From a virus (Duplodnaviria; Caudoviricetes), in IMG/VR virus record IMGVR_UViG_3300042566_001028, positions 14,281 to 78,280 of that record: a stretch of 64,000 nucleotides of DNA; one strand, written 5' to 3'. A program made the position numbers and the translations under genes. Positions within the stretch are counted from its first letter, which is position 1; each line of letters starts with the position of its first letter. Shown here piece after piece: positions 1 to 64,000 of the stretch. Below the pieces are notes generated by a model. The model saw nothing but the letters and a program-made list of their open reading frames with translations. It was not told the DNA's origin and made no database searches.

Positions 1-837
1 CCTTTGGTAAAACATAGATATCCAGAATATAAGACATTTGATGAAAAGAGGATGGCAGTTGAGGTAGACAATATTGCAACCGAAACACAAACATTCTTAA
101 ACTCATTCTACGATTTATTGGCAGAGAGATTTTTCTTTATTCCAAAAGACAAACATAGATTTGAAATTAAAAAGGAATACATCAGTAAAGCAGGATTTTG
201 GGTAGCAAAGAAACGATATGCACAATGGATGATTTTGAAAAACGGAATACCATGTGATAAATTGGATGTGAAAGGATTGGATGTAGTTAGAAGTTCATTC
301 CCCAAAGCATTTCAAAAGTTTATGTCTACAATGTTGAAAGATATTTTAATGGGTAAAGATAATGAATATATAGATGATACTTTATTAACATTTAAGAAAA
401 GTTTACCAACACTACCTGTAAATACAATTGCAAAAGGTGGAGCATTGAAAGAATTGAGTAAATATGATAATGGCAGTTGGAAAACGGGTGACGCAGTTGC
501 AAACTTTGAGAAAGGGACACCTGCACACGTTAAAGCCGGAATAACATACAATAGATTATTAAAGTTCTTTAATTGTCCATATAAGCATGAACCGATTAGA
601 GATGGTGATAAAGTAAAATGGGTATATCTTAAAGACAATCCATTAGGATTAGAAACAGTTGCATTCAAAGATTATAATGACCCAAAAGAAATTATGGATT
701 TTGTCGAAACCTATGTGGATAGAAACAAAATATTTGAAGCAGAATTAGAAAACAAATTGGATGACTTTTATAACGCATTAAAGTGGGATAAAGTCACAGC
801 AGATACAAAAACAGCAAAGAAATTCTTTGCATTCTAA
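1..837 (+). CDS. Family B DNA polymerase, C-terminal part (truncated by window start)
   Basis: KKRYA and KGLDVVRS palm/thumb motifs of PolB; followed by clamp and clamp-loader genes. Confidence 0.93.
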   Translation, partial: PLVKHRYPEYKTFDEKRMAVEVDNIATETQTFLNSFYDLLAERFFFIPKDKHRFEIKKEYISKAGFWVAKKRYAQWMILKNGIPCDKLDVKGLDVVRSSFPKAFQKFMSTMLKDILMGKDNEYIDDTLLTFKKSLPTLPVNTIAKGGALKELSKYDNGSWKTGDAVANFEKGTPAHVKAGITYNRLLKFFNCPYKHEPIRDGDKVKWVYLKDNPLGLETVAFKDYNDPKEIMDFVETYVDRNKIFEAELENKLDDFYNALKWDKVTADTKTAKKFFAF

Positions 838-856
838 AAAATTTATCGTATATTAG
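826..856 (+). promoter_or_regulatory. Bacteroidota sigma70-like promoter (-33 TTTG / -7 TAnnTTnG)
   Basis: TTTG-N19-TATATTAG upstream of the clamp gene; one of ~16 copies in the window. Confidence 0.6.
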
Positions 857-874
857 TAAAACAAACAATAAAAC

Positions 875-1588
875 ATGAACAAAAACAATTTATTAAAATT
901 CATTCAAAAGTATTCACTAGGTGGACTTATTGAATCAGTAGCGTGGAACGCTGAAGGAACAAAGTTATCAGTTAGATTTATTTCAGATGACAAAACATTA
1001 TTAGGTGAGGTTGAGTATAATGCTTACACTTCTACTCCAATGAATGTGGGTATTTACACAACATCATTATTAAAAAATATGATTGGTGTATTGGACAACG
1101 ATTTAACATTAAAAGTTGACAAAGCAGGTGATAAATCAGTATCATTAAAATTATCATCCGATGAAACGGAAACATCTTATCAATTAGCAGACTTAGGAGT
1201 TATTCCACCTGTACCAGATTTGAAAACATTACCTGATTTTGGTATTTCAATTGATATGGCATCTAATATGATTGACAAGTTTATCAAAGCAAAAGGTGCA
1301 TTGAGTGATGTAGATACTTTCACAATCTTTACTGAAGGTGGTGATTTGAAGATGGCAATTGGTTATTCTTCTATCTCTACAAACCGAGTTACATTTACTG
1401 CACAAAAAGATTACGCAGAAACTGTAAAACCAATTTCTTTCTCTGCAAAGTATTTGAAAGAAATCTTAACAGCAAACAAAGAAGCAACATCAGCAAAATT
1501 AAAAGTTTCAACAGATGGTTTATCAAATGTTGAATTTCAAATTGATGATTTTGTATGTAAATATTATTTAGTAGAAATTTCAAATTAA
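875..1588 (+). CDS. DNA polymerase sliding clamp (gp45/PCNA-like)
   Basis: 237 aa, FSAKYLKEIL and C-terminal KYYLV PCNA-like pattern; lies between PolB and clamp loader. Confidence 0.75.
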   Translation: MNKNNLLKFIQKYSLGGLIESVAWNAEGTKLSVRFISDDKTLLGEVEYNAYTSTPMNVGIYTTSLLKNMIGVLDNDLTLKVDKAGDKSVSLKLSSDETETSYQLADLGVIPPVPDLKTLPDFGISIDMASNMIDKFIKAKGALSDVDTFTIFTEGGDLKMAIGYSSISTNRVTFTAQKDYAETVKPISFSAKYLKEILTANKEATSAKLKVSTDGLSNVEFQIDDFVCKYYLVEISN

Positions 1589-1593
1589 TAAAA

Positions 1594-1911
1594 ATGAGTA
1601 AAGAACAATTAGAATTATTCCCAACGGAAGTTGGTTATGAATTATCCCCACAAGAAGAAGTAAATATTCCAGAAGCACAACCAATTCAAGACGCAGAATG
1701 GTGTTTTCAATTTTTCAATAATGAACCAATTGTATTTGCATGGTCAAACGAAGGTGAAGAACCTGCTCCATTGGTTTTACAATTACAACCAAAAGATGGT
1801 GAGGGATTAAACTTCCAACAAAATGGAATGTCTTTTAGAATTTTCCCAAGACCAATTAGTGAAGAAACAAAAAAAGAAAGAGAGAATGTTAGTAAAAGTA
1901 AAGAAGCTTAG
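1594..1911 (+). CDS. hypothetical protein
   Basis: ORF packed in operon; no motif recognised. Confidence 0.6.
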   Translation: MSKEQLELFPTEVGYELSPQEEVNIPEAQPIQDAEWCFQFFNNEPIVFAWSNEGEEPAPLVLQLQPKDGEGLNFQQNGMSFRIFPRPISEETKKERENVSKSKEA

Positions 1912-2320
1912 TTCAGACGCAGTAATTCCAACTTACGCAAAAGATGGAGATGCCGGTATGGATATGGTAACAACCCGTATCATAAACGAAACTTTGGATT
2001 CTATTACATACGGAACGGATATTGCAATGGAAATTCCAAAGGGATTTGTAGGATTAGTATTCCCCCGTTCATCTATTAGAAAAACTGGTTTACAATTAAG
2101 TAATTCGGTGGGTGTAATAGATAGTGGTTATAGAGGTGAAATTCAAGCTACCTTTAAGAAAATTCAAGGAATAACTAATGATGAATTGGACAATTACAAG
2201 GTTGGTGATAGAATTTGTCAAATTATGATTATACCACATCCACCGGTAGTATTTTATGAAGCAGAAGAATTAAATAACACCGAAAGAGGCGCAGGCGGAT
2301 TCGGTTCAACTGGAAAATAA
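1886..2320 (+). CDS. dut: trimeric dUTPase
   Basis: AGMD, PRSS, GVIDSGYRGEI, GDRICQ and RGAGGFGSTG motifs; likely start MLVKVKK at 1886. Confidence 0.97.
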   Translation: MLVKVKKLSSDAVIPTYAKDGDAGMDMVTTRIINETLDSITYGTDIAMEIPKGFVGLVFPRSSIRKTGLQLSNSVGVIDSGYRGEIQATFKKIQGITNDELDNYKVGDRICQIMIIPHPPVVFYEAEELNNTERGAGGFGSTGK

Positions 2321-2321
2321 T

Positions 2322-3269
2322 ATGAGTTTTTTCGCAAACGAAAACAATAAAAAAGAACATAGCTTGTGGGTGGAGAAATACCGTCCACAAACTCTTGCTG
2401 ACTATGTTGGTAATGAAACCATCAAAGAAACAATTCAGCAGTATTTAGATGCAAACGATATTCCACATTTATTGTTATACGGAAAAGCAGGTACGGGTAA
2501 AACCACACTTGCAAAGTTAATCGTAAACACAATCAAATGTGACTTTATGATTATCAACGCATCAGATGAAAACAATGTGGATACCGTAAGAACAAAAGTA
2601 AAGAACTTCGCATCATCGGTTGGATTTGCAGGTTTCAAAGTAATCATCTTAGATGAGTTTGATTATATGACACCGGGAGCACAAGCGATTTTGAGAAACT
2701 TAATGGAAACGTTCAGTAAGCATTGTAGGTTTATCTTAACCTGTAATTACATTGAGAAAATCATTGACCCTATTCAAAGTAGATGTCAGTCTTTCGCAAT
2801 CACTCCACCGACTAAAAAGGATGTAGCAGTTCAGGTAGCAAAGATATTAGATGCTGAAAAGATTAAGTATGAACCAAAGAATATGGCTGATGTGATTAAT
2901 TCATATTACCCAGATATTAGAAGGATACTTAATACTTGTCAATTACAATCTGCAAAAGGTGAATTGAAAGTAGACCACAAAATTATGGTTGAGTCAAACT
3001 TTGCAAGTAAACTTATTGAGTTATTGAAATCAAACGATGAAAAACGAAATGTGTTTATGGCAACAAGACAAGCCGTAGCTGATAACAAACTAAACGACTA
3101 TTCAGAAATGTATACAATGTTATACGACAAAGTAGATGAATACGCAACCGGAAATGTTGCAAATGTGATTTTAACTATTGCAGATGGTCTTTCAAAAGAT
3201 GCATTAGTAGTAGATAAGGAAATCGTATTTATGTCAACAATTATACAAATATTAAACATTATAAAATAA
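2322..3269 (+). CDS. Clamp loader AAA+ subunit (RFC small subunit / gp44-like)
   Basis: LWVEKYRP, Walker A GKAGTGKT, INASDE, ILDEFD, SRC motif. Confidence 0.95.
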   Translation: MSFFANENNKKEHSLWVEKYRPQTLADYVGNETIKETIQQYLDANDIPHLLLYGKAGTGKTTLAKLIVNTIKCDFMIINASDENNVDTVRTKVKNFASSVGFAGFKVIILDEFDYMTPGAQAILRNLMETFSKHCRFILTCNYIEKIIDPIQSRCQSFAITPPTKKDVAVQVAKILDAEKIKYEPKNMADVINSYYPDIRRILNTCQLQSAKGELKVDHKIMVESNFASKLIELLKSNDEKRNVFMATRQAVADNKLNDYSEMYTMLYDKVDEYATGNVANVILTIADGLSKDALVVDKEIVFMSTIIQILNIIK

Positions 3270-3273
3270 AAAA

Positions 3274-3513
3274 ATGGAACAAGGACAACAATTACCAGTT
3301 AATTTTAAGTTAACTGATGCAAGAGACATGAATTGCGAATGTGGCAATAATATGTTTATGCAAGGGTATAGATTTAAAAAAGTAAGTAGATTACTTACAG
3401 GTGGTGCAAAAGATACGGTTTTACCTGTTGAAGTGTATATTTGCACACAATGTAGTAAACCATTACAAGATTTATTGCCACAAGAATTGCAAGATACAAA
3501 AATTACAGAATAA
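3274..3513 (+). CDS. small zinc-ribbon protein
   Basis: CECG...CTQC cysteine pairs. Confidence 0.6.
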   Translation: MEQGQQLPVNFKLTDARDMNCECGNNMFMQGYRFKKVSRLLTGGAKDTVLPVEVYICTQCSKPLQDLLPQELQDTKITE

Positions 3514-3962
3514 TGGCAGCAAAATTGTTTGACCATATCAATGCAATAACTACCATACAAGACCCAAAGTATTTTGACAAACTATCCGATGAGGATGTTA
3601 AGACTTGGAGTAATTTTATGATAAATAGATTTCTATCAATGAAGCCTGAATGGGTTGAGTTGGTAGCATCTCTATTGCCTTTAACACAAACTCTACAACC
3701 AAAAGAAATGTATAAGTTGTATATTAGTGTTATTCCAAAAGGTAAATACTTTTTAAAATACATAAAAGGAAAATCAGAAGATAAATACGAACAATTCATA
3801 GTTGACTTACTAAAGAAAGAATATGATTGTTCAGAAAACCAAGCAATTGAGTATTTAGAAGTTCTTTATTCAACAAGAGAAGGTAGAGAATATATGAAAT
3901 ATGTTTGTGAAAAATATGGTATAGATAAAAAACAAATAACTAAATTGAAACTTAAGATATAA
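3513..3962 (+). CDS. probable clamp loader small subunit (gp62-like)
   Basis: NFMINRFLSM motif resembling gp62-like proteins; size and context fit. Confidence 0.6.
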   Translation: MAAKLFDHINAITTIQDPKYFDKLSDEDVKTWSNFMINRFLSMKPEWVELVASLLPLTQTLQPKEMYKLYISVIPKGKYFLKYIKGKSEDKYEQFIVDLLKKEYDCSENQAIEYLEVLYSTREGREYMKYVCEKYGIDKKQITKLKLKI

Positions 3963-3994
3963 TTTGGTAAATCCAATTATTTGTCTTATATTAC
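3963..3994 (+). promoter_or_regulatory. Bacteroidota sigma70-like promoter
   Basis: TTTGGTAA with TATATTAC 20 nt after TTTG. Confidence 0.6.
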
Positions 3995-4001
3995 AGTTAT
4001 T

Positions 4002-4886
4002 ATGGCAAGAGTATCATTTTCACAATATAGTATGTGGCATAGTTGTCCACAACAATACAAATTAGCATACATAGATAAGTTAGGTGAATCATCATCAAAT
4101 ATTCATTCAATCTTTGGAACTGCAATGCATGAGACACTCCAAAACTATTTGGAGAAGTGTTTAAGAATATCAAAGTCACAAGCTGACAAAATGATTGACT
4201 TAAAGGAATATCTAAAAGAAAGAATGAGAGATTCGTATCTTAAAGAAACTGAGGGGGAAATAGGCAATACAACAATATGCACCAAAGAAGAAATGGTGGA
4301 GTTTTTAGAAGATGGAAATGTCTTATTAGATTGGTTTCAAAAACCCAAAAACTTTAACAAATTCTTTTCGTTAAAACACGATGAGTTGGTAGCAATTGAA
4401 CAACCCATAAACACAAAGATTTCGGAGAATGTAAACTTTATGGGTTTTATAGATTTGATTATCAGAGATACCTTTACAGGCAGATATAGAATCATTGACT
4501 TTAAAACTTCTACAAGAGGTTGGAGTAAATATCAAAAATCAGACCCAGTTAAAAGTGCACAAATTCTTTTATACAAAAAGTTCTATGCCGAATTGATTGG
4601 TATTTCCGAAGATGTGATTGATGTTGAATTTATCATATTGAAAAGAAAAGTAGAAGTAAGAGAGGATATCCCAACACATAGAATTAGTAAACATATACCT
4701 GCAAATGGTAAGGTATCGGTGAATAAGGCCTGGAAGGGTTTTACCGAGTTTGTAGAGAGTGTATTTGACAAAGATGGTAATTATAGAACCGATATAGAAT
4801 TCCCAAAGAACGCAACCAAACTATGTGAATGGTGTGAGTTTTTTGATAGAGGAATATGTGATAGAGGATTAAAAAATTTAAATTAA
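4002..4886 (+). CDS. PD-(D/E)XK nuclease, Cas4/AddB-like, probable 4Fe-4S staple
   Basis: SFSQ..SCP, FGTAMHE, GFIDL, IIDFKT, C-terminal CEWC-x7-C. Confidence 0.85.
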   Translation: MARVSFSQYSMWHSCPQQYKLAYIDKLGESSSNIHSIFGTAMHETLQNYLEKCLRISKSQADKMIDLKEYLKERMRDSYLKETEGEIGNTTICTKEEMVEFLEDGNVLLDWFQKPKNFNKFFSLKHDELVAIEQPINTKISENVNFMGFIDLIIRDTFTGRYRIIDFKTSTRGWSKYQKSDPVKSAQILLYKKFYAELIGISEDVIDVEFIILKRKVEVREDIPTHRISKHIPANGKVSVNKAWKGFTEFVESVFDKDGNYRTDIEFPKNATKLCEWCEFFDRGICDRGLKNLN

Positions 4887-4911
4887 ACAATATATATTTT
4901 AAAAATAAGTT

Positions 4912-6294
4912 ATGGCAAAAAAGAAGATTCTGTTATTATCAGATGACTTAAGAATGGCAAGTGGTATTGCTAATGTTTCTAAGCAATTAGTATTAGGAAC
5001 AGTCGATAAATATGATTGGGTTCAATTAGGAGCAGCAATCAAACATCCAGAAGCGGGTAGAGTATTGGATTTAAATGAAGATGTTAGAAAACAAACTGGC
5101 GTAAAAGATGCAAGTGTTAAAATATACCCATTTGATGGTTATGGAAATCCGGATATAATTAGACAATTATTAATGACAGAACGTCCTGATGCAATCTTAC
5201 ACTTTACTGACCCAAGATATTGGATTTGGTTATATGAAATTGAGCATGAAATTAGACAATCGGTTCCATTATTCTTTTATCACATTTGGGATGATTTACC
5301 AGACCCAAAATATAATAGAAATTATTACGAAAGTTGTGATTGGATTGGGTGTATTTCAAAGCAAACATATGGTATTACTCGTAGAGTTTGGGGATGGGAT
5401 AAGGAAAAACATTGGGAAAAGCCAGCAGATTGGCAAGTAAGTTATGTCCCACATGGTATCAATTCGGATTTATACAAACCAATTGAAGTTCCTAAAGAAT
5501 TCAAAAAAGAAATTTTTGGCGATAAAGAATATGATTTTGTATTGTATTGGAATAATAGAAACATTCGTAGAAAACAACCGATTGATGTTATTTTAGCATT
5601 TGATAAATTTGTAGAAGCATTGGCACCTGAACATAGAGATAAAGTATGTTTATTGATGCATACACAACCTGTGGAAGAACATGGAACGGATTTACCAAGA
5701 ACAATTGCAGAATGTTGCTCACCTGAAACAAATGTAGTATTTGCACCAAATAGATATACCGAAGAACAATTGAACTATCTTTATAATATTGGTGATGTAA
5801 CAATCAATGTTGCATCCAACGAAGGATTTGGATTGGCAACTGCAGAATCAGTAATGGCTGGAACTCCTATTATTGTAACTGTCACCGGTGGATTACAAGA
5901 CCAATGTGGATTTAGAGATAAAGGTACCGGTAAATTGGCAACCGCTGAAGATTATGTTGAAATTGGTTCTTTACACGATAGACATAAAAAGGCGGGTGTA
6001 GTTTGGGGAGATTGGGTTAAACCAATCTGGCCAGTTCGTTCAACAACAGGTTCGGTTCCTACTCCATACATTTTTGACGATAGAGTTGATTTTGAAGATA
6101 TCAGTCCTTTAATTATGGATTGGTATAAAATGCCAAAAGAAGATAGAGAAGCTGCCGGATTGAAAGGTAGAAAACACTTTTTAGGTGAAGGTAAATTAAG
6201 TAGAGAAGCAATGTGTGATTCATTAGTTGAAGGCATGGATGGGGCATTTGCAAATTGGAAACCAAAACAAAAATTTAAATTAATAGAGTTATAG
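4912..6294 (+). CDS. GT-B (GT4-like) glycosyltransferase
   Basis: VPHGIN, NRNIRRKQ, NEGFGLATAESVMAGTP. Confidence 0.9.
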   Translation: MAKKKILLLSDDLRMASGIANVSKQLVLGTVDKYDWVQLGAAIKHPEAGRVLDLNEDVRKQTGVKDASVKIYPFDGYGNPDIIRQLLMTERPDAILHFTDPRYWIWLYEIEHEIRQSVPLFFYHIWDDLPDPKYNRNYYESCDWIGCISKQTYGITRRVWGWDKEKHWEKPADWQVSYVPHGINSDLYKPIEVPKEFKKEIFGDKEYDFVLYWNNRNIRRKQPIDVILAFDKFVEALAPEHRDKVCLLMHTQPVEEHGTDLPRTIAECCSPETNVVFAPNRYTEEQLNYLYNIGDVTINVASNEGFGLATAESVMAGTPIIVTVTGGLQDQCGFRDKGTGKLATAEDYVEIGSLHDRHKKAGVVWGDWVKPIWPVRSTTGSVPTPYIFDDRVDFEDISPLIMDWYKMPKEDREAAGLKGRKHFLGEGKLSREAMCDSLVEGMDGAFANWKPKQKFKLIEL

Positions 6295-6295
6295 T

Positions 6296-7564
6296 ATGAA
6301 ACCAACATTAGTATTTCAGGCACCAGTAGCAACAAGAAGTGGGTATGGTGACCACGCGAGAGATTTGTTGCATTCATTATACAAATTAAATAAGTTTGAT
6401 ATTAAAGTAATCAGTACTCGTTGGGGAAATACTCCAATGGATTCTCTTAATTATGATAAACCATTTCACAAATGGGTAGTAGATAACATTATTCCAAAAA
6501 TTGAACAAAAGCCTGATATCTATATTCAGGTAACGGTACCAAATGAGTTTCAACCAATAGGACATTATAACATTGGTATTACTGCCGCAATTGAAACAAC
6601 GCATTCACCATTGGATTGGGTACATGGATGTAATAGAATGGATTTAATTATAGTTCCATCTGAACATTCAAAAAAGAGTTTAATTGATAGTGTATATAAT
6701 GAAGCAGATAAACAAACTGGTCAATTAATAAAACAACATAGAATTGAAAAACCGGTAGAAATTTTATTTGAAGGATTTGACGAAGAAGATTTTGGAACAG
6801 AACATGTTGCACATATTACTGAATTGGATTCAATCAAAGAAGATTTCGCATTCTTATTCGTAGGACATTGGTTAAGAGGTGATTTAGGTGAAGATAGAAA
6901 GAATGTGGGAATGATGATTAAAACATTCGCAATGGCATTCAAAAATGAAAAGGTTAAACCGGCATTAGTTCTAAAAACCAGTTCAGCGGGATTTAGTGTG
7001 ATGGATAGAGAAAATACTATTAAAAAAATTAAAGAGGTATTGGGTAAAGATTATAAGTCAGTTCCAATTTATCTTTTACATGGTGATTTAACCTCAACAG
7101 AAATGAATGGTTTATATGAACATCCAAAAGTAAAAGCAATGTTAAACTTTACAAAGGGTGAAGGATTTGGTAGACCATTGCTAGAATTTAGTTTAACAGG
7201 TAAACCGATATTAGTAAGTGGTTGGAGTGGGCATTTGGATTTCTTAAAGCAAGGAGCGGTATTATTGGAAGGTGAATTAAAACCTGTACATGAATCAGCG
7301 GCCGACCAATTTTTATTAAAAGAAGCACAATGGTTTAATGTTAATATTTCAAAAGCATTGACTACAATGAAAGATGTTTATAAAAATTATGACAAATACA
7401 AAGTAGATTCATTCCAATTAGGTAAACAAAATAAACAAAATTTCAGCTTAGAAAAAATGACTAAATTGTTTGATGTTATTTTAAATCAATATGGTATTTA
7501 TACTAAAACACAACCAAAGTTTCAACAATTACAATTACCAAAATTGAAAATGTTAAATAAATAA
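6296..7564 (+). CDS. GT-B (GT4-like) glycosyltransferase
   Basis: RSGYG, RKNVG, KGEGFGRPLLE. Confidence 0.9.
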   Translation: MKPTLVFQAPVATRSGYGDHARDLLHSLYKLNKFDIKVISTRWGNTPMDSLNYDKPFHKWVVDNIIPKIEQKPDIYIQVTVPNEFQPIGHYNIGITAAIETTHSPLDWVHGCNRMDLIIVPSEHSKKSLIDSVYNEADKQTGQLIKQHRIEKPVEILFEGFDEEDFGTEHVAHITELDSIKEDFAFLFVGHWLRGDLGEDRKNVGMMIKTFAMAFKNEKVKPALVLKTSSAGFSVMDRENTIKKIKEVLGKDYKSVPIYLLHGDLTSTEMNGLYEHPKVKAMLNFTKGEGFGRPLLEFSLTGKPILVSGWSGHLDFLKQGAVLLEGELKPVHESAADQFLLKEAQWFNVNISKALTTMKDVYKNYDKYKVDSFQLGKQNKQNFSLEKMTKLFDVILNQYGIYTKTQPKFQQLQLPKLKMLNK

Positions 7565-7565
7565 T

Positions 7566-8129
7566 ATGAATATATTAATTGTAACATCAAATAGATGTGG
7601 TAGTATGGCATTGGCGAATTGGATACAAAAAGAATTATCAATAACCGATACAATTTCTTATTCAATAATAAATAACTCAGAGGTTGATAAAGATGTATTT
7701 TCTAAAATAAACAATTCAATTGTAATATTATTATACTCTGATTATAAAAAATTAATAATAGATAAAAAATATATACCTGAAGAAAATTTTGATTTTACAA
7801 TTTGTTTAAAAAGAGAATCTTCAAAAGACCAAGCTGAAAGTTATTTGTGGAATATTCAAAATAAAAAAAATAAACCATATATAATCAATGATAATTGGAT
7901 TGAAGAAAATAAAAAAGAACTTAAAAAGTTAGAATCTAAATTTAAAAAAGAATATGATGAGATGTCAATTGTTTTTGGATATCATGCATCATACGAATCT
8001 GTATTTGCAGACTCCATACCACAAGATTTATGGAATATTTCATCATATATTGGTATAAGACCGGCTTTTTATTGGAAAATAGCACCAACATTTAAACTTA
8101 GAAGATTTGATAAAATAAATTTAATATAA
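7566..8129 (+). CDS. sulfotransferase-like protein (Stf0-like)
   Basis: N-terminal IVTSNRCGS resembling the PAPS-binding loop, LKRE...QAES; cysC nearby. Confidence 0.45.
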   Translation: MNILIVTSNRCGSMALANWIQKELSITDTISYSIINNSEVDKDVFSKINNSIVILLYSDYKKLIIDKKYIPEENFDFTICLKRESSKDQAESYLWNIQNKKNKPYIINDNWIEENKKELKKLESKFKKEYDEMSIVFGYHASYESVFADSIPQDLWNISSYIGIRPAFYWKIAPTFKLRRFDKINLI

Positions 8130-8132
8130 TAT

Positions 8133-8771
8133 ATGATATGGATATTTGGCGATTCTTTTAGTGCTCCATTTCAAATGCATTTGGATAGAAAAAATCAATG
8201 GGCAATTGACTATTGTGATTATAAGAAAAAAATACCAAAAACATTTGATAATGTTTTATTTGATTTATTGGACATTCCAATCAATAATTTGGCATTACCA
8301 GGTTCCGATAATTATACAATATTTCACACATATATAAAAAATTTGGAAAACATTAAAAACGATGATATTTTGATATTTGGGTGGTCTAGTGTGTTACGAT
8401 ATCGTTTGGGAAATATTGACGGAGGTTTTTCAACAATATTAACTGAAAATGGATACGAATTGGTTCACCATTTGTTTGATAATTTAACACAAAAGACAAT
8501 CGATGAAACGTTGGTTATAAGGACTTCGGATGCATATTATAGAGAATTGGAAGATTTTATAAAAATAATAGAACATTCATCATTAACTAAAAATATTTAT
8601 CATTGGTCTCCATTTATAGAAAATAGATTAAATGTAAAAAATATTAATCAAATATCACCAGTTGGTATAAAAATTGAAACAAATTCAATAATTGATGATG
8701 AACATTTTGGTGAAGTTGGGCATTTAAGTTTGGCAATGTATTTTTATAAAAAAATTAAATCACAAAAATGA
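8133..8771 (+). CDS. SGNH/GDSL-like hydrolase or acyltransferase
   Basis: IFGDSF, NLALPGSDN, DxHxxxxGH. Confidence 0.65.
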   Translation: MIWIFGDSFSAPFQMHLDRKNQWAIDYCDYKKKIPKTFDNVLFDLLDIPINNLALPGSDNYTIFHTYIKNLENIKNDDILIFGWSSVLRYRLGNIDGGFSTILTENGYELVHHLFDNLTQKTIDETLVIRTSDAYYRELEDFIKIIEHSSLTKNIYHWSPFIENRLNVKNINQISPVGIKIETNSIIDDEHFGEVGHLSLAMYFYKKIKSQK

Positions 8772-9244
8772 TAAGAAATTACTTTTTAACATATAAAAAA
8801 TACATAGATGATAGACAAAAAATAGCTGCATCTCAAATGAAAAGTGGAACTTTTTATATTATAAAGGAATATACATATGTTGATGGAAATAATAAAACAT
8901 ATAGTGCAGCTGAAACACCTATTATATATACATTATATGTTTCCAAATCGAAAGATGTAGTCCATGCTGTAAAAGTAACAACTGTAAATCCTCAAATAAT
9001 AAAAAGATTTTTTTCTAAAATGGTAAATGAGGAGACGGAACTTATTCAAATGAAAGGTAAGAGTTCTACTTTTTTTGATAAATATGTAAAAAAAATACCA
9101 GTTGTAAGTAGAGACTCATATAGAACATATAAATTGAGTGGATTGGATACTGTATTTGAATTGAATATGGATGTCAATGAAATGACACCAAAATCTAAAA
9201 CAGTAACCGGAATAGATGAAAAATCACAAAAACAAAGTAAATAG
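8768..9244 (+). CDS. hypothetical protein
   Basis: ORF overlapping neighbour by ATGA. Confidence 0.65.
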   Translation: MIRNYFLTYKKYIDDRQKIAASQMKSGTFYIIKEYTYVDGNNKTYSAAETPIIYTLYVSKSKDVVHAVKVTTVNPQIIKRFFSKMVNEETELIQMKGKSSTFFDKYVKKIPVVSRDSYRTYKLSGLDTVFELNMDVNEMTPKSKTVTGIDEKSQKQSK

Positions 9245-9246
9245 TT

Positions 9247-9618
9247 ATGACATCAAAAGAATTCGTTATTTGGTTAAAAGGTTTTACGGAAGGAGTGCAT
9301 GAATTTGCAATTACTCCAAAACAATGGGATTACTTAAAAGAAAAGTTGGCAGAAGTGGATGACAATACAATTCCTATGGGTGGAGTAATTGTAGACCATA
9401 ATACATTTAAAACTGTTTATCCAAATTGGACAGGAATTAACCCATATGAAACAAGAGGTCCTGAAACACCTACGGGTACTACAATAACAACAACACCGGG
9501 TGTTGGTTCAATTACAATTGCTAATCCACCATTTGGATTTGGAGTGACATCAACTGCATATGGATATCCGAGTGGGAGTGCATGGAGTTATACAACATCA
9601 AACGAAAAAATATTTTAA
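9247..9618 (+). CDS. hypothetical phage protein, Thr/Gly-rich C-terminus
   Basis: MTSKEFVIWLKGFTE N-terminus typical of small phage proteins. Confidence 0.65.
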   Translation: MTSKEFVIWLKGFTEGVHEFAITPKQWDYLKEKLAEVDDNTIPMGGVIVDHNTFKTVYPNWTGINPYETRGPETPTGTTITTTPGVGSITIANPPFGFGVTSTAYGYPSGSAWSYTTSNEKIF

Positions 9619-10241
9619 TGAAATTAAGTTACGCAATAACGGCTTGTAATGAAGTCGAAGAAACCATTAGATTGGTAAATCAGTTATTAAACTATAAAGA
9701 AGAAAATTCAGAAATAGTAGTCCTATTAGACATACCAAAAGCACCTACCGAATTAGTAGAGTATTTGGAACTACAAGCAAACGCAGACCACATCACATTG
9801 ATTGAATCTGAATTTAATAATGATTTTGCACAATGGAAAAATCTATTAAACTCACAATGTAAAGGTGAGTGGATATTTCAATTAGATGCGGATGAGTATT
9901 TAACACCAGATTTAATTGTTAATATGGAATCTCTATTAGATGCAAATACTGATAAGGATATGATTGTTGTTCCACGCATCAATACAGTTGAAGGGTTAAC
10001 TGAAGCACATATTCAAAAATGGAGATGGAATGTAAATGAAAAAGGATGGGTAAATTTTCCAGATGTTCAAACTCGTATCTACAAAAACTCTGATAAAATT
10101 GGATGGAGTGGCAAAGTGCATGAAAGAATCGTAGGATTTGAATCTTACACAAATTTTCCAGCAGATGAAATATATTGTATTATACACCCTAAGACAATAG
10201 ACAGACAAGAAAGACAAAATAATTATTACGATACTTTATAA
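9618..10241 (+). CDS. GT2-family glycosyltransferase
   Basis: DFAQWKN, WIFQLDADE, VHERIVG. Confidence 0.9.
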   Translation: MKLSYAITACNEVEETIRLVNQLLNYKEENSEIVVLLDIPKAPTELVEYLELQANADHITLIESEFNNDFAQWKNLLNSQCKGEWIFQLDADEYLTPDLIVNMESLLDANTDKDMIVVPRINTVEGLTEAHIQKWRWNVNEKGWVNFPDVQTRIYKNSDKIGWSGKVHERIVGFESYTNFPADEIYCIIHPKTIDRQERQNNYYDTL

Positions 10242-10885
10242 TGGTTCACATATACTATCACATATATGCAATAGATGGTGTTGAATCTATAATAGATGAA
10301 CAATTAAATTTAATAAAAAAACATTTTAATTTTCCATATATTTTAAATATTGGTATAGTAATACCCAATGAAAATAAGTCTATATCTAATATATTAAATA
10401 AAATTGATAAATCAAAAATTAGAGACATCCGTTCAATGGGTAATGAATTTGTTACATTGGATTTAATTGAAAATGATAAAATAAATTTTAAAGATTCCGA
10501 TTATATTTTATATATTCACACTAAAGGTGCTTCCAAACAAACCGATATTCAATATCAAAATATAATTACTTGGAGACAATTAATGAATTATTTTAATATA
10601 GAAAAATTTGAAAATATATTTAAATTATTTCAACAAACCGAATATAATACATACGGAGTTTTATATAGTATTTTGGGTAATTGGAAATTATATTCTGGTA
10701 ATTTTTGGTGGGCAAAGGCTAAATACTTAAAAAGTATTAATATTGAAAAAATAAAAAAAAATAGATTTAATGCCGAAACCAATTATATTCAAAACGGTGA
10801 AAATTGGAAACCATATTCACCATTGAATAGACAGGGTGAAAATCACTATTTAATAAATTTCAAAAGAGAAGAGTATGCAAAATAA
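10241..10885 (+). CDS. putative glycosyltransferase-like protein
   Basis: LYIHTKG...WR...YSGNFWWA motif typical of viral glycan clusters. Confidence 0.55.
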   Translation: MVHIYYHIYAIDGVESIIDEQLNLIKKHFNFPYILNIGIVIPNENKSISNILNKIDKSKIRDIRSMGNEFVTLDLIENDKINFKDSDYILYIHTKGASKQTDIQYQNIITWRQLMNYFNIEKFENIFKLFQQTEYNTYGVLYSILGNWKLYSGNFWWAKAKYLKSINIEKIKKNRFNAETNYIQNGENWKPYSPLNRQGENHYLINFKREEYAK

Positions 10886-11618
10886 ATTACCAGTTAGTGT
10901 AGGAATATTAGCTTGGAATAGTGGACAAGTGTTGGTAGATACTTTAACAACATATTACGAAAATGGGTTGTTGGATATGGTAAATGATGTTACTATTCTT
11001 TTTCAGGAAGTAACAAAAGAGGATATAGAAATTGCAAATCATTTTGGAATTGATTGTATTGGGTTACAACAAAACATTGGTATAGGTAAGGCATTCAAAC
11101 GATTAACAGAAAATGCACAAACCGATTATGTTTTAATTTTAGAACATGATTGGAACCTCATTGAAAATAGAGAAACTACTTACAAAACACTAAGTCAAAG
11201 TATTTCTGCAATAGAAATGGGATTAGATGTAGTTCGTTTAAGACATAGAAAAGACCCAGGTCATCCACATTTTTCATTTCAGTATAAAGGTAGAGAATTG
11301 ACTTATTACGATGATTGGCATGAAGTTACATCACCACATCTTTTAGATTCGATTCATTGGTGTGAACCGGATATGGAGTTTCCAGAACAAATTGAAAAAA
11401 TAGGAGATATGTTTTATACAACATCTCGTTATGGTAATTGGACAAACAATCCATGTCTTTATAAAAAAGAATTTTACTTAAATGTAATTGAACCATTTAT
11501 GGGTGAGGGTATTGATTTGGAAAGAAAGATTGCATATTGGTGGCCAAGACAAAATTTCAAAGTAGGACACAACGAAGGATTATTCAAACATAACGATTAC
11601 TTAAAATACGGAAAATAA
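10875..11618 (+). CDS. GT-A fold glycosyltransferase
   Basis: NIGIGKA, YVLILEHDW (DxD-like), WTNNP. Confidence 0.7.
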   Translation: MQNKLPVSVGILAWNSGQVLVDTLTTYYENGLLDMVNDVTILFQEVTKEDIEIANHFGIDCIGLQQNIGIGKAFKRLTENAQTDYVLILEHDWNLIENRETTYKTLSQSISAIEMGLDVVRLRHRKDPGHPHFSFQYKGRELTYYDDWHEVTSPHLLDSIHWCEPDMEFPEQIEKIGDMFYTTSRYGNWTNNPCLYKKEFYLNVIEPFMGEGIDLERKIAYWWPRQNFKVGHNEGLFKHNDYLKYGK

Positions 11619-12982
11619 TGACAAAATTAATTATCTTTGACTTGGATGGTGTTCTTGTCGAAGCAAAACAAATCCACTACGATACATTAAATGAAGCACT
11701 GAAAGAAATTGATGAGAAGTATATAATTACTGAAGCTGAACATCTTTCAATTTATGATGGATTAAAGACAACACAAAAGTTGGAATTACTTACAAAGAAT
11801 AAAGGATTACACCCAGAATTTTATGATGATATTTGGTATAGAAAACAACACTTAACCATTGAAGTAATTTCACAACTAGAACCAGATTTACAAAAAATTG
11901 AATTATTTAAGGAATTGAGAAATAATGGATATAAGTTGGCATGTGCTTCAAACTCAATTAGAAGGTCTGTATTAGTAATGTTGGCAAAGATAGGTATAAT
12001 TGAGTATATGGACTTAATCATCTCTAATGAGGATGTAAAGAACTCTAAACCACATCCTGAAATGTATTGGAAGGCAATGAGTATGATGGGATGTTTGCCC
12101 GAAGAAACCCTAATTGTAGAAGATTCTCCACATGGTTTATTGGCAGCAAGTAGAAGTAGAGCAAATGTTTTAAGAGTAGATAGTCCAAAAGATTTGGTAA
12201 TATCAAAAATTATTAGTAAATTAGATGAAACAAAAAATAATATGAGTATTCCAAAATGGCAAGGTGGTAAGATGAATGTTTTAATACCAATGGCAGGAGC
12301 CGGAAGTAGATTCCAACAAGCAGGTTACACATTTCCTAAACCACTAATTGATGTGGAAGGAAAACCAATGATTCAGGTTGTAGTTGATAATCTTAATATA
12401 GAGGCAACTTACATTTATGTAGTTCAAAAAGAACATAGAGCAAAATATAATTTAGATACTTTATTAAACTTAATTACACCTGGTTGTAAAATTGTAGAAG
12501 TAGATGGTATTACCGAAGGTGCAGCATGCACAACTTTATTGGCAAAGGAATATATCGACAACGACCAACCATTGGTTATGGCAAACTCTGACCAATTCGT
12601 AGAATGGGATAGTAATGAGTTTATGTATAAAATGATTGAACAAAAAGTTGATGGTGGTATTTTAACATTTACAGCAACGCATCCTAAATGGTCATTCGCT
12701 AAAGTGGATGAGTATGGATATGTAACGGAAGTAGCAGAAAAGAATCCAATTTCAGATATAGCAACTGTTGGTGTTTACTATTGGGCTAAAGGTTCTGATT
12801 ATGTAAAATACGCAGAACAAATGATTAGTAAGAATATCAGAACTAATAATGAATTTTATACTTGCCCTACTTTCAATGAAGCAATTGCAGATGGTAAGAA
12901 AATAAAAACATTCAACATTGATAAGATGTGGGGGTTGGGCACACCAGAAGATTTAAATTATTATTTAGAAAATAAGAAATGA
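11618..12982 (+). CDS. HAD phosphatase fused to sugar-nucleotidyltransferase
   Basis: FDLDGVL and KPHPE (HAD); LIPMAGAGSRF...PKPLI, EK, LGTPEDL (NTP transferase). Confidence 0.9.
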   Translation: MTKLIIFDLDGVLVEAKQIHYDTLNEALKEIDEKYIITEAEHLSIYDGLKTTQKLELLTKNKGLHPEFYDDIWYRKQHLTIEVISQLEPDLQKIELFKELRNNGYKLACASNSIRRSVLVMLAKIGIIEYMDLIISNEDVKNSKPHPEMYWKAMSMMGCLPEETLIVEDSPHGLLAASRSRANVLRVDSPKDLVISKIISKLDETKNNMSIPKWQGGKMNVLIPMAGAGSRFQQAGYTFPKPLIDVEGKPMIQVVVDNLNIEATYIYVVQKEHRAKYNLDTLLNLITPGCKIVEVDGITEGAACTTLLAKEYIDNDQPLVMANSDQFVEWDSNEFMYKMIEQKVDGGILTFTATHPKWSFAKVDEYGYVTEVAEKNPISDIATVGVYYWAKGSDYVKYAEQMISKNIRTNNEFYTCPTFNEAIADGKKIKTFNIDKMWGLGTPEDLNYYLENKK

Positions 12983-13404
12983 TATTAATATCACATAGAG
13001 GAAACATAGATGGTAGAATGCCTGAATATGAAAACAATCCAAATTATATAGAAGCTGCATTGAACTTAGGTTATGATGTTGAAGTTGATGTATGGTTTGT
13101 TGATGGTAAGTTTATGTTAGGACATGATGAACCATTATACGAAACTGATTATAAGTTTTTGATGAATGAAAAACTATGGTGTCATGCCAAACATCTGGAT
13201 GCATTATTTGAAATGAAAAAATATGCTATTCACTATTTTTGGCACGAAACCGATACTGTAACGCTTACATCTAAAAACTATGTTTGGGCATATCCTGGTA
13301 AACAACCAATAAAAGGTAGTATTGCTGTTATGCCCGAATTAGAAAACGATAATGTATTATTGTGTAGAGGAATTTGTTCAGATTATATAAAACGATATAA
13401 ATGA
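12979..13404 (+). CDS. glycerophosphodiester phosphodiesterase-like protein
   Basis: ISHRGN, EN, DVEVDVW, LGHD, GICSD. Confidence 0.75.
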   Translation: MILISHRGNIDGRMPEYENNPNYIEAALNLGYDVEVDVWFVDGKFMLGHDEPLYETDYKFLMNEKLWCHAKHLDALFEMKKYAIHYFWHETDTVTLTSKNYVWAYPGKQPIKGSIAVMPELENDNVLLCRGICSDYIKRYK

Positions 13405-14030
13405 AAATAGGAATTAATATTGCTGGATTATCACACAACGATTTAGGTAATGGTATTCATACCTATAAAGATGCATATGAAAATTTATTCAAAAATTTAA
13501 TAACTCCACTTAAAAAAAATAATGATATTAGGATTTATCTTCATACATATTATACTACTGAAACGAATAATATTTTAGAAATATATAAACCAGAAAAATA
13601 TACAATTTTAGAATCGACAAATAATAATTCAGCTGAACTTGCAGCAAATACTTACATAGATTCTTTACAAAAATTAAAAGATGAAGATATTGATTTTATT
13701 ATAACAACTAGATTTGATTTAGATATTCGTTGTAATATTGGTATTGATTTTAAAAAGTTTAATTTTTTATTTAAAGAATTAAATCATTGGAATGAAACAC
13801 ATTTAACAACAGATACATTTTATGCTTTTCCAAAAGATATGTTAGATGATGTGATTATTTCTTTAAAAGAAACTTGGTTTGGTAAAAATACACACTTTTG
13901 TCCTGGATTGTTTCATTGTCTTTATAAGTTCTTATTAAAAAGAATAGATAAATCAAATATACATTTTATAGATAACGAAGAATCAACAATACAAATTTCA
14001 AATAAATTTAGACTAGGAAAATTTAAATAA
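13401..14030 (+). CDS. hypothetical glycan-biosynthesis protein
   Basis: YLHTY, IITTRFDL motif; cluster context. Confidence 0.5.
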   Translation: MKIGINIAGLSHNDLGNGIHTYKDAYENLFKNLITPLKKNNDIRIYLHTYYTTETNNILEIYKPEKYTILESTNNNSAELAANTYIDSLQKLKDEDIDFIITTRFDLDIRCNIGIDFKKFNFLFKELNHWNETHLTTDTFYAFPKDMLDDVIISLKETWFGKNTHFCPGLFHCLYKFLLKRIDKSNIHFIDNEESTIQISNKFRLGKFK

Positions 14031-14035
14031 AAAAT

Positions 14036-14698
14036 ATGATAGATAACACACAAGACAGATTAATTATTGAACAAGAAAATTCAATGGTAAAAAGATATGA
14101 TTTAGTAAATTATATTATAAATAAATATGAGTTTAAAGACTACTTAGAAATAGGTGTAGCATTTGGCCATTGTATTAGAAAAATAGAAGCACCAAATAAA
14201 GATGGAGTTGACCCCGTAGTTGAAGAAAATGTTAGTTGTCCAGAAATAAATTACAAAATGGGTTCTAATGAATTTTTTGCATTACCAGAAATAACTAATA
14301 AAAAATATGATGTTATTTTTATAGATGGATTACATCATTCCGAACAAGTTGATATTGATATTAAAAATGCGTTAGAACATTTAAACCATGGTGGTTTTGT
14401 ATTTATACACGATTGCAATCCACCTTCATATGAATCACAATTAGTACCCAGAGTTGCAGCTGCTTGGAATGGTGATGTTTGGAAATCTATTGTAAAATTA
14501 AGACATTTGGATATTGATTTGGATATATCAGTAGTTAATACCGATTATGGTGTTGGTATTATTACACATGGAAAAAATTCCCCAATCGATAAATTTACAT
14601 TAGAAGAATCATTGCAATGGGATGTATTTTCAAGTGATAGAAAATATTTTTTAAACCTATTGGAAATTGATGAATTTTTTGATAAATATTCTTACTAA
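14036..14698 (+). CDS. class I SAM methyltransferase (Methyltransf_24-like)
   Basis: YLEIGV, GVDP, YDVIFIDGLH, GGFVFIHD. Confidence 0.88.
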   Translation: MIDNTQDRLIIEQENSMVKRYDLVNYIINKYEFKDYLEIGVAFGHCIRKIEAPNKDGVDPVVEENVSCPEINYKMGSNEFFALPEITNKKYDVIFIDGLHHSEQVDIDIKNALEHLNHGGFVFIHDCNPPSYESQLVPRVAAAWNGDVWKSIVKLRHLDIDLDISVVNTDYGVGIITHGKNSPIDKFTLEESLQWDVFSSDRKYFLNLLEIDEFFDKYSY

Positions 14699-14706
14699 AA
14701 TCTGTT

Positions 14707-15498
14707 ATGAATAAATTATTAAATGCATATCTTTGGGGTTATAAAAATTGGGAAGCAGCTGATAATTCCTTTCGAAAATTCAGAGAGTTCTATCCTGATG
14801 GGGATATTTATGTTAGTGTCGATGATAATGGTGATTTTGAAAATTATACAAAAATAGCTGAAAAATATAATGCAGAATGTTATAAAAATCCATTTCAAAT
14901 AGGATATCCTGGTAATTTTCAAAATCATAAAAGTAATAGAGAATGTTGGCCAAAAGATAACGCATTACTTTGGTGTGATAACATATATTGGGCGTGTAAA
15001 AAATCTGATTCTAAATTTATGATTCTTTTAGAAGAAGATAGTTTTATTATTAAACCAATTAGTATCACAAAAGAAAATGAATTTGGAATAGCAGTTTTAG
15101 AATATAATGCAAATATAATAACTGAAAATATATTGTATATAATTCAACAAGTAGGTGGTAATACCGATGTTCCATTAAATATATTTGGTAACAAAGGATA
15201 TGGTGCTAGTGGTGGATGTATTATAGATTGTCAAAAATGGATTATTAGTTGGGAAAAATTCAGACACATATTAGAATTAAATTATGATTCAATTGCATCG
15301 TATGATAAATTAATTGGTTGGCCAGATTCATTAGGTCAATTTGTTATTATGGCCGGTGGATTTGATGTTGTTCAGAATAAACAAATGGTACAAGCTTGGT
15401 ATCACGAACGACCAGATTTATATCCAAATTATACTAATTGGAAAGACTATGAAATAGTTGATTATTTAAAAGATATAGAAGAAATTAAAAAGTTATAA
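14707..15498 (+). CDS. putative GT-A glycosyltransferase
   Basis: SVDDNG, ILLEEDS; cluster context. Confidence 0.55.
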   Translation: MNKLLNAYLWGYKNWEAADNSFRKFREFYPDGDIYVSVDDNGDFENYTKIAEKYNAECYKNPFQIGYPGNFQNHKSNRECWPKDNALLWCDNIYWACKKSDSKFMILLEEDSFIIKPISITKENEFGIAVLEYNANIITENILYIIQQVGGNTDVPLNIFGNKGYGASGGCIIDCQKWIISWEKFRHILELNYDSIASYDKLIGWPDSLGQFVIMAGGFDVVQNKQMVQAWYHERPDLYPNYTNWKDYEIVDYLKDIEEIKKL

Positions 15499-16253
15499 TG
15501 AAAGATTTGGTTATATCGGCAATAGCAAACTATGTGCCAGAAAAAATTAAAATATATGTAGAATCACTAAACGATTGTGGATTTAGTGGTGATAAAATAA
15601 TGATATGTTATAACATACCAGATGAAACGATAGAATATCTTTCAACAAAAGGTTGGGAATGTTATGGTGCAGAGTTGCAAGGACACCCTCATATGAAACG
15701 ATTGGTTGATATGTGGTGGTTTTTACAAAATGATGAAAGAGAGTGGAATCATATAATTACAACGGATGTTAGAGATATAGTATGGCAAACAAATCCATCC
15801 GATTGGTTGCAACAAAATCTTAAAACCGAAATACTATGTGCTTCCGAATGTGTTACATATGAAAATGAAGCATGGGGTTATAAAAATATACATGAAGGAT
15901 ATGGCCCGATGTTTTGGGATTGGATTAAACCTAATACGATTGGTAATGTTGGAGTGATTGCAGGAAAATATAAATCAGTTAAAGACCTATTAATGTTAAA
16001 TTGGCTAGTATCACAATCGGGAGATACAAGACATTTTACAGACCAAAGTTCATTTAATCTCATTATACACAATGAACTCATCAGAAACAAAATATCAATT
16101 AATTCGGATTTTGCATTACAAATTGGAACTAATACAAATGATTTGAAAATAGAAAATGATGTAATAATGAATGGAGAAACTCCATATGTTTTGGTTCATC
16201 AATACGATAGAGACCCGACTATTAAAGAAAAAATAAAACAATTATATAAATGA
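15498..16253 (+). CDS. putative glycosyltransferase
   Basis: TDVRDIVWQTNP, DQSSFN, VHQYDR. Confidence 0.7.
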   Translation: MKDLVISAIANYVPEKIKIYVESLNDCGFSGDKIMICYNIPDETIEYLSTKGWECYGAELQGHPHMKRLVDMWWFLQNDEREWNHIITTDVRDIVWQTNPSDWLQQNLKTEILCASECVTYENEAWGYKNIHEGYGPMFWDWIKPNTIGNVGVIAGKYKSVKDLLMLNWLVSQSGDTRHFTDQSSFNLIIHNELIRNKISINSDFALQIGTNTNDLKIENDVIMNGETPYVLVHQYDRDPTIKEKIKQLYK

Positions 16254-17140
16254 AAATAGTTTTTACAACATTCATATTACCAAATGAAATTGATGATTTG
16301 GAAAGAATATTGATTTCATTAAAGAGAGCATCTAAATTTATAGATGGTAATGATTATCAATTTTGTATATCTTTAGGAATATCCGATTATTTAACTGATT
16401 GGAATAGTTCTAAATTAGATAAACAATTTATTATTGATAAATTTGAATCTTTAAAATTATTAACTGATTGGGCAAATAATTCTATATTCCAAATGAGAGA
16501 AGATATATTAGGATGTGTATCATCTAGAAGAACTGCACATTTGGAAATAAGCGATGCCACTCATTTTGTTTGGTTAGATAGTGATATTATATTTGATGAG
16601 CAGATATTATTTTATTTACAAAATGCAATAGTTGGTATAGAAGAAGAAGGTATAAAAAATTATATATTAACACCTGAAATTGTAAAAATATGGGATAATA
16701 CTTGGGATTGTTTAGTTAATGAAAATTATTTAGATAAACCAATTAATTATCATAAAACAAACGACCCGTATATGGAATGTGGGGTATATGGTGATATTTC
16801 TATAAAATTAGTAAATAATAATGTTATGGGCCAACCCGCATCTAAATTTGCAGGTGGTTGGTTTACTTGTATATCTAAAAATCTATTGGATTTAACAGGA
16901 ATTCCAGAATCATTTGGCCATTATGGTATAGAAGATACTTTCATAATGTGGGCAATTGATAAACTTAGAAATGTTGGTAATGAAATTTACCAATTTAAAT
17001 TGAACAACTATGTAGTATGTGAAGATTATTCATATAGAAATAGAAATTACTACAATAATTCAATTAAATCTATAAGTAGAAAAGATGAATTTAGAAAAAT
17101 TGCAGAAAGTAATTTTAATAATGAATTGAATAAACTTTAA
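16250..17140 (+). CDS. putative GT-A glycosyltransferase
   Basis: WLDSDIIF DxD motif, YGIEDTF. Confidence 0.65.
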   Translation: MKIVFTTFILPNEIDDLERILISLKRASKFIDGNDYQFCISLGISDYLTDWNSSKLDKQFIIDKFESLKLLTDWANNSIFQMREDILGCVSSRRTAHLEISDATHFVWLDSDIIFDEQILFYLQNAIVGIEEEGIKNYILTPEIVKIWDNTWDCLVNENYLDKPINYHKTNDPYMECGVYGDISIKLVNNNVMGQPASKFAGGWFTCISKNLLDLTGIPESFGHYGIEDTFIMWAIDKLRNVGNEIYQFKLNNYVVCEDYSYRNRNYYNNSIKSISRKDEFRKIAESNFNNELNKL

Positions 17141-17185
17141 TATTAAAAATATATATTTATATCAGTATATACAACCAATTTAAAT

Positions 17186-17575
17186 ATGAAATTCGAAGTA
17201 ACTCATCCAAAAGTTTGGAAAGCAGTATGTGAAAAGGCTATTCCAATGAAGCATAAAATCCAAATCTATGAAAAACTAGGTGGAGCATATCGTTTAGGTG
17301 AAGATGGTGGCGAACAAGTATTCAATAAAATGACAGATTTATTGAAACATCAAATTAATGAAGGACCTGAATCTCCAGACCACGAAGTATCAATGGCGGC
17401 CGGCCAATTGGATGATATTATTCGTAACGCAACCGAACTTAAAGGTAAAGTTGGTGAAAAAGAAATGAACTTACCAGGATGGATACAAGACCATATCTCT
17501 CAAGCACAAAATTTTATAAATCAAGCAAATACAAGCTTCCATAAATTAGAAGGAGGTGATGATGCAAATGGATAA
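17186..17575 (+). CDS. hypothetical protein, possibly virion-associated
   Basis: DHEVSMA...LPGWIQDHI; preceded by ATATTTATA motif. Confidence 0.65.
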   Translation: MKFEVTHPKVWKAVCEKAIPMKHKIQIYEKLGGAYRLGEDGGEQVFNKMTDLLKHQINEGPESPDHEVSMAAGQLDDIIRNATELKGKVGEKEMNLPGWIQDHISQAQNFINQANTSFHKLEGGDDANG

Positions 17576-17882
17576 TTTATATACAGTTATCATATCAATC
17601 GTAACCGTATTAGGTTCAGCAGGAGCTTTTCGTTATTATGAAAAGAGGCAAATGCATAAAGAAAGAGATGAAGATTTTATCAGACATGATTGCAAAGACC
17701 GTATCTCTAAATTAGAAGGATTGTTAGAAGCTGCGTCAAGAGAAAAAGATGACCTACGTTCAATGGTATTGGCACTTACAAAAGAAGTTGCTGCATTGAG
17801 TGTTAAAGTTGAATTTCTTACAAAAGAAAATGATAAATTGGAGAAGGCATTACCAAAAGCAAAGAAACAATTAAATGGGTAA
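17568..17882 (+). CDS. membrane-anchored coiled-coil protein
   Basis: N-terminal TM helix followed by heptad repeats. Confidence 0.6.
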   Translation: MDNLYTVIISIVTVLGSAGAFRYYEKRQMHKERDEDFIRHDCKDRISKLEGLLEAASREKDDLRSMVLALTKEVAALSVKVEFLTKENDKLEKALPKAKKQLNG

Positions 17883-18717
17883 AAGCGGATTCATAGAAGG
17901 GATGTGGAATGGTTTAAAAGTAGAATTTGGAAAAGTATATTCCAATCTAAATGCATTTGCGTTTAATCCTATAAATGAAGCTGAAACCAAAAAATTAAGA
18001 ATATTTGATTTTGACGATACAATAGTTAAAACAAAATCTCACATATACATTACACATGGTGACGGAAAAAAATCAAAATTAACTCCTGGTGAATATGCAA
18101 TATATGAACCAAAAGACGGAGACAACTATGATTTTTCAGATTTTGAACAAGTTAAGCAACCGCAAGAAATTAAAGGTGTTACTAAATTATTAAAAACAGT
18201 AGCAAGAGCAGAGGGTGAAAGAAAGGTTGTAATATTAACCGCAAGAGCTGCATACAAACCTGTTAAGGATTATTTACAAGATATTGGATTGGAAGGAATA
18301 TATGTGGTTGCATTGGCATCTAATAACCCACAAGACAAAGCAGATTGGATTGAAGATAAAATTAAAGCAGGATATAACGATGTATTTTTTATAGACGATT
18401 CTCATAAAAACATTACCGCAGTAAACAAACTTAAAGAAAAATATCCTAATATCAAAATGAAGGTTAGTCATGTGAAACACGATATACCTGCACCACCAAA
18501 ACAATCTGATATGAAATCCCAAAAAGATAAGGAAGCAACAAAGCCAGTTGAACCTAAAAAAAACGACATGAGTTTAAAATCATTGTTACCAAAAGATTTG
18601 GATAAAAAAATTAAAAACCCAGAAACGGGTAAAATGATTAAAATTAAATCAGCATTACAATACGACAAATCATCAAAAGCACATAAAGCAGCTGAGTTCG
18701 CATTAAAAAAGAAATAA
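17875..18717 (+). CDS. HAD-superfamily phosphatase with Lys-rich tail
   Basis: FDFDDT, ILTAR, FIDDS. Confidence 0.75.
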   Translation: MGKSGFIEGMWNGLKVEFGKVYSNLNAFAFNPINEAETKKLRIFDFDDTIVKTKSHIYITHGDGKKSKLTPGEYAIYEPKDGDNYDFSDFEQVKQPQEIKGVTKLLKTVARAEGERKVVILTARAAYKPVKDYLQDIGLEGIYVVALASNNPQDKADWIEDKIKAGYNDVFFIDDSHKNITAVNKLKEKYPNIKMKVSHVKHDIPAPPKQSDMKSQKDKEATKPVEPKKNDMSLKSLLPKDLDKKIKNPETGKMIKIKSALQYDKSSKAHKAAEFALKKK

Positions 18718-18720
18718 GTT

Positions 18721-19167
18721 ATGATATACCTTTTAACGGGTCAGCCTGGAAGTGGTAAAACTACTTTGGGCAAGAAGTTACAAATATGGTTACAAACTGA
18801 TAAGAAAAATTGGAGAAAATCCGTATTTCATATTGACGGAGACCAATTAAGAGAATTATTCCCAAATACAGACTATTCCAAAGAAGGAAGATATAAGAAC
18901 ATTAACAAAGCATTTGATATAGCAAAGTTTTTAGATGCATCGGGGAACGATGTCGTAATATCATTAGTTAGTCCTTATAAAGAATTAAGAGATGAATTTA
19001 AGTCTCAATGCAAGATACAAGAGATATATTGTCATACAAAAAAAATTAGAGGTAGAGAAGATAAGTTTGCATTAGATTACGAACCACCTACCGAATTTTA
19101 TATAGATTTAGATACATCGGACACCATCGATAATACATTTAATAAGTTGATAAAAATATTAATTTGA
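18721..19167 (+). CDS. cysC: adenylylsulfate (APS) kinase
   Basis: LTGQPGSGKTT, IDGDQLR, YSKEGR, SLVSPY, YEPP. Confidence 0.85.
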   Translation: MIYLLTGQPGSGKTTLGKKLQIWLQTDKKNWRKSVFHIDGDQLRELFPNTDYSKEGRYKNINKAFDIAKFLDASGNDVVISLVSPYKELRDEFKSQCKIQEIYCHTKKIRGREDKFALDYEPPTEFYIDLDTSDTIDNTFNKLIKILI

Positions 19168-19200
19168 TATACTTATAATTACAATTAAATAGTTATTAGT

Positions 19201-19812
19201 ATGGAAAATGAAGAAATTCAACAAGAGGAAGGATTTTTCCCAAACATAGAAAGTAGTAAAACAACAAAAAGAGGATTGGGTGCCAGACCATTATTAGAAT
19301 CCCAAATTAAAGCAGCACAAGAAAAATGCAAGTCTGCGTTCGAAGCAGCAAGATTATTGGGTGTATCATATAACACTTATAAGAAATATGCAAAACTTTA
19401 TGGTATTTTTGAAGACTTGAAAAATCCGTATGGTATTGGAATTGAAAAGGCCAAAAAAATAAAAAACAAAAAATATCACATTGACGATATAATTGATGGT
19501 AAACACATGCACTACCCATTACATAAGTTTAAGAATAAATTATTTTTAAGTGGATATATTCCAAAAATTTGTAGTAGTTGTGGGTTTAGCGAAGAAAGAA
19601 TTACGGATGGTAAAATGCCATTACTTATAGATTTTTTAGATGGTAATTTGAATAACCGTAAATTAGATAACATCAGAGCCCTTTGTTACAACTGTTTCTT
19701 TTTATTAGTAGGAGAAAGAAATGTGAAAAATTGGTATGCAGAAAATGGTGGACAAATCACAGAAGCTGAAGAAAACTTATTAAACAATCAAAACATAGAA
19801 ACAAATGAGTAA
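19201..19812 (+). CDS. HTH plus HNH-like zinc-finger protein (catalytic His apparently lost)
   Basis: AARLLGVSYNTY HTH; CSSC...IDFLDGNLNN..NIRALCYNCF. Confidence 0.7.
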   Translation: MENEEIQQEEGFFPNIESSKTTKRGLGARPLLESQIKAAQEKCKSAFEAARLLGVSYNTYKKYAKLYGIFEDLKNPYGIGIEKAKKIKNKKYHIDDIIDGKHMHYPLHKFKNKLFLSGYIPKICSSCGFSEERITDGKMPLLIDFLDGNLNNRKLDNIRALCYNCFFLLVGERNVKNWYAENGGQITEAEENLLNNQNIETNE

Positions 19813-20212
19813 GGAACGAAAATATCTCCCTACATTGGCAGAATTAATTGATAGATTGAGTATTTCACAATTAAAAGAAGTATTCATTACGGAACACAAA
19901 GAAGAATATGCACAAGAAATTGCAGACATAGTAAATGATATTCAAATTTGTATTGAAACAGGAACTGAACCTGTTACCGCTGAAACCATTAGAGCAATTG
20001 TTGTTTTATCCCAAATGAATTTACATATTTGGCATAATGAAAGTGCAGTTCGTAAAGGAACGGCTGGCCCTGCTAATTTAGCATTGACACATGGTTTGAA
20101 TGGTATTAGAAATACTGCAAAGAATAAAATACAAGAAGTAGTGGGTGGTAGAAAGGATTATAAGATTGATTGTTTAGCGTCTGAATTTAAAGATTGGGAA
20201 ATTAGTTGGTAA
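19805..20212 (+). CDS. hypothetical protein
   Basis: ELIDRLSI...NLHIWHNE helical pattern. Confidence 0.65.
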   Translation: MSKERKYLPTLAELIDRLSISQLKEVFITEHKEEYAQEIADIVNDIQICIETGTEPVTAETIRAIVVLSQMNLHIWHNESAVRKGTAGPANLALTHGLNGIRNTAKNKIQEVVGGRKDYKIDCLASEFKDWEISW

Positions 20213-20236
20213 TTTCAAATATTTGTTGTATATTTA
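20205..20236 (+). promoter_or_regulatory. promoter upstream of iscU
   Basis: GTTGGTAAT...GTATATTTA, same spacing as the other copies. Confidence 0.5.
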
Positions 20237-20258
20237 TGTATGACCAAAATCATATATT

Positions 20259-20669
20259 ATGGCTTATAGCGAAAAAGTAATTGACCATTATCAAAATCCC
20301 AAAAATGTAGGAACTTTGGACAAATCAAAATCCAATGTAGGAACAGGTTTAGTGGGTGCACCGGAATGTGGTGATGTAATGAGACTACAAATAGAAGTAA
20401 ACGACAATATCATAACCGATGCAAAGTTTAAAACATTTGGTTGTGGGAGTGCTATCGCAGCATCTTCATTGGCAACGGAGTGGTTGAAAGGTATGACATT
20501 AGAAGAAGCAGTTAAAATGGATAATATGGAGTTAGTAGAGGAATTAAATTTACCTCCAGTTAAAATTCACTGTTCAGTATTAGCAGAAGATGCTATCAAA
20601 TCTGCGATAAATGATTATAGACAAAAACAAGGATTAGAACAATTGGTGTTTGAAGAATCACATATATAA
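20259..20669 (+). CDS. iscU: Fe-S cluster scaffold IscU
   Basis: GAPECGDVM, FKTFGCGSAIA, LPPVKIHCS. Confidence 0.97.
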   Translation: MAYSEKVIDHYQNPKNVGTLDKSKSNVGTGLVGAPECGDVMRLQIEVNDNIITDAKFKTFGCGSAIAASSLATEWLKGMTLEEAVKMDNMELVEELNLPPVKIHCSVLAEDAIKSAINDYRQKQGLEQLVFEESHI

Positions 20670-20679
20670 AAAATAAAGT

Positions 20680-20988
20680 ATGAGTTATATTATTGGAAAG
20701 AGTTGTGTTGATTGTATGGATACTGCATGTGCAAGTGTGTGTCCGGTAGATTGTATTCATGGCCCGATTGATATAGATGGTTCGGGTGGTGAAATTGAAA
20801 GAGATGGTAGAGAGGCATTTCCAGGTGGGCAAATGTATATCAATCCCGATACTTGTATAAATTGTGGAGCATGTGTTCCAGAATGTCCTGTTTCTGCAAT
20901 TTATGAAGATGAGGATTTAGCAATTAAAGCCGGTGATGAAGTATCGGTGCATAAGAATTACGAATTTTTCGGACTAAAATACGCATAA
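20680..20988 (+). CDS. dicluster (4Fe-4S / 7Fe-type) ferredoxin
   Basis: CVDCMDTACASVCPVDCI and CINCGACVPECP. Confidence 0.93.
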   Translation: MSYIIGKSCVDCMDTACASVCPVDCIHGPIDIDGSGGEIERDGREAFPGGQMYINPDTCINCGACVPECPVSAIYEDEDLAIKAGDEVSVHKNYEFFGLKYA

Positions 20989-21311
20989 TGGTAACAGTAT
21001 CAGAAGGTGCAGCAAAAAAATTAAACTCACTCATCGAAGAAAGTGGGTTCAAAACTCCATTTGTTAGAGTGGCGGTTAAAGGTGGTGGGTGTAGTGGATT
21101 GTCATACGACCTTTCATTTGATACCGACCAACAAACAGGAGATACTCTTGCAGAAAATAATGGAGTAAAAATCTTAATAGACAACAAATCGTTACTATAT
21201 CTTTTCGGAACTGAATTGGATTTTTCAGACGGACTTAATGGTAAGGGATTCCAATTTATAAATCCCAATGCATCCCGAACCTGTGGATGTGGTGAAAGTT
21301 TTGCACTATAA
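20988..21311 (+). CDS. iscA: A-type Fe-S carrier IscA/HesB
   Basis: GGGCSGLSY, NPNASRTCGCGESF. Confidence 0.96.
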   Translation: MVTVSEGAAKKLNSLIEESGFKTPFVRVAVKGGGCSGLSYDLSFDTDQQTGDTLAENNGVKILIDNKSLLYLFGTELDFSDGLNGKGFQFINPNASRTCGCGESFAL

Positions 21312-21332
21312 TGTGGATAAAATTAATAAGTT

Positions 21333-21533
21333 ATGTCTCTAAAACCTTCTAAAGAAAACTTAAGTAAAACGGAAAAACCTACAAAATTTGAATACATATT
21401 TGAAGATGAAGATTCAAAATCTATCTGGAAGTATGACTTAAAGAAATTCCCGAATGGGCCCGTTTCGGTTGAATATCATTGGAAGGCACACTACCTTAAA
21501 GAATTGGCAATTCGTCAAAAAAGAGGAAGATAA
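21333..21533 (+). CDS. hypothetical protein
   Basis: short ORF in gene-dense context. Confidence 0.55.
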   Translation: MSLKPSKENLSKTEKPTKFEYIFEDEDSKSIWKYDLKKFPNGPVSVEYHWKAHYLKELAIRQKRGR

Positions 21534-21565
21534 TTTGGTAATATCAAAAATCTTTCTTATATTTA
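21534..21565 (+). promoter_or_regulatory. Bacteroidota sigma70-like promoter
   Basis: TTTGGTAAT...TATATTTA, 20-nt spacer. Confidence 0.6.
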
Positions 21566-21588
21566 GTTAACAAACAAAAAACAGAATT

Positions 21589-21771
21589 ATGGCTAGTAAG
21601 AAGCAAGAAATTTTTGAAACAATGAAATCGTTGTTCGTAAAATTTGAAGAAGAGCACAACAAGACAACAAAAGTATCTCAAAAGAATGCAAGAACGCATA
21701 TCGGTGACTTAAAAAAATTAGTTACAGATTATCGTCAGGCCTCAGTAGAAGAAACTAAAACATCAAATTAA
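21589..21771 (+). CDS. Hc1 (histone H1-like) small protein
   Basis: KVSQKNAR...LKKLVTDYRQAS resembles Bacteroidota Hc1 domain. Confidence 0.55.
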   Translation: MASKKQEIFETMKSLFVKFEEEHNKTTKVSQKNARTHIGDLKKLVTDYRQASVEETKTSN

Positions 21772-21778
21772 ACCCAAC

Positions 21779-21813
21779 AGGGTGGAACATATCGTCTCCA
21801 CCCTTTATTTTTT
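21779..21813 (+). terminator. possible intrinsic terminator
   Basis: AGGGTGGA...TCCACCCT hairpin followed by T-rich run. Confidence 0.55.
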
Positions 21814-21832
21814 AACAAAAAACAAAACAAAC

Positions 21833-24800
21833 ATGAAAAAAACGATTCTATCGTTGTTCCTTTCAGTATCAGTTTTAATGGGATTCGGTCAAGTTACCAC
21901 ATCCTCTATTTCTGGTGTAGTTAAGAACGAAAAACAAGAAGTGTTGGTAGGTGCTACAATACATGTAGTTCACACTCCAACAGGTACAAGTTACAAAACC
22001 GTAACAAATAAGAATGGTGTTTATGCATTACCTGCTGTAAGAGTGGGTGGCCCATATACATTACATGCTTCATTTGTCGGATTTAGAAAAGGTGAAGAAA
22101 CGGATGTAAACACTCAATTGGGTGTAACTACAAACGTGAACTTTACATTAGTGGATGAGAAGACTGCTCTTAAAGAAGTAGTTGTGACTGGAACAAAATC
22201 TGGATTATTCTCAAAAGAAAAGACAGGTGCAGCACAACAATTTACTCGTAGAGAATTACAAACTATTCCAATTACAGGAGCAAGAACAATCAATGGTATT
22301 ACTAAATACAATCCATTCGGTGATGGTTCTTCATTTGGAGCACAAGATTCTCGTTTAAACAACTTCACAATTGATGGTTCTCAATTTAATAACAACTTCG
22401 GGTTAGGTTCATCTGCACAAGCGGGTGGTAGAACTGGTGCAAGTGCTATTTCATTGGATGCGATTGACCAATTACAGGTGAATGTTGCCCCATTTGATAT
22501 CCGTCAGTCTGGGTTTACTGGTGCTGGTATCAATGCAGTAACAAGAAGTGGTACAAATGAAGTGGAAGGTAGTGTTTATCAAACACAAAGAGATAATAGT
22601 TCTCGTTATGTTGGTGATAATGCTAAAGGAACAAAAGTAACTGCATCTAAATTTGATGAGAAGGTACAAGGTTTCCGTTTAGGGGCACCAATTATTAAGA
22701 ACAAATTATTTATCTTTGGTAACTACGAATCAATTGAAAGAACTGAGCCAGGTACAACTTGGATTTCAACAGGTTCTCCATTGGCAGGTTCACAAGTAAG
22801 TAGACCAACTTTCCAACAATTGACTGACCTTTCTAAATTTATGAAAGATAAGTTCAATTATGAAACAGGTCCATTTGAAGGTTATTCTAACACAAACACA
22901 TCTAACAAATTTTTAGTTCGTGTTGATTGGAATATTAACGATAAGAACAAATTAACTGCTCGTTATGTGTTCCATAATTCTGAAGCACAAATCGGAATTT
23001 CAAATTCAAATTCGGCGGGTGCGGGAAGTAGAACACAAAACATCAACGCAATGTCTTTCCAAAATAGTGGATATACTATTCAGGATAATACTCGTTCAGC
23101 AGTATTGGAATTAAACTCTAAGATTTCAAATACATTATACAATAACTTAATTGTATCGTATGACAAACAAATTGAGAACAGAGGTTATATGAGCCAAATG
23201 TTCCCAACGATTGATATCTTACAATCTACCCCAACTCTTACATCAGTAGGATTTGACCCATTCACTCCGGGTAACAAATTAGATTACAATACTTTTAATG
23301 TAACTAACAACTTAACAAAATATGCAGGTAAGCATACTTTGGTTGGTGGTTTTAACTTCCAAAAGTATCAATCAAATAACTTATTTTTCCCCGCATCTAA
23401 TGGTGTTTACATCTTTAATAGTTTAAATGATTTCTACACTGCAGCTAATCAATCATTAGCAAATGGTGGAAGACCATCTACATTTGCACCTGCAAGATTT
23501 CAATTCCGTTACTCGGCATTACCAGGAGCAATTGAACCAATGCAAACTTTAAAATCAGATAGATTAGATTTATACTTACAAGATGAATATAACGCAACTA
23601 GAGATTTGAAATTAACATTTGGTGCAAGAGTAAACATCATTGGTTTTGAAAATACGGCATTAGAAAACAAAGCAGTAACTGCAATGACTTTTGCAAATGG
23701 TGAAAAATTAAATACAGGTCTAATGCCTAAAACACAAGTTCTTTTTGAACCAAGATTAGGTTTCAACTACGACTTGAAAGGACAAAAGAAAACACAATTT
23801 AGAGGTGGTACTGGTGTATTCACAGGTAGACCTCCTTATGTATTCTTATCTAACCAAATCGGTAACAATGGTGTGTTGACAGGATTTATTGATGTGACAG
23901 GAGCAGCGGCAGCCCAATATGGTTTCACTGCCGACCCTAACAAATATTTCATCCCATCAACTCCACAATTGCCTTCAACATTTGACTTAGCATTAACTGA
24001 CCCTAACTACAAATTCCCACAAGTTTGGAAAACAAATTTGGCAGTAGACCAAAAGTTACCATTCTTCGGATTAGTAGCAAGTGCTGAATATCTTTATAAT
24101 AAAACACTTAACGCAGTTCATTACTACGAAGCTAATTTAAGAGCACCTGTTGGAACTTTGGGTGGCGTAGATAACAGACCTCGTTTCGGTGGTACGGATG
24201 CAACTGTGAGAGTAAATAACAATGTAAGTAGAGCAATAGTTCTTACAAATAGAGATGGTGCATATCACGAATCATTGACATTGAAATTAGAGAAACCATA
24301 TCAAAAAGGTTTCTGGGGTTCATTCGCTTGGACAACTGCTAACTCAAAAGACTTTATGAGTGCGGGTTCAATCGCTAGTGGTAGTTGGCAATCAGCTTTA
24401 TCAGTAGCAGGTAACAACGATTTAGGATTATCGTTTGCCGACCAATTTGTTAAAAACAGATTCGTAGGTTTATTAGGATATAGAATTGAATATGGTTCTA
24501 AATATGGTGGAGCTACTACATTTACATTAGGTTATGTAGGACAACAAGGTAATCCATATTCTTATGTTGTAACAAGTAGTTCAACTGCAGATTTCAATGG
24601 AGATAGAGTATATAATAACGATTTAATTTTCGTTCCAATGAAAGGTTCGGATATGAAATTTACTAGTTTTACTTCAGGTGGTAAAACATTTACTGAAGCA
24701 GAACAACAAGCTGCATTTGATAAGTTTATCGGACAAGATAAATACTTATCAACTCGTAGAGGTCAATATGCTGAAAGAAATGGTGGTTTATTACCTTACT

Positions 24801-25123
24801 TACATAGATTTGATTTATCGGTAGCACAAGATGTATTTGTTAAAATTGGTGGAAAGAGAAATGCTTTCCAAATCAGAGCAGATATCTTAAACTTCGGTAA
24901 TATGATTGACAATAAGTTTGGTGTTTCACAAAGAGCTACGGCACCTCAAATTTTGAACTTTGTAAGCAGAGATGCAGTTACAAATGTTCCAACATTTAGA
25001 TTGGCAACACAAAGATTAACAGATGGTTCTACTATTTTAGCTAGAGATAGTTATCAGTACAACTCATCAGTATTTGATGTATGGTCTGCACAATTAGGTA
25101 TCCGTTACATCTTCGGTAAATAA
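21833..25123 (+). CDS. TonB-dependent outer-membrane receptor, Oar/carboxypeptidase-regulatory-domain type
   Basis: signal peptide, ISGVV..GATI..GPYTL, EVVVTG, plug NNFTIDG..INAVTRSGTN, EPRLGFNYD, C-terminal QLGIRYIF. Confidence 0.93.
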   Translation: MKKTILSLFLSVSVLMGFGQVTTSSISGVVKNEKQEVLVGATIHVVHTPTGTSYKTVTNKNGVYALPAVRVGGPYTLHASFVGFRKGEETDVNTQLGVTTNVNFTLVDEKTALKEVVVTGTKSGLFSKEKTGAAQQFTRRELQTIPITGARTINGITKYNPFGDGSSFGAQDSRLNNFTIDGSQFNNNFGLGSSAQAGGRTGASAISLDAIDQLQVNVAPFDIRQSGFTGAGINAVTRSGTNEVEGSVYQTQRDNSSRYVGDNAKGTKVTASKFDEKVQGFRLGAPIIKNKLFIFGNYESIERTEPGTTWISTGSPLAGSQVSRPTFQQLTDLSKFMKDKFNYETGPFEGYSNTNTSNKFLVRVDWNINDKNKLTARYVFHNSEAQIGISNSNSAGAGSRTQNINAMSFQNSGYTIQDNTRSAVLELNSKISNTLYNNLIVSYDKQIENRGYMSQMFPTIDILQSTPTLTSVGFDPFTPGNKLDYNTFNVTNNLTKYAGKHTLVGGFNFQKYQSNNLFFPASNGVYIFNSLNDFYTAANQSLANGGRPSTFAPARFQFRYSALPGAIEPMQTLKSDRLDLYLQDEYNATRDLKLTFGARVNIIGFENTALENKAVTAMTFANGEKLNTGLMPKTQVLFEPRLGFNYDLKGQKKTQFRGGTGVFTGRPPYVFLSNQIGNNGVLTGFIDVTGAAAAQYGFTADPNKYFIPSTPQLPSTFDLALTDPNYKFPQVWKTNLAVDQKLPFFGLVASAEYLYNKTLNAVHYYEANLRAPVGTLGGVDNRPRFGGTDATVRVNNNVSRAIVLTNRDGAYHESLTLKLEKPYQKGFWGSFAWTTANSKDFMSAGSIASGSWQSALSVAGNNDLGLSFADQFVKNRFVGLLGYRIEYGSKYGGATTFTLGYVGQQGNPYSYVVTSSSTADFNGDRVYNNDLIFVPMKGSDMKFTSFTSGGKTFTEAEQQAAFDKFIGQDKYLSTRRGQYAERNGGLLPYLHRFDLSVAQDVFVKIGGKRNAFQIRADILNFGNMIDNKFGVSQRATAPQILNFVSRDAVTNVPTFRLATQRLTDGSTILARDSYQYNSSVFDVWSAQLGIRYIFGK

Positions 25124-25148
25124 GATTACGCAGTCAAAATATACTCAC

Positions 25149-25180
25149 AATCCCTCACCTTAAAAAGTGGGGGATTTTTT
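25149..25180 (+). terminator. intrinsic terminator
   Basis: AATCCCTCAC/GTGGGGGATT hairpin plus T tract. Confidence 0.8.
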
Positions 25181-25181
25181 A

Positions 25182-25213
25182 TTTGGTGGATTAAAATATT
25201 TTTCGTATATTAG
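25182..25213 (+). promoter_or_regulatory. Bacteroidota sigma70-like promoter for groEL
   Basis: TTTGG...CGTATATTAG, 20-nt spacer. Confidence 0.65.
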
Positions 25214-25236
25214 AGTATAAACAAAAAACAAAATAG

Positions 25237-26859
<1,623 letters not shown>

Positions 26860-26884
26860 TAAATAAAACAATAAAACAAAACAA

Positions 26885-27091
26885 ATGGCAAAGTATTATT
26901 CAGTACAAGTAGCAATCGAAGTAGAAGATGCTAAAGGTAAGATTAAAAAACAAAAAGAAAACTATTTAGTAGACGCAATGTCGGTGACAGAAGCAGAAGC
27001 TAAGTTGGTAAACAAATTCATTGAAGAAGCAGTTAAGCTTGAATATGAAGTAGTAAAAGTATCGGAAACAAACATTATTGAAGTATTCTAA
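26885..27091 (+). CDS. DUF4494-like protein
   Basis: KKQKENYLVDAMSVTEAEA, typical of Bacteroidota DUF4494. Confidence 0.7.
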   Translation: MAKYYSVQVAIEVEDAKGKIKKQKENYLVDAMSVTEAEAKLVNKFIEEAVKLEYEVVKVSETNIIEVF

Positions 27092-27092
27092 T

Positions 27093-27341
27093 ATGGAAAA
27101 AGAACTCAAAGAACAAAAGGAATTAGTCCTTAAAAGAGTTCCACCCGGAGATAGATGGATATTTGCTGACTTAAAAAATAGTGCAGTATATCCATCTCTC
27201 ACCGATGCTTTGGAAGCTTGGTATCAAACAAATGGTGATACTAACTTTTATATCGAAGCTAGAAAGGGAACTGTAGAAATTATTAGACAAGAAGAAGTAG
27301 AAATACCCGTTAAAAGATTTTCTCTATATGGAGAGGATTAA
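27093..27341 (+). CDS. hypothetical protein
   Basis: RVPPGDRW motif; ORF. Confidence 0.6.
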   Translation: MEKELKEQKELVLKRVPPGDRWIFADLKNSAVYPSLTDALEAWYQTNGDTNFYIEARKGTVEIIRQEEVEIPVKRFSLYGED

Positions 27342-27395
27342 TTTAACTAAAAATTTTTAATATTTATATTTAATTCTAAACAAAAACAAAAAACA

Positions 27396-27653
27396 ATGAG
27401 TACATTCGTATTATTCGTAGTTGCAGTGGCAGTAGCAGGTGCAGTTACTTATATCCTTATGAAAAAGGGTACAATCGCAGACGCAAACAACAACAACATT
27501 CCAGATACAATCGAAGAAAAGATTGAAGAAGCTAAAGTTGTAGTTAAGAAAGCAAAAGCTAAAGTTGAAAAAGCTAAAGAAGTTGTAGCAGAAGTTAAAA
27601 AAGTAGCTGATAAAGTTACAAAACCTGCAACTAAAAAATCAACAAAAAAATAA
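27396..27653 (+). CDS. membrane-anchored Lys/Ala-rich protein
   Basis: TM helix, DANNNNIPD, basic tail. Confidence 0.65.
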   Translation: MSTFVLFVVAVAVAGAVTYILMKKGTIADANNNNIPDTIEEKIEEAKVVVKKAKAKVEKAKEVVAEVKKVADKVTKPATKKSTKK

Positions 27654-27680
27654 GTAAAGTAAATCGGAAAATAACTAAAA

Positions 27681-27812
27681 ATGGCAAAAGCAAAAGCTAT
27701 CAGTTCTAATAAAACCACATTTGGTACAAGAAAGACTGGCCCTGGTTCTGGACAAAAAAGTTTCAATAAACACACTCCAAAACCAAAAAGGTATAGAGGA
27801 CAAGGTAGATAA
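27681..27812 (+). CDS. small basic protein (43 aa, ends KRYRGQGR)
   Basis: MAKAKAISSNKTTFG...PKRYRGQGR; below the ORF-track cutoff. Confidence 0.65.
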   Translation: MAKAKAISSNKTTFGTRKTGPGSGQKSFNKHTPKPKRYRGQGR

Positions 27813-27813
27813 A

Positions 27814-28737
27814 ATGATTAGACTAAAATCTTTATTAAAAGAAGATGACATCGTAAAAAACAAAAAGACAGGAAATGTCTATATTGTTAAACAGATGGAC
27901 CCGGCTAAACACGACAAACCTACCCCTGCGGAAACTGATAAAACAAAACAGGCAAACCCGACCACAATTAAAGGAAAAACATCTGGTAAAGATATTCAAA
28001 CAACTAATATCGGTGGTGGTAAAGTATATGGTACTATTCATAGAAATACCAAAATGGTTGATGATATAGTTGACCATATAAAATCCACAATACCAAAAGA
28101 TAGATGGAAAGACATCGTATTTGTAGGTGAAGGTGGTGCAACTAATAAAGAAACAGGTGAATTAGAATTCCACGATGAAATGGATTATGCAGTTCCAAAG
28201 TTTAAAGAAATGGGTGCAAGTGTTGATACATTTGATGGTGATGAATTGGATGTTCATAAACCAGATTCTAAACTATACAAAAAACAAATTGAAAAAACAG
28301 GACTAAACCAATCACAGGTTAATGCCGGTAATTGGGCTAGTATGATTGGACAGGGTGAGGGTACCGATACAATGAAACCATCTAAATTTTTAGATGATGC
28401 GGGTAAGCAATTTTTACAAGATGCAGCAAAAGAAGCAGGATTTCCTACAATAGAAAATTTCGACAATCCAACTGAACAAGATATAGATACATTATATAGA
28501 TTATCATTTCCACTAGATAATGGTGATACTGAAACGAAAGTCAATGATATTCAAGTTGCATTTAATGAAATAAGAGATGAGAATATAATAAATAAATCAA
28601 ACGAATTGGAAAAACAGGGAAAAATTCCAATCGTAATTGCAGGAGAAGGTCATATTGAATTAGTTAAAAACGCAATGACCCAAAAACCAAAAATATCAGA
28701 ATTTTCTTTAAGAGGTATTCTTAAATCAATTAAATAA
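27814..28737 (+). CDS. hypothetical protein, probable virion-internal (MIRLKSLLKE start)
   Basis: LKSLLxE N-terminus shared with the 29602 ORF. Confidence 0.65.
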   Translation: MIRLKSLLKEDDIVKNKKTGNVYIVKQMDPAKHDKPTPAETDKTKQANPTTIKGKTSGKDIQTTNIGGGKVYGTIHRNTKMVDDIVDHIKSTIPKDRWKDIVFVGEGGATNKETGELEFHDEMDYAVPKFKEMGASVDTFDGDELDVHKPDSKLYKKQIEKTGLNQSQVNAGNWASMIGQGEGTDTMKPSKFLDDAGKQFLQDAAKEAGFPTIENFDNPTEQDIDTLYRLSFPLDNGDTETKVNDIQVAFNEIRDENIINKSNELEKQGKIPIVIAGEGHIELVKNAMTQKPKISEFSLRGILKSIK

Positions 28738-28761
28738 TATATTTATAATAAACTATAAATT

Positions 28762-29601
28762 ATGTTGTTAAGAAAAGGTGATAATAATGAGAATGTAAAG
28801 TTAATGCAACAAAAGTTGGGTATTGAACCAGCTGTTACTAACTTTGGCCCAAAAACAGAAGCTGCAGTAAAAGCTTGGCAGTCTGCACATGGTTTGACTC
28901 CAGATGGTATCGTAGGTGATAAGACTTGGGCAATGATTATGGCAGAAGGACAATCGGTTCCTACTCCAGTTGAAACTCCAATACCACAATCAACAGGTGG
29001 ATTAAAATTAGACAAATTAAAAGGACATATTCCAGACGCAGTAATCGCAATGATTCCTGACACTGCTGCAAAATTTGGCATCAACACTCCATTAAGATTA
29101 GCACACTTCTTAGCACAATGTGGACATGAAAGTGGTGGATTTAGATTAACACAAGAAAATCTAAACTATTCAGCTAAAGGATTGAATGGTATATTTAAAA
29201 AGTATTTCCCAACTGAAGCAGCTGCAGCACCCTACAATAGAAACCCACAAAAAATTGCAAACAAAGTTTACTCTAATAGAATGGGTAACGGAACTGAAGC
29301 AAGCGGTGATGGTTATAAATTCAGAGGTAGAGGGTATATTCAATTAACAGGCAAAGATAACTACACTGCATTTGGTAAATCAATCGGAGTAGATATGACG
29401 GTTAATCCAGATTTAGTAGCATCTCAATACGCATTACTTTCAGCAGCATGGTTCTTTACTAAAAACGGATTACACAAAATGGCTGATGGTGGTGCAACCG
29501 ACGCAGTAGTAACATCTATTACTAAAAGAGTAAATGGTGGAACAATTGGATTGGCCGACAGAATTAAACATTTCAAAGAATATTACCATCTATTGGCGTA
29601 A
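28762..29601 (+). CDS. endolysin: peptidoglycan-binding domain plus GH19 lysozyme-like domain
   Basis: FGPKTEAAVKAWQ..DGIVG; HFLAQCGHESG, FRGRGYIQLTG, RVNGG. Confidence 0.93.
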   Translation: MLLRKGDNNENVKLMQQKLGIEPAVTNFGPKTEAAVKAWQSAHGLTPDGIVGDKTWAMIMAEGQSVPTPVETPIPQSTGGLKLDKLKGHIPDAVIAMIPDTAAKFGINTPLRLAHFLAQCGHESGGFRLTQENLNYSAKGLNGIFKKYFPTEAAAAPYNRNPQKIANKVYSNRMGNGTEASGDGYKFRGRGYIQLTGKDNYTAFGKSIGVDMTVNPDLVASQYALLSAAWFFTKNGLHKMADGGATDAVVTSITKRVNGGTIGLADRIKHFKEYYHLLA

Positions 29602-30648
29602 ATGATGTTGTTAAAATCTTTACTAAACGAACTTTCAAATTGGACGGCCACTAAAAAAGATAGTGGTAAGATTGTTTCTTTTATAAGTAAACAAAATAGA
29701 GATGCCGCAATAAAAAAAGGTACACACGTTGACTCAAAAACAAACAAACCGACTCAGAAAAATAAAAAGGTCAACCCCAAAAAACCTGTTAGTAAACCCA
29801 AAAGAGTCAATGTTTTTGGAACTAATAAAAAAGAAGAACCAATCAAATCTCCTAATGTACCTATAAAAAGTAGAACGTTAGATACAATAGATAATCTATA
29901 TGATAATATGGTTAGTAGGTGGAATGTTGAAAAACAAAAATCCGTTGCTAAAATAGAAAAAACTGCAATAAAAAAACAAGGAGAATGGATAAAAAACTTA
30001 GTAAAAGGTGGTGTGGATGCCAATAAGTATGATACTATAATGTATAATTGGCAAAATTGGTCAGATAAGAAATCATTAAAATCAATAGATAAACTTCTTA
30101 AAAATTATCCACCACCACCAATTGAAACAAAAGAACCGATATATAGAGGTATTATCCTTTCAAAAAAGGAATATACAAAATTATTAGAAGATTTTAATAA
30201 TAAAAAAAATATTAAATTACCAATTAGTTCATTTACAACATCCTTTGAAACAGCAACAGATTTTGCTAATCCAATAGAACATCCACTAATGATAAAAACA
30301 GGTGATAAACCATATTCTGTTGTTTTTAGAGTTAAAAGTGAATGTGATAAATTAAACGCATTTTCTATGAATAGTAATATCGTATCTAAACGATTAAAAC
30401 CCTATTCAGAATCTTTTTCAAATGAACATGAAGTATTGATGCCATCCAATCAAAAATACAAAGTGGATAAAATAAACTATGTTAAATTTTCAGATAAAAA
30501 ATCATTTGCTAAAAGTATGGCATTTATTGATTTGGTTCAAACGTGTGCAAAAAATGAAGCAATTGGAGATGATGTGGATTTTACAAATGATGAATTTTAT
30601 ACAAATATATTCCAAACACATATGAGACTAGATAAAGAGGGAGATTAA
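29602..30648 (+). CDS. R-S-E class ADP-ribosyltransferase (Alt/VIP2-like)
   Basis: IYRGI, ISSFTTS, NEHEVLM catalytic motifs. Confidence 0.7.
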   Translation: MMLLKSLLNELSNWTATKKDSGKIVSFISKQNRDAAIKKGTHVDSKTNKPTQKNKKVNPKKPVSKPKRVNVFGTNKKEEPIKSPNVPIKSRTLDTIDNLYDNMVSRWNVEKQKSVAKIEKTAIKKQGEWIKNLVKGGVDANKYDTIMYNWQNWSDKKSLKSIDKLLKNYPPPPIETKEPIYRGIILSKKEYTKLLEDFNNKKNIKLPISSFTTSFETATDFANPIEHPLMIKTGDKPYSVVFRVKSECDKLNAFSMNSNIVSKRLKPYSESFSNEHEVLMPSNQKYKVDKINYVKFSDKKSFAKSMAFIDLVQTCAKNEAIGDDVDFTNDEFYTNIFQTHMRLDKEGD

Positions 30649-30662
30649 TTCTCTATTTTTTA

Positions 30663-30694
30663 TTTGGTATACTAAATAATTTTTCGTATATTAC
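30663..30694 (+). promoter_or_regulatory. Bacteroidota sigma70-like promoter
   Basis: TTTGGTAT...CGTATATTAC. Confidence 0.6.
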
Positions 30695-30698
30695 TTAT

Positions 30699-30887
30699 AT
30701 GGAAAAATTAAAAATTACATTAAATGTCATTATTGTTACCTGTGTAATAGGTTTAGCAATATCTTATTTGACACAATTGATACCGATGTTACCAAAATTA
30801 ACTTTTTTGGAAGCAGTTGGTGTATATTGTCTTTGGACACCTGTTCATCATTTTTTGAATAGTTTTGGAAAAGATAATATAGAATAA
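30699..30887 (+). CDS. small two-TM membrane protein
   Basis: hydrophobic segments. Confidence 0.55.
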   Translation: MEKLKITLNVIIVTCVIGLAISYLTQLIPMLPKLTFLEAVGVYCLWTPVHHFLNSFGKDNIE

Positions 30888-30944
30888 ATACTGATTATAA
30901 TCACTTCGTTATATTTATATTCGTAAAAGTAAAATGAGTATAAA

Positions 30945-31598
30945 ATGAAAGCAAAGTTATTGCAATTAAAGCAAAATTGGAGAGATACCCTTGCGATGGT
31001 ATTTCTAAGTTTAGTAGGTATATGGATTGTTTTCGCATTGTTATTCCAACTTACAATGGTTGGTATACATTTTGCAGGTAAAACCGAATTGGAAACAAAT
31101 ATATCAAATTGGTTTAGTTGGAAATTTGATGGAACATTCAAAAACGACCCTAACAATATTTGGTATAACGCCGAAGACCATATTTGGGTTGAGAGTGTTA
31201 CAAATCAAGTTAAAATAGGAAAATTAGCCGGAAATAGAAAATTGGAATTCGGTGTAAAGAATATATTAGAAGAATATTTGCAAGATAAAGGTTATGACAT
31301 CACCCCATCTGCAACTTACAAATTGAAAGTGGATATTATATTTTTAGATGTATTAACGACTAAAAAGAATGTATCAGTATTTCATAGTAACGAACAAGAA
31401 GTTGTTATCCGTTTAAGAGGAACACTTTACAAAGATGGTAAAAAAGAAAAAGAGGTTATGGTTGAAGAAAGTTCATCAGAAATCTCTATGTCAACTCTCA
31501 TAGTAGATGAAGGTGGAAAGTTCAATCAGACTTCGTTAAGTAATGCACTTAAAAAAGGTTCCGGTCAACTTATCACCAAACTATTAGGAGAAAAATAA
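30945..31598 (+). CDS. membrane-anchored periplasmic protein (CsgG/TolB-N-like alpha/beta domain)
   Basis: N-terminal TM; FGVKNILEEYLQ..beta-strands..ALKK pattern parallels the 40566 ORF. Confidence 0.5.
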   Translation: MKAKLLQLKQNWRDTLAMVFLSLVGIWIVFALLFQLTMVGIHFAGKTELETNISNWFSWKFDGTFKNDPNNIWYNAEDHIWVESVTNQVKIGKLAGNRKLEFGVKNILEEYLQDKGYDITPSATYKLKVDIIFLDVLTTKKNVSVFHSNEQEVVIRLRGTLYKDGKKEKEVMVEESSSEISMSTLIVDEGGKFNQTSLSNALKKGSGQLITKLLGEK

Positions 31599-33244
31599 TG
31601 AAAAAAATCATTTTATTTATTGGGGTATTCTTATCAATATCCCTATCGGCATTTAGTCAATTAAATATTAGTCAGTCACTAACTCCAACAACTGGATTAA
31701 AAGTTGGTGATACTATAACAGTTAAATATACTTTAACAAAAGGGGACACTATTGTTAATCCTCGTTATCTTTGGTTTAGATACCAATTTAACAATAAGGC
31801 ATTGACTTACCTTTCAACTGAATTTAATCAGGGTGCATCAACACAAACATTTTATACAGGTTGGAATAACTATAAGTTTACTCCAAATGCAGGTGCAAGT
31901 GATAACGCTTTGAATTTACAATATAGTTTAAGTCCTTGGAATTATGCAGTAAATGCAGATTGGAATGTTGGTCAATTGACAATTCAAAGAGCAGACCGTT
32001 CTATCACAGGATTGTTGGCAACACAAAAATATATTCTAAAAGACCAAAATACTTATAACAACATTTTCAAAATAGACTTAGCAACTGGTACTGATACAAC
32101 TGGTGCAAATGTTGGAACTATTACCGGTGGTGGATTTTCATCTATAACAAATGTAACAGGTAATACATCACAATTCAAAGTTAGAGTTTTATTCCCACAA
32201 GGATATACGATTTCTGACCACAATGTTCAATTGATGAGATTGAAAACGGATGGTAGTGGTGATATAGACTGGTCACAACAACCTATTACACAGGCTGCAT
32301 TGGATGCAAGTGGTGAGGTAATATTCACATCAGGTATTAAAGTTGGTGATAGTGTTGGTGTATTTGTATCACCTGCTTCTCAAAAGACTTGGATGAATAA
32401 TGTAATCACAGTTTCAGATGCATATAAAGCATTCTTAGGACATTCTCAAACTGATATTAGTGGAACTGCAAACTTCTTTACAAGACCTGTTTTAGAAAGA
32501 AAAATAGGTAATGTAACAAAAAATGATATGACATTCAACGAAGCTGACTCATATAACTTATTTGCATATGTAATCGGACAAGATGTATCTACAAATGCAT
32601 TTATCCCAACATCAACTTCAACTTCTTGGAGATGGCATAGTGGTTTGTTAAATCAAAGTTGGTTAGATAGTATTACTAAGAATAGAGTATACGTTACCGC
32701 TCCATCACAAACCGTTGATGCGGTATTTGCATGGGGTGGTGATTTAAACTGGTCACACTCATCTCATCCTGACACAATTGCAACTAGAATTACACAAGGT
32801 AATTTTACAAATTCAATAAACGATAGAAACTTCCAATCATTCTCAGTAAAGTCAATGTCATATACTCAACCTACATTTGAAAAGGCAACATTGGGTATCA
32901 ACTCTACTTTAGAAAATGGTAAAGTTATATTAACTGCAACATTAACAAAAGAAGGATTGGCAGGTTTACAAGTTATTATGAATTATGATGAAAGTAAATT
33001 AACTTTGGATAATGTTTCATTTGATGCAGGTTCTACAATTACAAACTTTTCAACTCGTGATGGTAGTAGATTAACATTTGGTTCAATTGACCAATTAAAG
33101 ACAGCAAGAATCAAAGTGGGAACACCATATAAATTAGTATTCACACCAAAAGAAACTTTAACAAATACTGCAGGATTATTCTATTTTATATTAGCAGATG
33201 CAGTAGATGGTTTGGGTAAGAAAATTGATTTAACAATAGAATAA
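31598..33244 (+). CDS. secreted cohesin-like / dockerin-like / cohesin-like protein
   Basis: SPI signal; KVGDTITV..YQFNNKAL; ITVSDA..GNV..FNEAD; AGLQVIMNYDESKL. Confidence 0.6.
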   Translation: MKKIILFIGVFLSISLSAFSQLNISQSLTPTTGLKVGDTITVKYTLTKGDTIVNPRYLWFRYQFNNKALTYLSTEFNQGASTQTFYTGWNNYKFTPNAGASDNALNLQYSLSPWNYAVNADWNVGQLTIQRADRSITGLLATQKYILKDQNTYNNIFKIDLATGTDTTGANVGTITGGGFSSITNVTGNTSQFKVRVLFPQGYTISDHNVQLMRLKTDGSGDIDWSQQPITQAALDASGEVIFTSGIKVGDSVGVFVSPASQKTWMNNVITVSDAYKAFLGHSQTDISGTANFFTRPVLERKIGNVTKNDMTFNEADSYNLFAYVIGQDVSTNAFIPTSTSTSWRWHSGLLNQSWLDSITKNRVYVTAPSQTVDAVFAWGGDLNWSHSSHPDTIATRITQGNFTNSINDRNFQSFSVKSMSYTQPTFEKATLGINSTLENGKVILTATLTKEGLAGLQVIMNYDESKLTLDNVSFDAGSTITNFSTRDGSRLTFGSIDQLKTARIKVGTPYKLVFTPKETLTNTAGLFYFILADAVDGLGKKIDLTIE

Positions 33245-33245
33245 T

Positions 33246-35834
33246 ATGAAACAAATATTAGTTACATTATTTCTTTTAATATCATTTTTAGGGTTTGGTC
33301 AGTCGGTTTCGGCACCAGACCCTAAATCATTTACTGTCAATACGACTGGACAAGATGCTAGTGGATTTGAGTTAAATGGATTTAGTTCAACTGCAACTTT
33401 ATTAGCATCGGTTAGTTTAGTAAATCCACCAACGGGCACAACATTCTATTTGAATACTTACACAGGTTTGACTGCAGCAAGTGGGTTTAATTTAATTGGT
33501 AATAAAACCAAATTAGTGTTTACGGGAACAATGGCCAGTATCAATACGGCATTATCATCTTTAAAAATAAACACAGGTTCTATTTCAGGTGATATTGTCA
33601 TATCAGTCGCAGCAACTATAAATCCAACTGGTTTCTTTTACAATGGAACAAACGGACACTTTTATAGACCAATATCAACAGGAACAAGCTATACGGGTGC
33701 AAGAGCAGCGGCATTAAATACTACATTTAAAGGCCAGACTGGATATTTAGTAACAATAACTTCAGCAGATGAAGATTCATTTGTATTCAATAATGTTCCA
33801 CAAACAAATATTTGGTTTGCATTAACCGATGAAGAAACCGAAGGTCAATGGAAAATTGATGCTGGTCCTGAAAAGGGAACTTTAATCAAAACATCAAACG
33901 GACAAACTGCGGGTAATATACAAGGACAGTACAATAACTGGGCACCTGGTGAACCAAACAATAGTGGTAACGAAGATTATGCGGTAACAAAATGGAACGG
34001 TTCTCAATGGAATGATTTACCGAATGGATTTAGTTGCCCTTATGTAATTGAATACGGAACTTGGACTAACCCTGATGATGCAACATTTACGGAGTTTTAT
34101 ACTAATTCGGTTTCTCATTCAAACGGGCAAACACTAAAGGCTTTATTCAATTTTACATTTGGTTCGGTGATTGATAAAAGTAAGTTTTCGGCACAAATAT
34201 TCAAAAGAAATGATGCAACTTCTACATGGGAAACAACATCTGGATATAAATCATTAAGTGGTTTGGGTAAGGTATATCTTTCAAATCAAATAGATACAGC
34301 AAAACTTTATTCAACAGCAATTCAATTAGGAGCTGGGACATCCGATATGACACAATTCACTAATGCAGATATCGGTAAGGTTTATAAATTGACAACAACG
34401 GGTACAACTGGTGGTGGATGGGGAACGGATATCTATACAAGTGATTCTTACATACCCGCAATGGCAGTACATGCTGGTGTTTTAACAATCGGCCAAACAA
34501 AAGAAATTTATATTAAAATAGTTGAAGGAAAAAGTAGTTATTTAGGTTCAACCCGTAATGGAATCACAACGTCAGAATGGGGTGGATGGGGATTGAGTTA
34601 TCAATTTGTATCTCAACCATCTTCATACAAGGCAATATCATCACCTGGCCAAGTTGAATGGTGTGTAATATATGATTACGATGCATCAAATCAAAGATAT
34701 AGAGTTGGAATTGATAAAAGAGAATTTGATGGAACCAATGTATCACCAAATAATGTATCATCACTAAAATTATTTGATTTGTGGGATGGAAATGTAACAT
34801 TTGATAGTGAAGACATATATTGGGCAAATTATTGGGTTTATACATCTACACAATTTAATTATGCAGGTTCATCTTATTCATCGAATTTAAGAGCAGGAAA
34901 TGGATTTTATGGAGTAAGTAGTGAGTTTGCCTTTTCACAATTAGGTGCATACAAACAACACAAAATGGAACTAAATGAATACGATAATGCACAATTAAAA
35001 ACATTATATAATAACATTGTAACAGTATCGGATGTTTATTTGGCATTTAAGGAATTATCTAATAAGGGTTTATTTGGTAATCAAAGTGGTAATGAATTTG
35101 GATATGGTATTCAATATGTAAATGCAGATGTGGATGATAATGGTGTATTCAATGAAGTGGATACATATAAATTATTACAAAATTTAACGGGTGTAAATGA
35201 TTTAGTTAGCAGTTATACTTTGGATAATACTATAAAAGTAATACCTGACTCAATCTATAATTTAATTGGTAAATCAACGTGGAGTTCGTTTACATCATAT
35301 AAAGGTAAATCTTATTCATTTAGTTTATTGGATAATGTGTTGAATTACAATTACAATTTATCTGTGAGTTGGAAAGGTGACGTAAATCTATCTCATTCAG
35401 CAACACCGCCTTCAAATAACATTACTACAATGTCGGTTAGAACATCAATGAGTACACCGATATCAAATGAAATAAATACATCAATCATAACGGAATTGGT
35501 AGGTGATAGTGTTGTTGCATATATTACAATAGACCCATTACAACAAGAATTAGTAGGAACACAATTCAAATTAAATTACGATAATAGTTTATTAAAGTTT
35601 AGTAGTGTATCTTACAAAACAAAAGGTTCACCAACCAATTACGGAACTGACAAAGGTGATTATATCAATTTAGGTTCTTTAATTACGGATGGTGGAATTT
35701 TAGATAATACAACTGAATACAAAATTAGTTTCAAACCACAAACAAAATTAGATAATATATTGGGATTGATTTCAGTTGGATTTATGGATGCAGTAAATAA
35801 AAGTGGTAGAACATTAAAAGTAATAATGAAATAA
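33246..35834 (+). CDS. secreted adhesin: C-type lectin, LCCL, dockerin-like and cohesin-like domains
   Basis: GYLVTITSADE..WAPGEPNN..WND (CTL); WGTDIYTSDS..AVHAGVL (LCCL); ADVDDNGVFNEVD; GTQFKLNYD. Confidence 0.75.
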   Translation: MKQILVTLFLLISFLGFGQSVSAPDPKSFTVNTTGQDASGFELNGFSSTATLLASVSLVNPPTGTTFYLNTYTGLTAASGFNLIGNKTKLVFTGTMASINTALSSLKINTGSISGDIVISVAATINPTGFFYNGTNGHFYRPISTGTSYTGARAAALNTTFKGQTGYLVTITSADEDSFVFNNVPQTNIWFALTDEETEGQWKIDAGPEKGTLIKTSNGQTAGNIQGQYNNWAPGEPNNSGNEDYAVTKWNGSQWNDLPNGFSCPYVIEYGTWTNPDDATFTEFYTNSVSHSNGQTLKALFNFTFGSVIDKSKFSAQIFKRNDATSTWETTSGYKSLSGLGKVYLSNQIDTAKLYSTAIQLGAGTSDMTQFTNADIGKVYKLTTTGTTGGGWGTDIYTSDSYIPAMAVHAGVLTIGQTKEIYIKIVEGKSSYLGSTRNGITTSEWGGWGLSYQFVSQPSSYKAISSPGQVEWCVIYDYDASNQRYRVGIDKREFDGTNVSPNNVSSLKLFDLWDGNVTFDSEDIYWANYWVYTSTQFNYAGSSYSSNLRAGNGFYGVSSEFAFSQLGAYKQHKMELNEYDNAQLKTLYNNIVTVSDVYLAFKELSNKGLFGNQSGNEFGYGIQYVNADVDDNGVFNEVDTYKLLQNLTGVNDLVSSYTLDNTIKVIPDSIYNLIGKSTWSSFTSYKGKSYSFSLLDNVLNYNYNLSVSWKGDVNLSHSATPPSNNITTMSVRTSMSTPISNEINTSIITELVGDSVVAYITIDPLQQELVGTQFKLNYDNSLLKFSSVSYKTKGSPTNYGTDKGDYINLGSLITDGGILDNTTEYKISFKPQTKLDNILGLISVGFMDAVNKSGRTLKVIMK

Positions 35835-35849
35835 AAAACTAAAAAAATT

Positions 35850-36131
35850 ATGGAATTTAATTTTGGATATGATGAAATGAAGAATTTCATATTAAAGACT
35901 GGTAAATATAAAATTGTAAATGTTAAGTGTTTTAAACAAGTTCCTAGTAGCTGGTATAATGGTTTCCGATATACGGAAGAAGAAGTATATGTAGAAGTGG
36001 CTTACCTAATAGATGATATTGAAACTGAAAAATGGTTATTTAATGGTGAGTGGAAAGGAAACTATATGCTGCAGGGGAGGATTGAATCGGCTTTTCATAC
36101 AGAGATGAAAAATAAACTATTAAATTTATAA
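35850..36131 (+). CDS. hypothetical cytoplasmic protein
   Basis: ORF without signal peptide. Confidence 0.55.
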   Translation: MEFNFGYDEMKNFILKTGKYKIVNVKCFKQVPSSWYNGFRYTEEEVYVEVAYLIDDIETEKWLFNGEWKGNYMLQGRIESAFHTEMKNKLLNL

Positions 36132-36136
36132 TATAA

Positions 36137-37030
36137 GTGAAAAAATTATTATTAATCATATCGTTAGTTTTAATTGGATTTGTATCAAACGCACAAATAC
36201 AAAAACCTGATACATTACAATTATCGGCAAAAGAACTATTTGGAGAAAGTGATGACTGGAACGATGTGGGTATATTACAATCCTATGTTAATTTTTCAAA
36301 AGATGTTCTCTCATCATCAAACCTTTCAGTTGGTGTAATTGGGAGACAAGTATCAACTACTCTTAATTTAGGATACCATAAATCATCTTTAAATGGACAA
36401 TGGGGACACACATTTGCAGCATCAATAAATCCTATATGGAACTATTATGGTGTGGGATATGGACTTAGTAGAAATACAGAAAAAAGAACAACAACAATAC
36501 AAACATTTTATTCTACGGACTTTGATTTCCAAAAAGATATTAACCTATCTTTTATAGATGTGTTTAGAACAAAAAAGTATGGAACATTCGGTTATAGTTT
36601 AACGGCATCAAAATCATTTTGGGGAACTTATCAGGGTGAGTGGGAAGGGAAATACACGGTAGATGAAAATGGTGATTTTAAAGATTTAATATATCCACAA
36701 ATGCCCGCATCATCCGAACTTACTTATAGAGGTATGGTGATGTACACTTACACATTGAAAACAAAGAGGGTAGATATTTCACCGCAAGTATTTGCAATGA
36801 GTGATGTATATAAAGTATTTAAAGATGGAACTGAATCGGATTTAGCATATGTAGATGATTTTAATTTGGACTTATATTATGGTGTATCTATGGATTGGAA
36901 AATAACTAAAAGATTTGTATTAAATACCAATATCAGATATAACACAACTTGGGATAAATTAAGTGAATCGGTTGGATATAAAAAGAGTAACCCAATCCTA
37001 TTTATGATAGGAACAAACTTTCAATTTTAA
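36137..37030 (+). CDS. outer-membrane beta-barrel protein
   Basis: signal peptide, amphipathic strands, terminal Phe (GTNFQF). Confidence 0.7.
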   Translation: MKKLLLIISLVLIGFVSNAQIQKPDTLQLSAKELFGESDDWNDVGILQSYVNFSKDVLSSSNLSVGVIGRQVSTTLNLGYHKSSLNGQWGHTFAASINPIWNYYGVGYGLSRNTEKRTTTIQTFYSTDFDFQKDINLSFIDVFRTKKYGTFGYSLTASKSFWGTYQGEWEGKYTVDENGDFKDLIYPQMPASSELTYRGMVMYTYTLKTKRVDISPQVFAMSDVYKVFKDGTESDLAYVDDFNLDLYYGVSMDWKITKRFVLNTNIRYNTTWDKLSESVGYKKSNPILFMIGTNFQF

Positions 37031-37401
37031 TGAGTAAAAAAGATTTAATATCATTCGTAGTAATTTATTTATTAATCACATTTGCAATATTATTTAGTGG
37101 TTGTAGAAAAACACAAGTTATACCTACACCACAACCTGTTGTAAATATATTTAGTGTTAGAGAAAGTAGTGTATCAAACGGGCAAGAAATACAATTTGAA
37201 TTACCTAAAAGTGGTGTGTATACATTGACTTTAGGTGATAGTGTGAATAACCAAGTTTTGACAAGAGAAAGATTTATCGGACAAATTGGACAAAATAAAA
37301 AGAAAATATACACTAAATCACTTTCAGTTAAATATTTATATCTGTTATTGGAGGATGAAAACAAAAGTAAAGTAGGAAAAACAATAATAATAGTAAAGTA
37401 A
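37030..37401 (+). CDS. lipoprotein with Ig-like domain
   Basis: lipobox FSGC. Confidence 0.7.
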   Translation: MSKKDLISFVVIYLLITFAILFSGCRKTQVIPTPQPVVNIFSVRESSVSNGQEIQFELPKSGVYTLTLGDSVNNQVLTRERFIGQIGQNKKKIYTKSLSVKYLYLLLEDENKSKVGKTIIIVK

Positions 37402-37402
37402 A

Positions 37403-37786
37403 ATGAGAAAAATTGACAAACTTTTAGGATTAGGATTTTTGGTAACATTGTTAGCATTGAGTTGTAGAAAGATTGACTTACCTGCACCAGTTGCACAAGA
37501 ATTACCATCGGAATTAAAAATATCAAATTCAGTAGGTATTAAATTACAAACTGCATTCGTAACATCGGAAGTTGCAATGAATGTAAAAAGTGATATAGCA
37601 CAAACTGTCACTATTAGAATATTTGATATTGCAAACAAAGTTGTATCAAAATCTACAAGTGATGTAAATGTGGGTGACAATGTATTAAAAGTATATACAA
37701 ATGCACTACCATCATCTGCTTATAGAATTGGAATATATGATATGGGTGGTAAACAATTAGGAATAACAGATTTTAACAAATTATAA
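37403..37786 (+). CDS. lipoprotein with T9SS C-terminal-domain-like fold
   Basis: lipobox ALSC; VTIRIFDIANKVV...LPSSAYRIGI. Confidence 0.6.
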   Translation: MRKIDKLLGLGFLVTLLALSCRKIDLPAPVAQELPSELKISNSVGIKLQTAFVTSEVAMNVKSDIAQTVTIRIFDIANKVVSKSTSDVNVGDNVLKVYTNALPSSAYRIGIYDMGGKQLGITDFNKL

Positions 37787-37799
37787 AAAACAACAATTT

Positions 37800-38111
37800 A
37801 TGTCAGAAGAAGTAGAAAAATCAGAATCAACCGGTGGTTCAATTAAGAATATACTTATCGGTTTAGTATCAACAATCACATTAGGTGTGGGTGGTTGGTT
37901 CACAACAAAGTTAACAGGTGGTGACAAAGAAGAAACTCCAGTTCAACAAGCAGCTCCAGTAATTAACATTACAAATTCTAATCAACAATCACAATCTGCA
38001 GGTGGAACAACTAAAGTTATTGAAAGAGAAAGAGTAGTTGAAAAAGAAAAACCAGCTCCAAAACCAAAAAAGGAAGCAGACGAATTTAAAGAGAAGCCTG
38101 CAGCTTGGTAA
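37800..38111 (+). CDS. single-TM membrane protein
   Basis: TM helix then Gln/Ser-rich and charged tail. Confidence 0.65.
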   Translation: MSEEVEKSESTGGSIKNILIGLVSTITLGVGGWFTTKLTGGDKEETPVQQAAPVINITNSNQQSQSAGGTTKVIERERVVEKEKPAPKPKKEADEFKEKPAAW

Positions 38112-38137
38112 TTTAGAAAATTAAAAATTTATATAAA

Positions 38138-38779
38138 ATGGCAGAACAAACACCAAGTGGTTTTAAAGACCTATTGAGTAATATGATGAAACGTAGATGG
38201 TATATCACTGCGTTGGTATTGGGTGGATTTATGTTTATTATAGGAGGAATGTTCTTCGCTATATTTTCTAAATCGGAAATAGCAGGAGAATGGAAAGAAC
38301 TTCTATTATTGTTATTAGGAGCTTTCATTGGTTCTTATGGTAAAATTATTGACTATTGGTTTAGTGATACCGATAAGGATAAGATGTTAGTTCAGAAAAT
38401 GGATGAAGAAGATGGTGTATCAATGAGCAATACTGCTGATTTACCACCAACACCACCGAATAACACTCCATTGATTCCAGAAGCATTTACTGCAGCAATT
38501 TCAAATGCACAATCACAAGTTGTATCCGTAAAATCAGAACCAAATAACCCACAACAAATTGAATCTCCTTTCAAAACTGAAACCAAAGTTGGTGTTGAAG
38601 TAGATGAAGATGGTGATGGTGTAATGGATGGTTTGGATTTTGATGGTGACGGTAAAATTGACGAATATTTTGCACACAGACAATGTGAACACATATGGGG
38701 TGATGTAGATGGTGATGGTGATGAAGAGTGTTTGAAATGTGGAAAGATTAAAGATGAAGATGCTGAAATGGCAGGATAA
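38138..38779 (+). CDS. two-TM protein with DxDxDG repeats and a C-x-H...CxxC site
   Basis: DEDGDG, DFDGDG, DVDGDG; QCEH...CLKC. Confidence 0.7.
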   Translation: MAEQTPSGFKDLLSNMMKRRWYITALVLGGFMFIIGGMFFAIFSKSEIAGEWKELLLLLLGAFIGSYGKIIDYWFSDTDKDKMLVQKMDEEDGVSMSNTADLPPTPPNNTPLIPEAFTAAISNAQSQVVSVKSEPNNPQQIESPFKTETKVGVEVDEDGDGVMDGLDFDGDGKIDEYFAHRQCEHIWGDVDGDGDEECLKCGKIKDEDAEMAG

Positions 38780-38816
38780 ATCAGTTACATAGTATTAACA
38801 ATTTAAATTAAAAACT

Positions 38817-39089
38817 ATGGGATTTTTTAAAGAATTATTTAGTGATAGCAACGACATTAATGAGAAATCAGTTGTAGGGTTTGCATCTTTCGGTTGTATG
38901 GTCTTAGCTTTGGTAGTTGACCTTGTAACTGGATATATGGGTAAACCATTATTGATTAACGAATACATCTTTAACGGATTTTTGGTAATCACTTTGGGTT
39001 CATTTGGTATCGCTTCAGTTGATAAGTTTATCAATAAGAAAGCAGAACATGATGCAGCTAAATTAGAAGCTGAAACCGAAGAAGGATAA
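38817..39089 (+). CDS. small two-TM membrane protein (holin-like topology)
   Basis: two hydrophobic helices, charged C-terminus. Confidence 0.6.
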   Translation: MGFFKELFSDSNDINEKSVVGFASFGCMVLALVVDLVTGYMGKPLLINEYIFNGFLVITLGSFGIASVDKFINKKAEHDAAKLEAETEEG

Positions 39090-39107
39090 TGATTTGATAA
39101 CATTATA

Positions 39108-39134
39108 AACCCTCACTTTAGGTGGGGGTTTTTT
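39108..39134 (+). terminator. intrinsic terminator
   Basis: AAACCCTCAC/GTGGGGGTTT hairpin plus T tract; near-identical to 25149. Confidence 0.8.
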
Positions 39135-39138
39135 ATTT

Positions 39139-39840
39139 ATGTGTATGGATAACTTATTAACGATAGTAATACCTTGTAAAAATGAAAAAGATAACATATA
39201 TGAGTGTATTGCATTTATTGCAAAACAAGTGGGTTCCGCAGGACTTAAAGTTATTATTGCAGATAACTCCGATGAAGGTGATAGTTTAGATTTTTTATAT
39301 TATGTTAAAAGAGATTTTAAATACTCATTGGATATAGAAATTATACAAGGTGGGTTTCCTGCAAAAGCTAGATTAGAAGGAAGTAAATTAGTAACCACAC
39401 CTTACATACTATTTTTGGATGCAGATATAATGTTGCAGGATAAATTTATATTGGGTGAATGTTTGGCATATGATACAGATTTAGTAACTGTTCCATTTCA
39501 AACCGAAAAAGAATTTAATTGGATATTTAGATTATTTGATATTCAACAACAAATGAGTAATTGCTTGGGAACTCCATTTGCAATTGGTGGATTTCAATTG
39601 TGGAAAACTGAAGCATATTGGAAAACTGGTGGATACGATGAAACACATTTATTTGCAGAAGATTATTGGGTATCACAAAAGGCAGAAGTAATGAAAATAC
39701 ACAAAACAAAGGGTGTATGGACATCTGCACGAAGATTTAAGAATAAAGGATTTTTTTATATGTTTATATTAAGTATCAAATGCTACATCAACCGAAACAA
39801 TACAGAATTTTTCAAAAAACACCACAACTACTGGAAATGA
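39139..39840 (+). CDS. GT2-family glycosyltransferase
   Basis: IVIPCKNE, LFLDAD, GGYDE..AED, SARRF. Confidence 0.9.
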   Translation: MCMDNLLTIVIPCKNEKDNIYECIAFIAKQVGSAGLKVIIADNSDEGDSLDFLYYVKRDFKYSLDIEIIQGGFPAKARLEGSKLVTTPYILFLDADIMLQDKFILGECLAYDTDLVTVPFQTEKEFNWIFRLFDIQQQMSNCLGTPFAIGGFQLWKTEAYWKTGGYDETHLFAEDYWVSQKAEVMKIHKTKGVWTSARRFKNKGFFYMFILSIKCYINRNNTEFFKKHHNYWK

Positions 39841-40559
39841 TACATCAAGCAATAATAGTATCGGATTTACATTTAGGAACAAAAGATAGTAAGGCGGAAG
39901 AGTTTATAGAATTTATAGAAACACACCCAACCGAACTACTAATCCTTAATGGTGATATCATAGATGGGTGGGCTTTGAATAGAGGAACAAAGTGGAAAAA
40001 ACCACATACAAAAGTTATTTCAAAATTATTACAATTATCAAACAAAACCAGAATTATCTGGATAAGAGGAAACCATGATGAGTTTATACAAGAGTTCATC
40101 GGCACCCATTTGGGAGCAATTGAAATTAGAGAAGATTATAAGTTGGATATCAATAATACTATGGAGAGTTACTATATTTTCCACGGAGATGTTATTGATG
40201 TTTTTATAACAAAATATAAATGGTTATCAAAAATTGGTTCAGTAGGATACGATTTTGCTCTTTGGTTAAATAGAGTTTATAACACATATCGTAAATGGAG
40301 AAAATTACCATACATTTCAATATCTCAAAAAATTAAGGGGAGTGTTAAAGTAGCAACAAATTATGTAAATGATTTTGAAACAACTGCTCTATCAATGGCT
40401 ACCAAAAAAGGATGTAATGGTGTAATTTGTGGTCACATTCACCAACCTGCAGATAGAATGATTAACGGAAAAAGATATCTAAATAGTGGTGATTGGATTG
40501 AGAATATGAGTGCTATTTGTATAGATAATATCGGAAAGATATATTTATATGAAAAGTAG
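39837..40559 (+). CDS. LpxH-like UDP-2,3-diacylglucosamine diphosphatase family metallophosphoesterase
   Basis: SDLHLG, NGDIIDGW, GNHD, HGD, CGHIH, NSGDW. Confidence 0.88.
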   Translation: MIHQAIIVSDLHLGTKDSKAEEFIEFIETHPTELLILNGDIIDGWALNRGTKWKKPHTKVISKLLQLSNKTRIIWIRGNHDEFIQEFIGTHLGAIEIREDYKLDINNTMESYYIFHGDVIDVFITKYKWLSKIGSVGYDFALWLNRVYNTYRKWRKLPYISISQKIKGSVKVATNYVNDFETTALSMATKKGCNGVICGHIHQPADRMINGKRYLNSGDWIENMSAICIDNIGKIYLYEK

Positions 40560-40565
40560 TCATGT

Positions 40566-41285
40566 ATGAAAAAATTATTAGTATTCTTAAGTTTCTTTTT
40601 GTTAAGCAGTGTTGCCATTGCCCAAACTGTCGGAGTAACAAAAACAGAACAATTTAAAGCATCGTTTGAAACAAAGATTGATATTAGTCAATTTATGGAT
40701 TATGACGGCCCACAAATTCCTATTCAAATCTTAAAGGCAGGTATATCGGATGAGATGTATGAAATGTATCCTGAATTGAAAGAAAAGAGAGTTGGATTGG
40801 GTGTTGCAAATATCTCAATGGAGTATTTGGAAAATCTTAATCGTTTTAAATTCACAGAGGACAAAACAGAAATTAAGAATAGAATGGTTAAACAATTCCA
40901 AGCATCAGCTGCAGGAATTTCCGAAAACAAATTAGATGGTAGAGGAAAGATTAGTTTGGCAGAATACTTTGTAACAATTGAATGTTATGATTATTCAGTT
41001 AGTGAAGATGAGACTATAAACTTAAAAGATGGTATCAAAGATAATATGGTAACAAGAATAGGTTTACAAGTTAGATTTACAAATGCAGAAACAGGAGTAG
41101 TATTTGGTGCAAGTGGATTAGGAGAAGCAACTACCAATAGACAATTAACACTATTATCGGATGCATCAGTAGACCCAATTAAATTCAATCAGTCAACTAT
41201 ATCAATCGCAACTAAGAAGGCATTAGATATAGCTTGTGCAAGAATTTTGGATAGAATGATTAAAAAGGGAATATTTACAAAATAG
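40566..41285 (+). CDS. CsgG/HfaB-like secreted protein
   Basis: signal peptide; NRFKFTED, AEYFV, QVRFTNAETG..GEA pattern. Confidence 0.6.
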   Translation: MKKLLVFLSFFLLSSVAIAQTVGVTKTEQFKASFETKIDISQFMDYDGPQIPIQILKAGISDEMYEMYPELKEKRVGLGVANISMEYLENLNRFKFTEDKTEIKNRMVKQFQASAAGISENKLDGRGKISLAEYFVTIECYDYSVSEDETINLKDGIKDNMVTRIGLQVRFTNAETGVVFGASGLGEATTNRQLTLLSDASVDPIKFNQSTISIATKKALDIACARILDRMIKKGIFTK

Positions 41286-41291
41286 AATAAT

Positions 41292-41399
41292 ATGGGAAGT
41301 AAAGCAAAAAAACCAAGAGCAATGAGAAGTAGAAGAAGTGGTGTAAAGAAAATGGAATTGGTTAAAAATAATTTGAGAATATTACAAAACTTAAAGTAA
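41292..41399 (+). CDS. small basic peptide (35 aa)
   Basis: MGSKAKKPRAMRSRRSG...; stop overlaps next start (TAATG). Confidence 0.5.
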   Translation: MGSKAKKPRAMRSRRSGVKKMELVKNNLRILQNLK

Positions 41400-42208
41400 T
41401 GAAAACGTTATTATTGATTCTATTGTTGGTTCCAACATTGGTATTGTCACAAGTTAGTAGTTGGAGAAGTGGCACAACCACACCCAAAGTAACATCTCCA
41501 TCTATTCAATCACAAAGAAATTCTATAAGTAATTGGAGAACCCAATCACCTAGAGATTTTAATAGACCACAACAAACAAGACGGGGTTCTAATATTGTTA
41601 TAAATAATAACCCATGGCTTTGGAACAATTGGGGATGGGGGTGGAACAATTGGGGATGGTATCAACCATATCCTTATATTTGGTATGATGATTTTGGTTG
41701 GAGACAAAGAAGTGTAATTCGTGTATATGAAAACGGAAAGAGAGATACAATTAGAAAAGAACCCGTTTACACTTCATTCGGTATTGGAAAAACAAATAAT
41801 GAACAAGCTGCATTTTGGGGTACCATTGGTAGTAATAAAGCATATTTTATCATGGATTATGTAATGACTTATGATATAGATAGAAACCAATACTATCCAA
41901 ATGGTAATTTAGTTATTGCAGATTTTCCTGTTAGTGATAAATTATTTAGAAAAGAACATACATTCTATTTAGGTGGTGGTAAAAGATTTGGTAAATTGGG
42001 AGTACATGGTATGATTGGATTTGGTAATGAAATTTTAAGATACCAGGGAAAAGATGATTTAGGTGGTATATCATTTCCAAAGTCAAATACAAATTTTACA
42101 ACATTTAAAGTTGGTATAATAAGAGAATTTAAATTCTTTACTTTAAAAATTGATACTGACCCAATACGAGGTTATTCTCAAATAGGAATAGGACTGAACA
42201 ATAAGTAA
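41399..42208 (+). CDS. secreted protein with Trp/Gly/Asn-rich segment and probable C-terminal beta-barrel
   Basis: signal peptide; WNNWGWGWNNWGW; amphipathic strands. Confidence 0.65.
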   Translation: MKTLLLILLLVPTLVLSQVSSWRSGTTTPKVTSPSIQSQRNSISNWRTQSPRDFNRPQQTRRGSNIVINNNPWLWNNWGWGWNNWGWYQPYPYIWYDDFGWRQRSVIRVYENGKRDTIRKEPVYTSFGIGKTNNEQAAFWGTIGSNKAYFIMDYVMTYDIDRNQYYPNGNLVIADFPVSDKLFRKEHTFYLGGGKRFGKLGVHGMIGFGNEILRYQGKDDLGGISFPKSNTNFTTFKVGIIREFKFFTLKIDTDPIRGYSQIGIGLNNK

Positions 42209-43695
42209 TGAAAAAATGTCTAGTAAGTTTAATAGTAATTGTTATATCCCTAACAACATTTAAAGTTGAAGGACAAACCTATACCCAATCATTTATAGAT
42301 AAGTGCACCGGTGAAAGAAAGGTTGCAACCACAACAATGATAAATGGTAGTGCAACTGTTTCTTTTTACAATGAGGTAAGAACATTTTCACCATTAGAAG
42401 TTCAAACAGGACAATTACAAGTTTGGATAAATCAGGTATATTTAAGGTATTCAACATTAGCATGTCCTACAAATATAGTAGTTCAACAAACGGTAACCAA
42501 TGCAGTAGCACAAACGGCATCAAATGCAGCAAGTAGTGCAGCGAGTAATGCAGCATCTGCCGCAGCAAGTAGTGCAGCATCTGCCGCAGCAAAACCACCT
42601 ACTATAAATGTGCCGCCTCCACCTCCGGCAGCATCGGCACCTCCACCACCTGCACCAACGGCATCGGCACCACCTCCTGCAAGTAGTGGTTCATCGGCAC
42701 CTCCACCTGCAAGTGGTAGTTCTTCACAAAGTGGGGGTAGTTCTTCATCATCTTCGTCACAAAGTGGTGGTAGTTCTTCATCATCTGGAGAGAGTTCATC
42801 ATCTAGCAGTAGTTCTTCATCATCATCTGAAACAAAATCGGAGACCAAAACGGAAACAAAGAGTGAATCGAAATCAGAAAGTAAATCTGAAAGTAAGAGT
42901 GAAGAAAAGAAATCCGAAAGTAAGAGTGAAGAAAAGAAAGAAGAGAAAAAATCTGAAGAAAAGAAAGAGGAAAAAAAGGAAGAAAAGAAAGAAGAGAAGA
43001 AGGAGGAAAAGAAAAAAGAAGAAAAGAAAAAAAGTGGTAACTTAAATCCAATGTTAGTATCATCGGATTACTCAGTTGTAGAAAGTGCAGATAGAAAATT
43101 TGGTTCTATATTGGGATTGGGTTGGAGTAGAGCAAGTATGGCGGGTGATGAGATGTTCTCTGCAAACGCAATGATATGGTCTAATTTGAAACAATTTGCA
43201 TTGGGTGGTGGTTATACTAAAATGGAATTTAATGACGGACAATTGGACGCCATACACTCTTACGGAGTAACTGGGGCATACTTAGACGGAAACTATATGG
43301 GGTTATTAGGATATACATGGATTAAACCACATCCTAAATACGGAACATATGGTTATAATATTGGTATGGTAAATTTATTCTTAAAAAATGCAGAGAATAA
43401 ATTTGATTATTCTATCATAACATCAGCGGTTGCATTTTGGACTAAACCGTATCAGTATTCAAAAAAACTTACAATATCACCACAAGTATTTGTAATGTCA
43501 TCACCTTTATCTTACAATTCATCAACGGGTGGAACAACGGTAAATAGACATGCAGGATTTTTAATGGGTTCATCTTTTGACTATAAATTAAGTAAAAGAT
43601 TTGGATTCAGTTTTAACTACAAATTTAATGGTTCTACACAACCAGGAACACCACTATTACATATGTTTTTGGTAGGTAGTAGAATGATGTTATAA
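42208..43695 (+). CDS. secreted protein with Ala/Pro/Ser/Glu-Lys stalk and C-terminal beta-barrel
   Basis: low-complexity tracts; ISPQVF and DYKLSKRF shared with the 36137 ORF. Confidence 0.7.
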   Translation: MKKCLVSLIVIVISLTTFKVEGQTYTQSFIDKCTGERKVATTTMINGSATVSFYNEVRTFSPLEVQTGQLQVWINQVYLRYSTLACPTNIVVQQTVTNAVAQTASNAASSAASNAASAAASSAASAAAKPPTINVPPPPPAASAPPPPAPTASAPPPASSGSSAPPPASGSSSQSGGSSSSSSSQSGGSSSSSGESSSSSSSSSSSSETKSETKTETKSESKSESKSESKSEEKKSESKSEEKKEEKKSEEKKEEKKEEKKEEKKEEKKKEEKKKSGNLNPMLVSSDYSVVESADRKFGSILGLGWSRASMAGDEMFSANAMIWSNLKQFALGGGYTKMEFNDGQLDAIHSYGVTGAYLDGNYMGLLGYTWIKPHPKYGTYGYNIGMVNLFLKNAENKFDYSIITSAVAFWTKPYQYSKKLTISPQVFVMSSPLSYNSSTGGTTVNRHAGFLMGSSFDYKLSKRFGFSFNYKFNGSTQPGTPLLHMFLVGSRMML

Positions 43696-43732
43696 TTGAA
43701 AAATGTTATATTTATCCTAAAGTAAAATCAGG

Positions 43733-44368
43733 ATGAAAAAAGTATTATTGTTAGTTACACTATTAGTTATTAGTGTTACATTATTTGCACAAGATGTAGT
43801 AGTATTAAAACATACAAATTATACATCACATTTCAGTAAGTCAAAAAAATATCCAGTAATGGTAGAGTGGTGGGAAACCAAAGCAAAAGTAGGTTGTCCA
43901 ACTCCATTACCTCGTAAAGATAATTTCAAACCAGACCCATTGTTACCAGTTGAAACTAATATTGGAAACGACTATGTTGGTAGTGGGTATGATAGAGGAC
44001 ATTTGATGCCAGCAAAATCAAATCAATGCCAAACTCAAGCAGTTCAAGATGAGTGTTTCTACTTTTCTAATATGGTAGCACAAACACATAGATTGAATGC
44101 AGGAGATTGGAAATCATTGGAAACCTTAACAAGAGAAATTGCTGCAAGAGAAGATAGTGTTCACATTTGGGCAGGTAATGTTGGTGAGATTAAAAGAATT
44201 GGTAAAGTTGCAGTTCCAAAACAATGTTGGAAAGTTGTATATTCAAAGACATCAAACGAATGGATGTTTTTCTTATTTGAAAACGACTTATCAAATCCAG
44301 ATGGAATAAATAATAATAAAGTTTTAAGAGAAGATATAGAAAAATTAACAGGATTAAAATTTAAGTAA
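43733..44368 (+). CDS. secreted DNA/RNA non-specific endonuclease (NucA/EndoG-like)
   Basis: signal peptide; GYDRGHL, SNMVAQ, LNAGDWKSLE. Confidence 0.92.
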   Translation: MKKVLLLVTLLVISVTLFAQDVVVLKHTNYTSHFSKSKKYPVMVEWWETKAKVGCPTPLPRKDNFKPDPLLPVETNIGNDYVGSGYDRGHLMPAKSNQCQTQAVQDECFYFSNMVAQTHRLNAGDWKSLETLTREIAAREDSVHIWAGNVGEIKRIGKVAVPKQCWKVVYSKTSNEWMFFLFENDLSNPDGINNNKVLREDIEKLTGLKFK

Positions 44369-44370
44369 AG

Positions 44371-44811
44371 ATGTTCGTACCAAACCACTTACACCTATTG
44401 GTAAAAGGGTATATGAAAACCCCACCAAAAACGGAAAAAACCTTAAACATATGGTTTACACAATTAGTACAAAACGTAGGAATGAAAGTGGTAGCAGGGC
44501 CCACATCAGTCTATGTAAAGGAACCAGGTAATGAAGGAATAACCGGAACCGTTACTCTAGCAACCTCACATGCTTCAATTCATGTGTGGGATAATGAAAA
44601 TCCGGCCATGTTTCAATTTGATTTATATAGTTGTTCAAACTTCACACCAATGCAAGTGTTAGACCACATTGACGATTGGTTTGGATTGAATGAAGCACAT
44701 TGGCAATTCATTGATAGAAATGGTAGTGAGTTTTTAATATTAGATTCAGGTCACTATAAAAAAAGTTTGAATAGTAAAATAAAAGATATATTCAAAAAGA
44801 AAAAATTCTAA
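44371..44811 (+). CDS. speD: S-adenosylmethionine decarboxylase proenzyme-like
   Basis: LATSHASIHVW, FDLYSC. Confidence 0.8.
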   Translation: MFVPNHLHLLVKGYMKTPPKTEKTLNIWFTQLVQNVGMKVVAGPTSVYVKEPGNEGITGTVTLATSHASIHVWDNENPAMFQFDLYSCSNFTPMQVLDHIDDWFGLNEAHWQFIDRNGSEFLILDSGHYKKSLNSKIKDIFKKKKF

Positions 44812-45465
44812 ATGAGTTATTTAGTAGCAAACATCCCACCAATAGAAGTTTATGTAGATAAAAGATTTCTATATGATTTTCAAAAAGATGAGATGGGTAA
44901 TTATTTGGGTGATGGTGAATGGGAAAGAGGTCATTGGGTTAGTGTAAAATCAATTCCAAATCGTGCACTATTATTTGAAACTTATATTGACAAGTTTGGT
45001 GCAGTATATGACAAATTACCTATACATGCATTCCGTTGGAGACCATTAGAAACGACAGATAAGGTGTTTCCTTTGGATTTCTTACAACTTTGGGATTGTT
45101 TATCATATAACATATCAGTCATTGAAAAAAGGGTATTAAGGGGTGTTAAAACCTATACTACAATGAAAGACCATTCAGTAGTAGAGGGTGATTATCTTTT
45201 TACAATTGATACATCACATTCTGACCCAAATGAAATTGATTGTGGGTGGAGTGAAACACCAAATGAACATAAATGTTATAATGTGTCTAAATTGGAAAAT
45301 GGCCAACTATGTGCACAACCAAATAATAGGACTAGATTTTATCAACCTAGTAGAACTAATGGTGTTTCTTTAATACCTTATTTTAGATATTCTACAAAAG
45401 TGTGGAAATGTGAGGATTTTGGAAAGTGGAGACCATCCGATACAAATTGGGATTACACAGAATAG
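44812..45465 (+). CDS. conserved phage hypothetical protein
   Basis: YLVANIPP, GAVYDKLPIHAF, LQLWDC, AQPNNR. Confidence 0.7.
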   Translation: MSYLVANIPPIEVYVDKRFLYDFQKDEMGNYLGDGEWERGHWVSVKSIPNRALLFETYIDKFGAVYDKLPIHAFRWRPLETTDKVFPLDFLQLWDCLSYNISVIEKRVLRGVKTYTTMKDHSVVEGDYLFTIDTSHSDPNEIDCGWSETPNEHKCYNVSKLENGQLCAQPNNRTRFYQPSRTNGVSLIPYFRYSTKVWKCEDFGKWRPSDTNWDYTE

Positions 45466-45505
45466 TAATATATAACTTGTTGATTACTAACAATTTATAA
45501 GTTTA

Positions 45506-45537
45506 TTTGGTAATTCGGGATATTTATCGTATATTTG
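45506..45537 (+). promoter_or_regulatory. Bacteroidota sigma70 promoter, full consensus
   Basis: TTTG-N20-TATATTTG. Confidence 0.75.
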
Positions 45538-45591
45538 AGTATATCAAAGAAAAATTGATACTTATTGTTATAACAACAAAATAATTTTAAA

Positions 45592-45783
45592 ATGGAAAAT
45601 CAAAAATATTGTATAATTGATGTAACTTTAGATATCAATAATCACATTGGAGTAGTAGATTTATCTTTAGAAGAAGCACAACAATGGATAATGGACAATC
45701 AAACTCAATTAGAAACTCCAGTAACCATAGGTGAAACAACTTTCCCTGCTCAATTCATATATAAATCATATCCTTTAGTTTAA
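45592..45783 (+). CDS. hypothetical protein
   Basis: ORF between promoter and tmRNA. Confidence 0.55.
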   Translation: MENQKYCIIDVTLDINNHIGVVDLSLEEAQQWIMDNQTQLETPVTIGETTFPAQFIYKSYPLV

Positions 45784-45785
45784 TT

Positions 45786-46149
45786 GGGGATGCTTTGGAA
45801 TTGATTGCTATGTAAATGGTAATATCACATGTAGACAAAGTAAGAATGTCTTTAAATACTTACAAAACAATAACTGACGAAAAGTCAACTATGACTTACA
45901 ACGACTTAATGGCGTTTGTAGGTATGGATTACGCTGTAGCAGCCTAACCAATCCCGCACACATCGTGGGACTTTAAATAGAATGTGAAATTGAGTGGAAA
46001 CTAACTGAACTCAAAATCGAGTTAGAATATTGATTATAATGAAATAATAAAACTTATATATTTGTCAGTTGTGAATAACTGAATAAACATGTGAGATGCT
46101 GATATTATTGATTTCTAGTAAGACACGAGTTCGACTCTCGTCATCTCCA
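45786..46149 (+). ncRNA. ssrA: tmRNA, predicted tag (A)DEKSTMTYNDLMAFVGMDYAVAA
   Basis: GGGGATG/CATCTCC-A acceptor with G3:U, T-arm ACGAGTTCGACTCTCGT, ATAACT-GAC resume site, tag ORF 45876-45947 ending YAVAA. Confidence 0.93.
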
Positions 46150-46209
46150 CAAATTTATTTAAGTATGGTAATCCTACTAACACAACTAGCGGACTTAAAT
46201 AAAAAAATA

Positions 46210-46241
46210 TTTGGTAACTTAAAAAAGTTATCGTATATTAC
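46210..46241 (+). promoter_or_regulatory. promoter for tRNA-fMet
   Basis: TTTGGTAAC...CGTATATTAC. Confidence 0.7.
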
Positions 46242-46250
46242 ATTTAATAT

Positions 46251-46322
46251 CGCAGGATAGAGCAGAGGTAGCTCACGTGGCTCATAACCACAAGGTCGGA
46301 GGTTCGAATCCTTCTCCTGCAA
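46251..46322 (+). tRNA. tRNA-fMet (CAT), initiator type
   Basis: C1:A72 mismatch, CTCATAA loop, GGTTCGAATCC. Confidence 0.9.
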
Positions 46323-46326
46323 CAAA

Positions 46327-46412
46327 TAAGATGATTGGTTGAAGCCATCAAATAATAAAACCGATTGAGTGACCTACCCAGTAGGGAAGAAAGCCGGACA
46401 CCGATTATCTTA
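46327..46412 (+). ncRNA. unidentified structured RNA (~86 nt)
   Basis: 13-bp terminal helix TAAGATGATTGGT/ACCGATTATCTTA, inner CCTAC/GTAGG hairpin. Confidence 0.45.
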
Positions 46413-46430
46413 AAAGTTTTTTGAAATAAA

Positions 46431-46565
46431 TTTGGTAATGTTAAAAATGTTTCGTATATTACATAAGTAAATGAGAAACAATAGGTGATGAAAGATACTC
46501 GTTATTAAATTTACAAAAAAAGTTTTAAATAAATTTGGCAGAATAAAAAATTATTCGTATATTTA
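46431..46565 (+). promoter_or_regulatory. two tandem promoters upstream of the large ncRNA
   Basis: TTTGG..CGTATATT at 46431-46462 and 46534-46565. Confidence 0.65.
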
Positions 46566-46613
46566 TTAAAACCGAAAGAAAGTTCTTTAAAAGATTGAAA
46601 ATATTTTACATAG

Positions 46614-47475
46614 TGAGTTCGTCTCACATAGTAAACAACCGCCGCCTATGGTGGTTAAATAAACTACGAAAGTAGGATAAAGTGGATGTATTAAGTGATA
46701 CATCTGCGGCTACTCTCCCCGTAAGGAGAGACTAGCTTGAGTAGGCAAGTGGGATATCATTCTCGCTAAAGTAGTTGAGGGTAACACTTTAGGCGAATAG
46801 TGGGAATGGTTGGGGTAGTATAGATACTCCGACTGAGTTGGGAACAACAATAAGAATAACCCATAGAATATCAGTAAGAAGTGTAGACTTAATCCCTCTA
46901 CATCATTGCGGTATTCAGTTTCAAAGTTATCTTAACATCAAGCCATCCGAAAGGACGCAAGATAAGATAGTGTACAAGTGGTGTTGTTACCATCCTTATA
47001 TAGAGTTTGCCAAAACCTATATTTGAAGATGACTTAAAAAACCGCAGTAGGGATATTGCATCGGGTAGTTTAGTATTCTCTCGTTCAAAAGATGAGGGAG
47101 CTAGTGGTAAACCACTACCTGAATAATTCTATAAACTAAAACTCAATTTTGAATAGCATTTTCAAAAAATACAATTTAAAAATTAAGCTTAAGTGTTTAC
47201 CAGTTGCAGATGAAAGGTGTGTACATAGTTAAGAGTTGTTCTTAGCCACGATACCTCCGCAAGAGGTCTGTGATTCTACCGAAAGGTTTCTAATTCCGCA
47301 AGAACTAATCAGGCTGCGAGGCTTGAAGAAAATGATTAAGTAGAGAGTAATCGGCAACTTAAAGACTGATAGTCTAAAATCATCCACATTGAATTGGTAC
47401 TACTCAAAAGGTAGTGGAAACGGAAGGAAACAAATAATCTTTCTAAAGCTGGTTCACCAAATAGAGTATTCTCAT
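46614..47475 (+). ncRNA. large structured RNA, GOLLD-like (~860 nt)
   Basis: no credible ORF; elevated GC; roughly 20 hairpins, several with GNRA-type loops; two domains split by an AT-rich linker; adjacent to tRNAs. Confidence 0.7.
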
Positions 47476-47485
47476 CTATTTATAA

Positions 47486-47557
47486 GCGGTTTTAGTGTAA
47501 TAGTAGCACTCCTAGCATTCCAGTTAGGGAGAGGTGGGGCAGAACCATTTTACCGCT
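47486..47557 (+). tRNA. aberrant tRNA-Gly-like gene
   Basis: GCG/CGC acceptor with U73, cloverleaf layout; no D-loop GG, T-loop GGCAGAA, irregular ATTCCA loop. Confidence 0.55.
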
Positions 47558-47656
47558 CAATACGAAGATTTTCGTGGTCTACCTTTTTGGCTGTTTCTTA
47601 CTCAACAGTCGTTTCGTTTAAATTAGACCTAAAAGATAGAACGATATAATAAAATT

Positions 47657-47851
47657 GGAAGTAAGTGTTTTGGGGAGGATTTTGACACTAAAAATGCAAT
47701 CAGAAACGATACACGATTGCCGGATTCGTAGTCGTACACTACAAGAGTTACCGCCTCCTATAAACTCTATTTTTGTGCAAAGTAATTTAATGAGGCTAGT
47801 ATTAACCGGAGCATGACTTGACGTGGCGTATTTTGAAATTGAATTACTTTT
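47657..47851 (+). ncRNA. unidentified multi-stem RNA (~195 nt)
   Basis: AAGTAA/TTACTT closure; AGTGTT/GACACT, GCAATC/GATTGC, GTAGT/ACTAC, GAGTT/AACTC stems; GGAGG/CCTCC loop-loop complementarity. Confidence 0.5.
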
Positions 47852-47886
47852 TAACATTAAACAAAAAAATTAGATATATATTAACA

Positions 47887-47976
47887 ATGAGAACTCTAAC
47901 ACATACACTTTGTAGTCAACCGAATCAGATTTGGATTGGCAATTTCGTGCAGTTAGAGGATACGGATGTAGGATAA
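47887..47976 (+). CDS. putative attenuator leader peptide MRTLTHTLCSQPNQIWIGNFVQLEDTDVG
   Basis: 29-codon ORF overlapping alternative pairing segments, ending ~30 nt before a terminator. Confidence 0.6.
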   Translation: MRTLTHTLCSQPNQIWIGNFVQLEDTDVG

Positions 47977-48002
47977 AATGTAATAATTTTTGAATAATAT
48001 TG

Positions 48003-48036
48003 AAAAACCTCTGACTAAAAAGTTAGGGGTTTTTTT
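48003..48036 (+). terminator. intrinsic terminator (attenuator 3:4 hairpin) directly before the tRNA array
   Basis: CCTCTGACT-AAAA-AGTTAGGGG plus T7. Confidence 0.85.
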
Positions 48037-48041
48037 GTTTT

Positions 48042-48123
48042 GGGAGTATCGCATAGTGGCAATTGCGGCTGACTGTAAATCAGCTCTCTTTCGAGTTCGG
48101 TGGTTCGAGTCCATCTACTCTCA
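48042..48123 (+). tRNA. tRNA-Tyr (GTA)
   Basis: cloverleaf, CTGTAAA loop, long variable arm. Confidence 0.93.
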
Positions 48124-48129
48124 CAAAAT

Positions 48130-48203
48130 TCTCACTTAGCTCAGTTGGTTAGAGCGTCGCACTGTTAATGCGAAAGTCCTAAGTTCAAGTCTTAGAGTGA
48201 GAG
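48130..48203 (+). tRNA. tRNA-Asn (GTT)
   Basis: cloverleaf, CTGTTAA loop, G73. Confidence 0.93.
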
Positions 48204-48212
48204 CAAACAAAA

Positions 48213-48285
48213 GCGGATGTAGCTCAATTGGTAGAGTGCGTTCCTTCCAAGTACGAAGTTGCAGGTTCGAGCCCTGTCATCCGCT
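48213..48285 (+). tRNA. tRNA-Gly (TCC)
   Basis: GCGGATG/CATCCGC-T, CTTCCAA loop. Confidence 0.93.
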
Positions 48286-48290
48286 CAAAC

Positions 48291-48353
48291 GGTTACCAAT
48301 CCGGAACACGCCTGGAAGTTTAGTGTATTAGCACACCAGGAAATGGTGATAAC
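48291..48353 (+). ncRNA. unidentified small structured element within the tRNA array
   Basis: TTACCA/TGGTGA, CCTGG/CCAGG, GTGT/GCAC nested stems. Confidence 0.35.
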
Positions 48354-48365
48354 AAAATTGGAAAT

Positions 48366-48436
48366 TGTTCGGTGGTGTAACGGTAGCACAATTGTTTTTG
48401 GTACAATTAGTTCTGGTTCGAATCCAGCCCGAATAA
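48366..48436 (+). tRNA. tRNA-Gln (TTG)
   Basis: ATTGT-TTTTGGT-ACAAT arm, GGTTCGAATCC. Confidence 0.9.
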
Positions 48437-48441
48437 CATAT

Positions 48442-48510
48442 GCGTGGTAGGCTATGGCAGCCAATTGGTCTCCAAAACCAAAGGAGAGGGTTCAATTCCT
48501 TCACTGCGTG
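48442..48510 (+). tRNA. tRNA-Trp (CCA)
   Basis: TTGGT-CTCCAAA-ACCAA arm, G73; short D arm, G:U-rich acceptor. Confidence 0.82.
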
Positions 48511-48515
48511 CAATT

Positions 48516-48588
48516 AGTTCTATGGTGTAATTGGATAGCACGAAACACTACGGATGTTTTAGTTTGGGTTCGATTCCTAATAGGACTA
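48516..48588 (+). tRNA. tRNA-Arg (ACG)
   Basis: AAACA-CTACGGA-TGTTT arm. Confidence 0.9.
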
Positions 48589-48594
48589 CAATAT

Positions 48595-48664
48595 GGTCAG
48601 TTTGGTCGTGGAGGCCGGTGGGACTGCAAATCTTACGGAGTTGGTTCGATTCCAACATTGACCT
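48595..48664 (+). tRNA. tRNA-Cys (GCA)
   Basis: CTGCAAA loop, U73. Confidence 0.88.
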
Positions 48665-48669
48665 CAAAT

Positions 48670-48744
48670 GGTGTTTGAAGCATTAAGGTGATGCGTCGGT
48701 TTGTGGAGCCGGATAAGACGGGTCGGTACCGTCCTTACACCCCA
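48670..48744 (+). tRNA. tRNA-His (GTG)
   Basis: G-1 with C73 and encoded CCA, TTGTGGA loop; atypical T-loop GTCGGTA. Confidence 0.82.
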
Positions 48745-48746
48745 AC

Positions 48747-48820
48747 ACCCGTATGGCGGAATTGGCATACGCAGTGGTCTTAGAAGCCATAAGTTACAGG
48801 TTCGACTCCTGTTACGGGTA
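48747..48820 (+). tRNA. tRNA-Leu (TAG) with short variable loop
   Basis: GCGGAATTGGCATACGC D arm, CTTAGAA loop, A73. Confidence 0.88.
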
Positions 48821-48826
48821 CAAATG

Positions 48827-48858
48827 TTTGGTAAAGTAAATTATTATTCGTATATTTA
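48827..48858 (+). promoter_or_regulatory. promoter for the second tRNA block
   Basis: TTTGGTAA...CGTATATTTA. Confidence 0.7.
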
Positions 48859-48863
48859 ATTTA

Positions 48864-48987
48864 TAAGGTTGATTGGGAACAAAAGTAGCCCGCTAAAACG
48901 AGTTAGTGAAAATCTAATACGCTACTACCGGTTAGTAAAGCCAATCATAAAAGTAATCGTCCACGCACCCATCTTTTACTTTCCTTA
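48864..48987 (+). ncRNA. unidentified structured RNA (~125 nt) heading the second tRNA block
   Basis: TAAGG/CCTTA, TGATTGG/CCAATCA, AGTAGC/GCTACT, AAAGTAA/TTACTTT stems. Confidence 0.5.
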
Positions 48988-48990
48988 AAT

Positions 48991-49062
48991 GCTCAGTTCG
49001 ACTAAGGGTTAGGTCACATCCCTTTCACGGATGTAATACGGGTTCGAATCCCGTACTGAGTA
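48991..49062 (+). tRNA. tRNA-Glu (TTC)
   Basis: CATCC-CTTTCAC-GGATG arm. Confidence 0.93.
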
Positions 49063-49067
49063 CAATA

Positions 49068-49140
49068 GCCCGAGTAGCTCAGCTGGTAGAGCAACTGATT
49101 TGTAATCAGTAGGTCGTAAGTTCGATTCTTATCTTGGGCT
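49068..49140 (+). tRNA. tRNA-Thr (TGT)
   Basis: ACTGA-TTTGTAA-TCAGT arm. Confidence 0.94.
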
Positions 49141-49144
49141 CAAT

Positions 49145-49218
49145 GGATGGGTAGTTCAGTTGGTTAGAATGTCGGCTTGTCACGCCGAAGGTCGCGGGTT
49201 CGAGTCCCGTCCCGTCCG
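49145..49218 (+). tRNA. tRNA-Asp (GTC)
   Basis: TCGGC-TTGTCAC-GCCGA arm, G73. Confidence 0.94.
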
Positions 49219-49223
49219 CAATG

Positions 49224-49295
49224 GGTCTGTTAGTTAAATGGATATAACTTCTCACTTCTAATGAGATGTTCGTGGTTCGATTCCACGACGGACTA
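49224..49295 (+). tRNA. tRNA-Arg (TCT)
   Basis: TCTCA-CTTCTAA-TGAGA arm. Confidence 0.92.
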
Positions 49296-49301
49296 CAATA
49301 T

Positions 49302-49408
49302 GCCGGAGTGGCGGAATGATAGTATGTACAACTATTAGACGTTCCCTTCCTAGGTGGGTGGTGTATCCGAAATGGACATCGTGTGAGTAACCAATCTCTC
49401 CTCCGGCA
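49302..49408 (+). tRNA. aberrant tRNA-Leu-like gene with a hairpin inserted in the D loop
   Basis: perfect GCCGGAG/CTCCGGC-A acceptor, TGGCGGAA..AGACG, CCTAGGT loop, long variable arm, non-canonical T loop. Confidence 0.55.
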
Positions 49409-49410
49409 CC

Positions 49411-49497
49411 TTATGGGCTTTGGTGATACAGCCATAAAGAGAGACAGATGTTTCTCATTCACTAAAATAGGTAGGTGACTCCACACCTGCTTATTTT
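49411..49497 (+). ncRNA. unidentified pseudoknotted element
   Basis: TTATGG/CCATAA hairpin whose TGGTGA segment complements TCACTA; GAGAC/TTTCTC and AAATAGGTAGGTG/CACCTGCTTATTT hairpins. Confidence 0.4.
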
Positions 49498-49502
49498 CTT
49501 TC

Positions 49503-49576
49503 GGGAATGTAGCTCAGTTGGTTAGAGCAAAAAACTCATAATTTTGAGGTCACAGGTTCGAGCCCTGTCTTTCCCA
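49503..49576 (+). tRNA. tRNA (CAT), probably Ile2 (lysidine) rather than elongator Met
   Basis: GGG-starting acceptor, A73, CTCATAA loop. Confidence 0.85.
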
Positions 49577-49584
49577 CAAAAAGA

Positions 49585-49616
49585 TTTGGAAATATAAAAA
49601 AATAGTTGTATATTTA
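49585..49616 (+). promoter_or_regulatory. Bacteroidota sigma70-like promoter
   Basis: TTTGG...GTATATTTA. Confidence 0.6.
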
Positions 49617-49632
49617 TTAAAATTAGAAAATT

Positions 49633-49902
49633 ATGAATTGGTTTGTTATTTATTATGTTATCAGTATCCTTTATTGTTTTTATCAGTTAAATGTTAAATA
49701 CAAAGAAAGAGGAGTTGAATATAGTTCTCCCGAATTGGATGCAATTATGGTATTGATTATGGCATGGGTATTAGCCCCTGTCGATGTATCTATTACTTGG
49801 ATTAGAATGGTCAAAAAAGCAGAGGAAGCTAGAATAAGACAATCATCTACTACCTTTTTAGATGCAGATACTTTCAGAAACGAAGAGACACATATATATT
49901 AG
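49633..49902 (+). CDS. small membrane protein
   Basis: two hydrophobic segments. Confidence 0.6.
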   Translation: MNWFVIYYVISILYCFYQLNVKYKERGVEYSSPELDAIMVLIMAWVLAPVDVSITWIRMVKKAEEARIRQSSTTFLDADTFRNEETHIY

Positions 49903-49909
49903 TAGAATA

Positions 49910-49996
49910 GGAAGCTTGCCAGAGTGGTTGAATGGAACGGTCTTGAAAACCGTCATACTGGAAACGGTATCTGGGGTTCGAATCCCTGAGCTTCCG
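49910..49996 (+). tRNA. tRNA-Ser (TGA)
   Basis: ACGGT-CTTGAAA-ACCGT arm, long variable arm, G73. Confidence 0.94.
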
Positions 49997-50009
49997 CAAA
50001 ATAAAAGTT

Positions 50010-50519
50010 ATGACACTAAAAGAAGCAACTGCCGAATTACATAGTAAGGCAGAAAAAATGATGTTCAATCAAAGAATGTTTAGAGGTGAGTTAAGTCAAC
50101 ATGAATACTTAAATTATCTTATTCAACAATCTTACATTTTTCAAGAAATAGAAAATAGAAATTTACCACATCCAAATTTGAAAAGATTAAGTTCAATCAA
50201 TGAGGATATAAACGAATTGGGTGGATATACATTTAAGATAAGTAAACCAACAACGGATTATGTTGTATATTTGGGTGACTTAAATCAAAGTTCATTAAAT
50301 GCACACATCTATTTAAATTACTTAGCAATTATGTTCGGTGGACAAATGATGAAATCAAAAGTTCCAGGTAGTGGTAAGATGTATGAGTTTGATGGTGATA
50401 TGATGGAATTGATTGGTAGTGTAAGAGCAATTCAAAATGACGAAATGGCTGACGAAGTAAATAAAGGATTTCAGTATATTATAAACATATTAGATGAGTT
50501 ACAAACAAACGCTGGATAA
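50010..50519 (+). CDS. hemO: heme oxygenase (biliverdin-producing)
   Basis: LKEATAELHSKAE (proximal His), AHIYLNY...FGGQM. Confidence 0.88.
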   Translation: MTLKEATAELHSKAEKMMFNQRMFRGELSQHEYLNYLIQQSYIFQEIENRNLPHPNLKRLSSINEDINELGGYTFKISKPTTDYVVYLGDLNQSSLNAHIYLNYLAIMFGGQMMKSKVPGSGKMYEFDGDMMELIGSVRAIQNDEMADEVNKGFQYIINILDELQTNAG

Positions 50520-51123
50520 TATAGCTTCTGAATTAGAATCTATAATGCAATTAACAGCTGCATTTGAAATACCTACTGAGGATTTTGGGTGGAGTAATAA
50601 AAGATATGTAGGTGACAATTTTCGTATGGCACATATTGAAAGGTATAGTGATAAGGCTTTAGAGGTTCTACACTTTACTTGTTTTCCAAATCCTACATTT
50701 CAACATCCTATTTTTGGGTTTGATATTATTACAACCGATAAAAAACCATTGGCAGCATTTATGGATTGGTCACCTGTTGATAATAAAGTTAGTATAGAAA
50801 GTAGATATACATTTGAAAAACCATATCCATTACCTGAATGGGCAAAGTTAATATTTTCTCCAAATGCATTAGCAATAATCCCAAATGATTACGAAATGGT
50901 TAGTTTATCAAATAATGTTATTGAAAGTTTTGAAATTTATTTAGATGTATTAAACAATTCAAAAGAAAAACCCAATAGAACCGATTATATAGTGGCAGCT
51001 CAAAACCGATATTGTGATAATCAACAAAAGAACGAAAGAACTTATAATGTGTTGAAATCCAAATTAGGTAAAGATAGAGCTAAATACTTTATGGAAAATA
51101 TCCTATTTCCGAAGATAGTATAA
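50494..51123 (+). CDS. ferredoxin-dependent bilin reductase (PcyA/PcyX-like)
   Basis: LEVLHFTCFP, PIFGFDII, AAFMDWSP, LPEWA..IFS, QNRYC..QQKNERT; adjacent to hemO. Confidence 0.85.
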   Translation: MSYKQTLDNIASELESIMQLTAAFEIPTEDFGWSNKRYVGDNFRMAHIERYSDKALEVLHFTCFPNPTFQHPIFGFDIITTDKKPLAAFMDWSPVDNKVSIESRYTFEKPYPLPEWAKLIFSPNALAIIPNDYEMVSLSNNVIESFEIYLDVLNNSKEKPNRTDYIVAAQNRYCDNQQKNERTYNVLKSKLGKDRAKYFMENILFPKIV

Positions 51124-51179
51124 CGTATATAAAAAAATTACATATATAACTCATTGACCCCAATGTTACTAAAAATAGT

Positions 51180-51211
51180 TTTGGTAATATGGGGTTTTTT
51201 GTGTATATTAC
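51180..51211 (+). promoter_or_regulatory. Bacteroidota sigma70-like promoter
   Basis: TTTGGTAAT...GTATATTAC. Confidence 0.6.
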
Positions 51212-51233
51212 ATATCTAATAGAAAACAACTAT

Positions 51234-51404
51234 ATGGGAAAGTTTTATGAAGATTTAGACACTCTTAATGAACTAATCAAAAAATTAGATAAGAAAAATC
51301 AATTGAGTGAATTTATTATTAGGGCAATTAGACATATGAAAGAAAACCCTACAAAATCAGTATCCGATGTCATTAAAGAAACAAAAAAAGAATTTAATAA
51401 ATAA
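51234..51404 (+). CDS. small hypothetical protein
   Basis: ORF downstream of promoter. Confidence 0.55.
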   Translation: MGKFYEDLDTLNELIKKLDKKNQLSEFIIRAIRHMKENPTKSVSDVIKETKKEFNK

Positions 51405-51603
51405 AGGACATTATTTAGAATTGATGGATAGATTACATGTTGCAATGTCAATGATTGATGAACATATATTAACCCACCCATTAACTCAAAATAATCCAGA
51501 TATTGAAAAGAGTGTAAGTAAAGCAATACATAAATTGTGGAATGCATATCAATTAGTTGGAAATAAAGAAGATAGTTATGAAAATGAGAATAACGCACAT
51601 TAG
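51367..51603 (+). CDS. hypothetical protein
   Basis: HYLELMDRLH..HILTHP; ORF. Confidence 0.55.
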   Translation: MSLKKQKKNLINKGHYLELMDRLHVAMSMIDEHILTHPLTQNNPDIEKSVSKAIHKLWNAYQLVGNKEDSYENENNAH

Positions 51604-52354
51604 TGACACACATAATAAACATAAAAAAATAAACTTATCAGGTGGTGATATTTTAATACATAGTGGAGACATCAGCTCAATTGGTAGAAAACACGAAGTA
51701 GAAGATTTCATAAAATGGTTTAGTAAACAACCGTATAGATTCAAAATATTTATTGCAGGTAATCACGATTTACCATTTGATAGTGAAGTTCTTTTTAGAG
51801 ATAAATCAGTTCACTTTGATAGAATACAATACTTTGAACGACCTGTTGAGGGGAAACCGAATTGGTTAGTCGATGCAATATCCGAATTGGATGATGATGT
51901 ATTTTATTTAGAGAATAGTTCTATTGAATTTGACAATATTAAAATATGGGGTTCACCTATTAGCCCATCGTTTGGATATGGCTGGGCATTTAACAAAGAT
52001 AGAGGTAATGATATCAACGAAGTATGGAATCGAATACCAATGGATACTGATATTGTTATTACACATACGCCCATATATGGATATAATGATAAAACACAAA
52101 ATAATTATCAAAATGTAGGGTGTCAGGATTTATATCAAAGATTACAAGAAGTAAAACCACATTTACACTTTGCAGGACATATCCACGAAGCATATGGGTA
52201 TGGTGTTATACCTTATAAAGATGAATGGGGTGATATTTATACATTTAACGGATGTAGTTGTAATTTGAGATATGAAATAGATAATAATCCAATTACATTT
52301 GATTATGATTTTATAACAAGACAATTGGAATTTATACATAATGAAGAAAGATAA
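51578..52354 (+). CDS. calcineurin-like metallophosphoesterase
   Basis: ISDTH, HSGD, AGNHD, THTP, GHIHE. Confidence 0.92.
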   Translation: MKMRITHISDTHNKHKKINLSGGDILIHSGDISSIGRKHEVEDFIKWFSKQPYRFKIFIAGNHDLPFDSEVLFRDKSVHFDRIQYFERPVEGKPNWLVDAISELDDDVFYLENSSIEFDNIKIWGSPISPSFGYGWAFNKDRGNDINEVWNRIPMDTDIVITHTPIYGYNDKTQNNYQNVGCQDLYQRLQEVKPHLHFAGHIHEAYGYGVIPYKDEWGDIYTFNGCSCNLRYEIDNNPITFDYDFITRQLEFIHNEER

Positions 52355-52829
52355 AAAAATATGGTTGTATTTGGATGATGTTAGAATACCAACCGAAGGT
52401 GAGTGGGAAGTAGTGAGAAACTATGATGAATTTGCGGCACACATCAAATTAAACGGATTGGGTGCATATGAAGTAATCAGTTTAGACCATGATTTGGGTG
52501 AGGGTGCATTGATTGAATATTACACCAACACTAAACCAAATTACGAATTGGACTATAATCGTATACCTGAAAAAACAGGGATGGATTGTGCGAGATTTTT
52601 AGCATCAGAATCTATGGACACTAAAATACCTTTACCTACAATTTATGTTCATTCAGCAAATCCGATAGGTGCGGCAAACATTATGGGATATTTGAATAAC
52701 TTTTTCAAAAATTGTAAATTGAATAAAGAATGTCTTAAAGTAAATATTGCACATTCTTTTACTCAATTTTTGAATGAAGAAGAAAGACAAAATAGGTGGA
52801 ATTTAATAAATAAATACAAAAAGAAATAA
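52341..52829 (+). CDS. cyclic-phosphate-processing receiver-domain protein
   Basis: LYLDDVR, ISLDHDLG, TGMDCA, VHSANPIGA. Confidence 0.8.
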   Translation: MKKDKKIWLYLDDVRIPTEGEWEVVRNYDEFAAHIKLNGLGAYEVISLDHDLGEGALIEYYTNTKPNYELDYNRIPEKTGMDCARFLASESMDTKIPLPTIYVHSANPIGAANIMGYLNNFFKNCKLNKECLKVNIAHSFTQFLNEEERQNRWNLINKYKKK

Positions 52830-52830
52830 T

Positions 52831-52992
52831 ATGATTTATTTAGGAATTGGTATGATGTGTAGTGGAATTTGGATTGCATTTCAAATCTGGAAAGCACCAC
52901 TTTTGAGAGAAAATCCAGATGGTTCATGGACTACAATAGAAGAATCAAAGAAAATAATGGACTTATTTAAGAAAAAAAATAAAAAACAATAG
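52831..52992 (+). CDS. small membrane protein
   Basis: MIYLGIGMM... TM start; fills gap between ORFs. Confidence 0.45.
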   Translation: MIYLGIGMMCSGIWIAFQIWKAPLLRENPDGSWTTIEESKKIMDLFKKKNKKQ

Positions 52993-52994
52993 TT

Positions 52995-53516
52995 ATGGAT
53001 GTTCAATTTACAGATAGTTTTTGGAAATCATTAAAAACAATGAATAGACACCAAACATGGTGGTATAAAACCTATGAATTGTTTAGATATAAAATACCAT
53101 ATTTCATTGAGAATATTTGGTATTTTAGAAAAGAATTATGGGAGCATCGTAGTTGGGATTATATTTTCTCACTAATGATGTTAAAACGTTCTTTGACTAA
53201 ACTTGCTCACACATTGGAGTTTTATGGTTGGGAAGAAGATGTAAGTAGGATGAAAAAAGTTAATGAAATCAAAAGAGTAATATACTTAATTGATAGAATT
53301 AGAGAAGATGAATATCTTAAAGATGCTGAAACGGAGTTAGGAGAAATCCAAAACAAAGATTGGCTTTTTGATGATATAGAAGATACACCTGAACAAAGAG
53401 AACATAATTCAAAAGTATTCAAAAGGTCTCACCAAATAGAAGAGGCTGAATGGAAAGAATTGTGGAAAAATTTGAAAGGTGGAAAGAATGGTGGAATGAG
53501 AGGTTGGTGGGATTAA
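52995..53516 (+). CDS. conserved phage hypothetical protein
   Basis: W..R.WDY motif and C-terminal RGWWD. Confidence 0.7.
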   Translation: MDVQFTDSFWKSLKTMNRHQTWWYKTYELFRYKIPYFIENIWYFRKELWEHRSWDYIFSLMMLKRSLTKLAHTLEFYGWEEDVSRMKKVNEIKRVIYLIDRIREDEYLKDAETELGEIQNKDWLFDDIEDTPEQREHNSKVFKRSHQIEEAEWKELWKNLKGGKNGGMRGWWD

Positions 53517-53547
53517 AGGGATTATTAATTGTTAAAGTATATATTTT

Positions 53548-53751
53548 ATGTTTGTTGTTGTTTTGGTTATGGTCATTGTAACCGCTCTTATTTCTTGGTC
53601 GTGGGTTAATGGTATTGATTATATGAAAGAAAACCATCCCGATTATAAAGGAGAAGATTTTTTAGATTGTGGTGAAGATGCGTGTATAACTAAAATGGCA
53701 GGCAGAGATGCATGGGACGATAACAATATACATTCGGAAGGAGATTTTTAA
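53548..53751 (+). CDS. small membrane protein
   Basis: TM helix then GIDYMKENHPDYKGED. Confidence 0.6.
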   Translation: MFVVVLVMVIVTALISWSWVNGIDYMKENHPDYKGEDFLDCGEDACITKMAGRDAWDDNNIHSEGDF

Positions 53752-53773
53752 TATTTATAAAAAACAAAAAGTT

Positions 53774-54073
53774 ATGAAAGAATTTATACAAAAGTATCAG
53801 AAAGCAATCGTTGGAACCGGTGCAGTATCAGTATTATTGATATGTTATTTCCAACAAAAAGAATTAAGTAAACTTAGAAGTGAACAAATTAAGGTATATA
53901 ATGTTCCTACTGCAGTAGATGGTTTACAATCGACCATAGATAGTTTGAATGGTGAACTATTTATATTACAAACCCAAAATGGGAGATATGAATTATCATT
54001 GGAACATTTATACGAAGTGAATCCAAAAGCAGGAAAAGAATTTACTAATTTTATGGAAACTGAAACCGAATAA
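53774..54073 (+). CDS. membrane-anchored coiled-coil protein
   Basis: TM helix then heptads. Confidence 0.6.
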   Translation: MKEFIQKYQKAIVGTGAVSVLLICYFQQKELSKLRSEQIKVYNVPTAVDGLQSTIDSLNGELFILQTQNGRYELSLEHLYEVNPKAGKEFTNFMETETE

Positions 54074-54074
54074 T

Positions 54075-54242
54075 ATGGAAGTAGAACAATTTACAATTAT
54101 AAAGAACTTATTAGAAGAAATAAGAGATTTACTAAAAGAGGATAAACAACCTCAAACAAAAATTACAGTAGTAGGTAATAAACCTCAAAATAATACAAAA
54201 ATTCCAAAAGGGATGCAAACAAATGAAGATTTTACCCTATAA
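54075..54242 (+). CDS. small hypothetical protein
   Basis: MEVEQF..LLEEIRDLLKE; below track cutoff. Confidence 0.45.
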   Translation: MEVEQFTIIKNLLEEIRDLLKEDKQPQTKITVVGNKPQNNTKIPKGMQTNEDFTL

Positions 54243-54256
54243 AATGGAGTATTTTC

Positions 54257-54330
54257 TAACTAATTGATAATCAAAGACTTATGTATATAGGTCTTTTTTT
54301 ATGCGTAACTCGTTGATTACCAACATATTA
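54257..54330. repeat. two copies of the imperfect 25-bp palindrome TAACTCATTGATWATCAATGAGTTA
   Basis: copies at 54257 and 54306; others at 45473, 51147, 56802, 56851 and 62771-62928. Confidence 0.65.
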
Positions 54331-54349
54331 AAAAAAAGTTTAATAAATA

Positions 54350-54381
54350 TTTGGTAATTCGGGAAATTAGTCGTATATTAC
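54350..54381 (+). promoter_or_regulatory. Bacteroidota sigma70-like promoter
   Basis: TTTGGTAATTCGGGA...CGTATATTAC. Confidence 0.7.
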
Positions 54382-54427
54382 ATTATATTCAAACAATTAT
54401 TTAACAAAACACATAAATTTCCGAGCT

Positions 54428-56722
54428 ATGAGTTGGTATGACAAATTCAAAACAGGTACGAAAGACTACCTAACAAAAGGTAAAAGTTACGCATCATCAT
54501 TTTGGTATGATGATTATGACACTTCGTATGATGTATTAGAAACCTATGGTGGTTTCAAGAAACAAGATTTAGACTTGTATAAAAAGACTAATAACCTATA
54601 TAAGTTAGCATCAGTAAGACGAGCTATTTCTAACTTTGTCCAAATCGTTACACAAAAAAACATACCTGTTACATTCGCTACAAAGAGTGATAGTAAAACG
54701 GATGGTAAGAAAGTTATCTTATCTGCGGATGTGGATGACAAATTCGACGTGTCAGTTGGTTTAGCATTACACGAAGGTTCACACATTATATTGTCGGACT
54801 TTAAGTTGTTGTCTAATATGAACGATATGTTATCTAATTACGAAAGATTACAAAGACAAATCAATCAAGATACTGAAAATGAAATTGGGAGCATGCTCCC
54901 ATTGAGTTGGACTATCGATAGAGTGGATGCACAAATTAGAAAGTATACTTGCCAATATCCAACATACGAAAATCTATTCAATGAGATGTATACCTCAACG
55001 GGTAAGATTGGTAGTAAAGGTAGTATGAATGATGAGATATTTGGTATTATCAGTTCCCTTACCAATTGGGTAGAGGATAGACGTATTGATATGCACATTT
55101 TCAAAACTGCACCTGGTTATAGAGATTATTATACTCAAATGTATGATAACTATTTCAACGATAAGATTGTAACCAAAGGTATTGAAAGTGATGAATATAC
55201 CGATGAGACATTCGAAGCGTATATGTTCCGTATCATTAACTTGATGAATGAGAAAACTGACTTATCTAAATTAAAAGGTTTGAGGTCAATCTATCGTTTA
55301 GTGAACTTAAAGGACATTAGTCGTTTGACATCAACGAAAGATAGTTTTCAGTTAGCTATTGACATTCTTGCTGAGATACTTAAAACTGTCCCTTACGATA
55401 ACGCTCAGATGATGAAAGGTAAAGGACAAGGTAAAGGTCAAAGTGGTAAGGATGGTGATGGTGATGGTGAGTTAGAGATTACCGATATCAATGAGGATGG
55501 TGATAATGATGGTAATAGTGATATGGGTGGTATGAACGGACAAATGAGTGGGCAAGCAACTGCCAGTTTAGGTAACACCGATGACGGAGATAATCAACAA
55601 GGTAATACCAAAGTGAAATTATCCGATACTGCTAAAAAACAATTGGATAAGAAAATCCAAAAGCAAAAGGACTTTATCAATGGTGATATCAAAAAGAAGA
55701 ATGTCCAAAAGAATGAGTTGGAAAAACTGAAAGACATTCAAGAATCAGATACCGAATTGGTTCGTGTTGGTAATGCAATGGAGAGAAATGGTAATGTGAT
55801 GAAAGGTGTTGATTGTATCGTAGTGAAACGATTGACCGAAAATATGTTGAAGTCGGATGATTTTCCATTCTCACATAACGATTGGAACACAAATGAACCA
55901 AAGGTGTGGGCAGAGGATGAAGTTCGTAGAGGAACAACATTAGGAACATTGCTAGGTAAGAAACTACAAGTTCGTAGTGAAAGTCGTGAGACAATATTCA
56001 GTAGATTGAAAAGAGGTAAGATTGATGGCCGTATGGTTGCGTCATTGGGTTATGATAATGAGAATGTGTTTTTCACAAACGAAGTTGACCAATTCAAAAA
56101 AGCAAACCTACATATATCAATTGACTATTCTGGTTCTATGAGTGGTGATAAATTGAGAAAGTGTATTGTATCGACTGTCGCTATTGTGAAAGCATGTGAG
56201 ATGGCTCGTAATATCAATGTACAAGTTTCAGTTCGTTCTACCGATAGAGGTGGACAATGTTTACCATATGTTGCAATCATCCACGATAGTCGTAGAGATT
56301 CATTTAAACAATTCGCAAGATATATGTCTATCTTACAGGCGAACAACACTACACCAGAAGGTTTATGTTTTGAGGCAATATTGAAACAATTAGTTCCGTC
56401 AACGAATGAAAGTCAATCATATTTCTTAAACTTTTCCGATGGTCAACCCTCTTACTCAATTAGTAGAGGTAGTGATGAAATTCAGTATTCAGGTGAACCT
56501 GCTGCATTACACACTAAAAAGCAAGTGAAAAAAATTAGAGATAGTGGTATAGATGTCCTTTCATACTTTATTACCGATTATGGTAGTAACTTTGAACATT
56601 CATCCGATTGGAGAGCATTCAAAACAATGTATGGAAATGACGCAAAATATGTCAACGTGGAAAATATGTTTGAGGTTGCAAAATCTATGAACGAATTGTT
56701 CCTATCTAAAAACAAAAAATAG
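54428..56722 (+). CDS. metallopeptidase-like (HExxH) plus vWA domain protein, CobT-like MoxR partner
   Basis: LHEGSH, VEDRRID, acidic Gly linker, MIDAS DYSGSM...T...SDG. Confidence 0.88.
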   Translation: MSWYDKFKTGTKDYLTKGKSYASSFWYDDYDTSYDVLETYGGFKKQDLDLYKKTNNLYKLASVRRAISNFVQIVTQKNIPVTFATKSDSKTDGKKVILSADVDDKFDVSVGLALHEGSHIILSDFKLLSNMNDMLSNYERLQRQINQDTENEIGSMLPLSWTIDRVDAQIRKYTCQYPTYENLFNEMYTSTGKIGSKGSMNDEIFGIISSLTNWVEDRRIDMHIFKTAPGYRDYYTQMYDNYFNDKIVTKGIESDEYTDETFEAYMFRIINLMNEKTDLSKLKGLRSIYRLVNLKDISRLTSTKDSFQLAIDILAEILKTVPYDNAQMMKGKGQGKGQSGKDGDGDGELEITDINEDGDNDGNSDMGGMNGQMSGQATASLGNTDDGDNQQGNTKVKLSDTAKKQLDKKIQKQKDFINGDIKKKNVQKNELEKLKDIQESDTELVRVGNAMERNGNVMKGVDCIVVKRLTENMLKSDDFPFSHNDWNTNEPKVWAEDEVRRGTTLGTLLGKKLQVRSESRETIFSRLKRGKIDGRMVASLGYDNENVFFTNEVDQFKKANLHISIDYSGSMSGDKLRKCIVSTVAIVKACEMARNINVQVSVRSTDRGGQCLPYVAIIHDSRRDSFKQFARYMSILQANNTTPEGLCFEAILKQLVPSTNESQSYFLNFSDGQPSYSISRGSDEIQYSGEPAALHTKKQVKKIRDSGIDVLSYFITDYGSNFEHSSDWRAFKTMYGNDAKYVNVENMFEVAKSMNELFLSKNKK

Positions 56723-56784
56723 GCTCGGAAAGCCCCTTATGTAGTAAGGGGTTCAAAAGAGCCCCACTACATAAATTTAAGGTA

Positions 56785-56875
56785 AAAAAGACCTAAAATC
56801 ATAACTCATTAGTAATCAATCAGTTATATATTAGGTCTTTTTTATGCGTATAAAACACTATAAATCAATCAATTA
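56785..56875. repeat. long hairpin (AAAAAAGACCTAA/TTAGGTCTTTTTT) enclosing the palindrome, plus a degenerate copy
   Basis: TAACTCATTAGTAATCAATCAGTTA at 56802-56826. Confidence 0.6.
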
Positions 56876-56883
56876 TAAATAGA

Positions 56884-56915
56884 TTTGGTAATACGGGAAA
56901 AAAGTCGTATATTTG
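56884..56915 (+). promoter_or_regulatory. Bacteroidota sigma70 promoter, full consensus
   Basis: TTTG-N20-TATATTTG. Confidence 0.75.
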
Positions 56916-56951
56916 AGTATCAAATCACCAATTAAAACCCCTTATTAAGTT

Positions 56952-58235
56952 ATGAGAAATACACAAAGTAACAAAAAAGTTAAAACTACAAAAACAATGG
57001 TAAAAAGAACAACAACAAAAGTGAAAGACTTTACGGTAGGTTTCACAAACGAAATTTACAAAGTAATTCAAGTAGGTAGAACATTCGCAATGTTAACTAC
57101 AAACAATCAGCCGGTAACTAAGTTAGTCGGTGTAAGTAAGCAAACTATGAAAAAAGCAATGGATGAGAATAAAGCAATCCAAGCTTACATAGGTAAAACA
57201 GGTAAGTTATCCTACAAAATGGTAGAGATGGATGAGTTCAAAAAACATTCAGCTACTATATCGGATGAGGCGTGTGATTCAGTACAAGAAGCATTTGAGA
57301 CACATGACTTACTAAAAGAATTTATCCACACAAAGGGTAAGGACTTAAAACCAAACGGACTATTCATTGAAGAATTGAAGTGGAAGTATTTACTCCGTTC
57401 AGCAGTTAGAGGTAAGAATATCTTAATGACAGGTCCAACGGGTTGTGGTAAGACATTAGCTGCACAATCGTTAGTGAAGTCTTTGAAACGACCTGATTTC
57501 TATTTCAACTTAGGTGCTACACAAGATGCGAGAGCAACCTTAATCGGTAACACACATTTCAACAAAGAGAACGGAACATTCTTTAGTGAGTCTGCATTCG
57601 TTAAAGCAATCAAAACTCCTAACGCAATTATCTTATTGGATGAGTTGAGTAGAGCTCACCCAGAAGCTGCGAATATCCTTATGACAGTATTAGACGCAGG
57701 TCAAAGATACTTACGTTTGGATGAGGCAGAAGGTTCACCAATTATCAAAGTAGCATCGGGCGTGACGTTTATTGCGACGGCGAATATTGGTGGAGAGTAT
57801 ACTGCAACGAGAGTAATGGATAGAGCATTGATGGATAGATTCGTTCAAATCGAAATGGACTTATTAGACAAAGAGGGTGAACTTGCCTTATTGAAGTTTA
57901 AGTTCCCTGAAGCTGATGAGTATTCATTGAACGCATTAGCAGAGATTGCTGATACTACTCGTCAATTGATTAAGACTGACGCGAGTAAGATTTCAACTAT
58001 CGTTTCTACGAGGGTGAATGTGGAAGCAGCCGGACTTATCTATGATGGTTTCACATTGTTCGAAGCAGCAAACATTGCAATCTTACCTTATTTCAGTAAT
58101 GATGGTGGGTTAGATAGTGAGAGAGTATTTATGACTCAATTACTACAAAAATATATTAAGTCGGATGATGAATCTCAACTTTTCAATGAAGTGAAAGATG
58201 ATGAGACAACCGATGACGAAACTATCGTTTGGTAG
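56952..58235 (+). CDS. MoxR/CbbQ/CobS-like AAA+ ATPase
   Basis: GPTGCGKT, LLDELSRA, ATAN, DRALMDRF, STR. Confidence 0.92.
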   Translation: MRNTQSNKKVKTTKTMVKRTTTKVKDFTVGFTNEIYKVIQVGRTFAMLTTNNQPVTKLVGVSKQTMKKAMDENKAIQAYIGKTGKLSYKMVEMDEFKKHSATISDEACDSVQEAFETHDLLKEFIHTKGKDLKPNGLFIEELKWKYLLRSAVRGKNILMTGPTGCGKTLAAQSLVKSLKRPDFYFNLGATQDARATLIGNTHFNKENGTFFSESAFVKAIKTPNAIILLDELSRAHPEAANILMTVLDAGQRYLRLDEAEGSPIIKVASGVTFIATANIGGEYTATRVMDRALMDRFVQIEMDLLDKEGELALLKFKFPEADEYSLNALAEIADTTRQLIKTDASKISTIVSTRVNVEAAGLIYDGFTLFEAANIAILPYFSNDGGLDSERVFMTQLLQKYIKSDDESQLFNEVKDDETTDDETIVW

Positions 58236-58258
58236 TAGTTTTAATGGTGAGAACGAAA

Positions 58259-58292
58259 CGGGGATAGATTAAGTTCTATCCCCTATCGTTTT
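58259..58292 (+). terminator. possible intrinsic terminator
   Basis: GGGGATAGA/TCTATCCCC hairpin. Confidence 0.55.
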
Positions 58293-58320
58293 ATATGGAA
58301 TTTCGTAACAAAAAAATTAT

Positions 58321-58914
58321 ATGAGAGCAAAAGAAATAAGATTTATAAAGTGGGTTAAGAAACAATGCAAAGAACATGGTGTAAAGTGTGATTTACGCAA
58401 AGTGAAGTATTTGAAGTTAAGTGGTAATATTAGATGTAGTGGTTACTTTGATGAAGAATCTAAAGAATTGGTAGTTGCTATGAATAGTAATGATTCGTTG
58501 GGTGTAGTCGTACATGAATATTGTCACATGACACAATGGTTGGAAGGAGTGAAAGTATGGACTGATGGTTGTAAAGGTTTGGAGAAAGTTGAAGAATGGT
58601 TAGATGGTAAAAATGTAAGAGGTATCAAAACAGCGCTTGCCAAAAGTAGAGACTTGGAATTGGATAACGAAAAGAGGTCGGTTGCTTTAATGAAGAAGTG
58701 GGGTTTAAACATTGACATAGATGATTACATTAGAAAGGCAAATGCGTATGTAATGTTTTACAACTATATGTATCATTCTCGTAGGTGGTCAAATCCTAAT
58801 AACGCACCTTACACAAACCAAATGATTGTATCTAAAATGAGTAACAAATTTAATATGAGATACAAACAAATGAGTGAAAGATTATTAAAATTATATAAAG
58901 AACAAAGTATTTAA
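58321..58914 (+). CDS. zincin-like HExxH protein
   Basis: VHEYCH...LELDNE. Confidence 0.65.
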   Translation: MRAKEIRFIKWVKKQCKEHGVKCDLRKVKYLKLSGNIRCSGYFDEESKELVVAMNSNDSLGVVVHEYCHMTQWLEGVKVWTDGCKGLEKVEEWLDGKNVRGIKTALAKSRDLELDNEKRSVALMKKWGLNIDIDDYIRKANAYVMFYNYMYHSRRWSNPNNAPYTNQMIVSKMSNKFNMRYKQMSERLLKLYKEQSI

Positions 58915-58915
58915 A

Positions 58916-59179
58916 ATGAAAACATTTAACGACATAATATTCAAATCAAACCCAATGGGTGAAGAATATGGAATTGTAAGTAGAACTAAATTTGACAATG
59001 GGTATGAAGTATCAGTAGTGAAAAGTCAATACTCATATGGTGGTGATAAAGGATTGTATGAGTTAGCCGTTTTCAAAGATGGTGAGATATGTTACGATAC
59101 ACCAATTACGGATGACGTGATTGGTTATTTAAGACCAACGGATGTAACGGATGTAATGGAAAAAATACAAAAATTATAG
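58916..59179 (+). CDS. conserved phage hypothetical protein
   Basis: FDNGYEVSVV..SYGG..GLYELAV..DVIGYL. Confidence 0.75.
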   Translation: MKTFNDIIFKSNPMGEEYGIVSRTKFDNGYEVSVVKSQYSYGGDKGLYELAVFKDGEICYDTPITDDVIGYLRPTDVTDVMEKIQKL

Positions 59180-59180
59180 T

Positions 59181-59498
59181 ATGTTAACAATAAACAATAT
59201 AGAAAAAATATTATCAATCAATTCACAAAATATTGAAGTGATGGGTTGGGAATGTGAACCTGATTATTATCAATTTATATTTGAACATGATAATATTTAT
59301 TCAACCAATTTCAAAGTTCATATGAGTAGATATCCCGATAAAGGTGATAACGATTCATATAAAATGAAATTGTGGGATAATATAAATTCTACACCATTAG
59401 AATATAATTTTGGATTGCATGATATAAAAGACCCATTCACATTACTCAACTATTTGAAAGAGGTATTGTATGATTGGGATAATGTAACAAACAAATAA
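59181..59498 (+). CDS. hypothetical protein, MLTINNIEK family
   Basis: N-terminus shared with 60628, 60920 and 61278. Confidence 0.65.
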   Translation: MLTINNIEKILSINSQNIEVMGWECEPDYYQFIFEHDNIYSTNFKVHMSRYPDKGDNDSYKMKLWDNINSTPLEYNFGLHDIKDPFTLLNYLKEVLYDWDNVTNK

Positions 59499-59506
59499 AA
59501 TAGATT

Positions 59507-59743
59507 ATGGCACATATAATACAAATGAAACCCAAACCAATATTCATAATGAAGTTTCGTATGTCAATGGATGATTATGAATTTTCAAAATGTAAAGATA
59601 CATTGTTTAAGTCACCATTAGCAGATGACTATCATATTATAACATTGAGAAATAATAAAGATACGGATGAGTTTGAAATGTATAATGCAGATAAGATAGA
59701 AAGACAAGAATGGAACACAATAGTAAATAAATTAATGTTATGA
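59507..59743 (+). CDS. hypothetical protein
   Basis: ORF. Confidence 0.55.
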   Translation: MAHIIQMKPKPIFIMKFRMSMDDYEFSKCKDTLFKSPLADDYHIITLRNNKDTDEFEMYNADKIERQEWNTIVNKLML

Positions 59744-60261
59744 GAGGTAAAGCAATATTCATAGATATAGATGGCCCATTATCGTGGGGTAATTGGGGAG
59801 ATGGTAAAGTGAAAATAATGGAAGGAACGATGAATGAGTTTACAATACCTTACGCATGGGACAAAGCTGAGTGTGACGCATTAAGTGAAATCATAAAACA
59901 AACCGATGCAAGATTGGTAGTATCATCCGATTGGAGAAAGCATTTTGGTTTTATTCAGTTGAGTATGATATTTGAACATTATGGTATTGGTAGGTGGAAC
60001 TTATTAGATACTACAACACACTTTAACCCCCGTAAGAAAATGAGTTCATCGTTGGAATGGGATAGAGCATGTGAGATTGAAATGTGGGTTAAGTCATTCA
60101 AACCTACCAATTGGATTTCTATTGATGATATGCAATTAAACTTTGGATATAAGTCATTAGGCATTCCACAATGGAGGCATGTACAAGTTAATGGTGATTT
60201 TGGATATGGTGGTAAATTAAGAGATAAGGTTGATGAATGTATAACAAAATTAAATAGATAA
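59740..60261 (+). CDS. HAD phosphatase of the RNA-repair (Swiss-army-knife) type
   Basis: FIDIDGPL, LVVSSDWR, RACEI, WISIDD. Confidence 0.8.
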   Translation: MRGKAIFIDIDGPLSWGNWGDGKVKIMEGTMNEFTIPYAWDKAECDALSEIIKQTDARLVVSSDWRKHFGFIQLSMIFEHYGIGRWNLLDTTTHFNPRKKMSSSLEWDRACEIEMWVKSFKPTNWISIDDMQLNFGYKSLGIPQWRHVQVNGDFGYGGKLRDKVDECITKLNR

Positions 60262-60626
60262 TGAGAAAGATAACAAACAAAAGTCCGAATAGATTAATTG
60301 ATATGGAGTTTAATATTCCCGTATTCAACGCAGATACACAAATGTATGTTTGCACAGATGTTTCCGAAATAGCATCCTCACCGGGTGGTAAAGATTACAC
60401 TATTTCTTTAAGTGAAGTAAAACAAAACTATGCAGTTCCAGAAAGAATAAATATTGATATGTTTATACCGACTACGGATGCAAATGGTGAACCTGCACAT
60501 GTGATAATGAATGAAGTCCGCCCAAAAGGTGATGTTGTTTTGACAAAAGTAATGGTTACTAAATCAAAATTGAGTTCATTGGTAGGTCTTAAAGAAGTAT
60601 TTTATAACATGGCAAAAACAATGTAA
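60261..60626 (+). CDS. hypothetical protein
   Basis: ORF. Confidence 0.55.
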   Translation: MRKITNKSPNRLIDMEFNIPVFNADTQMYVCTDVSEIASSPGGKDYTISLSEVKQNYAVPERINIDMFIPTTDANGEPAHVIMNEVRPKGDVVLTKVMVTKSKLSSLVGLKEVFYNMAKTM

Positions 60627-60627
60627 T

Positions 60628-60918
60628 ATGTTAGTGATTAAAAATCCAAACGATATAACGGGAATGAATTTTATAGATGGTAGATTTACATTAAGAAATG
60701 TTGAAACCTATTATGAGAAGTATAGATTTGCATTTAAGGAAACCAGTAGATGGGTATATGTTGATGTATATAGATACCCAAAATGGGATAGTGAACAAAG
60801 TGTAAATATGTATAGAGTTGATAATGGTAAATTTGACAACCATTGGATATCAGCAAAGTGGTTTGGTATAATTAAGAATGCCAAATTAACATTTAATTCA
60901 GCATTAAAAGATTTATAA
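60628..60918 (+). CDS. hypothetical protein, MLTINNIEK family (diverged)
   Basis: MLVIKNPND. Confidence 0.6.
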   Translation: MLVIKNPNDITGMNFIDGRFTLRNVETYYEKYRFAFKETSRWVYVDVYRYPKWDSEQSVNMYRVDNGKFDNHWISAKWFGIIKNAKLTFNSALKDL

Positions 60919-60919
60919 T

Positions 60920-61276
60920 ATGTTAACAATAAAGAATATAGATAAGGTAATAAATATGATGTGTTATGGTAGAGACATTTATCATGTAAGAACTACAACA
61001 AATAAAGTGAATGAACAATCATATGTATTTGAATTTGACGCAATCCAAGACGGACAGGTTCCAAAAGGATTTAATAAATCACAAGAAGTTCATTTAGTTA
61101 GACATGTAGATGAAGATGGCAATTATAGATTGTTTCTTATGGGATTACAAATGACTACTCAAATTAAAATCAATCAATATACCATAAAGGATAAACAACA
61201 ATTGATACTAAAAATATCTAGTGTTTTAGCACAAGCAGAAAGATGGTGGGAACATTCAAACTTACAAAATAAATAA
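60920..61276 (+). CDS. hypothetical protein, MLTINNIEK family
   Basis: MLTIKNIDK. Confidence 0.65.
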   Translation: MLTIKNIDKVINMMCYGRDIYHVRTTTNKVNEQSYVFEFDAIQDGQVPKGFNKSQEVHLVRHVDEDGNYRLFLMGLQMTTQIKINQYTIKDKQQLILKISSVLAQAERWWEHSNLQNK

Positions 61277-61277
61277 T

Positions 61278-61607
61278 ATGTTAACAATAAACAATATAGA
61301 AAAATTAAACAACAAAACAATTGGTGCATGGAGAGTTGCAGGTGTAGAAATAGATTATCAAAGAACAAGTCTATCTCCGGAGCATAGTTATACTATTCGT
61401 TTAAGTAGAAGTGGTGATGCAAAAGGTGCAGCAATCATTATTGAAAGAGAAGCAGGCCAATTTGGTTACAATGTTTCGGTATGTTATGAAGATTACGATA
61501 ATGTAATTTCAATAAATGCAGTAGGTGAAAAAGAATTAAAAAATAAAGATGTTTTCCTTTCCCTGATGAGAGGAATTTTAGATGCAGAATACAATAAAAT
61601 AAAATAA
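61278..61607 (+). CDS. hypothetical protein, MLTINNIEK family
   Basis: MLTINNIEK. Confidence 0.65.
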   Translation: MLTINNIEKLNNKTIGAWRVAGVEIDYQRTSLSPEHSYTIRLSRSGDAKGAAIIIEREAGQFGYNVSVCYEDYDNVISINAVGEKELKNKDVFLSLMRGILDAEYNKIK

Positions 61608-61608
61608 T

Positions 61609-62721
61609 ATGAAATTTGAAACAATTTACAAAGCAACAAAAGGTGGAAAAACACAAGAGTGGACAATTGAAGTAGTGGGTAATAAATACCGAACTATATC
61701 AGGTCAAACGGATGGTAAAAAAATTACTAACGAATGGACGGTAGTGTATGGTAAAAATGAAGGTAGAGCAAACGCAACCACTGATAAGGAACAATGTATG
61801 AAAGAAGCAAACGCAAAGAGAATAAAAAAGTTAGAGAGTGGCTACTTTGAGGATATGAAAAACATTTATACGGAACAATACTTTGAACCTATGTTGGCGA
61901 GTAAGTGGGAGGATAGTAAAGATAAAATTACTTACCCAATATTCTCACAACCTAAATTGGATGGTATTAGATGTATCGTTACAAAGGATGGTATGTTTAG
62001 TCGTAATGGTAAACCAATCATTTCAGCACCACACATTAGAGAAAGTCTAAGTGAAGTATTTGAAGTATATCCTGAATTGATATTGGATGGTGAGTTATAT
62101 GCTGACAAATTTGCAAATGACTTTAATAAGATTGTATCGTTGGTAAAGAAAACAAAACCAACCGATGCGGACTTAAAAGAAAGTAAAAAGAATATTCAGT
62201 ATTGGATTTACGATATACCAAGTGAACATTACAATTTTGGTGAAAGATGTTATAGATTGGATGTATTGTTTGATAATTACTTAAAATCATTTGAAAAACA
62301 TTGTGTATTAGTTGAAACCGATACTTGTAACAATGAGAATGAAGTGATGGAATTGTATGGTGAATATGTGGATAAGGGATTTGAAGGTCAGATGTTACGA
62401 TTGGATAAAAAATATGAGAATAAGAGAAGTAAATCTTTAATGAAGCATAAGTCATTCGTAGATGAGGAATATACTATTTTGGATATTGTAGAGGGGGAAG
62501 GAAACCGAACAGGCACCGCTGGGTATATGGTATTTGAAACGATTGAAGGTAAACGATTCAAATCAAATGTAAAAGGTACTTGGGAAGAAACTGCCGAAAT
62601 GTTAAAGAGCAAAAAGAAGTTGATAGGTAAAGAAGCCACAATCAAATACTTTAATTTGACGCCGGATGGTATACCTCGTTTTCCGTATGTAGTGAATATT
62701 GATAGAGAAAGTTACGAATAG
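61609..62721 (+). CDS. ATP-dependent DNA ligase with WGR-like N-terminus
   Basis: PMLA, QPKLDGIRC, LDGELY, FEGQMLR, KRSKSLMKHK, PRFP. Confidence 0.94.
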   Translation: MKFETIYKATKGGKTQEWTIEVVGNKYRTISGQTDGKKITNEWTVVYGKNEGRANATTDKEQCMKEANAKRIKKLESGYFEDMKNIYTEQYFEPMLASKWEDSKDKITYPIFSQPKLDGIRCIVTKDGMFSRNGKPIISAPHIRESLSEVFEVYPELILDGELYADKFANDFNKIVSLVKKTKPTDADLKESKKNIQYWIYDIPSEHYNFGERCYRLDVLFDNYLKSFEKHCVLVETDTCNNENEVMELYGEYVDKGFEGQMLRLDKKYENKRSKSLMKHKSFVDEEYTILDIVEGEGNRTGTAGYMVFETIEGKRFKSNVKGTWEETAEMLKSKKKLIGKEATIKYFNLTPDGIPRFPYVVNIDRESYE

Positions 62722-62755
62722 TTATCATATAAGAAAAATTCATAATATATTTCTA

Positions 62756-62928
62756 AAACACCCCTTTTTATAACTTATTAGAAATCAATGAGTTATGAAT
62801 GGGGGTTTTTTCTATATATAACTCGTTGATATGGGTGCCTATATAACCAAAAATTCTTTATTAGAAATCAATGCGTTACATATGGCACTTTTTTACTATA
62901 CCATAACTCATTGATTATCAATGAACAA
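62756..62928. repeat. four copies of the 25-bp palindrome; the first sits inside a terminator-like hairpin
   Basis: copies at 62771, 62819 (half), 62854 and 62904; ACCCC/GGGGGT flanks plus T tract. Confidence 0.65.
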
Positions 62929-62942
62929 TCTTTTGTAAATAT

Positions 62943-62973
62943 TTTGCCACGTCCGTATATTGTCGTATCTTTG
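62943..62973 (+). promoter_or_regulatory. Bacteroidota sigma70 promoter
   Basis: TTTG-N19-TATCTTTG. Confidence 0.7.
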
Positions 62974-63020
62974 GTTATTGGGTTGAAAGACTACCTACAT
63001 ATATATAAAAAAATCATAAT

Positions 63021-63605
63021 ATGAGTGAAAGACAATCGCACGGTTTTAAATTTGAAACAAAGTGGTGTAAAGATAATAATGTTACATTGTGGTCTAACTA
63101 TGTTAAAAAATATGGTAATCCTAGCGGTTCATCATATACCTCAAAATGGGACGCAATTAATGAAAATGTAAAAGGTAAACATTATAAAGGTAAACCGATA
63201 CAATTAAAATGTATTGGTTTAAATAATGCTATTGAGTTAGGTGATATTTTTAGAAATGCTAACAAAGAAGAAAATTTTACATTAGTAGTTGGGTTTTGGT
63301 TGGGTAAAAAAACTAATATAGTTGAAGTTGTCGTATTAGATATTGATTATAAAAAGTGGAATAAATTATTTGAATGGAATCGATTTGATGAAGTGAAAGA
63401 TTGGATTAAAAATAAAGTTTCAAATGATAGAAGTTACGATAGTCAATGGAAAAAAGAAATGTCTTATTATAAAGAACAATGGGGTGAAGATAGAATAATT
63501 ACTCCTACCTTTAAAAGAGACCACAAAAAACAAAGAAGAATACAATGTCAAATAGGATATAATACCTTTATGACTGAATTAGTTAAAAATAAAATTTGTA
63601 AATAA
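63021..63605 (+). CDS. restriction-endonuclease-like PD-(D/E)XK protein
   Basis: QSHGFKFE...KWDA...IQLK...KQRRIQC. Confidence 0.5.
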   Translation: MSERQSHGFKFETKWCKDNNVTLWSNYVKKYGNPSGSSYTSKWDAINENVKGKHYKGKPIQLKCIGLNNAIELGDIFRNANKEENFTLVVGFWLGKKTNIVEVVVLDIDYKKWNKLFEWNRFDEVKDWIKNKVSNDRSYDSQWKKEMSYYKEQWGEDRIITPTFKRDHKKQRRIQCQIGYNTFMTELVKNKICK

Positions 63606-63606
63606 T

Positions 63607-64000
63607 ATGAGTATGAAATTCACAACAATCGGAAATGCTAAAAAGATAACAGGTTTATCTTATTTAGGTTCAGTCGCAAGTAGTTCAAAAATCGCTAAAG
63701 GGTTAAAGTATAACGAAATGACTTACATTTTGTATCTCGCTCCCGCTAGTCAATCGGGTTACAATGTTTGTCCAATGTCTACCGAAGAATGTAGAACGGC
63801 GTGTTTGACTGAAAGTGGACACAATCGTATTGATGTCAAAAAGAATAATATTAATAAAGCAAGGATTGCAAAAACTAAATTATTCTTTGAACATAGAAAT
63901 TTCTTTATGGGTTGGTTGGTAACTGAAATTGAGAAAGCTAAATATAACGCTGAACAATTAGGTTATCGTTTTTCAGTTCGTATTAATGGTACGAGTGATA
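63607..64000 (+). CDS. GP88-like Cys-rich protein (truncated by window end)
   Basis: YLAPA..NVCP.STEECRTACL..SG, VRINGTSD. Confidence 0.65.
   Translation, partial: MSMKFTTIGNAKKITGLSYLGSVASSSKIAKGLKYNEMTYILYLAPASQSGYNVCPMSTEECRTACLTESGHNRIDVKKNNINKARIAKTKLFFEHRNFFMGWLVTEIEKAKYNAEQLGYRFSVRINGTSD

What the first reader, a model, noticed from the sequence alone, without database searches (positions are those of the whole stretch)
46614..47475. ~860-nt GOLLD-like giant structured RNA with two dedicated promoters
Seen: an ORF-free, GC-elevated stretch with roughly 20 hairpins (e.g. CTAC-GAAA-GTAG, TCC-GAAA-GGA, CCTC-CGCAA-GAGG, ACC-GAAA-GGT, TACTAC/GTAGTG) and long-range helices (TAGAAT/ATTCTA, TGCGGT/ACCGCA, ACCAG/CTGGT). 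An AT-rich linker at ~47135-47185 splits it into two domains, and two tandem consensus promoters precede it. Established: GOLLD RNAs are ~800-nt RNAs found beside tRNA genes in phages and lake metagenomes; their function is unknown and they can form RNA-only multimeric cages. The assignment to GOLLD rests on size, architecture and context.
Basis: partly seen in the sequence, partly recalled or inferred. Interest (0 to 1): 0.78.

Follow-up and report, generated by a model that had tools for sequence, protein, structure and literature searches.

The report
GOLLD RNA gene in lake phage
This stretch is a genuine copy of GOLLD, an already described giant structured RNA of phages that is known to build RNA-only cages, sitting among the tRNA genes of an uncultivated freshwater phage, so it is a good but ordinary member of a known family.

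Summary
Rfam's GOLLD model (RF02032) matches window 47061-47478 (+) over its full length at 280.8 bits against a cut-off of 150 (E 4e-79). The Rfam model covers only the conserved 3' half. The 5' half (about 46582-47060) is homologous to the 5' domains of other GOLLD loci and is strongly supported by covariation. In 13 sequences, 149 consensus pairs are 97.8% paired, against 37-47% when the partners are slid. 66 pairs show compensatory changes, against 13-20 in the slid controls. The AT-rich stretch is the family's variable linker. Contigs from 4 of 4 metatranscriptome runs cover the RNA. The host record is a 78-kb fragment of a freshwater phage carrying a tmRNA, 15 tRNAs and cyanophage-type auxiliary genes. 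The upstream promoter directly precedes a separate conserved hairpin motif; in 5 of 14 aligned loci it is the only promoter before GOLLD. Function is inferred from the literature: a homo-oligomeric RNA cage. Novelty is low. Three side observations are more novel: a leader hairpin motif, a tRNA-Gly-derived tRNA-like element and a 3' hairpin element, none called by Rfam.

The parts
46432..46460 (+). Promoter-like site P1 (TTGGTA-N17-TATATT), upstream of the leader hairpin
   Evidence: the motif occurs 12 times in the window, all on the + strand, against 0.05 expected. It is conserved in the relatives.
46467..46514 (+). Leader hairpin motif: closing stem GTAAAT/ATTTAC around an invariant tip AGGTGATGAAAGATACTCG (46483-46501)
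   Evidence: 137 sites in the 239 loci held; 77 of them lie 456-802 nt upstream of a GOLLD 3' domain. In 93 unique sequences, 9 of the 12 stem pairs show compensatory changes. No Rfam hit at E up to 1.
46535..46563 (+). Promoter-like site P2 (TTGGCA-N17-TATATT), nearest to GOLLD; predicted start about 46570
   Evidence: Present in 9 of 14 aligned loci and absent in L020, L006, L033, L088 and L039. The start site is inferred, not measured.
46582..47060 (+). GOLLD 5' domain (not covered by the Rfam model)
   Evidence: blastn finds homologous 5' domains in 90 of 120 motif-selected loci. For alignment A1, which spans window 46575-47135, RNAalifold gives 149 pairs in 24 helices, 66 of them compensatory. 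97.8% of cells are paired against 37-47% when the partners are slid, and 0 of 500 shuffles reach the observed values.
47061..47122 (+). Hairpin at the start of the Rfam GOLLD model (model positions 1-59)
   Evidence: alignment. It covaries in A1 (helices 22-24).
47123..47198 (+). Variable A/U-rich linker between the two domains; no tRNA inside
   Evidence: aligned to the unpaired region of the model; conservation dip; no tRNA called here.
47199..47478 (+). Conserved GOLLD 3' core
   Evidence: the whole match 47061-47478 scores 280.8 bits, E 4.2e-79, with no truncation.
47485..47557 (+). tRNA-Gly-derived tRNA-like element, 6 nt after the GOLLD 3' end; a possible processing handle
   Evidence: It folds as a cloverleaf, but ARAGORN and Rfam do not call it. 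It sits where L064 and L033 carry a tRNA-Gly(UCC). The odd form is conserved in 9 other loci.
47780..47852 (+). 3' hairpin element (12-bp covarying closing stem, conserved core GAGCATGACTTG..GGCGTATTTTGAA, then a U-run); a candidate terminator of the GOLLD unit
   Evidence: All 35 viral contigs with the core have it 84-384 nt downstream of a GOLLD 3' domain. In 28 sequences it has 21 consensus pairs, 9 compensatory. No Rfam hit at E up to 1.

Best explanation
Window 46570/46582-47478 (+) encodes a full-length GOLLD RNA of about 900 nt, a member of Rfam family RF02032. It lies in the RNA-gene island (tmRNA, tRNA-Met, GOLLD, then 14 more tRNAs) of an uncultivated freshwater phage. Shown here: family membership, a two-domain covarying secondary structure, a variable linker, and presence in RNA libraries. 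Inferred: it is transcribed rightward from the phage's own promoter class, from P2 at 46535-46563 and possibly also by read-through from P1. Its 3' end is probably set by tRNA-processing enzymes cutting at the tRNA-like element that starts 6 nt downstream, or by the U-run hairpin at 47780-47852. Inferred from solved relatives (papers, not tested here): copies of the RNA assemble without protein into a closed homo-oligomeric cage. The 5' domains form the caps, the 3' domains form the rings, and the linker faces inward. My odds are about 0.6 for a cage of 12-14 copies. What the cage does is unknown. Given the constant placement among tRNA and tmRNA genes, my best guess is a role in phage control of translation, such as holding or presenting tRNAs or ribosomal parts during lytic growth (odds about 0.3).
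For: - **Family match.** Rfam gives GOLLD at 280.8 bits (cut-off 150), E 4.2e-79, model 1-416/416, not truncated (one search gives the same). It is the only GOLLD match in the 78,280-b virus record.
- **Relatives.** 12 of 12 nearest relatives score 270.7-305.9 bits, and 10 of 12 also carry a tmRNA upstream. 7 of 12 have tRNA-Met just upstream.
- **5' domain.** Homologous in 90 of 120 loci, and the 3' domain in 109 of 120. 149 pairs, 66 compensatory; 97.8% paired against 37-47% in slid controls.
- **Stability.** Fold z-score -4.72.
- **Coding.** No ORF of 90 aa or more, and the small ORFs have no PHROG match.
- **Promoters.** The promoter motif occurs 12 times against 0.05 expected.
- **RNA libraries.** Contigs of 4 of 4 metatranscriptome runs (4 studies) cover 46652-47535. 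Some pieces are identical to the window: X18 records 20 and 21 match 46809-46903 and 46940-47063 with 0 differences.
- **3' end.** Many other GOLLD loci have an intrinsic terminator shortly after the last hairpin. This clade has a tRNA-Gly or a tRNA-like element there instead.
- **Literature (passages read).** env-38 GOLLD (833 nt, downstream of a tRNA-Met) forms a D7 14-mer cage. A Streptococcus agalactiae GOLLD forms a 12-mer. The family has a conserved 3' region, a variable 5' region and a disordered linker, and sits near tRNA islands in phages.
Against: - **No end or strand data.** Logan contigs cannot show starts, ends, strand or level, and an RNA library can hold DNA. A discrete 900-nt RNA is therefore not shown.
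- **Mixed sources.** Many of the laid contigs are only 90-95% alike, so they come from related GOLLDs rather than this phage.
- **Assembly not tested.** Oligomer number differs between solved GOLLDs: 10, 12 or 14. I could not map the published contact residues onto this sequence, because the supplementary alignments are closed and no RNA structure tool is on hand.
- **No adjacent terminator.** No intrinsic terminator directly follows the RNA in the window, so the 3' end is a guess.
- **Function.** No function is known for any member of the family.
Confidence: 0.9

Rival explanations
1. It is the same GOLLD RNA, but the functional unit is a longer composite transcript. This would run from P1 (about 46467) through the leader hairpin, GOLLD, the tRNA-like element and on to the U-run hairpin at 47780-47852, about 1.4 kb. 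GOLLD would then be matured, or kept tethered to the tRNA-like element, by tRNA-processing enzymes.
For: In 5 of 14 aligned loci P2 is absent and the leader hairpin lies about 10 nt from the conserved GOLLD 5' block. 77 of 110 evaluable leader sites have a GOLLD downstream. The 3' element follows GOLLD in 35 of 35 contigs. A tRNA-Gly or tRNA-like element starts 6-11 nt after GOLLD in the window, L064 and L033. The tRNA-like form is conserved in 9 other loci. Papers report tRNAs embedded in the GOLLD linker of other members.
Against: The window has its own promoter copy, P2, between the leader and GOLLD. 33 of 110 evaluable leader sites have no GOLLD downstream, so the leader is not specific to GOLLD. 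The window carries a 220-nt insertion (47560-47780), shared only with L047, between the tRNA-like element and the 3' element. No data on transcript ends exist.
Confidence: 0.35
2. It is a decayed, non-functional GOLLD relic carried passively in the tRNA island.
For: The neighbouring tRNA-Gly copy has decayed into a form that tRNA finders reject, so decay does occur at this locus.
Against: It gives a full-length, untruncated match at nearly twice the family cut-off. The pairing is maintained by compensatory changes across relatives that are only 70-80% identical. Near-identical pieces are present in RNA libraries.
Confidence: 0.03
3. It is another kind of large structured RNA (group I or II intron, RNase P RNA, ROOL, OLE) or a protein-coding or chance G+C-rich stretch.
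For: None found. Only the size and hairpin density are shared with these.
Against: No such Rfam family matches 46323-48001 even at E up to 1. No exon-like flanks or intron-encoded ORF are present, and there is no ORF of 90 aa or more. The substitution pattern is that of RNA helices.
Confidence: 0.01

Closest known systems
GOLLD RNA, Rfam RF02032; solved example env-38 GOLLD (833 nt, D7 14-mer cage; Kretsch et al., bioRxiv 10.1101/2024.12.08.627333, passages read; PDB code 9MEE as listed in PMC12990946)
   Same: It gives a full-length match to the family model. It has a two-domain build: a 5' domain of about 480 nt, then a hairpin, a linker and a 3' core totalling 418 nt, where env-38 is split 420 + 413. 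It has an unconserved linker and lies downstream of a tRNA-Met in a phage tRNA island. It carries an invariant GAAA-capped hairpin in the 5' domain and CGCAA loops in the 3' domain. In the 36-sequence alignment one of these loops switches between CGCAA and UCGAA. That matches the GC/CG switch the paper reports for loop L21a, but the mapping is my inference.
   Different: This clade has about 60 extra conserved nucleotides at the 5' end, including a covarying hairpin at 46613-46627. A tRNA-like element stands directly after the 3' end, where many other loci have a terminator. Oligomer state is unknown here.
Streptococcus agalactiae GOLLD (700 nt, 12-mer; 3' domain alone mostly a 10-mer), as summarised in PMC12990946 (passages read)
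   Same: It belongs to the same family and has the same 3' domain architecture.
   Different: The paper says that RNA lacks P9, P11a-c and P21b. The window aligns to the whole Rfam model without large deletions. It therefore looks closer to the full consensus, but the helix numbering could not be mapped here.
Mycobacterium / Mycolicibacterium GOLLD in tRNA arrays (Morgado et al. 2020, seen only as a citation in PMC12990946; PMC6582537 seen in the search listing)
   Same: GOLLD is embedded in a tRNA array.
   Different: Those members are reported to carry a tRNA inside the linker. The window's linker holds none, and its tRNA-like element lies after the 3' end.
ROOL RNA (the other phage-associated cage-forming RNA; Kretsch et al.)
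   Same: It is large, ornate, phage-borne, near tRNA genes and forms RNA-only cages.
   Different: Its sequence and structure are unrelated, and there is no ROOL match in the window.

Membership tests
GOLLD RNA (Rfam RF02032) | Score at or above the curated gathering threshold of the family's covariance model | tested here: met
   280.8 bits against 150; E 4.2e-79. One search gives the same place in the whole record.
GOLLD RNA (Rfam RF02032) | Complete conserved 3' region (all model positions, no truncation) | tested here: met
   Model positions 1-416 of 416 matched at 47061-47478, accuracy 0.96.
GOLLD RNA (Rfam RF02032) | A large, less conserved but structured 5' region, giving a total length of about 800 nt or more | tested here: met
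   The conserved block is 46582-47060. 149 pairs, 66 compensatory, 97.8% paired against 37-47% in slid controls. Total length is about 900 nt.
GOLLD RNA (Rfam RF02032) | Variable, unstructured linker between the two regions | tested here: met
   47123-47198 is A/U-rich, aligned to the unpaired stretch of the model, and conservation is 0.41-0.51 at 47141-47180.
GOLLD RNA (Rfam RF02032) | Location in a phage or prophage next to tRNA genes | tested here: met
   The record is a virus record. A tmRNA and 15 tRNAs lie on the same strand. Phage-type auxiliary genes flank the island.
GOLLD RNA (Rfam RF02032) | Made as RNA | tested here: inconclusive
   Contigs of 4 of 4 metatranscriptome runs cover 46652-47535, some with 0 differences. 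Contigs show neither strand nor ends, and RNA libraries can hold DNA.
GOLLD RNA (Rfam RF02032) | Protein-free assembly into a closed homo-oligomer (10-14 copies in solved members) | not testable with these tools
   Known only from the papers. No RNA 3D or complex tool is on hand, and the supplementary alignments are closed.
GOLLD RNA (Rfam RF02032) | Rise in level during phage lytic growth | not testable with these tools
   Stated for another member in Kretsch et al.. The phage here is uncultivated.
Self-splicing introns, RNase P RNA, ROOL, OLE (considered) | Match to the respective Rfam models | tested here: not met
   No such match in 45500-50300 at E up to 1.

The most novel reading that the evidence does not exclude
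In this freshwater phage clade, GOLLD may be one part of a conserved four-part RNA cassette. The parts are a leader hairpin with an invariant 19-nt tip, GOLLD itself, a tRNA-Gly-derived tRNA-like element with an abnormal anticodon loop and T-loop, and a 73-nt hairpin element with a conserved core and a U-run. Rfam calls none of the three accessory parts at E up to 1 in the window. The leader motif also heads other odd tRNA-like RNAs and caps terminator hairpins in other phages. It could therefore be a general phage module for making, marking or stabilising non-coding RNAs, for instance as a protein or RNase recognition site. The tRNA-like element could be the handle that sets GOLLD's 3' end, or a tethered cargo.
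Probability: 0.3. Interest if true: 0.5.

Novelty: already known. Interest (0 to 1): 0.3.

Why it matters
GOLLD is one of the largest bacterial or phage RNAs with no known function. It has attracted attention since cryo-EM showed that it forms RNA-only cages. This locus adds no new kind of thing. It is a clean, full-length, lake-phage member of the very group the family was named after. Its value is practical. It offers a well-delimited sequence with 12 close and about 100 more distant relatives for covariation work, evidence of presence in freshwater metatranscriptomes, and a conserved neighbourhood. That neighbourhood is tmRNA, tRNA-Met, leader hairpin, GOLLD, tRNA-Gly or tRNA-like element, 3' element, then a tRNA array. 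It points to links between GOLLD biogenesis and the tRNA-processing machinery that could be tested.

Tried and rejected
1. **Leader pairing with the GOLLD 3' terminal loop.** In the window a 15-bp interrupted duplex can be drawn between the leader hairpin tip and the loop GAGUAUUCUCAUC. I rejected it. The leader's variable dinucleotide does not covary with the loop, and loci with the same leader have different loops.

2. **Leader tip as a tiny ORF** (ATG AAA GAT ACT CG.). Rejected. The reading frame length after it is not conserved, there is no synonymous variation, and the ATG directly abuts the GGTG.

No support.

4. **blastn of 46300-48000 against 50,697 GenBank phage records.** No match, so no named close relative. 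A tblastn of the AAA-ATPase (56952-58235) gives at best 55.2% identity over 66% of the query, to a Microcystis phage. That is too distant to name a host.

5. **Uncovered flanks in the RNA runs.** In the four RNA runs laid, the flanking protein-coding stretches (44000-45767 and 50188-50600) had almost no cover, and so did 47536-47977. Depth figures sum contigs of many related phages and are not used to rank expression.

6. **Small ORFs in or beside the RNA** (62, 86, 79, 29 and 63 aa). No PHROG family.

7. **Mapping the published bridges B1-B10 onto the window.** Not possible, because helix numbering and alignments are in figures and supplements that I could not see.

Full report
**What is there.** Window 46614-47475 lies in a 4.5-kb stretch (45466-50009) with no + strand ORF of 90 aa or more. 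The stretch is filled with RNA genes on the + strand. They are a tmRNA (45786-46152), tRNA-Met (46251-46323) and 14 further tRNAs (48042-49997). The window is bases 14281-78280 of a 78,280-b virus record that CheckV rates 36% complete. Flanking genes include an Endonuclease_NS nuclease, S-adenosylmethionine decarboxylase, a ferredoxin-family protein, heme oxygenase, a ferredoxin-dependent bilin reductase, GroEL, glycosyltransferases and a CobS-like AAA ATPase. As far as I recall, this is the auxiliary-gene set typical of aquatic cyanophage-like phages; no call here tested that. The best named relative of the ATPase is a Microcystis phage at 55% identity, which is too distant to name a host. 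Of 24 public runs listed, 20 hold the stretch or a part of it. 14 hold half or more of its sampled words, and most of those are labelled lake water or freshwater metagenome.

**Identity.** Rfam's covariance model for GOLLD (RF02032) matches 47061-47478 over all 416 model positions at 280.8 bits. The gathering score is 150 and E is 4.2e-79. A permissive scan of 45500-50300 at E up to 1 adds no intron, RNase P, ROOL or OLE match. The Rfam model covers only the family's conserved 3' region: a hairpin (47061-47122), the unpaired linker (47123-47198) and the 3' core (47199-47478).

**The 5' half.** I scanned IMG/VR contigs for a conserved 3'-domain motif. Of these 120 loci, blastn finds the window's 3' part in 109 and its 5' part (46560-47060) in 90. 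The nearest loci are L064 (94-96% identity) and L047 (92-93%). A graded series follows, down to about 70% (L075, L016, L012, L020, L099, L119, L009, L006, L033/L088, L039). All 12 relatives tested score as full-length GOLLD, at 270.7-305.9 bits. Conservation against the more distant ten runs from about 46582 to about 47520, with a dip at the linker.

RNAalifold on the window plus 12 relatives (46575-47135) gives 149 pairs in 24 helices, and 66 pairs carry compensatory double changes. In the counting test, 97.8% of cells are paired, against 37-47% when the 3' partners are slid by 1-3 columns. 66 pairs show double changes, against 13-20 in the slid controls. None of 500 shuffles reaches the observed values. 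These 13 sequences are related, and the structure was predicted on the same alignment. The slid control is therefore the fairer one, and it is still decisive. The single-sequence fold has z = -4.72.

Its three long-range helices fail. 76.5% of cells are paired against 76.9% in shuffles, and there is one double change against 0.6 expected. Two of the helices are broken in 8-9 of 13 sequences. ACCGCA instead belongs to a local covarying hairpin (47044-47059). TAGAAT belongs to helix 46866-46877/46906-46916. ACCAG and CTGGT are each paired elsewhere in Rfam's consensus. ACC-GAAA-GGT is aligned to an internal loop in that consensus.

**Promoters.** The two sites (46432-46460 and 46535-46563) belong to a motif, TTGGYA-N17-TATATT, that occurs 12 times in the window. 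All 12 are on the + strand, against 0.05 expected. Others lie before the tmRNA unit, before tRNA-Met and inside the tRNA array. The two sites are not simply tandem promoters for GOLLD.

Between them lies a hairpin (46467-46514) whose 19-nt tip, AGGNNATGAAAGATACTCG, is invariant. Over all 239 loci held, there are 137 sites. 77 have a GOLLD 3' domain 456-802 nt downstream. 27 have too little downstream sequence to tell. 33 have room but no GOLLD 5' or 3' domain.

In 5 of 14 aligned loci P2 is absent and the hairpin sits about 10 nt before the conserved GOLLD 5' block. In the 33 loci without GOLLD, the motif does one of two things. In some it precedes odd tRNA-like RNAs, and in others it forms the tip of terminator hairpins. 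The closing stem covaries, with 9 of 12 pairs compensatory in 93 unique sequences, and it uses G-U pairs on the + strand. Rfam has nothing there.

**The 3' side.** Many GOLLD loci have an intrinsic terminator shortly after the last hairpin. In the window's clade the RNA is followed after 6-11 nt by a tRNA-Gly(UCC) in L064 and L033. In the window, L047, L020, L099, L119 and four more loci it is followed by a tRNA-Gly-derived element (47485-47557). That element still folds as a cloverleaf, but it has a 6-nt (or 8-nt) anticodon loop and a T-loop without the usual motif. ARAGORN and Rfam do not call it.

Then comes a 220-nt insertion shared only with L047. After it lies a 73-nt hairpin element (47780-47852) with a covarying 12-bp stem, a conserved core and a U-run. 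It lies 84-384 nt downstream of GOLLD in 35 of 35 contigs that carry its core. A small ORF (47887-47976) and a strong terminator-like hairpin (48002-48035) follow, before the tRNA array.

**Expression.** Six RNA runs hold 41-47% of the sampled words of 46560-47560. I laid four of them, from four studies. In all four, contigs cover 46652-47535, and some pieces are identical to the window: X18 records 20 and 21 have 0 differences over 95 and 124 nt. Many other pieces are only 90-95% alike and come from related GOLLDs. Contigs give no strand, ends or level. This shows presence in RNA libraries, not a discrete transcript.

**How it probably works.** From the papers (passages read), solved GOLLDs assemble without protein into closed cages. 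env-38 forms a 14-mer, the S. agalactiae RNA forms a 12-mer, and the 3' domain alone forms mostly a 10-mer. The 5' domains form the caps and the linker faces inward. The family lies near tRNA islands, and no function is known. The window has every element of the Rfam consensus and a 5' domain of the common type. I therefore infer a cage of 12-14 copies (odds about 0.6) and a translation-related role (odds about 0.3). Neither was testable here.

**Verdict.** The leader hairpin motif, the tRNA-like element and the 3' element are the parts most worth a further look.

Noticed in passing
window 46467-46514 (tip 46483-46501); also L006, L008, L113, L143, L203 and others: A hairpin motif with an invariant tip, AGGNNATGAAAGATACTCG, and a covarying closing stem. 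77 of them lie upstream of a GOLLD. 33 have room but no GOLLD: some of these lie upstream of odd tRNA-like RNAs, and others form the tip of terminator hairpins. No Rfam match at E up to 1 in the window.
   Followed up: partly
window 47485-47557: A tRNA-Gly(UCC)-derived tRNA-like element starting 6 nt after GOLLD. It folds as a cloverleaf, but its anticodon loop has 6 (or 8) nt and its T-loop is GGCAGAA. ARAGORN and Rfam do not call it. It is conserved in 9 other loci, and L119 has it in tandem with a normal tRNA-Gly.
   Followed up: partly
window 47780-47852: A 73-nt hairpin element with a 12-bp covarying stem, the conserved core GAGCATGACTTG..GGCGTATTTTGAA and a U-run. It lies 84-384 nt downstream of GOLLD in 35 of 35 viral contigs that carry the core. 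No Rfam match.
   Followed up: partly
window 47560-47780: A 220-nt insertion between the tRNA-like element and the 3' element. Among the 120 loci of the first scan it is shared only with L047. One RNA contig of run X15 covers 47588-47745 with 13 differences. It has no Rfam or PHROG match.
   Followed up: no
window 47887-47976 and 48002-48035: A small ORF of 29 aa (MRTLTHT...LEDTDVG). It is longer in relatives such as L020 but has the same start and the same LEDTDVG end. A 15-bp terminator-like hairpin with a T-run follows. The ORF has no PHROG family.
   Followed up: no
window 3964, 20206, 21535, 30664, 45507, 46211, 46432, 46535, 48828, 51181, 54351, 56885 (start of each site): A phage-specific promoter-like motif, TTGGYA-N17-TATATT. 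It occurs 12 times, all on the + strand, against 0.05 expected by chance.
   Followed up: partly
window 45786-46152: A phage-borne tmRNA with the tag peptide DEKSTMTYNDLMAFVGMDYAVAA. 10 of 12 related GOLLD loci also carry a tmRNA upstream, so tmRNA, (tRNA-Met), GOLLD is a conserved order.
   Followed up: partly
window 43733-45465 and 50010-51123: Auxiliary genes flank the RNA island: a non-specific endonuclease, S-adenosylmethionine decarboxylase, a ferredoxin-family protein, heme oxygenase and a ferredoxin-dependent bilin reductase. Elsewhere in the window there are GroEL (25240-26859) and a CobS-like ATPase (56952-58235).
   Followed up: no
L214, L148, L137, L129, L139, L142, L144, L171, L185, L188 (100-250 nt after their leader motif): tRNA-like RNAs with a hairpin inserted in the D-loop and an unusual anticodon loop, ending ...GGTTCGAxCCCACTCCCAACCACCA. 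ARAGORN does not call them. The insert-free version in L153 scores 41.2 bits as tRNA, while L137 and L129 give no Rfam match at E up to 0.01.
   Followed up: no

What the first reader, a model, noticed from the sequence alone, without database searches (positions are those of the whole stretch)
47887..48820. Ribosome-sensing (trp-style) attenuator gating the phage tRNA array
Seen in the sequence: a 29-codon ORF (47887-47976) is followed by an intrinsic terminator whose T tract ends 5 nt before tRNA-Tyr, the first of 9 tRNAs, and no consensus promoter lies between them. Four segments allow mutually exclusive pairings. Segment 1, CTCTAAC (47894-47900, codons 3-5), pairs perfectly with segment 2, GTTAGAG (47952-47958). 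The extended segment 2, AGTTAGAGG (47951-47959), also pairs over 9 bp with segment 3, CCTCTGACT (48008-48016), the left arm of the terminator. Segment 3 otherwise pairs with segment 4, AGTTAGGGG (48021-48029). Established: this is the 1:2 / 2:3 / 3:4 logic of amino-acid biosynthesis attenuators. Unlike those, the leader has no single-amino-acid run. It uses 17 different residues, and many early codons (CTA, CAT, TGT, CAA, AAT, TGG, AGA, ACA) are read by tRNAs encoded downstream (Leu-TAG, His, Cys, Gln-TTG, Asn and Trp in this block; Arg-TCT and Thr-TGT in the next). Inference: a general tRNA-shortage sensor. A ribosome stalled early, for example after host anticodon-nuclease defence or starvation, frees segment 2, antiterminates and induces replacement tRNAs. 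I know of no described phage tRNA array controlled this way.
Basis: partly seen in the sequence, partly recalled or inferred. Interest (0 to 1): 0.92.

Follow-up and report, generated by a model that had tools for sequence, protein, structure and literature searches.

The report
Leader-peptide switch before phage tRNA genes
A lake phage has a tiny conserved gene, wired to a stop/go transcription signal, between a giant GOLLD RNA and a block of its tRNA genes, so it probably makes those tRNAs mainly when ribosomes read slowly.

Summary
ORF 47887-47976, segments 1-4, the T tract and tRNA-Tyr at 48042 all lie where stated.

The module is conserved. 96 of 191 sources (190 fetched loci plus the window) carry the small ORF, giving 63 distinct sequences. 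All 63 have the hairpin and T tract. A tRNA starts within 40 nt in 58 of the 62 long enough to test.

- **Pairing 2:3:** 62 of 62 aligned sequences pair at each of its 7 core positions, and two positions change on both sides.
- **Pairing 1:2:** 61 of 62 pair fully after realignment.
- **Coding:** the ORF evolves as a coding sequence.

New context: a GOLLD RNA lies upstream, and the phage's own promoter motif is absent between 46460 and 48828.

A leader-peptide attenuator gating the tRNA block is the best reading (0.6). Nothing shows translation, termination or what is sensed.

- Independent compensatory events are few.
- Equilibrium folding does not reproduce the early-stall logic.
- The codon-tRNA match is not significant.

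This scan noted the same family earlier on other DNA. My four literature searches found no description.

The parts
46432..46460 (+). Phage promoter motif (TTGGTAA, 14 nt, CGTATATT) ahead of the GOLLD RNA. It is the last copy of this motif before the tRNA block.
   Evidence: There are 14 copies in the window, all on the + strand, and none between 46460 and 48828.
47061..47478 (+). GOLLD RNA, the conserved 3' domain covered by the Rfam model. The variable 5' part probably starts near 46470-46570.
   Evidence: RF02032, 280.8 bits, E 4.6e-80. GOLLD lies upstream of the small ORF in 20 of 20 relatives. RNA-library contigs cover 46574-47443.
47873..47883 (+). A/T-rich element (GATATATATTA) directly before the ATG. 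Relatives carry TATATA[CT]TTAT-like sequence at the same place. Its role is unknown; it could be a translation start region or a promoter of another class.
47887..47976 (+). Leader ORF, 29 codons plus stop.
   Evidence: Conserved in 96 of 191 sources. First 26 codons of 53 relatives: pN/pS 0.41, with the third codon position the most variable.
47894..47900 (+). Segment 1 (codons 3-5). Pairs with segment 2.
   Evidence: 91.2% of cells paired as aligned; after realignment, 61 of 62 sequences pair at 7 of 7.
47951..47959 (+). Segment 2 (codons 22-25). Pairs with segment 1 or with segment 3.
   Evidence: 62 of 62 paired at each of the 7 core positions; the core columns change 0-2 times on the tree, the flanking coding columns 2-14 times.
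48008..48016 (+). Segment 3, the left arm of the terminator. Also the partner of segment 2.
48021..48029 (+). Segment 4, the right arm of the terminator.
   Evidence: 99.6% of cells paired. RNAalifold predicts this helix.
48030..48041 (+). T tract of the intrinsic terminator (T7, G, T4). It abuts tRNA-Tyr.
   Evidence: A T run is present in 63 of 63 relatives.
48042..48821 (+). First tRNA block: Tyr, Asn, Gly, Gln, Trp, Arg(ACG), Cys, a ninth tRNA at 48671-48741 (probably His), and Leu(TAG).
48828..48856 (+). Next copy of the phage promoter motif, 7 nt after tRNA-Leu. It heads the second tRNA block.

Best explanation
This is a translation-coupled (leader-peptide) transcription attenuator that gates RNA polymerase into the first tRNA block.

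Inferred path of transcription: it comes from upstream, most likely from the promoter at 46432 through the GOLLD RNA, then crosses the small ORF and meets an intrinsic terminator (3:4) that abuts tRNA-Tyr.

The switch: segment 2 lies inside the 3' end of the ORF and can pair with the left arm of the terminator. That 2:3 pairing is an antiterminator. Segment 2 can also pair with segment 1 at codons 3-5.

Inferred logic:
- A ribosome that has reached the last third of the ORF, or the stop codon, covers segment 2. The terminator then forms and the tRNA block is not transcribed.
- A ribosome that lags leaves segment 2 free to capture segment 3 as it emerges. Polymerase then reads through, and RNase P would release the tRNAs.

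The leader samples many amino acids, all 20 in most relatives, so the likely input is overall decoding speed rather than one amino acid.

Shown here: the parts, their conservation, covariation and coding signature, and the absence of the phage promoter motif in the interval. Inferred: translation, termination, the direction of the logic and the signal.
For: **Conservation of the whole module**
- 96 of 191 sources carry the ORF, giving 63 distinct sequences.
- 63 of 63 have a perfect-stem hairpin and T run 26-37 nt after the stop.
- A tRNA starts within 40 nt of the T run, mostly at 4-11 nt, in 58 of 62.
- GOLLD lies upstream on the same strand in 20 of 20 loci tested.

**Pairing 2:3**
- 95.6% of cells pair, against 29-57% when the partner is slid.
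- Each of the 7 core pairs is kept in 62 of 62.
- Column pair 160:233 is UA 42, UG 11, CG 9. Column pair 163:230 is AU 43, GC 19.

**Pairing 1:2**
- Column pair 17:163 is UA 34, UG 11, CG 8. Column pair 20:160 is AU 42, GC 9, GU 1.
- After realignment, 61 of 62 pair at 7 of 7.
- In 9 sequences two indels shift the reading frame (MKNFNL instead of MKTLTL), yet the CTTTAAC motif is kept.

**Constraint on segment 2 beyond coding**
- Its core columns change 0, 0, 2, 1, 0, 2, 0 times on the tree; the flanking coding columns change 2-14 times.
- Leu and Glu codons elsewhere in the ORF vary freely between synonyms (TTA 30 / CTA 23; GAG 23 / GAA 13).

**Coding signature**: pN/pS 0.41; column entropy by codon position 10.1 / 12.1 / 16.0.

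**Energetics and masking**
- The two states are near iso-energetic: the difference averages +1.0 kcal/mol, sd 3.5, over 62 sequences.
- A ribosome with its P site at codon 19 or later abolishes 2:3.

**Promoters**: no copy of the phage promoter motif lies between 46460 and 48828.

**Amino-acid coverage**: leaders hold 20 distinct residues in 39-53 aa. The fraction of background windows that reach this is 0.000-0.027, with a median of 0.023 over the 63.

**RNA contigs**: contigs from RNA libraries span 47811-47972 and 47820-47945. One runs 47868-48036 and then joins to 48208.
Against: - No direct evidence of translation, of termination or of regulated read-through. The RNA data are contigs of low depth (2.9-8.6), and DNA carry-over is not excluded.
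- Independent compensatory events are few. The minimum number of changes is 2 at column 160 and 2 at column 163. Independent pairs go the same way in 2 of 2, p 0.5.
- RNAalifold on the same alignment predicts only the terminator.
- Equilibrium folding of the full RNA with a ribosome on codons 1-9 still gives the terminator, P(3:4) 0.79-0.96.
- On RNA that ends at segment 3, pairing 2:3 wins (0.97) even without a ribosome. Duplex energies are 1:2 -6.9 and 2:3 -11.9 kcal/mol. The rule 'no translation gives termination' is therefore not supported by thermodynamics.
- The peptide is under purifying selection along its length, which would also fit a functional micro-protein.
- In 4 of 62 sequences no tRNA was called within 40 nt of the T run.
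- The codon-tRNA match is not significant.
Confidence: 0.6

Rival explanations
1. This is an ordinary small phage protein gene with its own terminator. The terminator also ends the GOLLD transcript. Helices 1:2 and 2:3 serve mRNA stability or control translation of the small gene, not read-through. The tRNAs are made by basal read-through or by other means.
For: - The peptide is conserved along its length: pN/pS 0.41, with M1, K2, L6, H7, T8, W19, G21 and F25 invariant.
- Segment 1 lies 7 nt after the ATG, so pairing 1:2 could limit initiation.
- RNAalifold sees only the terminator.
- GOLLD contigs are far deeper than those over the ORF, which fits an RNA that ends or is processed upstream (contig depths are a poor measure).
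Against: - It does not explain why segment 2 tracks the terminator's left arm through two two-sided changes with no unpaired cell in 62 sequences.
- It does not explain why the middle of the peptide can be deleted (29, 22 and 38-41 aa forms) while segments 1 and 2 stay.
- The four peptides tried match no family in PHROGs or Pfam.
Confidence: 0.15
2. The terminator/antiterminator switch is real, but its input is not general decoding speed. One possibility is a nascent-peptide arrest that answers to a small molecule. Another is a factor (a protein, a tRNA or the GOLLD RNA itself) that binds segment 1 or segment 2.
For: - The N-terminal peptide sequence is conserved, not only its codons. Arrest peptides are known to behave this way (recalled).
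- GOLLD is always adjacent.
- The passages I read of the cryo-EM preprint cite pull-downs in which ribosomes bind GOLLD.
Against: - Rfam finds no T-box or other known leader in 44000-51000 at E up to 1.
- No binding partner is identified.
- The all-amino-acid make-up is more simply read as sampling of all tRNAs.
Confidence: 0.15
3. The hairpin is simply the terminator of the GOLLD/ORF unit. The tRNA block has its own promoter, of a type that my scans do not recognise, so nothing is gated.
For: The host and its promoter type are unknown. An A/T-rich conserved element of unknown role lies before the ORF, which shows that promoter classes other than the TTGGTAA motif may exist.
Against: - Only 4-11 nt separate the T run from the first tRNA in most relatives.
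- The spacer between the stop codon and segment 3 is the most variable part, at 5-13 changes per column. No conserved promoter element is visible there.
- The second tRNA block does carry the phage promoter motif at 48828; the first does not.
Confidence: 0.07

Closest known systems
Leader-peptide (ribosome-mediated) transcription attenuators of enterobacterial amino-acid operons (trpL, hisL, leuL, thrL, pheL, ilv leaders)
   Same: A short translated ORF, then an intrinsic terminator. An antiterminator (2:3) shares the terminator's left arm, and a 1:2 helix overlaps the ORF. The two states are near iso-energetic.
   Different: - There is no run of codons for one amino acid; the leader samples 17-20 different residues.
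- The genes behind it are tRNAs, not biosynthetic enzymes.
- It sits in a phage, on the tail of a GOLLD RNA.
- Segment 1 lies at codons 3-5, and 1:2 is much weaker than 2:3.
- The peptide sequence itself is conserved.
T-box riboswitches (tRNA-sensing leaders of Firmicutes)
   Same: A terminator/antiterminator leader whose biological input is tRNA charging status.
   Different: No ORF is needed in a T-box (recalled). Here no T-box match is found by Rfam at E up to 1, and no specifier loop or T-box sequence was identified.
pyrBI-type coupling attenuators and arrest-peptide leaders (tnaC, ermCL, secM); details recalled
   Same: The position of a ribosome on a short leader ORF decides downstream expression. 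Arrest leaders have conserved peptide sequences, as this one does.
   Different: The stop codon lies 31 nt before segment 3. A terminating ribosome therefore cannot block the hairpin sterically, as in pyrBI. No arrest motif was tested.
GOLLD RNA next to phage tRNA islands
   Same: The order tRNA-Met, GOLLD, tRNA array matches what the cryo-EM preprint says of GOLLD: near tRNA islands, with env-38 downstream of Met-tRNA (passages read).
   Different: In that preprint the words terminator, peptide and 'open reading' occur 0 times. The small ORF and the switch between GOLLD and the tRNAs are not mentioned in what I read.

Membership tests
Leader-peptide transcription attenuator | Short ORF in the leader that is translated | tested here: inconclusive
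   The ORF is conserved in 96 of 191 sources. pN/pS is 0.41 and the third codon position is the most variable. Only 4 of 48 long ORFs have an SD-like motif, so the missing SD says nothing. Translation itself is not shown.
Leader-peptide transcription attenuator | Intrinsic terminator between the leader ORF and the regulated genes | tested here: met
   63 of 63; 99.6% paired.
Leader-peptide transcription attenuator | Antiterminator helix (2:3) mutually exclusive with the terminator, kept in evolution | tested here: met
   the 7 core pairs are kept in 62 of 62 and two pairs change on both sides. Slid controls give 29-57%. Only about 2 independent events per pair.
Leader-peptide transcription attenuator | Helix 1:2 that overlaps the ORF and competes with 2:3 | tested here: met
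   (61 of 62 pair at 7 of 7). It is weak: -6.9 against -11.9 kcal/mol. In one sequence alone it is expected by chance in 19% of shuffles.
Leader-peptide transcription attenuator | Regulatory codons: a run or excess of codons for the amino acid that the operon makes | tested here: not met
   There is no run; the leader has 17 distinct residues here and 19-20 in most relatives. Codons read by the phage tRNAs are not significantly enriched.
Leader-peptide transcription attenuator | Read-through responds to ribosome stalling | not testable with these tools
   Needs reporter, Term-seq or in vitro coupled assays.
T-box riboswitch | Match to the T-box leader model (specifier loop, T-box sequence) | tested here: not met
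   no such hit at E up to 1 in 44000-51000.
GOLLD RNA (RF02032), for the upstream neighbour | Score above Rfam's gathering cut-off over the whole model | tested here: met
   280.8 bits against a cut-off of 150, model positions 1-416 of 416.

The most novel reading that the evidence does not exclude
The leader is a pan-amino-acid 'speedometer' of translation carried on the tail of the GOLLD transcript. A shortage of any charged tRNA, for example after host anticodon nucleases, host shut-off or starvation, delays the ribosome before segment 2. That opens the terminator and switches on the phage's replacement tRNAs.

The set of residues sampled tracks the phage's own tRNA repertoire. Leaders with all 20 residues go with tRNA sets that cover 20 amino acids (L014, L087). 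The 29-aa leaders lack Ala and Lys, and so do their arrays. That comparison rests on two clades only.

This would be the first feedback control of tRNA genes by decoding speed, and a first functional link for GOLLD.
Probability: 0.35. Interest if true: 0.9.

Novelty: new variant of a known kind. Interest (0 to 1): 0.8.

Why it matters
Phage tRNA arrays are usually treated as constitutive cargo. Leader-peptide attenuation is textbook for amino-acid operons, but I found no description of it for tRNA genes. Four full-text searches gave nothing relevant.

If the reading holds, three things follow:
- A virus measures the host's decoding capacity and answers with its own tRNAs, which bears on how phages cope with tRNA-cleaving defences.
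- There is a compact natural sensor for 'any amino acid or tRNA limiting'.
- GOLLD, an RNA nanocage of unknown function, gains a fixed genetic partner that can be tested.

The family is abundant in lake metagenomes and absent from 50,697 GenBank phage records. No cultured system exists yet.

Tried and rejected
- **GenBank phages, DNA.** 95 records matched only the tRNA-Tyr part of the query, and 0 covered 80% or more. No close relative.
- **GenBank phages, protein.** tblastn with a 52-aa leader found no match.
- **Third copy of AGTTAGAGG at 57404.** It lies inside a 427-aa ORF, so I treat it as chance.
- **Anchor gene 44812-45465.** Only 7 of 80 loci had the tRNA region beside it, so I changed anchors.
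- **Peptide families.** PHROGs and Pfam gave 0 families for the 4 peptides tried.
- **RNAalifold.** It predicts the terminator only.
- **Equilibrium ribosome masking.** It does not give antitermination for a ribosome on codons 1-9. It does give it for P-site codons 10-12 and 16-17, and termination from codon 18 or 19 onward. I therefore rejected thermodynamics alone as a test of the logic.
- **Codon-tRNA enrichment.** Not significant.
- **Independent-pairs test.** Too few pairs to reach significance.
- **RNA runs.** Only Logan contigs were available, so no starts, ends, strands or levels. Bins of low or no cover over the ORF and the tRNA block say nothing. The large depth over GOLLD sums related RNAs from other phages.
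- **Second attenuator.** Reading 48857-48990, I saw no second attenuator before the second tRNA block. I ran no dedicated search.
- **Host.** Not determined.
- **Supplements.** Supplementary files of papers were not opened. The supplements of the GOLLD papers might list flanking ORFs.
Full report
**1. The observation.**
- The 29-codon ORF runs 47887-47976.
- Segment 1 (CTCTAAC) is at 47894-47900 and segment 2 (AGTTAGAGG) at 47951-47959.
- Segment 3 (CCTCTGACT) is at 48008-48016 and segment 4 (AGTTAGGGG) at 48021-48029.
- A T7 run at 48030-48036 is followed by GTTTT, and tRNA-Tyr starts at 48042.

ARAGORN tRNAs in 48042-48821. Rfam adds a ninth at 48671-48741, just at its cut-off. It is probably His, by synteny with L003.

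The minimum-energy fold of 47880-48041 is helix 1:2 plus the terminator: -37.2 kcal/mol, z -3.3, and 0 of 200 shuffles fold as well. The terminator scan picks 48002-48035.

Taken alone in this one sequence, the two pairings differ in weight. A full complement to segment 3 in the 121 nt upstream arises in 14 of 5000 shuffles. The 7-bp pairing 1:2 arises in 949 of 5000.

**2.
Rfam finds a GOLLD RNA at 47061-47478 (280.8 bits). It also finds a phage tmRNA at 45786-46152 and a tRNA-Met at 46251. The window is part of a 78-kb viral record estimated to be 36% complete.

The window holds 14 copies of one strong promoter-like motif (TTGGTAA, 14 nt, CGTATATT), all on the + strand.
- One copy sits before tRNA-Met (46211) and one before GOLLD (46432).
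- The next is at 48828, 7 nt after the last tRNA of the first block.
- None lies between 46460 and 48828.

The first tRNA block therefore has no promoter of the phage's usual kind and lies behind the terminator. The second block has its own promoter.

**3. Relatives.**
GenBank phages hold no relative, by DNA or by peptide. Viral and metagenome contigs do.

A motif search over the 190 loci and the window found the small ORF in 96 sources. Some are the same contig fetched twice. They give 63 distinct sequences.
- All 63 have a perfect-stem hairpin and a T run 26-37 nt after the stop.
- Of the 62 with enough downstream sequence, 58 have a tRNA starting within 40 nt of the T run, mostly at 4-11 nt. 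It is Asn(GTT) in 55 and Tyr in 3. The exceptions are L186, L177, L008 and L004.
- GOLLD lies upstream on the same strand in 20 of 20 loci scanned. Its model ends 38 to about 930 nt before the ATG.

**4. Is the ORF a gene?**
The peptides are 22-53 aa long. The N-terminus is conserved (MKTLTLHTNC...W.GI.MF), while the middle and the C-terminus vary or are deleted.

Over the first 26 codons of 53 sequences:
- the third codon position is the most variable (entropy 10.1 / 12.1 / 16.0);
- pN/pS is 0.41;
- invariant residues use several synonymous codons.

Only 4 of 48 long ORFs in the window have an SD-like motif upstream, so the missing SD is not evidence against translation. PHROGs and Pfam give no family.

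**5. Are the alternative helices kept?**
I counted pairs on a MAFFT alignment of the 63 sequences.
- **Helix 2:3.** 95.6% of cells pair, against 29-57% for slid partners. Each of the 7 core pairs is kept in 62 of 62; L083 is out of register. Two pairs change on both sides: UA 42 / UG 11 / CG 9, and AU 43 / GC 19.
- **Helix 1:2.** 91.2% of cells pair. The unpaired cells come from 9 sequences in which two indels shift the reading frame (MKNFNL for MKTLTL) while the CTTTAAC motif itself is kept. After realignment, 61 of 62 pair at 7 of 7.
- **The terminator.** 99.6% of cells pair.

Segment 2 is an island of conservation. Its core columns change 0-2 times on a tree built without the segments, and the coding columns beside it change 2-14 times. 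Synonymous Leu and Glu changes that are common elsewhere in the ORF never occur inside it.

The two global folds are near iso-energetic across the family: the mean difference is +1.0 kcal/mol with sd 3.5.

**6. Limits of this evidence.**
- On the tree, the key columns of segment 2 changed only twice each. The independent-pairs test has 2 of 2 going the same way, p 0.5.
- RNAalifold, which was not told my structure, predicts only the terminator.
- Equilibrium folding of the full RNA with a ribosome on codons 1-9 still favours the terminator (0.79-0.96). It favours 2:3 only for P-site codons 10-12 and 16-17, and the terminator again from codon 18.
- On RNA that ends at segment 3, 2:3 forms (0.97) with or without an early ribosome. 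It is lost only when the P site is at codon 19 or later. Helix 1:2 (-6.9 kcal/mol) is much weaker than 2:3 (-11.9).

One branch is robust: a ribosome late in the ORF or at the stop codon masks segment 2 and allows termination. The 'no translation gives termination' branch of the trp scheme depends on kinetics that I could not test.

**7. What is sensed?**
Window tRNAs read 18 of 29 leader codons against a background of 0.465 (p 0.068).

Following a lead from earlier notes of this scan, I tested amino-acid diversity.
- The window's leader has 17 distinct residues in 29. The background mean is 13.9, and a fraction 0.057 of background windows reach 17.
- Many relatives have all 20 in 39-53 residues. 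The corresponding fractions are 0.000-0.027, with a median of 0.023 over the 63.

These sequences share ancestry, but the trait is kept across length variants.

In the loci with long flanks:
- leaders with 20 residues go with arrays that cover 20 amino acids (L014, L087);
- the 29-aa leaders lack Ala and Lys, and so do their arrays.

That is two clades only, so it is a hint.

**8. RNA.**
Four freshwater metatranscriptome runs, available as contigs only, hold parts of the stretch.
- Contigs cover GOLLD.
- Contigs span 47811-47972 and 47820-47945.
- One contig runs 47868-48036 and then joins at 48208, which is the gene order of a relative.

Depths over the ORF are 2.9-8.6, and DNA carry-over cannot be excluded.

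**9. Literature.**
In the passages I read of the GOLLD cryo-EM preprint (10.1101/2024.12.08.627333), GOLLD lies near tRNA islands, env-38 is downstream of Met-tRNA, and ribosomes bind GOLLD in pull-downs. The words terminator, peptide and 'open reading' occur 0 times.

Passages of PMC6582537 place GOLLD inside a mycobacterial tRNA cluster.

Searches for a phage tRNA attenuator found nothing relevant. One search is the search that listed the GOLLD papers.

Earlier AI notes of this scan describe the same family on other DNA. They are not independent evidence.

**10. Verdict.**
This is a real, conserved, four-segment leader with a translated-looking ORF, placed between GOLLD and a tRNA block that lacks its own promoter. 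The best reading is a leader-peptide attenuator for tRNA genes (0.6).

It works like the trp-type attenuators but fails one of their defining features, the regulatory codon run, and it controls a different class of genes. I file it as a new variant of a known kind.

Noticed in passing
window 47061-47478 (and upstream to about 46470): A GOLLD RNA (RF02032, 280.8 bits) lies between tRNA-Met and the small ORF. Contigs of four freshwater RNA libraries cover 46574-47443.
   Followed up: partly
window 45786-46152: A phage-encoded tmRNA with tag peptide DEKSTMTYNDLMAFVGMDYAVAA. Five relatives examined carry a tmRNA; the tag is identical in four and differs by one residue in L014.
   Followed up: no
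window 3964, 20206, 21535, 30664, 35496, 43669, 45507, 46211, 46432, 48828, 49586, 51181, 54351, 56885: Fourteen copies of one promoter-like motif (TTGGTAA, about 14 nt, CGTATATT), all on the + strand. Two (35496, 43669) fit less well.
   Followed up: partly
window 47775-47850: A stretch of about 70 nt upstream of the ORF (…GAGGCT…AACCGGAGCATGACTTG…GCGTATTTTGAAAT…) is conserved in many relatives but replaced by a GC hairpin in others. Its role is unknown.
   Followed up: no
window 48287-48365: A gap of about 80 nt inside the tRNA block. Neither ARAGORN nor Rfam calls a tRNA there.
   Followed up: no
window 50010-51123: Heme oxygenase (PF01126, E 1.3e-14) and ferredoxin-dependent bilin reductase (PF05996, E 4.1e-27) genes lie right after the tRNA region.
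   Followed up: partly
L111, L175, L133-L138, L142 (ORF start): Two compensating indels shift the frame of codons 3-5 (MKNFNL for MKTLTL) while the CTTTAAC motif of segment 1 stays.
   Followed up: yes
L083:5108-5242: A 22-aa form of the leader in which the stop codon lies 1 nt before segment 2, so segment 2 is outside the ORF.
   Followed up: partly
L004:12766-12837, L103 and L108 (about 150-400 nt before the ORF): In some relatives a tRNA-Gly, or an unassigned tRNA-like gene, sits between GOLLD and the small ORF.
   Followed up: no
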